Shown here: positions 1-20,000 of the stretch, one piece after another | Layout of the letters: every line of letters begins with the position of its first letter | Numbering within the stretch: position 1 is the first letter of the stretch | Virus record (IMG/VR): IMGVR_UViG_3300031994_000070 | Origin: an uncultured virus (IMG/VR IMGVR_UViG_3300031994_000070) | Taxonomy: Duplodnaviria; Heunggongvirae; Uroviricota; Caudoviricetes | Length of the DNA stretch: 20,000 nt | Reading direction: 5' to 3' (one strand) | The notes under the pieces: model-generated | Told to the model about the DNA's origin: nothing | Seen by the model: only the letters and a program-made list of their open reading frames with translations | Database searches by the model: none | Program-made: the position numbers and the translations under genes

Positions 1-298
1 CAATCCTTTTCGTCAGCATTTTTGCTTCAAAAGAGTCTGGATTAAAACGAGGACTAGGAACTAGTGACCCTTCTAAACTTCTAAGTGCTTTTAATTCAGT
101 CCACTTTTCTCTTTTTAACCCCTGTAATACTTTTAAGCAAGCTCTTAAATATGCTAACTCACTTCCAATTAACTGACTTTTAAAATCAGCGTCGTCCGGA
201 TGGCACTGCGCAGTTCCTACATATTCTGTATCTTTATATAAAATACTACACACTGCGACTCCATTAATTTCATCCCACTTATAATTTATTTTACTCAT
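1..298 (-). CDS. hypothetical phage protein (3' end outside window)
   Basis: ATG at 298 after GGAG RBS; open to window edge: MSKINYKWDEINGVAVCSILYKDTEYVGTAQCHPDDADFKSQLIG...; not in ORF track because truncated. Confidence 0.75.
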   Translation of the reverse strand, partial: MSKINYKWDEINGVAVCSILYKDTEYVGTAQCHPDDADFKSQLIGSELAYLRACLKVLQGLKREKWTELKALRSLEGSLVPSPRFNPDSFEAKMLTKRI

Positions 299-309
299 TT
301 AAAACTCCT

Positions 310-891
310 TTAAAGCTGCTCTTGGCACTCTATAACTTTCTGCTCCATTTCTTCAATAATAACATCTAATAATACTGGATAGCAATTTTGAGAATCAACC
401 CCCACATGATACATAAAAGGTATGTCATTGAAGAAATTTTCGTTTTGATGTGTATGCCCATAAAGATTGCATGTACACTGTTTCAAACTCTCCTTTTGGA
501 GATTAGCGGTTAATGATGGATAATGACTTAAATAAAAATGATATTTTTTATAATGTAATACATCTGCCCATTTAACATCAATTACGTTTGTGCAGGTATT
601 ATACATCACAATTCGATTATCTGTGTCATGGTTACCAGCGATAATATGAATTTTACCATTTAATCTTTCAATGAGTTTGCGATTTGTATTCAACATCTCT
701 GGAGTACCACCGCCAAGACATACATCTCCTAAAAGATATACTATATCATCATCATGCACGACAGCATTCCAACGCTCAATGATACCCTCATTCATTTCTT
801 GGACTGATTCAAATCCACGGGGCTTGTATATAAATTCTCTATCGTGATTAAAATGTAAATCGCTTGTTACAAAAATCATACTATTCCTCAT
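310..891 (-). CDS. calcineurin-like metallophosphoesterase
   Basis: Motifs SDLH, LGD, GNHD, HYP, GHTH in canonical order; overlaps the stop of the upstream kinase. Confidence 0.9.
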   Translation of the reverse strand: MRNSMIFVTSDLHFNHDREFIYKPRGFESVQEMNEGIIERWNAVVHDDDIVYLLGDVCLGGGTPEMLNTNRKLIERLNGKIHIIAGNHDTDNRIVMYNTCTNVIDVKWADVLHYKKYHFYLSHYPSLTANLQKESLKQCTCNLYGHTHQNENFFNDIPFMYHVGVDSQNCYPVLLDVIIEEMEQKVIECQEQL

Positions 892-1354
892 TAATTACAA
901 ATACTTCATCGAATCCTTCTTCTATTGAAGGCGGTATCATTCTATTAAACATACCAGTAATCGCATATGGCGGCACGTGTTCTCTACCTGTTCTACCTTC
1001 ATTACGTTTTAATGAAGTTTCTAATGGCGTTTTAACCCAAATGGCATATACATGCTCATAGGTGCCACCTTTTCGAGCAATGGCTTTTAATAATTTATTT
1101 CTTGTGCTAGGTGTTAAATTAGTCTGGTCTGCAATAACGTGATAACCATTTAATAAATTATCACATATATCTCCTACAAATTTGCGATAAGTTTCATCTT
1201 CTTTATCAAAATAACTCTCATCATCTTTTAATAAAGAAAATCTAATCGCATCTCTTGATACCCATTTAGTTTTGGGATGCTTATCGACATAGTATTTAGC
1301 AATTGTTGATTTGCCGGACGCTGGCTGTCCGCAAATTAAATATAAATTACTCAT
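881..1354 (-). CDS. P-loop kinase, AAA_33 / polynucleotide kinase-like
   Basis: Walker A GQPASGKST, SRDAIR, ADQTNLT..R and lid RNEGR motifs typical of Pnk-type kinase domains. Confidence 0.85.
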   Translation of the reverse strand: MSNLYLICGQPASGKSTIAKYYVDKHPKTKWVSRDAIRFSLLKDDESYFDKEDETYRKFVGDICDNLLNGYHVIADQTNLTPSTRNKLLKAIARKGGTYEHVYAIWVKTPLETSLKRNEGRTGREHVPPYAITGMFNRMIPPSIEEGFDEVFVINEE

Positions 1355-1535
1355 TAGTTTTCTCCATCATTAATTTACATTTACCAGTTGGTTGTTCATC
1401 GTCATAAGCCATGCAAGATGCTCCTATGCAATCCATAAATACTTCATAATAATCTGCTATAGCACTGCCATTGCCGGCGTACTTATAATCATAAACCTTT
1501 TTTTCTTTCCTAAACGGGCATTTGTTATGTTTCAT
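1347..1535 (-). CDS. small Cys-containing hypothetical protein
   Basis: 62-aa ORF downstream of promoter 1571-1599; overlaps kinase start; CPF...CxxxxC. Confidence 0.7.
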   Translation of the reverse strand: MKHNKCPFRKEKKVYDYKYAGNGSAIADYYEVFMDCIGASCMAYDDEQPTGKCKLMMEKTNE

Positions 1536-1570
1536 ACTTTTACTTCCTATATTTTTTCTATTATATATTT

Positions 1571-1599
1571 ATTATATACTTTTTTATTTAAAAAATCAA
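1571..1599 (-). promoter_or_regulatory. sigma70/sigmaA-type promoter
   Basis: TTGATT-17 nt-TATAAT on minus strand. Confidence 0.7.
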
Positions 1600-1604
1600 G
1601 CCAT

Positions 1605-1636
1605 AAAAAAAATCCCCCTCGATAAAGAGGGGGATT
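1605..1636 (-). terminator. intrinsic terminator
   Basis: Stem AATCCCCCTC/GAGGGGGATT followed by U-tract on minus strand. Confidence 0.8.
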
Positions 1637-1932
1637 GACCAATAAGGTCTATATATAAACTTATAAAGTAAGAAAGAATAGAATCTTTAAAAGCAATATT
1701 TTCTTTTATAGTGTTGAAAATATTGAAAACATTCACATCAGGAATATAGGAATTAATTGGGGAAAGAAAGTACCTATAATTCACTTTCTAATATAATATA
1801 TATAAAAATTTTTATAAAAGCAAATAATTTATGATATTTAGAATCATTTAATTATTGTTTGTCGACTTTTTTACACTAAAGCCTAAAAATGGCTGTTTCA
1901 TTCTACAAATACATAAATTATTTGCTAATAAA

Positions 1933-3051
1933 CTATATCTTGCGCAGATTCTTCTTATGAACTGCGGCGGTAACTGTTTTACCAACACCAATTACCACTC
2001 TATTTTTATTTACTTCAAATACGGTATATTGAGCATACCAAGCAATAAACTTTTTGCCTTCATAAGTAACTGCGTTTAATACCTTAACTTTATCGCCCGG
2101 TTTAAGGGTTTGCGCATCATCTGTTACCGATGGCTTTGGTTTCGCATATCTAATATCTTCTTCGTCCATCCAGCCAAGGCTACCAGTAGTATTGTAAGGG
2201 TGCTTTGCGCCAGGTATTGCACGGGTGATTTTAGTAGTTAATTCTTTAACTACTTTTCCAGCAGACTTGCTGGCATTTGAACTTACATATAATTCGCCTT
2301 TAATAATAACCTTATCTCCAACTTTAAACTTTAATTTGGGAGTTTCTTCTTTAGGTTCTGGCTTCGTTTCTTCTTTATCAAATCCATTATATTTGTTGTC
2401 TTTTATAAACTTGGGCATATCAACGTAGCAATAATCTTGGTCTACCGTTTTACCCGCAATTTTGTTTGACCTAATTACGTTCGTTTCACCGCCAAATTGC
2501 CATAAGTAGTTAACTGGTGAAGATGGTTTATTCTCCATCCAGGCAGCTACCCACTTGCCATATTTAGTAAGTTCAGATAAAGTCATTTTATTTCTAAACC
2601 AATTTAAATTTGCATAAATCACTGGATAATAATTTTTAGAAATTAAGTAATCACAGAATCCTTTTGCAGCGTCAGTTACCTTCTTCTTACTAGCCTTAGC
2701 TTGGTATACCGGGTCTTCTATATCAATAGCTATTGGATATTCAAACTGCTTGCCTTTTAAACAATTCTCATACATATATTTTGCTTCTGCTTGTCCAGCC
2801 TCATAGCTTGTTGCTCTACTGAACCAATAAGCGCCAACAGGCAGTTTTCTTTTAGTAGCTTCTTTATAGAATATTTCAAATTGATTATCTACTTTTTTAC
2901 TAACACCATCTTTGTCGCCGGTAAATCCTGCTCTTAATATTGCAAACTTAACTCCTTCTTTTATCGCTGTATCCCAATTTAAACCAGCCTGCCAAGTACT
3001 AACATCGATGCCAAAAACTGGTTTATCTATTTTATATTTTGAAATATTCAT
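1933..3051 (-). CDS. GH25 lysozyme/muramidase (endolysin-like) with C-terminal putative cell-wall-binding repeats
   Basis: GIDVSTWQ, FAILRAG, GAYWFS, DIED, WQF and VDQD motifs of GH25; KVGDKV / KPGDKV SH3-like C-terminal modules. Confidence 0.9.
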   Translation of the reverse strand: MNISKYKIDKPVFGIDVSTWQAGLNWDTAIKEGVKFAILRAGFTGDKDGVSKKVDNQFEIFYKEATKRKLPVGAYWFSRATSYEAGQAEAKYMYENCLKGKQFEYPIAIDIEDPVYQAKASKKKVTDAAKGFCDYLISKNYYPVIYANLNWFRNKMTLSELTKYGKWVAAWMENKPSSPVNYLWQFGGETNVIRSNKIAGKTVDQDYCYVDMPKFIKDNKYNGFDKEETKPEPKEETPKLKFKVGDKVIIKGELYVSSNASKSAGKVVKELTTKITRAIPGAKHPYNTTGSLGWMDEEDIRYAKPKPSVTDDAQTLKPGDKVKVLNAVTYEGKKFIAWYAQYTVFEVNKNRVVIGVGKTVTAAVHKKNLRKI

Positions 3052-3063
3052 TTAATTCCTCCT

Positions 3064-3321
3064 TTAAATCAGAGACCTTCCATATTTTTGAATGCTTGGA
3101 TATATAGCATTTATCATACCGTTATAATCGGATATTGATTCTAATGTTTCTTGAAGGTCTAACTCTTCTACTGGGTCATATAATGACTCATCGGCCTCTT
3201 GTTTTAATTGATTAATGTCATAACATATATCGGCCCTTTGATTTAATAAATCGACTATTTGCTTATCGATTTCTAATAATTCCTTATTTAGTTCTTCTTT
3301 TTTTGTATTTATATCTATCAT
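3064..3321 (-). CDS. chorismate mutase type II (AroQ)-like small protein, possibly degenerate
   Basis: EIDKQIVDLLNQR...QLK...LYDPVEE resembles the AroQ pattern IDxxIxxLLxxR...K...DPxRE; GAGG RBS. Confidence 0.55.
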   Translation of the reverse strand: MIDINTKKEELNKELLEIDKQIVDLLNQRADICYDINQLKQEADESLYDPVEELDLQETLESISDYNGMINAIYPSIQKYGRSLI

Positions 3322-3464
3322 TGCTGTTAACCTCTTAAATTAAATTAGAAGATTTTATTCTTCTGAATTTATTAAAAAATCAACGGGGCAAATTATAAGT
3401 GTTTGCTCAATGGAATTTTGATATTATAATGAAACACAAAAATAAAAGAAAAGGAGGGGAATAT

Positions 3465-5240
3465 ATGAGTTTACAAGTTTGGCTTCCTCTTACAAAAGAT
3501 TTAAGAAATCAAGGTTTAGCTACAATTGAACAATTGTCAGGGACGGCGGTTTTTAAAGATAGTGGTAAAATAGGAAATAAAAGTTTAAATTTACATAATT
3601 ATTTAACTTTTAATTGTCCTACCTTATCAGGAAAAAAGAATTTTTCATTTTGTTTTTGATATAAACCAGAGACTTCTACCTCTACAGTTAATTGAAATGA
3701 TGTAGTCGCATTTTTTGATAGTGGTGGAGGTCTGTTTAGGTTAGAAACAAGTTATGGATATAGTAATTATATTTTAAGTATGCATAATAATACCAGTTAT
3801 GCTATTTTTCCTAATAGCGGTGGTTCTTATGGGTCTAATTTAGTTATTTCTAGTGCACGAGATATTTGGTATCATGTTGCAGTTATTGTATCTGAAACTG
3901 AAGGAATCAATTGCTATATTAATAATGAACTTAAATTTACTATCGCTCATGCTGGAGGTTCAATTACAGGTAAATTTAATTTAGGAGAATATGCCAGCGG
4001 CGGCAATGAAGAGGGGAGTTTAAATGATTTCCGCATCTACGACCATTGTCTTTCTCCGATAGAAGTCAAAGAGCTTTCAAAGGGATTGGTGCTTCATTAT
4101 CCATTAAGTGATGGCAATATTGAATCAACCTATAATTATTTAGAAAATAAAAGTTTTTCAAATTATGGTAGCTATGGTTTTGGAAGTAAGGGTACTATTT
4201 CAATTACAACAGAAGTAGAACCACCAATAGCTGGAAATGAAGTGGCTTTAGTAACGAGTTCTGCAACAACAGCAGGTAATGGTGCGGTAGAAATTGCAAC
4301 TAGCATATATCCCGGCACAATTATGAACAAAGATGATACTTTCACAGTTACAGCATATGTTAAAGGAAAAGGTGCAACAATTGGTAAAAGGGCACATATT
4401 CATTTATACAATACCAATGGCACAAACACTCAATCTACTGGTAAAGATTATACTTTTACAAATGAATGGCAAAGAATTGAATACACATTAAAATGGAACT
4501 ATGATACTCCATCTAATAGTAGTTTAAATTGTTATGTAGTTGGATATATAGCTCCACAAGAGCAGTTTTATGTTAGTAGTATACAAGTTGAGAAAAAAGA
4601 CCACTCGACTCCATTCACTACAAATACAAGAACATCAACAATTATATATGATGCAAGTGGATATTGCAATAATGGTACAATAAATGGTAATTTAACTATT
4701 TCAACCGATACTCCTAAATATTCAATGTCCACTTATATGTCAAAAACTACGTTAATAACCCATCCACGTCCAGTGTTCGGAGGAACAGACCAAGAATGGA
4801 CTTGCGCAATGTGGGTTAAATTAGATAATACATCACAAGGCAGTCAAGCTATGAACAATTTTAATATATCTAATAATATTGTTCATGCTTCTAATAGTAC
4901 ACCTTTATTATATTTAAATGATGGCACAAATGATTATTATATATATGGAAGTCAAGCGGTTAGCGCTGGAGTTTGGACACATGTTACTTTTGTATTTAAA
5001 AATAGTGATGGAACAAGAAATGTCTATATTAATGGTGTATTAAAAAATAATTATGGGCCAAATAAAACATCTACCCCAAGAGGTATTCCAGATATAGTAA
5101 CTGTAGGCACAAATTTAGCTGGTTACATATCTGACTATCGGGTATATGCAACACCTTTATCAGCCGACGACATTAAATCACTCTATCAAAACGAAGCTCA
5201 ATTAGATGCATCAGGTAACGTCTTTGGCCCAATTAGATAA
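3465..5240 (+). CDS. LamG/concanavalin A-like domain protein (two LamG-like domains flanking a carbohydrate-binding-like domain), 591 aa with TGA=Trp
   Basis: AGGAGG RBS then ATG 3465; track ORFs 3399..3659 and 3780..5240 are in one frame, separated only by TGA 3657-3659 (FSFCF*YKP, where LamG has W) and TGA 3693-3695; WYHVAV, LNDFRIYD, WTHVTF and ISDYRVY LamG motifs. Confidence 0.85.
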
Positions 5241-5244
5241 AACT

Positions 5245-5280
5245 AAAACCCCTCGGTATAACCGAGGGGTTTATTTTTTT
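5245..5280. terminator. bidirectional intrinsic terminator between convergent genes
   Basis: 12-bp stem AAACCCCTCGGT/ACCGAGGGGTTT with A- and T-tracts on either side. Confidence 0.85.
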
Positions 5281-6508
5281 AGCTATGATGTTTCATTAAA
5301 TACTCTGGAGAAACGCATTTAAAAGACCTTACTCCGTCAAAAGACCTGAACACAATTCCTTCTTTCATTTTTCCATTGATGCGAGAAGTTTCGCTATTAA
5401 CATAATCACGTAACTCCTCAATAGTATCGGGTAATGTATAATTTGTATCTAGTAATGGTACTCCTGGTAATCCATAGATAGATAAGAAGGTATGCATTGC
5501 ATTTGGATTTAAACGATGATGAGTACCATCTTTATATCCAAAAATTACATTGAAAATTGCTAATTGATGGTTATTTAAACCATAATCATTATCTTGAATA
5601 CCTTTACCATAAGTTTCACCTTGAATAGTGATATACTCATATTTAGGTTCGGTGTCTAAAATATTAGTAAGCACTTGCTCAATATGATATTTGTCGCTCA
5701 TTTCTGTATATACGTTAGTATCATAGAAACCTTTTTTAGATGGTTTATCAAATGCGATATTACGAGAGCAGACTAAATATTCATATTTAGGGGCAAATGG
5801 ATTATGATTTCTTTTTAAAGTAAAAGTGGTAGAAGTGCCATCAATTTTTTCAGTTGCCATCCAAGGTGTTTTATCTTCTAATACCCAAAGCATATTTTCC
5901 ACACGCTCTTCATCGGTTTTTTTAACCCAAGCTGGCCAACCTCTTTTATCTTTTTTACGCCCAAAGAACACGAAGAGTAATTTTTTACCCCATTTACGTT
6001 TCATTAACCAATAGAATGGTTGATGTTTAAATAATTCTTTGTGGCGTTGTGCCATAGAATAATATTTATCAACACCTCTGCCTTTACGTTTGTTATCTTC
6101 AGCCACCGCATATGTAACTCCTAACTGTTTAGTTAAGAAACGAGATTCATCGTCTAAACGGTGCGCCACGCCATCAGTATCATAAATCGCTTCTGCGTCA
6201 GCAGTCCAACCAAAATTTTCAGCAGACATTAATAAACCTTGAGATAAACTTTTGCACATTTTTTGTGTTTTGATTTTATAATGTTTGCTAACTAAAAATT
6301 CCATATTGGTAAAAGGTTCTACCTCTGGTAATTTAGAGTCAATTTCAAAATAAATTGCTAAATCATTAGGTTTAAACTCACCTTTACCAACTACAACTGT
6401 CCAGCCACCGATATGCGCCAGCTCAACCCTATCATAGTTAGGAATTGGAGTTACATTATCAATTTTAATAATATATGCTAATTGTCTTACTTGTTTAGAA
6501 TCTAACAT
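5279..6508 (-). CDS. ATP-dependent RNA ligase, Rnl2/DRB0094-like, with N-terminal OB-type domain
   Basis: Motif I TEKIDGTS, IQGETYG, EGIVF and terminal FKCVS; N-terminal IPNYDRVELAHIGGWTVVV..IYFEIDS typical of the DRB0094 family. Confidence 0.9.
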   Translation of the reverse strand: MLDSKQVRQLAYIIKIDNVTPIPNYDRVELAHIGGWTVVVGKGEFKPNDLAIYFEIDSKLPEVEPFTNMEFLVSKHYKIKTQKMCKSLSQGLLMSAENFGWTADAEAIYDTDGVAHRLDDESRFLTKQLGVTYAVAEDNKRKGRGVDKYYSMAQRHKELFKHQPFYWLMKRKWGKKLLFVFFGRKKDKRGWPAWVKKTDEERVENMLWVLEDKTPWMATEKIDGTSTTFTLKRNHNPFAPKYEYLVCSRNIAFDKPSKKGFYDTNVYTEMSDKYHIEQVLTNILDTEPKYEYITIQGETYGKGIQDNDYGLNNHQLAIFNVIFGYKDGTHHRLNPNAMHTFLSIYGLPGVPLLDTNYTLPDTIEELRDYVNSETSRINGKMKEGIVFRSFDGVRSFKCVSPEYLMKHHS

Positions 6509-6535
6509 AATATTTCTCCTTTATAATATATAAAT

Positions 6536-6564
6536 ATTATAGCATATAATAAAAAAGAAGTCAA
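6536..6564 (-). promoter_or_regulatory. sigmaA-type promoter of RNA ligase
   Basis: TTGACT-17-TATAAT with TG extension; -35 lies within an inverted repeat (AAGAAGTCAA/TTGACTTCTT) at the end of the sigma gene. Confidence 0.8.
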
Positions 6565-6577
6565 GTAATTTGACTTC

Positions 6578-7402
6578 TTATAAAATACATTCTTCTCTTA
6601 ACATTTGTTTTCGTGATGGCTGTCTTAATTTAGTTAATGCCACAATTTCTAATTGTCTAACTCTTTCTTTCGTTAATCCGACTAATTGCCCAACTTCTTC
6701 TAAACTTTTTTGTACTCCGTCATCTAGCCCAAATCGTTTAATTAAAATATTCTTTTCTCTCTTGGGTAAAGTGTTTAAAATTCTCATTAACCCCTCATGA
6801 ACCGCTAAACTTTTTTCGCCTTCTTCTCCAGTCCATGCATTTGCATCTGGGATAATATCTTCCAATGAAGTATCACCATCTTCATCTATAGTTTGATTTA
6901 ATGAAGTAGGGGAGATATTTGCCGCCATAATTCGAGATATATATTCGGCATCTAATCCGGTAGCTTTGGCCAAATCCTCTAAGGTCGGGTCTACTTCTGA
7001 AGATTGAGATAATTGCGCACTTGCCGTTTTAATTGTTTGTAAATCTGCCACTACATTCGCTGGAAGTCTAATTAAACGGGATTGGTCAGTTAATATCTGT
7101 GTAAAATACTTTTTTATATAATGTCCCGCATAAGTCGCAAACCTCGCTCCCTGTGTATAATCATACTTACCAGCTGCTTCTATTAATCCTAAATTTCCTT
7201 GCTGAATTAAATCAATTAATTCAATTCCTTTATCATGATACGGTTTACTTAAAAATACTACTAATCTTAAATTCGATATAATTAATTCTTCTTTTGCTTT
7301 TTCGTCCCCTTGTAAAATACGTTTGCTTAACTCCATCTCTTGATTTGCATCAAGTAATGGGAACTGTTTAATTTCATCTAAATATTCAGCAATACTATTC
7401 AT
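6578..7402 (-). CDS. phage-encoded sigma70-family (RpoD/RpoS-like) sigma factor lacking region 1.1
   Basis: Region 1.2 YLDEI..PLL; region 2 SNLRLV / DLIQQGNLGL / RFATYA; region 4 RFGL...LEEVG...LTKERVRQLE..AL.KLR. Confidence 0.92.
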   Translation of the reverse strand: MNSIAEYLDEIKQFPLLDANQEMELSKRILQGDEKAKEELIISNLRLVVFLSKPYHDKGIELIDLIQQGNLGLIEAAGKYDYTQGARFATYAGHYIKKYFTQILTDQSRLIRLPANVVADLQTIKTASAQLSQSSEVDPTLEDLAKATGLDAEYISRIMAANISPTSLNQTIDEDGDTSLEDIIPDANAWTGEEGEKSLAVHEGLMRILNTLPKREKNILIKRFGLDDGVQKSLEEVGQLVGLTKERVRQLEIVALTKLRQPSRKQMLREECIL

Positions 7403-7421
7403 TCTTTCTTTATTCCTTCCT

Positions 7422-7736
7422 TTATGACTTTAAATCGCCATCCGTTTCCATAGAGGCTAATGTTATTTCCTCAATAAGTTTACAACATTTTTCTACTGAT
7501 TCAGCCATTAATACCACATGTCCAATAGCCTGAAACGAAATTATATTTGTTCTCTCTGTTGGTATAAGATTAAAACCAACATGGCCATCAATTCATCCTA
7601 ACGTAAAATCAAAAATACTTGTATAATCATTATACGTCAAAACTACCCGACCGTGGTCATTCCTTATATTTACTAAATAAGGTGAACACTCTTCGGGCAC
7701 TGATTTTGCAATCACATACATATCTAATTCACGCAT
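7422..7736 (-). CDS. hypothetical protein, 104 aa with one TGA=Trp
   Basis: ATG 7736 after AAGGA RBS and promoter; frame open to TAA 7422 except TGA at 7593-7595 (FTLG*IDGH); fills the gap up to the sigma gene RBS. Confidence 0.75.
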
Positions 7737-7769
7737 TTATTTTTTCCTTTTCATTATTATTCTATTATA

Positions 7770-7798
7770 ATTATAACACTTTATGAATAAATTGTCAA
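7770..7798 (-). promoter_or_regulatory. consensus sigmaA promoter upstream of the hypothetical+sigma operon
   Basis: TTGACA-17-TATAAT with TG extension. Confidence 0.85.
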
Positions 7799-7806
7799 CT
7801 ATTTTT

Positions 7807-8112
7807 TTAAATTTCTCCTAATAGTTGTAATTCACTAATTTTTTCTGAAAAATCTCTCTCTATCAGTTTTCTTGATTCAGAATAATCGCACTTATATCGT
7901 AACTCTTTAGTGCTATATTCAAGTTCTACTAAATATGTTTCTTGAGCGGGGATATATGCTACAGATAAAACCCCATCTGTCCATCCATCTGGCATTGGAG
8001 AATCTAATTTAATTGTATAATAAACTCCATCAGCTCTTTCTTTTAGAATAATTTCTGTAATACTATCATAATATTTAGTAGGTATAATTTTAATTGCTGT
8101 TTTTAATTTCAT
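7807..8112 (-). CDS. hypothetical protein
   Basis: 101-aa ORF with AAGGAG RBS. Confidence 0.7.
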   Translation of the reverse strand: MKLKTAIKIIPTKYYDSITEIILKERADGVYYTIKLDSPMPDGWTDGVLSVAYIPAQETYLVELEYSTKELRYKCDYSESRKLIERDFSEKISELQLLGEI

Positions 8113-8187
8113 CTTTTTCTGTTTCTCCTTCTGCTCAATTTTACTATTTTTTTTAATGAAAAAAAAATAATTTCTCGATGTGAGAAA

Positions 8188-8592
8188 TTATTTAGTTAAG
8201 ACCATAAATCCTAAATTATATATCCATATATCTTTATCATCAACTTTGAAATGGGTGAAATCTTGATGTTGTTCAACAATAGTAATAGTAGTGCCAGTAA
8301 AAAAATGTAATGGGGCGCCAGTAGTGGTAAAAATAGTTAAAATTTTATTACCGCCTACATATGCGTCATTAACTTCTTCTGACCATATTTCCTTAAAAGC
8401 TGATACGTCTATAGATTTTGAAGTTGAATCATCAAAAATAATAACGGGCACGTGGCTTAATGTTAATTTTTGACCAGCGCCAGAGGTTATAGAAATCCAC
8501 TCACCTATATCGTTATATTGAACATCAACTTGTGAATAAAATAATTTAATTGGACTTGTTTCTATTGTGTTTAATATCTTAATGTTATACAT
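8188..8592 (-). CDS. hypothetical protein
   Basis: Track ORF 8188..8622; start trimmed to ATG 8592 because the upstream part is a terminator-like hairpin; start uncertain. Confidence 0.6.
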   Translation of the reverse strand: MYNIKILNTIETSPIKLFYSQVDVQYNDIGEWISITSGAGQKLTLSHVPVIIFDDSTSKSIDVSAFKEIWSEEVNDAYVGGNKILTIFTTTGAPLHFFTGTTITIVEQHQDFTHFKVDDKDIWIYNLGFMVLTK

Positions 8593-8635
8593 AGCAAAAA
8601 AAAAGAGGGCGCAATGGCCCATGGTGAATAAGTAC

Positions 8636-8711
8636 TGGTGATTCGTACAGGATTTGAACCTATGTCTCCGGCCTGAGAAACCGACGTGCTGAGCCTCTAC
8701 ACAAACGAACC
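8636..8711 (-). tRNA. tRNA-Glu(CUC)
   Basis: Cloverleaf GGTTCGT/ACGAATC, loop TT-CTC-AG, GTTCAAATC, ACCA; own promoter TTGATT-17-TATAAT at 8734-8762. Confidence 0.88.
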
Positions 8712-8844
8712 TTATCTTTAACTTTCTATAATTATTATATCAAATTTTTTTATAAAAATCAAATATTTCGCGTACGCCGGCTGTCACGGGGGCCCAAGGA
8801 AGGTGGACCGCTTGAATTCCACAACTAACTATATTACTTATTTA

Positions 8845-9384
8845 TTAGGGCCATTCTCCAAGTGGCATTCCAAGCTGACCGCGTTCAACATCTGTGTTGA
8901 AGAATACACCTTGTACAGCAGGACCGGTAAGAATTTCTTCGGCAATATCCTGATAGAGTGTACTAATTACTCCATGGCAATCATTAAGGTTATCATTAAA
9001 GAACTGAACTACACAATTCTTAAAGACAACGTATACCATTGAGAACCAGGCATAACCATCATCAGCAGGTGCGGCGGCATAAGCAAATGCAGGATTCTTA
9101 TAGAAAGCCGTTTCAAACAGTTCTTTCTTTGTAGTGAAAGCGCGATTGCTGGGTTTACCATCTACACCAATCTTAAGAGTGACACCACCAAATGTGACTT
9201 CTTCTGGCAGAATCTGAAGAAGAGCGGCTACTTTATCGCCATTATTACATGCGAGAATAATGGACGGATTAGGTGCTTCCCAAACTACGTTACACGCAAT
9301 CTGTGGGTCACCGTCAAAAAGAGCCTCAACCTTATGAATGTAAGTAATCCAAGGAGGCGAAATTTTGAGTCTAACTTCTGACAT
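8845..9384 (-). CDS. hypothetical protein
   Basis: 179-aa ORF, AGGAG RBS, somewhat higher GC than neighbours. Confidence 0.8.
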   Translation of the reverse strand: MSEVRLKISPPWITYIHKVEALFDGDPQIACNVVWEAPNPSIILACNNGDKVAALLQILPEEVTFGGVTLKIGVDGKPSNRAFTTKKELFETAFYKNPAFAYAAAPADDGYAWFSMVYVVFKNCVVQFFNDNLNDCHGVISTLYQDIAEEILTGPAVQGVFFNTDVERGQLGMPLGEWP

Positions 9385-9427
9385 ACGTTAAATTCTCCTT
9401 TTTTTATTATGAACAATACGTTGCAAA

Positions 9428-9502
9428 TGGAGCTGGCGGAGGGAATCGAACCCCCAACCTGCTGATTACAAATCAGCTGCTCTACCGTTGAGCCACGCCA
9501 GC
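9428..9502 (-). tRNA. tRNA-Thr(UGU)
   Basis: GCTGA-TT-TGT-AA-TCAGC anticodon arm, GGTTCGATTCC, CCA. Confidence 0.95.
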
Positions 9503-9513
9503 ATAACGTGGAA

Positions 9514-9720
9514 TTAATTCCAATTCCACAGGCTATATATTGCTCCTGCTCCTCCAAGGACAAATCCTAATAAAAAGAGCATAAATTCTGTAAACCATAC
9601 TAATGTACAAAAAGTGCCATCTTTAAATTGCGAATTAAAAAGTGATTTAAACCCACAAAACGTACATAGTATGGTAAACAAAATTAACAAACTAAAATAT
9701 ACTTTTAATACTATATCCAT
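9514..9720 (-). CDS. small membrane protein (2 TM)
   Basis: Two hydrophobic segments in 68 aa; third of three coupled small hydrophobic ORFs. Confidence 0.65.
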   Translation of the reverse strand: MDIVLKVYFSLLILFTILCTFCGFKSLFNSQFKDGTFCTLVWFTEFMLFLLGFVLGGAGAIYSLWNWN

Positions 9721-9721
9721 T

Positions 9722-9808
9722 TTACTTCCGTGCTGATGCGGTCATCAATGCAACTAAAATAAAGCCTAATGACCCACCAATAATTAATCCTAATAAAAAG
9801 TTAATCAT
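9722..9808 (-). CDS. small single-TM protein (28 aa)
   Basis: MINFLLGLIIGGSLGFILVALMTASARK; abuts neighbouring ORFs. Confidence 0.6.
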   Translation of the reverse strand: MINFLLGLIIGGSLGFILVALMTASARK

Positions 9809-9920
9809 TCTTATCTTTTTTTAAATCATCAATCAACGCGATACACATCATTATGGCAAATACCGCAAGAACGGTTAATGTCATGCCTAATATCGCATAT
9901 ATTATTCTTAATATCATCAT
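9801..9920 (-). CDS. small single-TM protein (39 aa), probably leaderless
   Basis: MMILRIIYAILGMTLTVLAVFAIMMCIALIDDLKKDKND; ATG 6 nt after TATAAT of promoter 9927-9955 (TTGGCA-17-TATAAT). Confidence 0.6.
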   Translation of the reverse strand: MMILRIIYAILGMTLTVLAVFAIMMCIALIDDLKKDKND

Positions 9921-9959
9921 ATAAATATTATACTAATTATTTTTTATTTTGCCAAATTT

Positions 9960-10388
9960 TTATTCGTTTATATCTTCTTCAAAGATATAGTCGCAACCAT
10001 CAACTGATTTAATGTATTCTAACATATCAGCATATTCCGGTCTGTGGAACCAATCATTGAAGATATAGGTATAAGAAACTTTTTCAGCGCCAAGAGCCTT
10101 GCCGATTTTTCTGAACTGCTGGATTTTAAATCCACAGGTCTGCGGTTTTTCATCGGCACTGCCGTGGGTTTCCTGATACTTTTTCTCATAAATGATAAAT
10201 TCTTTAGTATTTTCGTCGAAGAATGCTTCGTCCGGTAAGAGCTTTTTAGAGATAATGGAGTCCCATTTGATGCCCTTCTGTTCTAAATATCTATACAGAT
10301 TATATTTCTGTAAATTAACAGCACCTTCGTGGTTAATTTTTACTCGTTCTTCGAATTTTAATCCAGTTGTTGTATCTCTGTAAAGCAT
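9960..10388 (-). CDS. PD-(D/E)XK nuclease-like protein
   Basis: G..FE...PDEA...YEKKYQ..GSADEK pattern; own promoter TTGCTT-17-TATAAT at 10423-10451. Confidence 0.65.
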   Translation of the reverse strand: MLYRDTTTGLKFEERVKINHEGAVNLQKYNLYRYLEQKGIKWDSIISKKLLPDEAFFDENTKEFIIYEKKYQETHGSADEKPQTCGFKIQQFRKIGKALGAEKVSYTYIFNDWFHRPEYADMLEYIKSVDGCDYIFEEDINE

Positions 10389-10450
10389 ACCATAAATCTC
10401 CTTTTATCTTTTTTCTATATAAATTATAACATAGTTTTTATAAAAAAGCA

Positions 10451-10481
10451 AAAAAAAATAAGCCCCCTAAAAGGGGGCTTA
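10451..10481 (-). terminator. intrinsic terminator ending the ncRNA operon
   Basis: TAAGCCCC...GGGGCTTA hairpin followed by U-tract on minus strand. Confidence 0.85.
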
Positions 10482-10532
10482 GCGGAATGTTAACGCGTTC
10501 CCATCTCTTTTGCGTTAAGCATCACATGGCGG

Positions 10533-10609
10533 TGGTCGGAGTAGGGGGATTTGAACCCACGACCTTCCGGTCCCAAGCCGGGCGCTCTACCAAACTGAGC
10601 TACACTCCG
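10533..10609 (-). tRNA. tRNA-Pro(UGG)
   Basis: CGGAGTG acceptor, CT-TGG-GA loop, GTTCAAATC, ACCA. Confidence 0.95.
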
Positions 10610-10695
10610 ATACGTACCCAACGGACTCGTCGTAACACCAAACCTCCGTCAGTTGTAGACTTACTACCATAAATTGGACTTCTCTTACGAGCGTG

Positions 10696-10751
10696 CAGAA
10701 TTTTTAGCATTACCCACCTCGCGCCACGTGGAGGCAAATTCTGTGCGAGGC
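10696..10751 (-). ncRNA. minimal HDV-like (theta-type) self-cleaving ribozyme
   Basis: P1 GCCTCGC/GCGAGGT (G1-U wobble), J1/2 A, P2 CAGAATTT/AAATTCTG, P3 GCC/GGC, L3 TCCACGT, P1.1 CC/GG, vestigial P4, J4/2 CTAA with catalytic C. Confidence 0.88.
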
Positions 10752-10830
10752 TGGAGATGTCGGGATTCGAACCCGAGTCCGCGACAGTTCACTTTGGATT
10801 TAAGCCACGTCGAACGCCCATCGCATCCCC
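10752..10830 (-). ncRNA. mini-tmRNA (tRNA-like domain only, no tag ORF)
   Basis: 5' GGGGATG...TTCGAC and 3' GGAC-TCGGG-TTCGAAT-CCCGA-CATCTCC-A; G3-U70 and A73 Ala identity; P2a CGTGGC/GTCGCG closed by an 18-nt loop; no encoded CCA. Confidence 0.75.
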
Positions 10831-10877
10831 GTATATCGTGACGTGGCGATTGACCACTTATCGCCACGGTTACTTAA

Positions 10878-11162
10878 TTAAATAAGAATGTCAAAAAACG
10901 GAAAATAGGGCTTTTTGACACTATCTGACCATGACATATGGAATGAGCCATAGTCTTTTGTAAAAGCATTAAGAAGCTCATAAGCATGTGCCTGAGCCTG
11001 TTCGACGGCTTTAAAGGCATCTTCTACCTCTTTGGCTCTTGCACTTCTCTGCTCTTTAAGTTTCTCTTTTTCTTTTCTGGCCTCAACAACCGCCTTTTCA
11101 GCTGCCTTGAGAGCCTCTTCAGTGTCATAAAGTTTTTTTGTTTCGTCGCTATAATACTTCAT
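10878..11162 (-). CDS. hypothetical coiled-coil protein
   Basis: 94-aa ORF, AAGGA RBS, Ala/Glu/Lys-rich helix. Confidence 0.8.
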   Translation of the reverse strand: MKYYSDETKKLYDTEEALKAAEKAVVEARKEKEKLKEQRSARAKEVEDAFKAVEQAQAHAYELLNAFTKDYGSFHMSWSDSVKKPYFPFFDILI

Positions 11163-11251
11163 AAATATCGTCCTTTCGTTATTTATTGTTAAGTTCCTGC
11201 ACTTAACTAAAGTTAGCTATATATAAACTACGTGGTCGATAGTTGATATAC

Positions 11252-11328
11252 TGGTGCGTCCAAGAGGATTCGAACCTCCACTCTTGGGTTTCGTAGACCC
11301 CTACTTTATCCAGTTAAGCTATAGACGC
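11252..11328 (-). tRNA. tRNA-Arg(ACG)
   Basis: GCGTCTA/TGGACGC acceptor, CT-ACG-AA loop, GGTTCGAATCC, ACCA. Confidence 0.92.
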
Positions 11329-11333
11329 ATAAA

Positions 11334-11943
11334 ATTGAGAGAACCATTGTATATTTAAAATTGAGCCTTCGCCCTACCTCAGTTACCTTCAGTTATGGTC
11401 TGTCAATGGGGAGATTAGCGCGTGTACGGAGTAGCTAATTCCGTCCAACTAACCCCAGGCCGCCCTCGCCCGAAATCCCATGAGAGATTGATTACTCCCG
11501 CCTTTCACCTACCGTTCGCATATTTACGTGTTCTTGTACCCTATATAAGAACGGAATCTGTCCAATCAACGTGCCGCGTTAAGCTACTTGGATGTGCGTG
11601 CGAGGTCTCATAGTAGGTCATTTCTCCTACGTCTCGGCACAAACGATTTGTTAGCATTTCCAAGGTTTGACTAGTTTGCTACGCTAACCCTAACTTGGAT
11701 TCTTCCCCACAGGGGCGTCTATTGCATCGTCGACTTCACGCACTACATTTAACTGCGATAACTGACAGCGCTGCCACTTCAGGTACGTCCTATTCAGGAC
11801 TCCTTTTAATAGGTCGCCCTATTAAAAACGACTTCTTTTCAAAGTATCCTTATCAATCCATCGTCTGCTCCGCAACACCTCAGCATAACTGGTTTAGTTA
11901 CTCTGCACTGAGTTAATATTAAATACACAATGCTTCTCTCAAT
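11334..11943 (-). ncRNA. large structured ncRNA (~610 nt), ROOL-like candidate
   Basis: 29-nt terminal inverted repeat (26/29 identity), many internal helices, GC-richer, no credible ORF, strong promoter upstream, tRNA 5 nt downstream; family name inferred from size and context only. Confidence 0.7.
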
Positions 11944-11969
11944 ATTTATTTGTCATTCTTTATATATAT

Positions 11970-11998
11970 ATTATAGCAAAAATTTTTAAAATAGTCAA
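11970..11998 (-). promoter_or_regulatory. strong sigmaA promoter of the ncRNA operon
   Basis: TTGACT-17-TATAAT with TG extension. Confidence 0.85.
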
Positions 11999-12001
11999 AT
12001 T

Positions 12002-12190
12002 TTATAACATTTTTGCGACTTCTTCGATACCGGGGGCCAGTAATTCATAAGACCGTACCGATTCATCGCGTAAAAGGCACGTTCCATGTGCTACGTCGGC
12101 AAATTTACAATCAGTACAATTTGTAAATTTGTGGCAATACATTTTTAATAGTAAGATAGTATTAAATATGTCAAACTGTTTGTCATTCAT
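12002..12190 (-). CDS. small Cys-rich hypothetical protein
   Basis: C..C..C...C pattern (CHKFTNCTDCKF..C); GGAG RBS favours ATG 12190. Confidence 0.65.
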   Translation of the reverse strand: MNDKQFDIFNTILLLKMYCHKFTNCTDCKFADVAHGTCLLRDESVRSYELLAPGIEEVAKML

Positions 12191-12371
12191 GTTTGCCATC
12201 TCCCTTCTTGGAAAATATAGGGGGTTTCCAGTCTACAGCCGCACCCCCACGAGCGGTCATGGTATATCGTAAACCATGATTGACGAGCGAATTCACGCTT
12301 GTTAGGTTTGAAGTTTTCCTTCTTCTTACATCTATCCGGTGGCGATTCTCTTTTGGCCGGTGATTTGTCAT
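12183..12371 (-). CDS. possible small basic protein
   Basis: 62-aa ORF with GAGG upstream that fills the gap between genes; ends at TGA, so its end is uncertain if TGA=Trp; region could alternatively be structured RNA. Confidence 0.4.
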   Translation of the reverse strand: MTNHRPKENRHRIDVRRRKTSNLTSVNSLVNHGLRYTMTARGGAAVDWKPPIFSKKGDGKHE

Positions 12372-12378
12372 CTCGCCT

Positions 12379-12549
12379 CTAAGCCTTTACAATATATCGA
12401 ATATATTTCTGTCCATTTTCGGTATACTCTTCAGCTTCGCAAATTTCTTGCAGATGTAAAGATTTCTTTATTTGAGTGAGATTAGCGGTTGGTTGTCCAT
12501 TCAAATAAAGAATAGGTTCATTGTCATCAAAAACTGTAATATACTTCAT
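12379..12549 (-). CDS. hypothetical protein (56 aa)
   Basis: GAGGA RBS; MKYITVFDDNEPILYLNGQPTANLTQIKKSLHLQEICEAEEYTENGQKYIRYIVKA; TAG stop. Confidence 0.65.
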   Translation of the reverse strand: MKYITVFDDNEPILYLNGQPTANLTQIKKSLHLQEICEAEEYTENGQKYIRYIVKA

Positions 12550-12560
12550 TTTTCCTCTGT

Positions 12561-13469
12561 TTATTTATTTAAAAATCTCTGGAACGCACTTGCAGTGTTT
12601 GGACCAAAATATCCGTCTGCAGTGCCAGCATTACATCCTTTTGCATTTAAGAACTTTTGTAATGCTATAACAGTTTGTTTTCCGCAAAGTCCATCAATCT
12701 CTCCTGGGTTGTAACCGTTCTTTTTCAGATACCTTTGAAGTCTATCTACTGTAGTAGAACCAGTATAACCGTCATTGTATCTTACAGTTGTCCAACGAGA
12801 TAAGTAAGGACGTACTGTTGAAGTTTGTCCGCCAATCCATCCATCAGGTGTAAGACCAAGGAAACCTTGGAGTCTTCTTGTTGAAAGTTCACCAAAATAT
12901 CCGTCTACAGTTAATTTAGATGGAGTTGTAGTAGTTGTTGTTGAAGTAGATGAGCCACCTGAAGATGAAGCACCTAATTGCTTATTAACTTCAGCAGCGA
13001 TATAAGGGAATTTAGAATACAGATAGTTGCCAGGGCATGTGGTTGCCATAAACATTCTATGGGCGGTTAAGTTGCCACTTGTAGTGCCGTTAAAAACTAA
13101 CTTTTTAATTCCATTTCTCTTGCAAATATCAACAACAAGTCTAATACAAGAAGCAAGTGCTTTATCACTTACGTGCCAGTTACCACCGATTTGGTCATTG
13201 GCAACCTCAATGGTTACTGAGCGTTGGTTGCTTGCAAAATTACCGTTTGTTCATGCAGCATATGCTTCACTAACATATTGGCCAATTCTGCCATCGCTAC
13301 CTACGCCATAGTGAGCAGAAGCTTCTCTTGAACGAAATACGCTGCCGCAAGTTTCTACACTAAGATTTCCAGCCATATGGTGAATGGTAATGTCTGTGAT
13401 TTTCTTGCCACCGCGATAGCTTCAATTGGGAGACCAAGCGGTATAGTTTACTAAAGTTGAATTGCTCAT
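12561..13469 (-). CDS. N-acetylmuramoyl-L-alanine amidase (Amidase_2) endolysin with PG-binding repeats, 302 aa with TGA=Trp
   Basis: GGAGG RBS, ATG 13469; ITIHHMAG, ASAHY, TIEVAN, HRMF..TTCPG Zn motifs; TGA at 13422-13424 and 13251-13253 (YAA*TNG, conserved AW position); S/T linker; DG.FG..T...LQ repeats. Confidence 0.92.
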
Positions 13470-13487
13470 TATTCTTCCTCCTTTAAA

Positions 13488-13679
13488 TTACATAGGAACA
13501 GCTCAACTTATTCCATCTTCAGAATCAGTTAATTCATAATCAATAATAGTGGAATCTCTGTCGAGTATTTCCTTTGCCTGTGTTTTAGTAATACCGGGAC
13601 TATAATAGTAGTAATCCCAGCTCTCATTTTTACGTTTAATCCATAAATAATGATACGTGTTTTCAGTTTTTTCTGCCAT
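13488..13679 (-). CDS. hypothetical protein (63 aa with TGA=Trp; 58 aa if TGA is stop)
   Basis: GAGG RBS; MAEKTENTYHYLWIKRKNESWDYYYYSPG...DGIS*AVPM; TGA 13503-13505, then TAA just before the amidase RBS; promoter TTGCAT-17-TATACT at 13768-13796. Confidence 0.65.
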
Positions 13680-13796
13680 GTTATAACCTCTACTTTTTTT
13701 AAGGGCACAACCAATTTATTGTTGTTATTTGCCCTATTCATTTTGCAATTCACTTTTCTCCAAAAATAGTATAACATTTTTTTTATAAAAATGCAA

Positions 13797-13826
13797 ACAA
13801 AAAAGACAAGTTAGCACTTGTCTTTT
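13797..13826 (-). terminator. intrinsic terminator after tRNA cluster
   Basis: AAAAGACAAGT/ACTTGTCTTTT hairpin with U-tract. Confidence 0.75.
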
Positions 13827-13830
13827 GGTA

Positions 13831-13976
13831 TGGCGCCTCGAGTAGGATTCGAACCTACAACCTATCGGTTATGGAGCCAGAGGTGAGTTACGTTCCTCAC
13901 ACCTTGGGAGCGACCCAATGCACTACTTTATACGACTCTGACACAGCCGATTGCTCTACCGTTGAGCTATCGAGGC
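13831..13976 (-). tRNA. tRNA-Asn(GUU) interrupted by a 71-nt tRNA-shaped insert
   Basis: 5' exon 13976-13943 (GCCTCGA...ATCGG-CT-GT) plus 3' exon 13871-13831 (T-AA-CCGAT...TCGAGGC-G-CCA) join into a perfect 75-nt tRNA-Asn with G73. Confidence 0.88.
13872..13942 (-). ncRNA. tRNA-like intervening element
   Basis: Acceptor GTCAGAG/CTCTGGC+T+CCA, D-like GTAT/GTGC, TTGGG/CCCAA arm, T-like GTGAG/CTCAC; loops non-canonical. Confidence 0.8.
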
Positions 13977-13977
13977 A

Positions 13978-14052
13978 TGGTTGCGGAGGTGGGATTCGAA
14001 CCCACGGCGACTAGGTTATGAGCCTAGGAGGCTACCGCTGCCCTACCCCGCG
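13978..14052 (-). tRNA. tRNA-fMet-like (CAU)
   Basis: CGCGGGG start with C1:A72 mismatch; CTAGG-CT-CAT-AA-CCTAG; ACCA. Confidence 0.88.
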
Positions 14053-14058
14053 ATATTG

Positions 14059-14134
14059 TGGCTGGGGTGGCTGGATTCGAACCAGCGTATATAAGAGTCA
14101 AAGTCTTATGGCTTCACCGCTTGCCGACACCCCA
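14059..14134 (-). tRNA. tRNA-Gln(UUG)
   Basis: TGGGGTG/CACCCCA, TAAGA-CT-TTG-AC-TCTTA, GCCA; promoter TTGATT-17-TATAAT at 14149-14177. Confidence 0.95.
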
Positions 14135-14178
14135 ATGTTTATATAAATATTATACCAAATATTTATATAAAAATCAAA

Positions 14179-14442
14179 TTATTCGCTCATATCAGCTAAA
14201 TACACCCACACAATAAGATATTGCGGATTTGTGCTTTGCCACGCATCAGGGCATTTAGCCATTGAATATTGGACTACTGGAGTAAATAATGAAAAAGTGT
14301 ATTTTTGATTTTCAAAATTTATCAATTCATTATCTTTGTAATGCGCATAACCCAATAGACCATCACCGTTACCATAAATAAAACGGTATTGAATATCTAT
14401 ATCTTTTAATTGTAACTGATTAATGATGTCTATTACTCGCAT
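14179..14442 (-). CDS. hypothetical protein (87 aa)
   Basis: AGGAG RBS before ATG 14442 (MRVIDII...); the longer track start lies inside tRNA-Ser. Confidence 0.7.
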   Translation of the reverse strand: MRVIDIINQLQLKDIDIQYRFIYGNGDGLLGYAHYKDNELINFENQKYTFSLFTPVVQYSMAKCPDAWQSTNPQYLIVWVYLADMSE

Positions 14443-14457
14443 TTTTCTCCTTTTTAG

Positions 14458-14545
14458 TGGCCGAGGCGGTAGGATTCGAACCCACAGGGCTTTCGCCACA
14501 ACTGATTTCAAGTCAGCGCCGTTATAACCGTTTCGGTACGCCTCG
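14458..14545 (-). tRNA. tRNA-Ser(UGA anticodon)
   Basis: GCTGA-CT-TGA-AA-TCAGT, long variable arm, G73, CCA. Confidence 0.93.
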
Positions 14546-14551
14546 ATATAC

Positions 14552-14627
14552 TGGAGTGGATAATGGGACTCGAACCCACGACCTTCGCCTTGGCAAGGCG
14601 ACGTTCTACCAACTGAACTACATCCAC
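14552..14627 (-). tRNA. tRNA-Gly(GCC)
   Basis: TCGCC-TT-GCC-AA-GGCGA, U73, CCA. Confidence 0.95.
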
Positions 14628-14632
14628 ATAAC

Positions 14633-14717
14633 TGGTCGAGGGGGAAGGATTCGAACCTTCGAAAGCTCAGCTAACGGATTTACAGTCCGCCCCCTTTGGC
14701 CGCTCGGGAACCCCTCG
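14633..14717 (-). tRNA. tRNA-Tyr(GUA)
   Basis: GCGGA-CT-GTA-AA-TCCGT, long variable arm, A73, CCA; C1:G72. Confidence 0.93.
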
Positions 14718-14720
14718 GTA

Positions 14721-14867
14721 TTATTCCACAAGTTCAGATAATACGCTTTTACTGTCATCATCTAACATTTCAAAATATGGGTTAACGCCATCTTCATCAG
14801 CACCCATCGCATATGCTAATGCAATAATTTCTGCTAAAATTTTAACACTATTAGGCTTATCCATCAT
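14721..14867 (-). CDS. small acidic hypothetical protein (48 aa)
   Basis: AGGAG RBS; MMDKPNSVKILAEIIALAYAMGADEDGVNPYFEMLDDDSKSVLSELVE; lies between tRNAs. Confidence 0.6.
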   Translation of the reverse strand: MMDKPNSVKILAEIIALAYAMGADEDGVNPYFEMLDDDSKSVLSELVE

Positions 14868-14896
14868 AAACTCCTTGTGAATAAAAATTGAAACTA

Positions 14897-14973
14897 TGGC
14901 GACCTGGACGGGATTCGAACCCGTGACCTCCGCCGTGACAGGGCGGCATTCTAGCCAACTGAACTACCAGGCC
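14897..14973 (-). tRNA. tRNA-Asp(GUC)
   Basis: CCGCC-CT-GTC-AC-GGCGG, G73, CCA. Confidence 0.95.
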
Positions 14974-14974
14974 A

Positions 14975-15061
14975 TGGTGAGAGTGGCTATATTGAGAATC
15001 ATCTAGAAGCCATTTCTGCCACTTATACCGTAGTACGTAATACTAATATAGTAGCACTCTC
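14975..15061 (-). ncRNA. CCA-ending non-cloverleaf RNA in tRNA array
   Basis: GAGAGTG/CACTCTC+ACCA stacked on CTATATT/AATATAG; no T-psi-C arm; spaced like a tRNA between Ser and Asp. Confidence 0.55.
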
Positions 15062-15068
15062 AACTCTC

Positions 15069-15159
15069 TGGCGGAGTGAGTGGGATTCGAACCCACGCGG
15101 CACTTGCGCACCCTAATGGTTTAGCAAACCATCCTCTTCAGCCTCTTGAGTACCACTCC
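15069..15159 (-). tRNA. tRNA-Ser(GCU)
   Basis: ATGGT-TT-GCT-AA-ACCAT, long variable arm, G73, CCA. Confidence 0.95.
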
Positions 15160-15186
15160 AAATTAAATAGAGCAATATGCTCTATT

Positions 15187-15318
15187 TTAATTTTTTTCTA
15201 AATTACGAATCTGACGTTCAACCTTATTAATAACACCGGGCGAATCTGTTGCCGTAGGTCTAGTTTTAAGGGTCTTGAGTCTTACTCTCAGAATCTGTGC
15301 TTTCTCTTGATTTGTCAT
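15187..15318 (-). CDS. small basic hypothetical protein (43 aa)
   Basis: AAGGAG RBS; MTNQEKAQILRVRLKTLKTRPTATDSPGVINKVERQIRNLEKN. Confidence 0.65.
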   Translation of the reverse strand: MTNQEKAQILRVRLKTLKTRPTATDSPGVINKVERQIRNLEKN

Positions 15319-15338
15319 ATAGTTCTCCTTTTTTTAAA

Positions 15339-15425
15339 TGGTGCGCCTAACTGGAGTCGAACCAGCACGGTATCGCTACCGACGGATTTTAAGTCCGTTG
15401 CGTCTGCCTATTCCGCCATAGGCGC
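15339..15425 (-). tRNA. tRNA-Leu(UAA)
   Basis: ACGGA-CT-TAA-AA-TCCGT, long variable arm, A73, CCA. Confidence 0.95.
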
Positions 15426-15518
15426 ATGAAGTAGAGTTTATCCCTTCTCGTTATACTCTACCTAGGCTACGGCTTCTCGCTTATTGGGAATAGCCTTTCT
15501 TAATTTTTATTATAATTT

Positions 15519-15547
15519 ATTATACTATATTTTTTTTATTTTTGCAA
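15519..15547 (-). promoter_or_regulatory. sigmaA-type promoter of tRNA array
   Basis: TTGCAA-17-TATAAT. Confidence 0.75.
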
Positions 15548-15548
15548 G

Positions 15549-16409
15549 TTAATCGTCCAGTAAATTACTGAGATTAGCCACTTTTGACCTTTCTGTAGTT
15601 GGTAAGTTAACTACACTAACCATTCTGTTGCCCTTAAGCCTATCAATCATAAACGGCGTTCCATCTTCAAAGGTCTTGAATTTATTAACTCCATAATCAC
15701 TTTGCCTAAAATCACTTAAAAACCAAAGTTCAGACCCTTCACCGACACGGCCAATAATTAATTGGTATAAGTCCCTAGTTAAATTTTCGCTTTCATCACT
15801 AATAATAATGGAGTTATTAAAAGAACGGCCCCTAATAAACCCAAGAGGCACTGCTTCTAATTCATTAGAATTTAATAAGGTTTCTAACCCATCTAAACCG
15901 CCAACTACATCTGCTATTGGTAAAAGCCACGGTAATTGTTTATCATCAATTGTGCCGGGCAATGCGCCGATAGATTCAGTTCCCTTTACATTAATATTAT
16001 TCCTCAAATAAATTATTTTAGCAAAATGCCCACGCTCTATTAATTCTAATGCTTTATTTAATGTAAGGAAACTTTTACCAGAGCCATAAGTACCAGTAAA
16101 AATCTTTAATGGTGTAGTTCGGTCATCCAAAGCATCAAACATTAGCTTTTGTTCTGTATTACGAGGTTTAATTGTTTCAGTCCATTGGTTTTTGATAACG
16201 TGTCCGCCAATATGTACGAAATACCCGTCTTGTAATTTTAATAAATCCAGCACTTGACCTTGCTGGTCGCATAAAACAACATATTCATTCTCTAAAAAAT
16301 CACCTCTAATTGTGTTTTCTGAGTAGAATTCAGCAAGCTCTTCCTCGCTTAAACAAAGTCGCTGATACCCTGTATAGGTAGTACCATATTCATTATTCAT
16401 ATAACTCAC
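15549..16409 (-). CDS. phoH: PhoH-family ATPase
   Basis: PRNTEQ, GTYGSGKS, GALPG, FIRGRSF, DESENLT, GRVGEGS, D.RQSD and ERS motifs. Confidence 0.92.
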   Translation of the reverse strand: MSYMNNEYGTTYTGYQRLCLSEEELAEFYSENTIRGDFLENEYVVLCDQQGQVLDLLKLQDGYFVHIGGHVIKNQWTETIKPRNTEQKLMFDALDDRTTPLKIFTGTYGSGKSFLTLNKALELIERGHFAKIIYLRNNINVKGTESIGALPGTIDDKQLPWLLPIADVVGGLDGLETLLNSNELEAVPLGFIRGRSFNNSIIISDESENLTRDLYQLIIGRVGEGSELWFLSDFRQSDYGVNKFKTFEDGTPFMIDRLKGNRMVSVVNLPTTERSKVANLSNLLDD

Positions 16410-16492
16410 CCCTAAAAAATTAAGAAAAGCCGATGGCTTCTCCTAATAGTAATAATTTATGTCATATATTAATGAAAGTCAGGAAATTGTGA

Positions 16493-17872
16493 TTAATTTG
16501 AGTTACCCTCGTTTCTTGCTTGGTTATTCCAAGCTATAACACAAGAAGGACAAAGCCAGCGTCTATTTGTCGCATCATATATCATTTCATTACGATAATA
16601 CGTAGCACCGCACATCTGACACGAATATACCTCGGTTACAAAACAATCTTCGCAGACCGGCACTTCACCGCCCTTAATATAATACGCTTCATCTTCTGGT
16701 ATTTCAATACCGCAACAATCACAAATTACATACGGTTTAAATATATGGTGCTTTTCTCCACATCTTTGGCACACCATTTCATTATCTACTGGGGGCTTAT
16801 CATCGCAACAAATACAACGCACTTTTGACCCAAGTGTAAAATGAATTGGCTCACGCGAAGATGTGCGCCATGAATAATATGGCGTATAATAACTTGAATA
16901 TAGTAAATCGTCATAATGACGTGACCCTTCAACGTCAGTAATTAGGTCGTATTCATTATAGAACTTACCACCCATTGGAATTTGTGCTTGAGAATGATTA
17001 AATTCCATATACTCGCCAGAGCCGTCCTTATACTGGTATCTATCTAATTTGTCATTATGCCATTCACTCCAACGGTAAGGCTGATAATTTAACAACCGAA
17101 ATAGTATATCCCTAAAGATATACATCGCATTGTCTAGTATAAACGGATACTGCCTACCGGCATATAAGGCATTGTGTTCGTCAGCTAAAAAGAAAAGCAT
17201 ACGCCATTTTTTAGAGTTCCATGGCACTGTATCGGGGAAACGGGGTAATATTGTATTATCATCTTCCCCTTTAATATAGCAAATAATTGTAGATTTATCA
17301 CACATATATGATAAATTTCCAGCCTTATAATCGCCATCTAAGGCATGACAACTACGCCAGTTGTAGTTATTTTCGCTTATAGACAAATAATCGAGTGGAT
17401 GTACCGATATACATGGATACCCCTCAACCTTATCTTCTGCGATAATTGCGCTGGCGAGCTGCTGCACCTGAAATAGTAACTGCTCATCGTTGATAAAAAA
17501 TTTAAAAGACCGCAGTAATTTCATTCCTTTTGGAATTACTTCATCATTATATACATATTCTTCAGCGACGGTGTTGGAGAAAAACTCATCGACAGAGCGA
17601 GTAAGTAAATAACGTGACAACGCATATAACTCTAAATTGTTATATAGCGATGAAATAAAATTATCTAATTTAGCCTTCTTATTCTCCTCACTCATATGAA
17701 AAGTCATCTTATTAGGACTTTCATAAATTAGTTCTCCACCAAAAGCGTCGATAAAGAATTTCTTTGCATCATACCAGCGGTCTATTAAGCCAGTTAAATC
17801 TAAATCAGTAACACCTTGTGAATATTCTAAAACTTGTTCAACTTTATTTTTTATATCTTTTATTTCTTCCAT
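16493..17872 (-). CDS. hypothetical phage protein with C-terminal Cys-rich Zn-ribbon repeats
   Basis: 459-aa ORF; SVHPLDYLSISEN..WRSCH core; multiple CxxC pairs at C-terminus. Confidence 0.8.
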   Translation of the reverse strand: MEEIKDIKNKVEQVLEYSQGVTDLDLTGLIDRWYDAKKFFIDAFGGELIYESPNKMTFHMSEENKKAKLDNFISSLYNNLELYALSRYLLTRSVDEFFSNTVAEEYVYNDEVIPKGMKLLRSFKFFINDEQLLFQVQQLASAIIAEDKVEGYPCISVHPLDYLSISENNYNWRSCHALDGDYKAGNLSYMCDKSTIICYIKGEDDNTILPRFPDTVPWNSKKWRMLFFLADEHNALYAGRQYPFILDNAMYIFRDILFRLLNYQPYRWSEWHNDKLDRYQYKDGSGEYMEFNHSQAQIPMGGKFYNEYDLITDVEGSRHYDDLLYSSYYTPYYSWRTSSREPIHFTLGSKVRCICCDDKPPVDNEMVCQRCGEKHHIFKPYVICDCCGIEIPEDEAYYIKGGEVPVCEDCFVTEVYSCQMCGATYYRNEMIYDATNRRWLCPSCVIAWNNQARNEGNSN

Positions 17873-18998
17873 GTGTCTCCTCTACTTCTGGCATTTTTTC
17901 TTTTTTAATAAAAGTTTTTACCTTCAATGCGTTTTCGCATTCATGACACAGGGTTGAATTGGGATATTTGGGGTCAACCTGGAACGTCCTAAAACATCTA
18001 TCACACCAATTAAGTAATAACCCTTTATCAGAATTAGCGCAATCACAGCAACAATATTTCATCGTCCCGTCTAACATTAATACTGGGAAAATCTCTCTTT
18101 CAGGCTTTCCTTGTTTGCAATAATCGCAAGTATAAATGTGGTCGGGGTCATCAGAATATCCCCAATATTCCTGTACTGGGTCATCCTTTTCATAATCATA
18201 GTAATAGTCGTCGCCATACTGCCACGCATAATAACTCTCATAAGGGCCGCCGTATCCATATCCATAATAGCCAGAGTATACCATTGGTATATACTCAAAC
18301 GCAGGAAACTCAGGCTCTGATAAAATCGTGCTTACACGCTTTAAAGTATGATACATCTGGTCAACGTAAAGTTTTTCTGAAGAGGTATGTTCGTTAATAT
18401 ACCCTACAGATAAATTTACTCCCGCCATACCCCATACCGGGCATAACTCACAAATGTCGGTAAATGAGCCATAAGCCGTTTTAAAACCAAAACTCTGAAT
18501 GTACTGCTCAAAGTCTTCGTTATCACAATCATAAAATACGCAATCATTACCATTGCGCCTATCTAACTGAATGAGATAACTTAACTTGCCAAATGGATAT
18601 TCTTCATATGCGTTTGCTAATGCTAATGCGCCAATACATCCACTTTCCTCATCAGTTGTGAAGATTATATGGGGTCTGAAGCCTGCTTCTACAAGTTTCA
18701 TAATTAAAAATATGCCAACTTTATCGTCATAGCCTCCACCATCAAGGTTGAGCATCACGTTCTTACGCATATCATAAAACACTTCATGCTTAAGGTCGGC
18801 TTCCCATACTGTGTCCATATGAGCTACTAATCCTACTGGAATATCACCTTTTGCCACAATATATTGTGAATGAATGATATAGTCGGTATAATAGTCAGCG
18901 ACAAATTCTGCGAGAAAATGGCGTACTTGATTCTGCTTCATCAGCATTAATCTTTCAATTAACTTATAGTCTTTTTCTGTTAAAATTTGCTTTTGCAT
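17844..18998 (-). CDS. M20/M28-like zinc peptidase-fold protein with Tyr-rich linker and CxxC tail
   Basis: AHMDTV, GYDDKVG, TTDEESG, LDRR, NEH metal-binding motifs; promoter TTGAAA-17-TATAAT at 19030-19058. Confidence 0.8.
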   Translation of the reverse strand: MQKQILTEKDYKLIERLMLMKQNQVRHFLAEFVADYYTDYIIHSQYIVAKGDIPVGLVAHMDTVWEADLKHEVFYDMRKNVMLNLDGGGYDDKVGIFLIMKLVEAGFRPHIIFTTDEESGCIGALALANAYEEYPFGKLSYLIQLDRRNGNDCVFYDCDNEDFEQYIQSFGFKTAYGSFTDICELCPVWGMAGVNLSVGYINEHTSSEKLYVDQMYHTLKRVSTILSEPEFPAFEYIPMVYSGYYGYGYGGPYESYYAWQYGDDYYYDYEKDDPVQEYWGYSDDPDHIYTCDYCKQGKPEREIFPVLMLDGTMKYCCCDCANSDKGLLLNWCDRCFRTFQVDPKYPNSTLCHECENALKVKTFIKKEKMPEVEETHGRNKRYKK

Positions 18999-19083
18999 CT
19001 ACATTCTCCATTTTTTCTTTTATATTATTATTATAATATATTTTTTTTAATATTTCAACCTCACACGCATAAAAAAACGACTA

Positions 19084-19887
19084 CTAAATCGAGTCGTTTT
19101 CTTCAATCGCTGATTGCTTTTCTAATTTTTCTGCAAATTCTTTTAAAATGGCTGGGTTAGCTATGTCCAGCAAACGTCGGCAAATGTGGCATGGCGCCCC
19201 TGACTGACATCGTTGTCCACAATTTATCCTTCGTTGTGTTAAGTCTGACCGTAACAACCTATTATTGCCCGTATAGTTAAAATTTTGTATAAGCAATCTT
19301 AAGTCTGTTGGCCATTCTTTATCTTCCATATATACCCTATATAATGCTTGTTCTTGAGTTAATGTAACATTATCAAATTCAATAGTATCAATATATTTAT
19401 CGTATTCATCTATATCTTCTGGTCTAATCCATGTTCCAACAATTCCATCGGCACGAATCATGCCATCGTCATATGCAATATTAGGTACTGCACGAATAGG
19501 AACATTATATTGTTTTATCTTTGGTAAGTCAAAAAATAATGGGGCGTCTAATTTTATATAGCAAACGCCAAGGTTTAATAATGATTGTAACTGATAATAT
19601 GTTTGAACTTTATACCCCCAAAAGAACGGAATATCTAATCGTTGCATTATTTCATAATCTTCTAAATGTGCGATACAAACAATTAATTTACCACGAGATA
19701 AAATATTTCAATTAATTAAATCTTGTTCATTAAGTTGTTCTGTCGGCGGTACTTCTAATATTACATGTGCATCAGGATAAGCATCAAATAAGTCTGGTAA
19801 TGAGTTTCTGTCTCTAAATTCTACTTTAATTTCATCGGCTTTTTTAAGATAAGCAGATGATTGACGAGAACTTAAGCATACTTTCAT
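19084..19887 (-). CDS. hypothetical protein, 267 aa with one TGA=Trp, C-terminal 4-Cys cluster
   Basis: Track ORFs 19708..19893 and 19084..19647 are in frame, joined across TGA 19708-19710 by 20 sense codons; GGAGG RBS spacing favours ATG 19887; promoter TTGCCT-17-TATAAT at 19912-19940. Confidence 0.8.
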
Positions 19888-20000
19888 GAGCATACCTCCT
19901 TTGCTACAACTATTATATTAAATTAACTAAGCAAAGGCAAATAATTCCCAAAGGCTTTTTATTTTGGGGTGGACGGCAGTATTGGGCCCAGGCCGGCCGG

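Follow-up and report, generated by a model that had tools for sequence, protein, structure and literature searches.

HDV-like ribozymes cut 5′ of their first base, G1, and leave a 2′,3′-cyclic phosphate. For tRNA precursors without an encoded CCA, the protein route to the mature end consists of RNase Z and, subsequently, the CCA-adding enzyme.

Theta ribozymes are minimal HDV-like ribozymes identified by Kienbeck et al. (2024; PMC10879173) by means of an RNArobo motif; four of them exhibited Mg2+-dependent cleavage that was lost in C-to-U mutants. According to the same paper, at most 5 nt separate 58% of the theta occurrences from the 3′ end of a tRNA, CCA is encoded by only 4.5% of the theta-linked tRNAs, and in theta-bearing phage genomes a tRNA adenylyltransferase (20.6%) and a DRB0094-family RNA ligase (54.5%) are both strongly enriched. 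Its supplement segments the ribozymes into P1, J1/2, P2, P3, T, CC, NNNN, P3′, P1′, GG, L4, CTAA and P2′; the word "cyclic" is absent from its main text. Likewise described are phage RNAs reduced to the tRNA-like domain (TLD) of tmRNA: mycobacteriophage DS6A is listed as "TLD only" by Hudson, Lau and Williams (2014; PMC4131195), an entry repeated in PMC11915505, and the former paper cites Mao et al. (2009) for the strong inhibition of tmRNA by a TLD-only molecule, perhaps via titration of SmpB. In the literature on tmRNA with theta or HDV-like ribozymes, we found no pairing of a tmRNA with a theta ribozyme.

Here, we analyzed such a pairing in a 20,000-nt stretch, termed the window, of an uncultured Caudoviricetes virus (IMG/VR IMGVR_UViG_3300031994_000070). 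In our best explanation of the locus as a whole, the element at 10751..10696 is probably an active theta ribozyme that cuts between A10752 and G10751 and thereby releases a mini-tmRNA.

A theta-type ribozyme directly follows the mini-tmRNA

An earlier note on this sequence had described a complete 56-nt nested double pseudoknot of theta type, with G1 placed directly after A73 of a mini-tmRNA. Our helix parse agrees with this description throughout: 10751..10696 contains the full set of helices and core bases, and G1 (10751) directly adjoins A73 (10752; Table 1). P4 is missing, P1.1 and J4/2 being separated by the spacer GUAAUG (linker UAAU). With its nested double pseudoknot, a P4 reduced to a short L4 and a C opening J4/2, the element has the sequence and structure that define theta ribozymes. 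It fits the segmentation of the Kienbeck supplement exactly, and its GTAATG followed by CTAA equals rows listed there (PMC10879173). All 18 aligned theta ribozymes share the C of the C10707 column, and by analogy with the C-to-U inactivation of four published theta ribozymes (PMC10879173) this base would be the catalytic one. The supplement tables of that paper, one scanned file aside, contain neither the window sequence nor the second allele (L132) described below. Compared with the ±5-nt criterion applied to tRNAs, the offset of G1 from A73 is 0, leaving room for neither CCA nor a plain trailer, and the upstream RNA is a tmRNA-like domain that is not called by tRNA finders.

When both strands of the window were scanned with a descriptor of the complete fold, one match was obtained; 100 random windows generated by a first-order Markov model yielded none. 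We further built a covariance model (R1) from 16 tRNA-associated theta ribozymes of 56 nt, from which the window element was excluded. R1 matched the element with 58.0 bits (E 2e-14, positions 1–56) as the sole significant match in the window, where the next-best match reached 10 bits. This score indicates family similarity to tRNA-associated theta ribozymes, to be read with the origin of the training set in mind: it was gathered with a pattern from the core of the window element and filtered for perfect P1, which partly predetermines the core match and a P1 pairing of 100%; this does not apply to P2 or to P1 in the window and in L132.

Alignments were restricted to theta sets of equal length; MAFFT on unequal lengths shifted the P1 register. 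In the resulting 18-sequence alignment, 92.2% of the cells were paired compared with 64.8% upon shuffling, and 0 of 500 shuffles reached the observed value, a count that is not to be read as a probability. Sliding the partners by 1–3 columns lowered the paired cells to 32–44%. Changes on both sides were observed for six of the seven P1 pairs and all eight P2 pairs.

A mere chance resemblance to the HDV-like fold might be suspected from two values. At gathering thresholds Rfam yielded no ribozyme match in the window, with 29.2 bits for HDV_ribozyme (RF00094; gathering 50) and 27.1 bits for HDV-F-prausnitzii (RF02682; gathering 44; E 0.0057 over 601 nt), and the 135-nt precursor had a minimum-free-energy z-score of −0.06. 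The Rfam scores fall short of gathering owing to the absence of P4, a stretch of 15 or 30 nt in the models and of 1 nt in the element, and the z-score has no bearing on the structure, as the free-energy fold ignores pseudoknots. Chance resemblance is contradicted by the descriptor scan, the R1 score, the covariation and the L132 allele, and its probability is close to nil.

Table 1 Features of the ribozyme, the mini-tmRNA and their surroundings in the window
Feature	Position	Strand	Details
Theta-type (P4-less HDV-like) ribozyme, predicted self-cleaving	10751..10696	minus	56 nt; read from sequence and helix parse
P1	10751-10745 with 10722-10716	minus	7 bp, wobble G1·U
P2	10743-10736 with 10703-10696	minus	8 bp
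P3	10735-10733 with 10725-10723	minus	
L3 UCCACGU	10732-10726	minus	
P1.1	C10731, C10730 opposite G10714, G10715	minus	2 bp
J4/2 GCUAA	10708-10704	minus	
Presumed catalytic C, first base of CUAA (C75 equivalent)	10707	minus	position in fold
Predicted scissile bond A73 (10752) / G1 (10751)	10751..10752	minus	fold and HDV-like cleavage rule
TLD-only mini-tmRNA	10830..10752	minus	79 nt; RF00023 48.1 bits, gathering 47
9-bp hairpin	10868..10842	minus	between orf94 stop codon and mini-tmRNA 5′ end; identical in L132, L133, L134
tRNA-Pro(UGG), CCA encoded	10609..10533	minus	86 nt downstream of ribozyme
Terminator-like hairpin	10481..10459	minus	after tRNA-Pro
Promoter-like site TTGACT-17-TATAAT, TG extension	11998..11970	minus	consensus scan, 11/12 matches
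ROOL RNA (RF03087)	11936..11344	minus	286.6 bits; upstream, same orientation
RNA ligase, DRB0094 type	5279..6508	minus	PHA02142 OB domain, PF21189, PF09414; TIGR02306 101 bits, below cut-off 151
Polynucleotide-kinase-like P-loop kinase	881..1354	minus	AAA_33, phrog_505; overlaps start of phosphoesterase gene
Metallophosphoesterase	310..891	minus	Metallophos_2, phrog_547

Among the tRNA-like genes of the window, the mini-tmRNA alone lacks an encoded CCA

The mini-tmRNA exhibits the acceptor GGGGAUG/CAUCUCC with G3·U70 and A73, the signatures UUCGAC and GGAC, and a canonical T arm. Instead of the message domain and the pseudoknots it has a 6-bp stem with an 18-nt loop, corresponding to 308 deleted RF00023 positions, and ARAGORN called no tRNA, tmRNA or tag at 10830..10752. 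The RNA thus carries the TLD signatures and is devoid of message domain, tag frame and pseudoknots, as expected for a TLD-only tmRNA. By analogy with the molecules treated in PMC4131195, it might be alanylated, bind SmpB and inhibit trans-translation. A permuted or two-piece tmRNA was also considered and could be ruled out, the 5′ and 3′ acceptor strands being contiguous around the short stem-loop.

All 13 tRNAs of the window (12 found by ARAGORN and one, at 13976..13834, by Rfam only) are followed by an encoded CCA, and none of them has a theta ribozyme. Among the 14 tRNA-like genes it is indeed, as the earlier note had claimed, solely the mini-tmRNA that lacks CCA. The note's remark that theta-bearing phages are often recoded proved inapplicable to this phage: no suppressor occurs among the 13 tRNAs, and reading with table 11 leaves long frames open.

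A short-TLD pattern run over viral contigs returned at least 120 loci. Among those listed, the acceptor of 88 begins with GG and is fully paired over 7 bp, and these loci comprise 71 unique mini-tmRNAs of 59–85 nt with a mode of 79 nt. CCA is encoded by 18 and absent from 53 of these 71 listed sequences. Of 20 loci tested against RF00023, 18 scored above the tmRNA gathering value, one had 41 bits and one is without a listed score. RNAalifold on 63 mini-tmRNAs recovered the T arm alone, owing to misaligned 5′ halves. The closest homologue of the window mini-tmRNA among the matches listed (L068) ends in CCA and has no theta ribozyme. Since none of the 120 viral loci among the matches listed has a theta ribozyme behind the mini-tmRNA, and a metagenome scan yielded only three loci with both, all of one lineage, the combination is rare.

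Theta ribozymes recur behind full-length phage tmRNAs

The earlier note had suggested a search of phage databases for TLD–theta pairs. We scanned viral contigs with a pattern that fixed the T loop, the UCCA/G junction and P3/L3 and left P1 and P2 free. The 11 loci obtained consisted of 10 full-length tmRNAs (295–565 nt) and one tRNA-Ala. With RF00023, nine of the tmRNAs scored 56–70 bits and the tenth 46.9 bits; the 10 loci correspond to six distinct sequences. Two further pairs, L136 and L254, bring the set to eight distinct full-length tmRNAs on 12 contigs, each with a theta ribozyme at the same position as in the window. The tmRNA of L136 scores 82.4 bits with RF00023 and encodes the tag AKNNYRPVLMAA; together with L001 and L007, it is one of three theta-linked tmRNAs for which ARAGORN reads a tag frame. 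In all 12 parsed sequences, the window included, the A73/G1 junction is the same, P1 is paired at seven of seven positions and P2 comprises 6–8 bp, with differing letters. L254 was the only match among species-representative genomes. It carries a Saccharibacteria MAG label, which raised the possibility of a theta-linked tmRNA of cellular origin; this reading was dropped in view of its phage-like GIY-YIG, dNMP kinase and ThyX genes and many family-less frames.

We also collected theta ribozymes irrespective of the upstream RNA by running the core pattern over viral contigs, which yielded at least 118 loci. Among those listed, an RNA called by ARAGORN ends within 5 nt of G1 at 47 loci (46 tRNAs and one tmRNA) and none is called at 71, of which 14 have an imperfect P1. 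In the Kienbeck study the pairing with tRNAs was based on tRNAscan, and cases linked to tmRNA would therefore fall among its 526 matches without tRNA association (PMC10879173). Substrates of tmRNA type would thus account for a minor share of the published "orphan" theta matches, and theta ribozymes would gain tmRNA and mini-tmRNA as a second class of substrate.

Two unrelated ribozymes occupy the same site

One contig (L132) provides a natural swap at this locus. It is identical to the window over 610 nt ending at G1, except for one base at mini-tmRNA position −1, so that the mini-tmRNA itself is unchanged, and the divergence is complete from ribozyme base +2 onwards. From the same start base, L132 has a theta ribozyme of a different 56-nt sequence, scoring 65.5 bits with R1 and formed by P1 GGUUAUC/GAUAACC, P2 UAAUAGCA/UGCUAUUA and P3 ACC/GGU. 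Downstream follow a ribosome-binding site and a gene for a 212-aa GIY-YIG/NUMOD1 homing endonuclease, and the identity with the window resumes about 50 nt before tRNA-Pro. Two other contigs, L133 and L134, hardly differ from the window and are possibly not independent of it; L133 shows one stem change, from G·U to A-U.

One and the same mini-tmRNA is hence followed by two unrelated and fully compensated ribozymes that start at the same base, amounting to a natural swap experiment. Judged from these sequences, this argues strongly that selection acts on the cut after A73. That the window element is an inactive relic, its fold no longer cleaving and the 3′ end being made by RNase Z and exonucleases of the host, might be considered in view of the widely varying rates published for minimal HDV-like ribozymes, with 0.0022 per min for drz-Mtgn-4 (PMC10879173). 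With all helices and the invariant core bases intact, and a fully compensated second allele at the same site, we regard a loss of activity as very unlikely.

The endonuclease gene of L132 suggests that endonuclease cassettes can carry theta ribozymes along. The ribozyme of the window could itself derive from such a mobile cassette, which would have inserted, with its endonuclease and its theta ribozyme, at the 3′ boundary of the mini-tmRNA gene and displaced the CCA and trailer there, the endonuclease having been lost from the window. The ribozyme would then keep the invaded gene usable in the manner of a self-splicing intron; cleavage would be the same and only its origin would differ. Besides the alternative cassette in L132, this would be in line with L007, where a gene of the His-Me/HNH type directly follows tmRNA and theta ribozyme, and with the CCA-ending, theta-less L068. 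Yet of the unique theta ribozymes among the matches listed, 57 are followed by at least 330 nt of sequence, and just 4 of these have a recognizable endonuclease gene within 200 nt; in any case, phage tRNA regions often contain endonuclease genes. Moreover, no endonuclease gene of this kind is present in the window, and 53 of 71 unique mini-tmRNAs (among the matches listed) lack CCA and have no theta ribozyme either. We consider an origin by invasion possible, if rather doubtful.

Genomic context

The promoter-like site upstream could drive ROOL, tRNA-Arg, orf94 (94 aa), the 9-bp hairpin, the mini-tmRNA with its ribozyme and tRNA-Pro as one transcript. In the R1 scan of the window, no theta ribozyme was found at the ends of ROOL. 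Contigs from four metatranscriptome runs cover ROOL, the tRNA-Arg/orf94 region and tRNA-Pro, with a coverage that excludes 10666–10807, a gap that speaks neither for nor against cleavage. A blastn search of 10500–12000 against cultured phages gave matches to tRNA-Pro only. The source runs of the stretch are labelled as sheep, goat or unspecified gut metagenomes, in agreement with the published gut bias of theta ribozymes.

The window also contains genes that might act on RNA ends. The metallophosphoesterase, together with the kinase and the ligase, is a candidate for healing 2′,3′-cyclic phosphate ends; a PDB sequence search with the phosphoesterase retrieved distant phosphodiesterases only. 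Its homologues are present in six of ten theta-bearing records (three of five with tmRNA and theta, three of five with tRNA and theta) versus none of four theta-less mini-tmRNA phages, a small count that ignores kinship and habitat.

Further support for a link between CCA-less genes and theta ribozymes may be sought in the phage record behind L136 (G005), whose proteins are 35–50% identical to those of the window and whose gene order is the same, with a t(m)RNA array, ligase, kinase and phosphoesterase. Of its ten t(m)RNA genes, eight are tRNAs with CCA and without a theta ribozyme, and only the tmRNA and a suppressor tRNA(CUA) lack CCA. Precisely these two have theta matches, a strong one behind the tmRNA (48.6 bits) and a weak one with an altered core behind the suppressor tRNA (16.3 bits). 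Together with the ligase, kinase and phosphoesterase of the window, this pattern hints at a regulated route.

Genes for a CCA-adding enzyme or SmpB were not seen within the 20,000-nt window; among three other phage records with tmRNA and theta ribozyme, PolyA_pol occurs in one and SmpB in none. The lack of a CCA-adding enzyme gene in the window would suit a permanent decoy, in which the cyclic phosphate is final and blocks both CCA addition and 3′ exonucleases, so that the uncharged mini-tmRNA serves solely as a stable sponge for SmpB. This is at odds with the same junction in eight distinct full-length tmRNAs, three of them with tag frames, for which charging is needed, and with the G3·U70 and A73 retained in the mini-tmRNA. 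Theta-linked tRNAs, suppressors included, must be charged as well (PMC10879173). A decoy of this kind is therefore improbable in our view.

Proposed maturation of the mini-tmRNA

Fold, family membership, placement and recurrence behind tmRNA-type RNAs are evident from the sequences discussed above, and the theta ribozyme most likely makes the 3′ end of the mini-tmRNA. The earlier proposal that the ribozyme here matures a tmRNA-like RNA instead of a tRNA is thereby partly borne out: its placement, at the eight tmRNAs and in the L132 allele, fits 3′-end formation, and the subsequent fate of the RNA belongs to the more conditional part of the interpretation.

We propose that the ribozyme folds during transcription and cuts the A10752–G10751 bond. 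Following the established chemistry of HDV-like ribozymes, the cut would free a 79-nt mini-tmRNA ending at A73 with a 2′,3′-cyclic phosphate, and the ribozyme would remain on the downstream piece. The 5′ end would be generated by RNase P, as expected from its established role in processing. Before charging, the cyclic phosphate would have to be opened to a 3′-OH, for which the phage metallophosphoesterase and kinase are candidates and a host enzyme is an alternative, and CCA would be added by a CCA-adding enzyme, probably that of the host. AlaRS would then charge the mini-tmRNA via G3·U70, in keeping with the known identity element. The charged RNA may finally bind SmpB and either act in competition with the host tmRNA or take its place, no degradation tag being added.

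The earlier note had also seen a possible timing switch in the need for end healing and CCA addition, which we regard as speculative. In its most specific form, the cut would act as a lock: RNAs that end in a cyclic phosphate without CCA would be inert, or decoys for SmpB, until the phage kinase and phosphoesterase, whose genes belong to one conserved block with the t(m)RNA array, open their ends for CCA addition, providing a switch for interference with ribosome rescue. We give this form little credence. It would have ordinary tRNAs, with their encoded CCA, ready after the action of host RNases, and RNAs that rewire translation released without CCA, as exemplified by the mini-tmRNA in the window and by the tmRNA and the suppressor tRNA in G005.

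A theta ribozyme would offer CCA-less phage tmRNA genes a route to a defined 3′ end that does not depend on a host nuclease. The pattern of CCA-less RNAs with theta ribozymes and the conserved block of ligase, kinase and phosphoesterase point to a possible pathway of cutting, healing, CCA addition and charging, which would control RNAs that manipulate host translation.

Comparison with known systems

As in the published theta ribozymes (PMC10879173), the window element comprises 56 nt, with a double pseudoknot of P1, P1.1, P2 and P3 without P4, the L3 sequence UCCACGU, and GUAAUG followed by CUAA. It also resembles the published theta system in its setting, as G1 directly follows the discriminator, the upstream gene lacks CCA, the phage is from an animal gut and it encodes a DRB0094-type ligase. 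In contrast to that system, the upstream RNA is the tRNA-like domain of a tmRNA and not a tRNA, and the window phage is without signs of recoding.

Compared with the Rfam families RF02682 (from Faecalibacterium prausnitzii) and RF00094, P1, P3, L3 and J4/2 align, whereas the window ribozyme lacks the whole of P4. As with the RNase Z route, the RNA would end at the discriminator and await CCA addition; unlike RNase Z, which leaves a 3′-OH, an HDV-like ribozyme leaves a 2′,3′-cyclic phosphate and hence calls for an additional healing step.

With DS6A, the phage of the window shares a gene that corresponds approximately to the tRNA-like domain of tmRNA only, without a tag frame, and interference with trans-translation would be expected in both cases. 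The two differ in the predicted theta ribozyme at the 3′ end of the window mini-tmRNA, the available text of PMC4131195 and PMC11915505 being silent on a ribozyme. Theta ribozymes and TLD-only phage tmRNAs have each been published, and a theta ribozyme employed behind a tmRNA-type RNA would be a variant of the published trimming of tRNAs.

Mini-tmRNAs in phage contigs and the frame upstream

Phage contigs commonly carry tag-less mini-tmRNAs of ~79 nt. The short-TLD pattern scan of viral contigs yielded at least 71 unique mini-tmRNA sequences in at least 120 loci (L012-L131), and encoded CCA was absent from 53 of the 71 among the matches listed. Downstream of mini-tmRNAs, no known ribozyme family was detected with Rfam in the 20 loci checked. 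The 94-aa frame preceding the mini-tmRNA in the window contains many charged residues, is probably helical and matched no family in Pfam, PHROG or NCBIfam; its copy in L132, a near-identical relative of the window phage, is 100% identical.

Coordinates of the additional features in the window and in sampled viral-contig loci
Feature	Location	Strand	Score
94-aa frame between tRNA-Arg and mini-tmRNA	window 10878-11162	(-)	
9-bp hairpin after the stop codon of the 94-aa frame	window 10868..10842	(-)	
tRNA, CAU anticodon context, encoded CCA	window 13834-13976	(-)	Rfam, 59.5 bits
Theta-like fold after amber-suppressor tRNA(CUA)	L256:9980-10031 (phage record G005)		R1 (theta covariance model), 16.3 bits
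Theta ribozyme (sequence other than the window's), RBS and GIY-YIG/NUMOD1 homing endonuclease gene	L132:3064-3783		
GOLLD-like match with theta ribozyme near 3' end	L211:669-1072	(-)	71 bits, below gathering

The tRNA gene with the CAU anticodon context, for which ARAGORN made no call, carries a structured ~70-nt insertion in its anticodon loop that matched no Rfam family; the fold of the entire gene, insertion included, gave a z-score of -3.3.

Genomic settings of theta ribozymes

The theta/endonuclease pair of L132 forms an insertion that separates the mini-tmRNA from tRNA-Pro, the ribosome-binding site and the endonuclease gene lying directly 3' of the ribozyme. At the matching position, L007, a full-length tmRNA and theta locus, has a His-Me/HNH-type gene. 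The theta-like fold of G005, a related phage, follows a suppressor tRNA without CCA and has an altered L3 (UUCUCGU) and a J1/4 without GG.

Theta ribozymes were also observed near GOLLD-like and ROOL RNAs. In L211 the ribozyme begins ~7 nt past the 3' end of the GOLLD-like match, and in L155 a ROOL RNA precedes a theta ribozyme by ~300 nt, a tRNA occupying the interval; the ROOL RNA of the window (11936..11344) has a theta ribozyme at neither end.

The core theta pattern (GCCTCTACGTGGGG...GTGCTAA) was further matched by a repeated sequence family comprising L137 and at least about 17 similar loci, L138, L141 and L144 being examples. Characterized by a 7-bp P1, a long J1/2 and no upstream tRNA, this family may represent a different HDV-like subgroup.

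Follow-up and report, generated by a model that had tools for sequence, protein, structure and literature searches.

Which RNA is encoded by a 79-nt minus-strand locus in a 20,000-nt stretch of viral DNA (the window), and what might it do for the phage that carries it? A first-pass annotation, made from the letters alone, had described this locus as a tmRNA reduced to its tRNA-like domain (TLD). The interval proposed there, 10752–10830, proved to be exact and the gene is read on the minus strand from 10830 to 10752 (Table 1). Judged by covariance models and sequence comparison, the RNA is a genuine TLD-only mini-tmRNA, i.e., a representative of a known but little-studied class of phage RNAs.

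The Rfam tmRNA model (RF00023) scored 48.1 bits (E = 1.9e-16) in a scan of the whole window, which is marginal at a gathering threshold of 47, and 43.7 bits, under this threshold, for positions 10752–10830 alone, where 308 model positions were deleted. These deleted positions comprise the entire mRNA-like and pseudoknot part, in place of which an 18-nt loop is found, and the resume codon, the tag reading frame, the stop codon and the pseudoknots of full-length tmRNAs are all absent. With an 18-nt loop standing in for 308 model positions, the locus was filed as a TLD-only form and not as a working tmRNA. In both scans, tmRNA was the top match of the tRNA clan (CL00001) and lower-scoring clan matches were dropped, five of them in the scan of positions 10752–10830 alone. 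ARAGORN detected 12 tRNAs in the window and no tRNA at this site, and the D arm and the anticodon arm with a 7-nt loop that characterize a canonical tRNA (RF00005) are missing. The suspicion that the locus might score better as a degenerate tRNA, which had been raised together with the tmRNA reading, is therefore not borne out. The features on which this reading was based, namely the two tmRNA end signatures, G3:U70, A73 and the 18-nt loop on helix P2a, could each be located in the model alignment. The acceptor stem (GGGGAUG/CAUCUCC) is paired in 7/7 positions including G3:U70, the D-loop analogue contains GG and UUCGAC and the T loop is of the UUCRAnU type. GAC and GGA correspond to the tandem G.A pairs of the model, and P2a (GUGGC/GUCGC) is closed by GGAC.

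Table 1. Coordinates of the mini-tmRNA locus, the adjoining ribozyme and neighboring features in the window.
Feature	Position	Strand and direction	Details
TLD-only mini-tmRNA gene, 79 nt, CCA not encoded	10752–10830	minus, 10830 to 10752	Rfam tmRNA; family conservation and covariation
Acceptor 5' strand GGGGAUG	10824–10830	minus	RNA positions 1–7
D-loop analogue CGAUGGGCGUUC	10812–10823	minus	RNA positions 8–19
G.A pairs and P2a 5' strand, GAC-GUGGC	10804–10811	minus	RNA positions 20–27
18-nt loop UUAAAUCCAAAGUGAACU capping P2a	10786–10803	minus	RNA positions 28–45
P2a 3' strand GUCGC-GGA	10778–10785	minus	RNA positions 46–53; C is position 54
T arm UCGGG/UUCGAAU/CCCGA	10760–10776	minus	RNA positions 55–71
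Acceptor 3' strand CAUCUCC	10753–10759	minus	RNA positions 72–78
Discriminator A	10752	minus	RNA position 79 (tRNA position 73)
Theta (minimal HDV-like) ribozyme, 55 nt, putative self-cleaving	10697–10751	minus, 10751 to 10697	Layout fit; covariation
Ribozyme stems and J1/2			P1 GCCUCGC/GCGAGGU (G1.U), J1/2 AC, P2 AGAAUUU/AAAUUCU, P3 GCC/GGC
Ribozyme loops, P1.1 and J4/2			L3 UCCACGU, P1.1 CC/GG, L4 GUAAUG, J4/2 CUAA
Predicted cleavage site	between A10752 and G10751	minus	
Predicted catalytic C	10707	minus	
ROOL RNA, full-length	11344–11936	minus	Rfam 286.6 bits (gathering 99.1)
tRNA-Arg	11252–11328	minus	
94-aa Lys/Glu-rich ORF	10878–11162	minus	
9-bp leader hairpin CGUGGCGAU / AUCGCCACG	10842–10868	minus	Read from sequence
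tRNA-Pro(UGG), CCA encoded	10533–10609	minus	87 nt downstream of ribozyme end
Intrinsic-terminator-like hairpin	10459–10481	minus, 10481 to 10459	10 pairs and T-run
Metallophosphoesterase	310–891	minus	Pfam Metallophos_2 1.4e-09; PHROGs phosphoesterase 4.2e-45
Polynucleotide-kinase-like P-loop kinase	881–1354	minus	Pfam AAA_33 1.9e-18; PHROGs polynucleotide kinase 6.7e-21
DRB0094-related RNA ligase	5279–6508	minus	Pfam PHA02142 OB-fold and RNA_ligase; PHROGs RNA ligase 1.8e-62
GH25 endolysin	1933–3051		
Amidase_2 endolysin	12561–13469		
Sigma-70-family factor	6578–7402		
PhoH	15549–16409		

A strict pattern consisting of GGGGNNG, TTCGAC, a gap of 20–50 nt, GGAC and the T loop retrieved at least 120 IMG/VR loci, and the matches listed contain 91 unique sequences. 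By this sequence pattern, the mini-tmRNA is a member of a large phage family. Positions that the pattern leaves free are strongly conserved among the unique sequences listed: the acceptor 3' strand is paired in 7/7 positions in 87 of 91, G3 faces U70 in 89 and the discriminator is A73 in 90. A full CCA, on the other hand, follows the gene in just 40/91 of them. Pairing in P2a was counted from the anchors GAC and GGAC in 92 sequences (the matches listed and the window), as the family model R1, derived from a MAFFT alignment, captured only 13 pairs and re-alignment shifted those sequences that start with GGGGG. The window scores 64.9 bits with R1, of which it is itself a seed member. P2a positions 1–6 are paired in 98, 99, 90, 96, 87, and 77% of these 92 sequences, as compared to 44, 52, 45, 45, 39, and 46% in a shuffled-partner control. 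All pair types are used in this helix across the same set, and the relatives provide compensatory sets such as GUGGC/GUCGC, ACGGC/GUCGU, UCGGC/GUCGA, and GGGCA/UGCUC. In most family members among the matches listed, an A-rich bulge is followed by a small inner hairpin (CCN-tetraloop-NGG), which is degenerate in the subfamily of the window and reduced to the conserved string CCAAAGUG. This degeneration counts against the competitor role proposed below.

A tRNA was found within 1.5 kb at 16 of 80 family loci among the matches listed, indicating that most copies stand alone, and ARAGORN called a tmRNA at 3 of these 80 loci. When the locus was compared by blastn with 50,697 phage records, no match was obtained, and a scan of genome contigs for the 5' motif returned a single match in an unrelated Streptomyces, which gave no clue to the host. 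An unannotated stretch of the cultured Streptomyces phage Shaeky (MT701595.1, 42932–43010) matches family locus L112 with 73% identity over 100% of 79 nt and probably represents, by this similarity, another mini-tmRNA.

How does the RNA obtain its 3' end? In the window, the gene is followed by GCC instead of CCA, and a predicted theta ribozyme adjoins the discriminator A at offset 0, two features that the first-pass annotation had missed. Theta ribozymes, as described by Kienbeck et al. (2024, PMC10879173), belong to the minimal HDV-like type and are associated with tRNAs in gut Caudoviricetes. The Rfam HDV models match below their thresholds (RF00094, 29.2 bits at a gathering value of 50; RF02682, 27.1 bits at 44); these models include a P4 stem of 30 and 15 positions, respectively, which is reduced to 1 nt here. 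The modelled cleavage site of these HDV-type matches lies exactly after the discriminator A. The published theta descriptor has the layout 7-2-7-3-T-CC-ACGT-3-7-GG-GTAAYG-CTAA-7 with the catalytic C as the first residue of J4/2 (PMC10879173, supplementary file 5), and the window fits it exactly (GCCTCGC-AC-AGAATTT-GCC-T-CC-ACGT-GGC-GCGAGGT-GG-GTAATG-CTAA-AAATTCT). The ribozyme cores CCTCCACGTGGC and GGGTAATGCTAA occur 1,593 and 3,008 times, respectively, in the same supplementary file. A combined pattern of TLD and ribozyme has a single match in the window and none in 200 shuffled sequences, which, together with the Rfam tmRNA score, speaks against a chance match.

The combination is not restricted to this phage. 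A first combined pattern, which was too strict in requiring a T stem with GG ahead of TTC, retrieved no locus from viral contigs; joined to the theta core, the TLD pattern yielded two loci in viral contigs in a relaxed form and seven in metagenome contigs. Five distinct ribozyme sequences including that of the window were thereby available, each located at offset 0 behind a mini-tmRNA. In their ungapped alignment, 95% of the cells of 20 pairs are paired, compared with 38–48% in slid-alignment controls, and compensatory changes on both sides are present in 14 of the 20 pairs; none of 500 shuffles reached these values. All five variants have the same L3, the same GG in P1.1 and the same catalytic C. 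This alignment supports a nested double pseudoknot of P1, P1.1, P2, and P3 with a short L4 as the predicted fold. A descriptor scan placed the cleavage site of all 13 TLD-adjacent matches at offset 0 from the TLD 3' end. Control descriptors in which the catalytic C was replaced by A, G, or T gave 14, 0, and 12 matches, respectively, numbers that are uninformative since an A-rich J4/2 satisfies the altered pattern. In another lineage with a mini-tmRNA and ribozyme, a second theta ribozyme was found at offset 0 after tRNA-Met(CAU), 683 nt upstream of the mini-tmRNA 3' end (L123:4324–4455; also in L127, L130, and L131).

Several comparisons bear on the origin of the ribozyme. Each of the 13 tRNA genes in the window includes CCA, and no HDV-like match was found at any of them; the mini-tmRNA is the sole CCA-less gene among the tRNA-type genes of the window and the sole one with a ribozyme. 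Four relatives from this subfamily (L121, L122, L124, and L125) terminate with ACCA and carry no ribozyme, and L125 and L126 have identical upstream DNA and an identical gene, the difference being an encoded CCA versus a ribozyme. The sister phage L129 is 98–99% identical to window positions 6886–14814 on both flanks and its mini-tmRNA is identical, while its ribozyme is a different theta ribozyme with rewritten P1 and P2. Here, the ribozyme is followed by a 212-aa ORF with GIY-YIG (9.3e-11) and NUMOD1 (2.1e-05) domains. Ribozyme and endonuclease together (L129:4064–4826) sit directly behind the mini-tmRNA, within an insert of about 715 bp that is not present in the window. The mini-tmRNA gene is also identical in the sister phage L135 and differs by one base in L133. 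Taken together, sequence comparison indicates that the ribozyme most likely arrived within a mobile ribozyme-plus-homing-endonuclease cassette which replaced the encoded CCA. The ribozyme would thereby keep the invaded mini-tmRNA gene functional.

The mini-tmRNA is part of a minus-strand RNA operon in the order ROOL, tRNA-Arg, 94-aa ORF, leader hairpin, mini-tmRNA, ribozyme, tRNA-Pro, and terminator-like hairpin, the last of which would end the operon after tRNA-Pro. ROOL ends 15 nt before tRNA-Arg and, given this spacing, RNase P cleavage at the tRNA could help to set the 3' side of ROOL; scans of the window found no theta ribozyme flanking ROOL. The leader hairpin, which is also present in L129, stops 11 nt upstream of G1; it is devoid of a T-run, and a terminator search did not report it. 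Counterparts of the Lys/Glu-rich ORF were found at L121:3057–3206, L127:3797–3865, and L149:11834–12037 (E values of 9e-6 to 8e-4). In three lineages (window, L121, and L127; E values of 2e-4 to 8e-4 over 23–50 residues), the distance between the ORF and the mini-tmRNA is no more than about 0.7 kb, and in the complete phage G001 it is about 10 kb; a role as partner of the mini-tmRNA is not claimed, as the similarity is weak and maybe just compositional.

The window further contains an RNA heal-and-seal set that consists of the metallophosphoesterase, the kinase-like protein and the RNA ligase. The genes of the metallophosphoesterase and the kinase overlap (NCBIfam bacter_Pnkp 5.9e-09, below cut-off), and the two proteins are candidates for healing the RNA end, a 2',3'-cyclic phosphate, that is expected after cleavage by the ribozyme. 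The ligase scores 101 bits with TIGR02306, below the cut-off of 151. A further tRNA gene (13834–13976, minus strand; Rfam 59.5 bits, CCA encoded), which was not found by ARAGORN, carries an insertion of about 71 nt in its anticodon loop. The insertion is below the size of a group I intron, and its removal after U33 would result in the loop CUCAUAA with the anticodon CAU.

The first-pass annotation had also connected the mini-tmRNA with ribosome stalling at in-frame UGA codons. Such codons are indeed present at residues 16 and 73 of the Amidase_2 endolysin, at residues 87 and 99 of a Laminin_G_3 structural protein and in other genes (13251–13253, 13422–13424, 3657–3659, 3693–3695, 19708–19710, 8740–8742, and 7593–7595). 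The 17 confident ORFs end with TAA (14) or TAG (3) and never with TGA. In-frame TGA together with the lack of TGA stops suggests that TGA is probably read as sense, most simply as Trp as in table 4; no UCA suppressor tRNA was found within the window. However, G001 (144,875 bp), the nearest complete phage whose mini-tmRNA belongs to the subfamily of the window, has an open-frame cover of 91–99% when six stretches of 20 kb (120 kb of 144.9 kb) are read with table 11, and hence uses the standard code. The mini-tmRNA is therefore not tied to recoding, and its link to in-frame UGA is weak: the codons themselves stand, the association does not extend to this relative. Searches of G001 revealed no SmpB, no PolyA_pol-type CCA enzyme and no full tmRNA, which was counted as dependence on the host.

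From the two folds, their exact abutment, the conservation throughout the family and the missing CCA, all of which can be read directly from the data, and from established knowledge of tmRNA and HDV-type ribozymes, a sequence of processing and charging steps can be proposed. The mini-tmRNA would be co-transcribed with its neighbors tRNA-Arg, the small ORF and tRNA-Pro, and RNase P would remove the leader by a cut at G1. The ribozyme would then cleave itself off exactly after the discriminator A73, leaving a 2',3'-cyclic phosphate that may be healed by the phage phosphoesterase and kinase or by a host enzyme. Subsequently, the host CCA-adding enzyme would add CCA and AlaRS would charge the RNA via G3:U70 and A73. 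In complex with SmpB and EF-Tu of the host, the charged mini-tmRNA could enter stalled ribosomes with an empty A site and take over the nascent chain; it would also tie up SmpB. As the RNA has no reading frame, it would compete with host tmRNA and block the addition of the degradation tag. The role as a charged, tag-less competitor of host tmRNA is likely. The complete proposal, i.e., a tag-less mini-tmRNA whose 3' end is joined to a theta ribozyme from a mobile cassette and which acts as such a competitor, is regarded as reasonably probable.

Among the alternatives, a pure sponge survives best. According to this explanation, the RNA would bind SmpB (or AlaRS) off the ribosome and shut down trans-translation without being charged or entering ribosomes. 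In E. coli, tmRNA is strongly inhibited by an RNA resembling the TLD, chargeable or not (Mao et al., 2009, as cited in PMC4131195 and PMC11915505), and SmpB titration was suggested as a possible cause (PMC4131195, citing Mao et al., 2009). The function suggested in the first-pass annotation, SmpB sequestration or addition of Ala without a tag, agrees with these accounts, and the inhibition itself also supports the competitor role. As quoted in these sources, the result keeps the sponge explanation alive and implies that charging may not matter for the effect, and the lack of smpB in G001 likewise speaks for a sponge. A sponge, however, needs neither G3:U70, A73 and a fully paired acceptor stem, which are retained across a diverse family at the frequencies given above for the matches listed, nor an exact CCA-acceptor end, which is made here by a predicted ribozyme. 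Because the alanine identity elements are conserved and the ribozyme would create precisely this end, the charged competitor is favored and the sponge appears unlikely.

Still less probable is a proposal that gives the cassette a regulatory consequence. A GIY-YIG homing cassette directed at mini-tmRNA 3' ends would have the theta ribozyme as its repair kit at the RNA level, and the 2',3'-cyclic phosphate produced by this ribozyme would make CCA addition to and alanylation of the decoy dependent on the phage kinase and phosphoesterase. If this were true, the blockade of host trans-translation would start only after expression of the RNA-repair module of the phage.

It is very improbable that the fold is a processing signal only (a t-element), which would guide RNase P and 3' enzymes on a ROOL/tRNA/ORF transcript and have no role in translation. 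The dense array of ROOL, tRNA-Arg, ORF, mini-tmRNA, ribozyme, and tRNA-Pro would suit such a signal, but it requires no alanine identity pair, no tmRNA-specific UUCGAC and GGAC motifs and no P2a, and most family loci listed have no tRNA nearby. Finally, it is hardly credible that the locus has no function, be it as a degenerate tRNA, as the remnant of a decaying tmRNA or as part of an attP site: ARAGORN makes no call at the site and a 3-bp hairpin with a 7-nt loop (UGG-CUUAAAU-CCA, an alternative put forward in the first-pass annotation) can be drawn in the window sequence alone, but this hairpin is not conserved in the nearest relatives while P2a is retained and covaries, the acceptor stem has both of its strands in paired form, Pfam and PHROGs searches gave no integrase nearby, and the gene is preserved in L129, L133, and L135, yet the adjoining ribozyme differs in L129.

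The charged competitor can be compared with several known systems. The TLD-only precedents named in the first-pass annotation are real: Mycobacterium phage DS6A is listed as “TLD only” (Hudson, Lau and Williams, 2014, PMC4131195), and tmRNAs without a CDS are described for jakobid and oomycete mitochondria and for Mallomonadaceae plastids (PMC11915505). As in DS6A, the window phage encodes a TLD-only RNA that is presumed to act on host SmpB and trans-translation. It belongs, however, to another lineage and habitat (it is found in RNA libraries labelled sheep gut) and, compared with DS6A by description, its gene has no encoded CCA, obtains its 3' end from a predicted theta ribozyme and is accompanied by a homing cassette at the same site in a sister phage. 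The organellar forms, as presented in PMC11915505, share a TLD without a tag frame that is thought still to work with SmpB, but they are mostly permuted two-piece genes and receive SmpB from the same cell, whereas the virus would use that of its host. Group I introns in tmRNA genes (the “intron form” in the account of PMC11915505) resemble the cassette in that a selfish element, sometimes with a homing endonuclease, removes itself at the RNA level and leaves a working gene; in contrast to these spliced T-loop introns, the element of the window is a 3'-terminal self-cleaving ribozyme, by prediction, that replaces CCA.

The resemblance to the published theta ribozymes extends from the segment layout and core to the position of the cleavage site, which abuts a CCA-less, tRNA-shaped gene; theta ribozymes have this site no more than ±1 nt away from the gene's 3' end. 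The window phage also shows probable stop-codon recoding and a DRB0094-type RNA ligase, a family stated in PMC10879173 to be 140-fold enriched in theta-bearing phages. Unlike in the published cases, the upstream RNA is a tmRNA TLD and not a decoding tRNA. The main text of PMC10879173 contains no mention of “tmRNA,” homing endonucleases or a cyclic phosphate, and its nine searchable supplementary files (possibly incomplete, with one further file outside this count) contain no instance of “tmRNA,” of these ribozyme variants or of this TLD.

A literature search found no paper on a phage family of TLD-only or mini-tmRNAs. The RNA type is rare but known, and no description of its pairing with a 3' theta ribozyme was found. 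The 2025 tmRNA database holds, by its own description, 79 phage tmRNAs and nine “Standard, no CDS” entries among 97,179 sequences (PMC11915505). Tag-less mini-tmRNAs have barely been studied, with one printed phage example and these nine CDS-less standard forms in the database, yet they are common in phage metagenomes. The CCA-acceptor end predicted to be made by the ribozyme and the family-wide alanine identity pair argue that the mini-tmRNA must be charged and is more than an SmpB sponge, and theta ribozymes and their homing cassettes would not be limited to decoding tRNAs. The two conclusions are relevant to the way in which phages deal with ribosome rescue and protein tagging in the host.

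Near-identical contigs of the region were found in four RNA runs from four studies labelled as sheep-gut or gut metatranscriptomes. One of these assembled contigs (X1, 486 nt) covers positions 10808–11293 with one differing letter. As they are assembled, have no end at 10751/10752 and leave 10670–10777 without cover in X1, X2, and X4, they carry no inference on cleavage, nor on transcription as opposed to carried-over DNA. Two contigs from two studies (X2 and X4) both stop at position 10873, a coincidence that gives a weak hint of an RNA end; this position follows the stop codon of the 94-aa ORF by 5 nt and immediately precedes the leader hairpin.

Follow-up and report, generated by a model that had tools for sequence, protein, structure and literature searches.

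A divergent ROOL RNA gene beside the tRNA genes of an uncultured tailed phage

Introduction

ROOL is among the few natural RNAs known to form a closed cage without protein. The family (RF03087) was described by Weinberg et al. in 2017 (PMC5737381), and cage formation is documented by cryo-EM, mass photometry and light scattering (PMC12286853, PMC12990946, PMC12515178). The ROOL env-120 from cow rumen was seen by cryo-EM as a D4 octameric, hollow and protein-free cage (PMC12286853). Solved structures also exist for the ROOLs of E. faecalis and L. salivarius (PMC12990946, PMC12515178), the latter reported in a review as a hexamer with an ultrashort apical stem (PMC12990946).

Two contacts between neighboring chains of these cages matter for the present work. 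Bridge B4, which is conserved, base-pairs junction J6/8 with loop L8 of the next chain, and bridge B6 arises from L18 as a symmetric kissing loop (PMC12286853); at the place equivalent to L18, the E. faecalis RNA has, according to the same review, a 4-bp kissing loop (PMC12990946). The complementarity of L8 and the junction was called a pseudoknot in 2017 and is the intermolecular bridge B4 in the cage. The variable linker of ROOL is disordered and faces the interior in the solved cages (PMC12286853). L. salivarius ROOL is reported to be abundant yet non-essential (PMC12286853, citing Cousin et al. 2017). According to a commentary (PMC12515178), Ling et al. found that 3' fusions, a tRNA precursor among them, leave the octamer undisturbed.

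An RNA of similar kind is GOLLD (RF02032), likewise a large ornate phage RNA that lies by tRNAs and forms a cage of RNA only (PMC12286853). Its sequence and fold are unrelated to those of ROOL, and it assembles as a 14-mer and not as an 8-mer.

Results

The 20,000-nt stretch of DNA analysed here (the window) carries at 11331..11946, on the minus strand, an element that we identify, with a probability of roughly 0.93, as a ROOL RNA gene (RF03087) in the tRNA island of an uncultured tailed phage of the ruminant gut. A covariance-model scan with Rfam matches ROOL at 11936..11344, on the minus strand only, with 286.6 bits against a gathering score (GA) of 99.1 and an E value of 3.5e-65. The match covers positions 1-574 of the 574 in the model, is not truncated and has a reported bias of 0.3 bits. 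Extension by the terminal helix gives the span 11946..11331, so that the gene measures 593 nt by Rfam and 616 nt with the full closing helix, close to the 581 nt that ROOLs average (PMC5737381).

A permissive Rfam rescan at E <= 0.1 finds no family besides ROOL over 11331-11946, which excludes the GOLLD, OLE, RNase P and group I/II intron models. GOLLD has no match in the window as a whole, either at its gathering score or at E <= 0.1. The sequence-only reading that drew attention to the element had called it ROOL-like or a new class and had proposed a scan against these same models; given the full-length match at 286.6 bits, the ROOL branch of that reading is right and the new-class branch falls.

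The gene is bounded by an inverted repeat whose 32-nt arms, 11331-11362 and 11915-11946, are 88% complementary and lie 552 nt apart. On the minus strand these arms form the closing helix P1 (5' arm 11915..11946, 3' arm 11331..11362), with 28 Watson-Crick pairs, 1 G-U pair and 3 mismatches. The 29-bp closing stem proposed from the letters is real and slightly longer. Its strand was called correctly as well: the single G-U pair, the covariance-model match on the minus strand only and the fold energies all agree, the minus strand folding at -191.6 kcal/mol (z -4.47) and the plus strand at -157.7 kcal/mol (z -3.42), each with 0/20 shuffles as good.

When the 593-nt match is given the family's consensus structure, via the alignment of the Rfam scan, 132 of 156 pairs come out canonical and 24 of 156 non-canonical as aligned. 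By reading, a shift of register by 1 nt perfects two badly scored inner helices, 182-187/542-547 and 190-192/534-536. Four of the five local hairpins listed earlier are consensus helices, namely TTTTAATAGG/CCTATTAAAA, with 10/10 pairs in agreement, and GTCCT/AGGAC, GTAGG/CCTAC and ACGGA/TCCGT, with 5/5 pairs each. The fifth, GTTCTT/AAGAAC, lies outside the consensus (0/6 pairs). It sits in the variable linker of ROOL, here about 66 nt long (11513..11578, minus strand), which is unpaired in the family model and contains 12 inserted bases.

The nested long-range pairs of the earlier reading fare differently from these four hairpins. The words CTCAGT/ACTGAG, CAGTTATG/CATAACTG and CTGTCA/TGACAG do exist, with 0/6, 0/8 and 0/6 consensus pairs, respectively. 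They are complementary because AACUGA/UCAGUU recurs several times in the RNA; the consensus gives these segments other partners, and we reject the three pairs as family structure. We likewise rejected energy folding as a way to the true structure. Of the 132 canonical consensus pairs, just 58 appear in the unconstrained minimum-energy structure, and enforcing the consensus costs energy (-104.9 versus -175.7 kcal/mol free). The family model and covariation were used instead.

The conserved core, CAAUAGACG followed by AAnAAUCC, lies at 11726..11699 on the minus strand and aligns to upper-case positions of the consensus. After CAAUAGACG comes an apical hairpin, CCCCUGUGGGG, with 4 bp and a 3-nt loop (11705..11715, minus strand), whose position suggests that it corresponds to P7 of Kretsch et al. 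Of the other 20 ROOLs aligned, 12 have a hairpin of equal length here, and the same 4 bp and 3-nt loop recur in a member from an Enterococcus phage (L051).

Relatives were collected from viral contigs by a motif of the conserved core, which fetched 118 stretches. A ROOL profile built here matches 43 of them; the remaining 75 have no match to the profile, look like chance pattern matches and were excluded from all counts. Rfam finds ROOL in 18/20, 10/10 and 12/12 scanned relative loci (40/42 in total), the last 12 coming from metagenome contigs. The window and 20 full-length relatives were aligned with plain MAFFT (alignment A1), leaving out the truncated loci L088, L091, L101, L106, L109 and L113 and the near-duplicates L069 and L043. 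Invariance of the core CAAUAGACG motif in A1 is by construction, since the loci were fetched with it.

The helices of the ROOL consensus covary among these relatives, well above both controls. Across the 21 sequences, 67.1% of 3214 cells are paired versus 53.8% after shuffling, and 0/500 shuffles reach 67.1%. Both sides have changed in 123 of 161 pairs, and the covariation score is 0.383, compared with 0.174 for shuffled alignments and 0.10-0.21 for pairings displaced by 1-3 columns. The tested structure was taken from the row of the window, which somewhat favors covariation; the result is nonetheless secure, given how wide the margin over the controls is and how frequent double changes are. 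Covariation among homologs, another of the checks that had been proposed, is thus seen.

Within this family the copy in the window is divergent. Its identity to the nearest aligned relatives is about 53%, and its family score lies near the bottom, with just 3 full-length relatives lower (range 245-406 bits). A blastn search with it against 50,697 phage records returns only a stretch of 72 nt, which is 78% identical and recurs in 30 records of Enterococcus phages. The window as a whole has no close cultured relatives, its only matches to phages being two of tRNA size; its RNA ligase and sigma factor attain identities of at most 30% and 43%, respectively, and no relative of the sigma factor was found in viral_contigs. 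Three metagenome contigs contain the locus of the window at 99.8-100% identity over 1850-1901 bases.

The two base-paired chain-to-chain contacts described above can be located in this copy. The L8 loop word UAGCA (11677..11681) and the junction word UGCUA (11652..11656), on the minus strand, are the two partners of B4 and pair at 5/5 positions. In A1 the contact (helix 20) is paired in 83.8% of cells and shows both-side changes in 3/5 pairs, with two positions split between sequences (AU:10/GC:10 and CG:8/GC:8). Column pair 298/327 is G-C in 16 of the 21 sequences and A-U in the window alone, a compensated double change that makes its B4 read UAGCA/UGCUA where the commonest version is UGGCA/UGCCA. 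Locus L109, which is outside A1, has the same variant as the window.

The long hairpin of the 3' domain ends in a 9-nt tip loop that holds UAGCUA (11432..11437, minus strand). The order of helices identifies this loop as the probable L18, and its position makes it the candidate partner in B6. UAGCUA is self-complementary, with AGCU at its core. Elsewhere in A1 the loop is a 5-nt U(A/C)GCU in 19 of the other 20 sequences, L009 being the exception. Since the loop, with its 6-nt palindrome, has 9 nt here in place of the usual 5, the B6 contact may differ.

Upstream of the gene, at 11998..11970 on the minus strand, lies a sigma-70-type promoter, TTGACT-17-TGcTATAAT, with 11/12 matching positions and a TG-extended -10 element. 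Its 29-mer is unique in the window, where it is one of six promoter sites of at least 11/12, all on the minus strand. Spacing places the likely start of transcription at about 11960-11964, some 17 nt before the closing helix. Downstream, a tRNA-Arg (ACG) at 11252..11328 on the minus strand (ARAGORN; RF00005, 60.1 bits) begins 2 nt past the end of the stem (11331) and 15 nt past the end of the Rfam match (11344). The dedicated strong promoter and the abutting tRNA-Arg claimed beforehand are therefore both present. Overall, the sequence-only reading stands for stem, strand, promoter, tRNA and four of five hairpins, and fails for the fifth hairpin and the three long-range pairs.

In the DNA run considered below, the promoter region at 11956-12004 also has matches of about 90% to pieces of several other contigs, and the summed depth of that bin is 579 against 32.8 in its flanks. 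This suggests that promoter-type sequence of this sort is common to other phage loci in the sample.

No terminator-like site occurs on the minus strand in 10800-12600, and so none separates ROOL from tRNA-Arg; read-through from the one into the other is the expectation. Further along on the same strand are a small ORF of 94 aa without a family match (10878..11162), which is likely part of the same transcription unit, and a tRNA-Pro (UGG; 10533..10609, ARAGORN), the last gene ahead of a hairpin of 10 pairs followed by a T run (10459..10481). This intrinsic-terminator-like hairpin is the first such minus-strand site downstream of the ROOL promoter.

The gene stands in a tRNA island, with 12 tRNAs in the window by ARAGORN and 13 by Rfam, all on the minus strand. 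Neighboring genes are those of a tailed phage and encode a GH25 endolysin, a sigma factor, PhoH, an RNA ligase, a polynucleotide kinase, a phosphoesterase and a peptidoglycan-binding protein. That ROOL occurs beside tRNAs in phages, as had been stated in advance, is true here and in the relatives: in 34 of the 40 ROOL loci, at least one flank carries a tRNA on the same strand and no more than 40 nt away (by reading, with many near-duplicates among the loci), and these tRNAs often abut or overlap the ends of the match. Most relatives have a tRNA upstream (again by reading), whereas the window copy has its own promoter directly upstream.

Among the runs listed, 20 runs from 12 studies contain the stretch; they are metagenomes from sheep, goat and other guts, six of them RNA runs. 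Contig cover was examined in three RNA runs (three studies) and one DNA run. All three RNA runs have contigs classed as wholly within ROOL (11304-11912, 11366-11918 and 11363-11918), and a contig of the DNA run spans the whole stretch. RNA-library contigs also cover the 94-aa ORF, at 10873-11329 (X14) and 10862-11207 (X18), one of which ends at 11329, beside the 5' end of tRNA-Arg. The ROOL contigs of two studies end alike, at 11363/11366 and 11918, just inside the closing helix and with no loose end listed, which is a weak hint; ends of this sort would fit trimming of the RNase III type. The X6 contig enters tRNA-Arg by 25 nt, under the 31 nt required to count as bridging.

Contigs reveal presence and neither strand, ends nor level, and RNA libraries can hold DNA, so these data hint at transcription of ROOL. 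Several bins flanking the gene are uncovered in the three RNA runs, which is no sign of silence; the DNA run covers 30/30 bins. Contig depths of 60.6, 42.4 and 16.4 over ROOL, versus 3.5-10.9 for contigs of upstream ORFs, are compatible with a promoter at 11998, yet we do not count them as evidence, as per-contig depth cannot rank genes. At 11658-11728 the conserved core is also matched by fragments of other contigs, so the same samples contain further ROOLs. A joint from 11728 to 11963 in the DNA run, with 23 letters on its shorter side, was set aside as probably belonging to another organism.

Discussion

The ROOL family is already known and its structure solved; the copy described here is a divergent and apparently expressed member, not a new class. 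With its family it shares a full-length match to the model, the same helices, the CAAUAGACG...AAUCC core, the variable internal linker, the kissing contact of L8 with the junction and, in L18, a GC-centred self-complementary loop. It also shares with the founding members the phage and tRNA-island setting and the ruminant-gut origin. What distinguishes it from other ROOLs is its low identity to the nearest relatives found, the long closing helix and the variant contact words.

The reading that survives best beside this one is that the copy has decayed and lost its function. Its lowish family score, its 24 non-canonical consensus pairs and its enlarged L18 loop are what decay could leave behind. 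A register shift of 1 nt, however, removes part of the mispairing, the strong promoter is intact, and the quaternary contact B4 has been maintained through a double change; the three metagenome contigs carry the locus almost unaltered, and the RNA libraries of three studies contain it. We consider decay improbable.

Fainter still is the prospect of a new ornate RNA class that resembles ROOL only in size and setting. Identity of only about 53% to the nearest ROOLs and a single 72-nt blastn stretch among the phage records would be expected of such a class; a full-length covariance-model match at nearly three times the gathering score would not, nor would compensatory changes that preserve the family helices and B4. 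We give just as little credence to a miniature inverted-repeat mobile element (MITE), in which the long, 88% complementary 32-nt arms would be terminal inverted repeats. The sequence-only reading had named target-site duplications and dispersed copies as the marks of a MITE. Instead, the element is single within the window, and the 10 bases outside its arms, atagacgcat and ttatttgtca, differ and reveal no target-site duplication. Moreover, the arms are the family helix P1, which covaries in relatives (helix 1, 13/15 pairs changed on both sides), and the interior conserves RNA structure. Protein coding on the plus strand is equally remote, because the two ORFs that appear there in the ORF list (11422-11613, 63 aa, GTG start; 11695-11916, 73 aa, TTG start) both lack an ATG start and any Pfam match at E <= 0.01 and run opposite to nearly all neighboring genes, and the RNA model on the other strand accounts for the region base for base.

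For the ROOL RNA, then, transcription would begin at its own sigma-70-type promoter and continue through tRNA-Arg, the 94-aa ORF, a mini-tmRNA-like element (described below) and tRNA-Pro to the terminator at 10481..10459. RNase P, cutting where tRNA-Arg begins 2 nt behind the helix, would free the 3' end of ROOL. The ends of the RNA are thus plausibly set by tRNA-processing enzymes, with RNase P acting at the 3' side here. The arrangement is reminiscent of rRNA-type processing stems and tRNA-punctuated transcripts. In rRNA-type processing stems a long helix joins the ends of a large RNA whose transcript is shared with tRNAs. The P1 of ROOL is unlike these stems in that it belongs to the folded RNA in the solved structures.

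From the retention of B4 and L18 contacts, we infer that the RNA can form a cage, probably an octamer. By analogy with its solved relatives, it would fold flat and self-assemble without protein into a hollow dihedral cage, most likely with eight chains like those of env-120 and E. faecalis; a hexamer as in L. salivarius is less likely.

What such a cage might do can be put forward only tentatively. A role tied to the supply of phage tRNAs in infection, through holding, presenting or shielding tRNAs or their precursors, is conceivable, at odds well short of even. With only 2 nt between the closing helix and tRNA-Arg, a more elaborate version, which we regard as distinctly doubtful, would have the primary transcript form a cage with eight radially displayed tRNA precursors. 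Such a particle might serve as a scaffold or timer of tRNA maturation, or as a shield or decoy against host tRNA-cutting defenses, alongside the RNA ligase, polynucleotide kinase and phosphoesterase of the island. If true, the shield or decoy would protect phage tRNAs against these defenses.

The window copy is no new kind of RNA; its value is that of a clean natural example. It has a strong promoter of its own, a tRNA almost directly fused at its 3' end and variant chain-to-chain contacts (the compensated A-U in B4 and the 6-nt palindrome in L18). Its presence in gut samples of sheep and goats for which metatranscriptomes exist too makes it suitable for studying how the ends of ROOL form in vivo, and for asking whether contact variants prevent co-assembly of the ROOLs of one community.

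Several further features of the window and of the relatives were observed. One metagenome contig (L123:852-2297) has GOLLD (RF02032) at 2297..1830, with 173 bits against a GA of 150, and ROOL at 1441..852, the two sharing a strand and a tRNA array and being separated by a tRNA. RAGATH-21 motifs occur a few hundred bases from ROOL at L071:1175-1251 (86.9 bits) and L079:196-284 (80 bits; GA 70.3).

By the tRNA island, at 310-1354 and 5279-6508 on the minus strand, the window encodes an RNA-repair set consisting of a metallophosphoesterase, a polynucleotide kinase-like P-loop protein and an RNA ligase. Such a set would suit the mending of cut tRNAs or of cyclic-phosphate ends made by ribozymes. 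Its RNA ligase was not found in 5/5 ROOL-bearing phage contigs, two of them at least 90% complete, in a search run without a positive control; on this account RNA repair as a family-wide neighbor of ROOL was dropped. An 85-aa ORF at 3064-3321, minus strand, matches chorismate mutase type II (PF01817, E 1.3e-09), which is unusual for a phage.

The mini-tmRNA-like element (10749-10830, minus strand, 82 nt) comprises only the tRNA-like domain of tmRNA, with an acceptor stem that includes a G3-U pair, a T arm and UUCGACG. In it 14 nt replace the mRNA-like part of about 308 nt, and there is no tag reading frame. It scores 48.1 bits against a GA of 47 in one Rfam scan and 39.6 bits in another. A copy at L119:1538-1619, on a different ROOL-bearing contig, scores 50.4 bits; it keeps the fold with 7/23 pairs changed on both sides and has an encoded CCA end.

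Directly behind the mini-tmRNA lies a weak match to an HDV-like ribozyme (10695-10751, minus strand; RF02682, 27.1 bits, below the GA of 44, E 0.0027). We take its parts to be, by the usual motif names, a 7-bp P1 starting with G-U, an 8-bp P2, a 3-bp P3, GG for P1.1 and GCUAA. Cleavage at the 5' end of this element would leave a tRNA-like RNA that ends at the discriminator A. In a related phage (DNA run X5), 777 other letters stand in place of 10671-10750. The match resembles theta ribozymes, which were found beside phage tRNAs (PMC10879173), in a paper whose text leaves tmRNA unmentioned.

At 13834-13976 on the minus strand, Rfam detects a tRNA (RF00005, 59.5 bits) that ARAGORN does not call and that carries a structured insert of about 74 nt in its anticodon loop. 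With the insert taken out, the loop reads CU-CAU-AA, that is, a CAU anticodon; the whole 143 nt fold with a z of -3.31. The insert is presumably too short for a group I intron. The mini-tmRNA with its HDV-like ribozyme and the insert-bearing tRNA may be more novel than the ROOL copy itself. Six ROOL relative loci contain tRNAs of 119 nt.

Follow-up and report, generated by a model that had tools for sequence, protein, structure and literature searches.

A tRNA-Asn gene split within its anticodon by a tRNA-shaped insert in an uncultured phage

The split tRNA-Asn gene and its surroundings

The window analysed here is a 20,000-nt stretch of DNA from an uncultured gut virus of the Caudoviricetes (IMG/VR record IMGVR_UViG_3300031994_000070). 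Its minus strand carries, at 13831–13976, a tRNA-Asn(GUU) gene in which a 71-nt insert separates nucleotides 35 and 36 (Table 1). An initial annotation, made from the letters alone, had proposed two Asn exons, a 35/36 break and an insert running from +1 to the CCA of a second cloverleaf. Re-reading of the minus strand gave an exact match to the sequence it had quoted, and the anatomy is borne out by sequence, Rfam, ARAGORN and folding. The Rfam tRNA model (RF00005) covers 13834–13976 end to end (model positions 1–71, 59.5 bits for a gathering score of 29), and its alignment sets 74 nt apart as a block within the anticodon loop. With this model, the window's 12 tRNAs without an interruption reach 47.9–73.3 bits. 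All 21 stem pairs of the outer gene are intact, and it classifies as a tRNA (RF00005).

Table 1. Coordinates of the split gene, its transcription unit and the candidate end-healing and sealing genes in the window
Feature	Position	Strand	Details
Metallophosphoesterase, candidate for healing 2',3'-phosphate ends	310..891	(-)	Metallophos_2; phrog_547, E 4.2e-45
Polynucleotide 5'-kinase (end healing)	881..1354	(-)	AAA_33; phrog_505, E 6.7e-21
Rnl5-type RNA ligase (Naegleria/Deinococcus DRB0094 type), candidate for sealing the exons	5279..6508	(-)	PF21189 OB + PF09414
Intrinsic-terminator-like hairpin and T run	13801..13826	(-)	End of the Gln-Met-Asn unit
Exon 2 of tRNA-Asn	13831..13871	(-)	Nucleotides 36-76; UAAC at start, GCCA at end
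tRNA-shaped insert (intron), 71 nt	13872..13942	(-)	G+1, 7-bp acceptor, D-like, anticodon-like and T-like arms, U73, CCA
Exon 1 of tRNA-Asn(GUU)	13943..13976	(-)	Nucleotides 1-35; CUGU as 3' end
tRNA-Gln(ttg) and tRNA-Met(cat)	13978..14134	(-)	One unit with the split Asn gene; one base from Met CCA to exon 1
Promoter-like site, TTGATT / 17 nt / TG-TATAAT	14149..14177	(-)	10/12 consensus matches, extended -10; upstream of the Gln-Met-Asn unit

Run with default settings, ARAGORN finds 12 tRNAs in the window and none at 13831–13976. When the insert is deleted in silico, tRNA-Asn(gtt) is called; when introns are allowed, the same coordinates and a 71-nt intron are returned, with a parse lying one base over that reads His(gtg). 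Under the identity rules that distinguish tRNA-Asn from tRNA-His, the Asn reading is favoured because G73 is present and G-1 is not. A separate tRNA-His is present in G056, another phage with a split tRNA-Asn gene.

Folded alone, the insert forms a four-arm cloverleaf, with a 7-bp acceptor, arms of 4, 5 and 5 bp and a single-stranded UCCA. The fold energy is -23.1 kcal/mol (z -2.09), a value reached by 9 of 200 shuffled sequences; a chance origin of the cloverleaf is excluded because its layout recurs in other records, not because of this statistic. Its loops are non-canonical, as had been claimed: the 'anticodon' loop has 5 nt and the T-like loop 8 nt. Searched alone, the insert has no match to any Rfam family at E <= 10, the tRNA model included, and yields no ARAGORN gene. 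It does not classify as a canonical tRNA (RF00005), and is tRNA-like only in its cloverleaf pairing, its G1–C72 pair and its UCCA. Classification as a group I intron was rejected as well (71 nt, no Rfam match at E <= 10), and searches of 13780–14000 and of the insert alone detected no small self-cleaving ribozyme (hammerhead, HDV-like, twister and the others in Rfam) at E <= 10. A bulge-helix-bulge intron at the canonical 37/38 position does not fit a break at 35/36, and no such motif was noticed on inspection of the minimum-energy and centroid folds of the precursor.

The promoter-like site upstream of the Gln-Met-Asn unit has similar counterparts upstream of tRNA-Glu and upstream of the split Asn gene of L097. 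In three metatranscriptome runs (X6, X7 and X19), whose contig-level data are uninformative on this point, no phage-specific RNA contig lies over 13878–13931. In X6, an RNA contig 89 nt long (depth 2) links 13871 to 13943, skipping exactly the 71-nt insert. It shows 3 mismatches in its 50 fitting nucleotides, and its other 39 nt lie off the window. It was rejected as a spliced product and read as an ordinary tRNA-Asn of another organism.

Recurrence in other phages

The initial annotation had proposed to look in related phages for split tRNAs with cloverleaf inserts and to test their stems for covariation; both gave a positive result. A tRNA-Asn split at 35/36 occurs in 10 records belonging to 5 lineages. 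The inserts comprise one tRNA-Asp, two different tRNA-Gly and two mutually unrelated types of degenerate tRNA-like module, all ending in NCCA. The tRNA-Asp(gtc) is found in G001 and L105, and the two tRNA-Gly(tcc), which are unrelated to each other, in L097 and G056; these inserts classify as tRNAs (RF00005), unlike that of the window. In G005, a phage related to G001, three elements of the insert remain: the acceptor stem, a T arm of canonical form and the terminal UCCA.

The borders of the insert are uniform. Its first base is a G paired with C72, its last bases are NCCA and the spacer is 0 nt on both sides in 10 of 10 records, a count to be read with the ascertainment of most scans, which preset tRNA-Asn, position 35/36, the leading G and the CCA. 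The CCA at the junction is retained even where the outer gene has no encoded CCA (L097, G005). The base 5' of the insert is a U in every split gene. U is the -1 base favoured by bacterial RNase P, and is also the commonest one among the tRNAs of the window phage (10 of 12, by hand count).

The split gene is the sole tRNA-Asn of G001 and G005, two complete records scanned in full, and of the 19-kb tRNA region of G056. The inner Asp of G001 and the inner Gly of the G056 region are likewise the sole tRNAs of their type there. Other tRNAs of G005 and G056 hold short inserts of 42–55 nt that are not tRNA-like and share the motif ACAGCAAG. RNase P would be unable to define such inserts, which hints at another excision system. 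The motif has 0 matches in the window.

Most pattern matches proved spurious. Chance matches accounted for 93 of the 94 loci of the first pattern, for 7 of 12 metagenome loci and for all 13 genome loci; in further pattern scans, 25 of 28 loci were not split genes (most were ordinary tRNA-Met), and 23 of 25 loci of another scan matched by chance. Two scans for closely spaced T loops made no assumption about tRNA identity. Among at least 120 candidates, the first gave three nested cases with irregular borders (L138, L171 and L220). The second gave, among at least 123 candidates listed, 74 with a tRNA ending at CCA, of which two yield an outer tRNA on exact deletion, namely L365, a tRNA-Asn interrupted by a tRNA-Gly, and L381, which is irregular. 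The remaining 72 of the 74 listed look, in the cases inspected, like a tRNA with a free 3' tRNA fragment downstream. G005 is among the candidates of this second scan and was left uncounted, its insert not being an ARAGORN tRNA.

A position-free scan of viral contigs for the window's Asn anticodon arm returned G001 alone. A blastn search of 13700–14200 against GenBank phages gave generic tRNA matches only, with 0 of 52 records covering at least 80% of the query, and a PhoH-based locus search of viral contigs retrieved no close relatives.

Constraint on exons and insert

A homologous insert is carried by L102. The exons of the L102 and window genes are identical at 68 of 75 positions, and six of the seven differences make up three compensatory stem pairs; the probability of both-sided change at three pairs by chance is about 4e-5. 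These changes mark the outer tRNA-Asn as a functional element, in agreement with its earlier description as undecayed. The inserts match at 49 of 75 columns in a hand alignment, in which all 16 pairs of the acceptor, D-like and T-like stems persist, six with changed bases and none broken, and the anticodon-like arm is not conserved. Across a wider set, all 21 outer stem pairs are intact in each of the 8 precursors examined. The exons and the shape of the insert thus both look to be under selection, and from this it would follow that the exons must be rejoined.

RNA ligase and end-healing enzymes

The predicted product of the ligase gene has a PF21189 domain at residues 10–94 followed by PF09414 at residues 215–399, and classifies as an Rnl5-type ligase of predicted activity. 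Its best solved relative is NgrRnl (5cot, E 1.1e-23), 9 of 9 structure matches being to Naegleria RNA ligase; it belongs to phrog_968 (E 1.8e-62), and its alignment contains EKIDG, a stretch of the KxDG type. The Rnl2-type label it had been given is wrong: the domain order is OB then nucleotidyltransferase, and not the N-terminal nucleotidyltransferase with C-terminal Rnl2 domain of that family. Characterised Rnl5 ligases seal nicks in duplexes and are not known to seal anticodon loops, which weighs against the role proposed below.

The company of split gene and RNA ligase claimed for the window holds across records. An Rnl5-type ligase and a polynucleotide kinase are both present in 4 of the 4 lineages with enough sequence, and the phrog_505 kinase lies 1–4 kb from the ligase in the window, G001, G005 and G056. 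The phrog_968 ligase is encoded by the window and by all 3 complete viral records that have the split gene, versus 2 of 19 complete control records (Fisher p ~0.002, uncorrected for relatedness, G001 and G005 being related). tRNA matches of 114–163 nt occur in 2 of 4 ligase-bearing controls (G017 and G019), a figure that covers ligase-bearing records only. The association is also confounded, since Kienbeck et al. (2024, PMC10879173) describe a 140-fold enrichment of this DRB0094-family ligase among gut phages with HDV-like theta ribozymes, and the window has a weak HDV-like match at 10695–10753.

Neither the splicing endonuclease PF01974 nor the RNase Z-like PF12706 was found among the phage genes of the 3 complete split-gene records (0/3). 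On this result, the cuts would be the work of enzymes of the host or of unrecognised proteins.

A possible splicing route

The best explanation, to which a probability of about one half is assigned, is that the split gene yields functional tRNA-Asn and that its insert is a tRNA-derived intron. The enzymatic route envisaged for it, also at about even odds, involves a cut at +1 by RNase P, a cut after CCA by a 3' tRNA endonuclease and sealing of the exons by the phage ligase. The recurrence of the layout in other phages suggests splicing by ordinary tRNA-trimming enzymes together with a phage RNA ligase, which would be an undescribed route. In its favour count the exact borders, the diversity of the inserts, the lack of a second tRNA-Asn in the records scanned, the promoter-like and terminator-like elements of the unit, the CCA retained at the junction, the U ahead of the insert and the accompanying ligase and kinase genes. 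The anatomy, its recurrence, the selection on exons and insert and the gene company are what the sequences show; each enzymatic step is inferred.

The unit extending from the promoter through Gln, Met and Asn to the terminator would give a single transcript. Within it, the insert would fold as an independent tRNA-like module, its acceptor stacked on the T-like arm and followed by NCCA, and the host tRNA end-processing enzymes would take it for a tRNA. RNase P would cut 5' of G+1, leaving a 3'-OH on U35 of exon 1, and a 3' tRNA endonuclease would cut directly after the CCA of the insert, leaving a 5'-phosphate on U36 of exon 2. The exons would be held together by the outer acceptor and anticodon stems, so that the Rnl5-type ligase of the phage could close the nick in the anticodon loop. 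Should the 3' cut yield a 5'-OH and a cyclic phosphate, the phage kinase and phosphoesterase could repair the ends. An insert that is a complete tRNA (Asp or Gly) would be a second product beside tRNA-Asn; a decayed one, as in the window, would have kept no more than its excision requires.

The second cut counts against the mechanism. Bacillus RNase Z is inhibited by CCA, and the Thermotoga enzyme cuts after CCA; to our knowledge, cleavage at exactly this point has no established enzyme. As for the first cut, the non-canonical D and T loops of the window insert, with no tRNA-model match at E <= 10, speak against the mechanism, as such an insert may be a poor RNase P substrate.

A broader reading, more tentative than the route itself, is that of a third mode of tRNA splicing, next to group I self-splicing and the bulge-helix-bulge endonuclease mode, in which a tRNA module serves as intron, is cut out by RNase P and a 3' tRNase, and leaves exons to be rejoined by a phage ligase of the Rnl5/DRB0094 family. 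The module would have originated at the RNA level, a mature tRNA having been ligated into a tRNA-Asn severed by an anticodon nuclease and the product later copied into DNA. That unrelated tRNAs repeatedly occupy a single site, U35/U36 of tRNA-Asn, would point to such an origin. The initial annotation had put forward a similar origin as an alternative, and had suggested that the insert could shield tRNA-Asn from anticodon nucleases.

Alternative explanations

Excision might instead be due to a dedicated endonuclease, of phage or host, that leaves 5'-OH and 2',3'-cyclic phosphate ends for the phage to heal and seal, the tRNA shape being a recognition handle or a mark of origin. Such a route would resemble fungal and plant tRNA splicing or T4 tRNA repair, in which healing by kinase and phosphoesterase precedes sealing by ligase. 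It would make full use of the complete heal-and-seal set of the window (phrog_547, phrog_505 and phrog_968) and of the kinase and ligase of G001, G005 and G056, and could account for the ACAGCAAG-containing non-tRNA inserts of G005 and G056 that are beyond the reach of RNase P; in its favour, too, we know of no established enzyme for the after-CCA cut. It is nevertheless unlikely. The position of the boundaries at +1 and CCA in five unrelated inserts is left unexplained, as is the retention of acceptor stem, T arm and NCCA by decayed inserts; no archaeal-type splicing endonuclease is found in the 3 complete records, and the window has no ACAGCAAG motif.

The outer tRNA-Asn could also be a dead host gene, the inner RNA being the sole product and the exons a mere leader and trailer that record an insertion or a gene replacement. 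In its favour are the intact inner tRNAs, the only tRNA-Asp of G001 and the only tRNA-Gly of the G056 region, and the contigs of the three metatranscriptome runs, in which no spliced RNA was seen. What makes this explanation improbable is the state of the exons. In all 8 precursors examined they have lost no stem pair and retain the conserved tRNA positions, and they change compensatorily while the insert shared with L102 diverges much faster. The inner RNA is moreover unusable as a tRNA in the window, with its 5-nt 'anticodon' loop, and in G005, where D and anticodon arms are missing. Inner and outer identities differ, neither a stalk nor a flanking repeat is present, and G001 and G005 have no second tRNA-Asn.

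There is very little room for a small self-cleaving or self-splicing ribozyme in which the cloverleaf would be incidental. Phages of a similar kind do use small ribozymes beside tRNAs, as with the theta ribozymes of PMC10879173, and the weak HDV-like match of the window could be quoted in the same sense. Against this, no ribozyme, group I intron or other family of Rfam matches the insert or its surroundings at E <= 10; 71 nt is far below the size of a group I intron; relatives carry an ordinary tRNA-Asp or tRNA-Gly at the same site; and a single self-cleaving motif would make one cut, not two.

An assembly error or chimera is least probable of all, and can be practically dismissed on the strength of the identical 146 nt in L095 (a distinct strain, 98.6% identical, from another metagenome record), of a spanning DNA contig and of four other lineages with the same architecture. 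The contig, from run X4, covers the entire stretch with 1 difference, and X4 may be the window's own source. L103, which shows 100% identity over 10,592 nt, probably represents the record of the window itself and does not count as independent. The concern raised initially about misassembly at the junctions is thus answered at the contig level, by L095 and the X4 contig.

Relation to known systems

Bacterial-type tRNA genes are not known to harbour introns other than self-splicing ones. Group I introns do share the location of the insert, since they lie in the anticodon loop of such genes in bacteria and phages, but they splice themselves and measure 200 nt or more, whereas the insert has 71 nt and no Rfam match. 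The enzyme-spliced introns of archaea and eukaryotes are closer in being short, non-self-splicing introns of the anticodon loop that require two cuts and an RNA ligase. They differ in position, 37/38 instead of a break at 35/36 within the anticodon itself, and in recognition, which would here proceed through the tRNA fold inside the intron and not through a bulge-helix-bulge.

In T4, a polynucleotide kinase/phosphatase and the ligase Rnl1 reseal the anticodon loop cut by PrrC. There too, a broken anticodon loop is the target of a kinase/phosphatase and an ATP-dependent RNA ligase of the phage; that break, however, is damage inflicted by a host-defence nuclease, whereas the present one would be programmed by the structure of the gene and the ligase is of the Rnl5/DRB0094 family. 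The release of sequences flanking a tRNA-like fold by RNase P and RNase Z is also familiar, from mitochondrial tRNA punctuation, from the mascRNA of MALAT1 and from synthetic tRNA-guide RNA arrays. In these cases the flanks are not rejoined, whereas here they are the halves of a tRNA and would need ligation.

The nearest precedent is found in the Lak megaphages, Prevotella phages of about 540 kb. In the excerpted account of Devoto et al. (2019, PMC6784885), their tRNA genes have short inserts that are not group I and the introns are called enigmatic; one intron, in a tRNA-Thr(TGT), is considered as possibly tRNA-coding. By this description, the likeness to the window lies in phage tRNA genes with short non-group-I inserts. 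The phages are very different and the gene is tRNA-Thr there and tRNA-Asn here; borders at +1 and CCA, an analysis of selection, a link to a ligase and a mechanism do not appear in that excerpt. The initial claim that nothing of the kind had been described was therefore nearly right, the 2019 Lak remark alone, as far as the excerpt goes, anticipating the observation.

If the proposed route is correct, a protein-spliced intron recognised by its tRNA fold would represent new biology arising from enzymes universal to cells, and the 'enigmatic' short introns of phage tRNAs would find an explanation. A function would be suggested for the sets of RNA ligase and kinase that are common in tRNA-rich gut phages. 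The broader reading as a third splicing mode would provide a role for the Rnl5/DRB0094-family ligase, which has none known and shows strong enrichment in gut phages. The compact, naturally occurring architecture could also serve as a design by which a single precursor gives rise to two separate RNAs. On a practical note, standard tRNA finders would undercount phage tRNAs, as default ARAGORN overlooked the gene of the window and its relatives.

The split tRNA-Asn gene and its insert

The sequence given by the initial annotation for the split gene (13831-13976) was confirmed on the minus strand, and its reading as a tRNA-Asn(GUU) split by a 71-nt insert holds. Positions 13834-13976 give a full-length match to the Rfam tRNA model, in which a 74-nt block stands in place of three anticodon loop positions. 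The match scores 59.5 bits, against a gathering score of 29 and against 47.9-73.3 bits for the 12 unsplit tRNA genes of the window. Default ARAGORN finds these 12 tRNAs and misses the split gene, which is called tRNA-Asn(gtt) after in silico removal of the 71 nt. When introns are allowed, ARAGORN places a gene with a 71-nt intron at these very coordinates, shifting the borders by one base and reading His(gtg). This parse was set aside: the discriminator G and the absence of G-1 point to Asn under the tRNA identity rules, the borders under the Asn reading fall exactly where the inner fold starts and stops, and in its 19-kb tRNA region the related phage G056 encodes tRNA-His separately and no other tRNA-Asn.

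The isolated insert is predicted to fold into a cloverleaf with a 7-bp acceptor stem and arms of 4, 5 and 5 bp, followed by UCCA, which bears out the earlier description of pairing stems with non-canonical loops. Its fold energy of -23.1 kcal/mol (z -2.09) is equalled in 9 of 200 shuffles, a statistic that would not suffice by itself; the claim is carried by the relatives. No Rfam family matches the insert at E <= 10, including tRNA, group I introns and small ribozymes. The window insert is thus tRNA-shaped, not a tRNA.

Features of the split gene, its transcription unit and the phosphoesterase, kinase and ligase genes in the window
Feature	Position	Strand	Remark
Phosphoesterase	310-891	-	phrog_547
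Polynucleotide kinase	881-1354	-	phrog_505
RNA ligase	5279-6508	-	phrog_968
Promoter-like site	14177-14149	-	10/12 consensus matches, with TG
Exon 1 of tRNA-Asn	13976-13943	-	
Insert	13942-13872	-	71 nt
Exon 2 of tRNA-Asn	13871-13831	-	
Terminator-like hairpin	13826-13801	-	

The split gene is real DNA. The identical 146 nt are found in L095, a distinct strain (98.6% identical) from another metagenome record, and 13500-14300 is spanned with one difference by one contig of the DNA run X4, which may be the source of the window DNA. Another record, L103, matches the window at 100% identity over 10,592 nt and probably represents the window's own record. By their labels, the runs containing the phage are gut metagenomes of sheep and goat. 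The split tRNA-Asn is the last gene of a unit that runs from the promoter-like site through tRNA-Gln and tRNA-Met to the terminator-like hairpin. CCA is encoded in all 12 other window tRNAs, many of which are spaced by 1-7 nt. A promoter-like element (TTGAyT, 17 nt, TGGTATAAT) lies ahead of tRNA groups at window 14149-14185 and 8727-8765 (-), and also at L097:64-100 and L105:616-661, two unrelated split-Asn records.

Recurrence in other records

The search for split tRNAs with cloverleaf-type inserts in related phages, proposed at the outset, gave 10 records including the window, in which the outer sequence and the insert each occur in 6 different versions. In all 10, U35 and U36 directly flank an insert whose first base is a G paired to C72 and whose last bases are NCCA. 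Most scans required these very features (35/36 break, leading G, trailing CCA) and the sole position-free scan of this anticodon arm gave G001 only, so that a constant 35/36 position is not established.

Records with a split tRNA-Asn gene
Lineage	Records	Insert
A	window, L103, L095	71-nt degenerate module
A'	L102	66-nt homologue of the lineage A insert
B	G001/L041 (114 kb, terminal repeats), L105	75-nt tRNA-Asp(gtc)
C	L097	74-nt tRNA-Gly(tcc)
D	G005/L246 (170 kb), G006/L261	71-nt degenerate module unrelated to that of A; acceptor stem, canonical T arm and UCCA retained
E	G056/L365 (139 kb)	tRNA-Gly(tcc) different from that of C

A pattern made of this anticodon arm and the 35/36 break only gave one true split gene (G001) among 94 viral loci. 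When the insert also had to begin with G and finish with CCA, 5 of 12 metagenome loci and 0 of 13 genome loci were true; without the anticodon-stem constraint, 3 of 28 viral loci were (G001 again, G005 and G006). Among at least 123 rows, the scan fixing neither outer tRNA nor position yielded G005 once more and G056, which has a different outer anticodon stem.

Nested tRNAs with less clean borders were also found (L138, L171, L220, L381). At L171:190-400 (G003), the anticodon loop of another tRNA, by manual reading an Arg(UCU) with its break at 34/35, encloses a tRNA-Phe(gaa) ending in ACCC, a case suggesting that nesting is not limited to tRNA-Asn. The 345-kb phage G019, which encodes a phrog_968 ligase, has two tRNAs with inserts of ~80 nt (L445:49-211 and L444:52-206); the L445 insert has an acceptor-like stem, a canonical T arm and an end near CCA, with extra 5' sequence, so that its borders are not exactly +1 and CCA. 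Among the matches listed, 72 of 74 complete-tRNA loci on viral contigs (L293-L415) have a free-standing T arm with 3' acceptor strand beginning within 13-21 nt of CCA, often with a second CCA end. These pieces could be tRNA 3' fragments or minihelices, or possibly attachment-site duplicates. Directly past the split gene of lineage C, L097:285-345 resembles the 5' portion of a long-arm tRNA, with a hairpin behind it and no 3' half before the next coding start.

Selection on exons and insert

All 21 outer stem pairs are standard in the 8 precursors examined (L365 left out of the count), and at 10 of them the pair type varies, with two or three types among 5 distinct sequences. The window and L102 exons are identical at 68 of 75 positions, and six of the seven differences form three double-compensatory pairs (5-67, 6-66, 48-64); the chance that seven random changes strike both sides of three pairs is ~4e-5. 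Since the two inserts are homologous, the insertion predates the window/L102 split. The inserts match in only 49 of 75 aligned columns. By hand alignment, all 16 pairs of the acceptor, D-like and T-like stems are still paired; six of these have changed, including one in which both bases differ, and the anticodon-like arm, of 5 bp with a loop of 5 nt in the window, is down to ~3 bp. The covariation check proposed in the initial annotation thus came out positive, and the outer gene and the insert are, as judged from these comparisons, both under selection.

No other tRNA-Asn is present in the whole records of G001 and G005, nor another tRNA-Asp in that of G001, nor another tRNA-Gly in the 19-kb tRNA region of G056. 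The outer genes of L097 and G005 do not encode CCA, and their inserts are CCA-ended nonetheless. When a selected outer tRNA has a break in its anticodon, its halves have to be joined again in the RNA. To a functional split gene, spliced by some route, we give a probability of about 0.8.

Three metatranscriptome runs with parts of the phage, available as contigs only, contain no phage-specific contig across the split tRNA, so that splicing is neither shown nor contradicted by RNA. An 89-nt RNA contig skipping exactly the 71 nt of the insert was rejected as spliced product, its mismatches and non-matching remainder assigning it to another organism's plain tRNA-Asn.

Possible splicing route and associated enzymes

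From the observed anatomy, recurrence, selection and gene company we infer the enzymatic steps of a route, to which we give even odds: an RNase P cut at +1, an endonuclease cut after CCA and sealing by the phage ligase. RNase P would cleave 5' of the insert G+1. It needs a 12-bp acceptor/T-arm stack, NCCA and a U at -1, all offered by the module. The endonuclease would cleave after the insert CCA. Thermotoga RNase Z cuts there and Bacillus RNase Z is blocked by CCA, which makes this the weakest step. The exons would be held together by the outer acceptor and anticodon stems, with a 3'-OH/5'-P nick sealable by an ATP-dependent ligase; should the 3' cut leave a 5'-OH and a cyclic phosphate, kinase and phosphoesterase would heal the ends before sealing. 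Neither an archaeal-type splicing endonuclease nor an RNase Z-like fold is encoded in the three complete records (G001, G005, G056).

Short inserts of ~42-55 nt also occur in the anticodon region of other tRNAs, at L276:3280-3393 and 3399-3526 (G005) and L448:55-171 (G056). They are not tRNA-like and share the motif ACAGCAAG, then T/C-TT. Such inserts speak for a dedicated endonuclease acting with heal-and-seal repair, an alternative that is rather unlikely for the split gene; the window contains no copy of the motif. Still less probable is that the outer gene is dead and the inner RNA alone in use, given exon stem pairs that are intact and compensatory in a split gene that is the sole tRNA-Asn of G001, G005 and the G056 region. 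A ribozyme insert, with no support found and no Rfam match, is very improbable, and an assembly artefact, likewise without support and confronted with the L095 copy and the X4 contig, is practically negligible.

The split gene can be likened to enzyme-spliced tRNA introns, as a variant of them; the proposed route, if true, would be a new splicing mode. Full-text literature searches gave no description of a tRNA-shaped intron excised by tRNA end-processing enzymes and a ligase. For the nested layout they gave one precedent: 'enigmatic' introns are reported in tRNAs of Lak megaphages, and of one intron it is said that it 'itself may encode a tRNA' (Devoto et al. 2019, PMC6784885).

The window ligase, first annotated as Rnl2-type, is instead of the Rnl5/DRB0094 type, as judged from its N-terminal OB domain followed by a nucleotidyltransferase domain and from its closest solved relative, the Naegleria RNA ligase (E 1.1e-23). 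G001, G005 and G056 each encode a phrog_968 ligase (E 2.9e-70 to 8.7e-62) with a phrog_505 kinase within ~1-2 kb; the G001 kinase carries a fused HD domain, and G001 additionally encodes a phrog_547 phosphoesterase and a nucleotidyltransferase. As controls, 50 viral records were picked by an unrelated T-loop pattern, 19 of them at least 90% complete. Among these, phrog_968 is found in 4/50 and 2/19, and any PF09414 ligase in 10/50 and 5/19, respectively. The co-occurrence anticipated initially is thus observed (phrog_968 in 4/4 split-gene phages vs 2/19 controls, p ~0.002, Fisher), in a comparison weakened by the kinship of G001 and G005, by a window that is not a complete genome and by a theta-ribozyme confounder: the same ligase family is reported to be 140-fold enriched in gut phages with HDV-like theta ribozymes (Kienbeck et al. 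2024, PMC10879173), and the window has a weak HDV-like match at 10695-10753. The ligase may simply be a marker of a phage lineage.

A small ORF at window 9960-10388 (-), with a weak PD-(D/E)XK match, shares 77.6% identity with a G001 stretch over 76 residues, far above the 30-45% of the other proteins common to both. It may be a mobile gene moving among tRNA-rich phages.

Other RNAs near the tRNA cluster

A miniature tmRNA-like tRNA-like domain is found at window 10749-10830 (-) (RF00023, 48.1 bits whole-window, 39.6 bits in a local search), with merely 14 nt in place of the model's 308. Its 3' side is adjoined by weak HDV-like ribozyme matches at 10695-10753 (-), both below gathering (RF02682, 27.1 bits, E 0.0025; RF00094, 29.2 bits, E 0.013). 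By cutting at its own 5' end, such a ribozyme would generate the 3' terminus of this tRNA-like RNA, a role proposed for theta ribozymes (PMC10879173); if true, this would give the phage kinase and phosphoesterase a second job. The tRNA region also contains a full-length ROOL RNA at window 11344-11936 (-) (RF03087, 286.6 bits, model 1-574).
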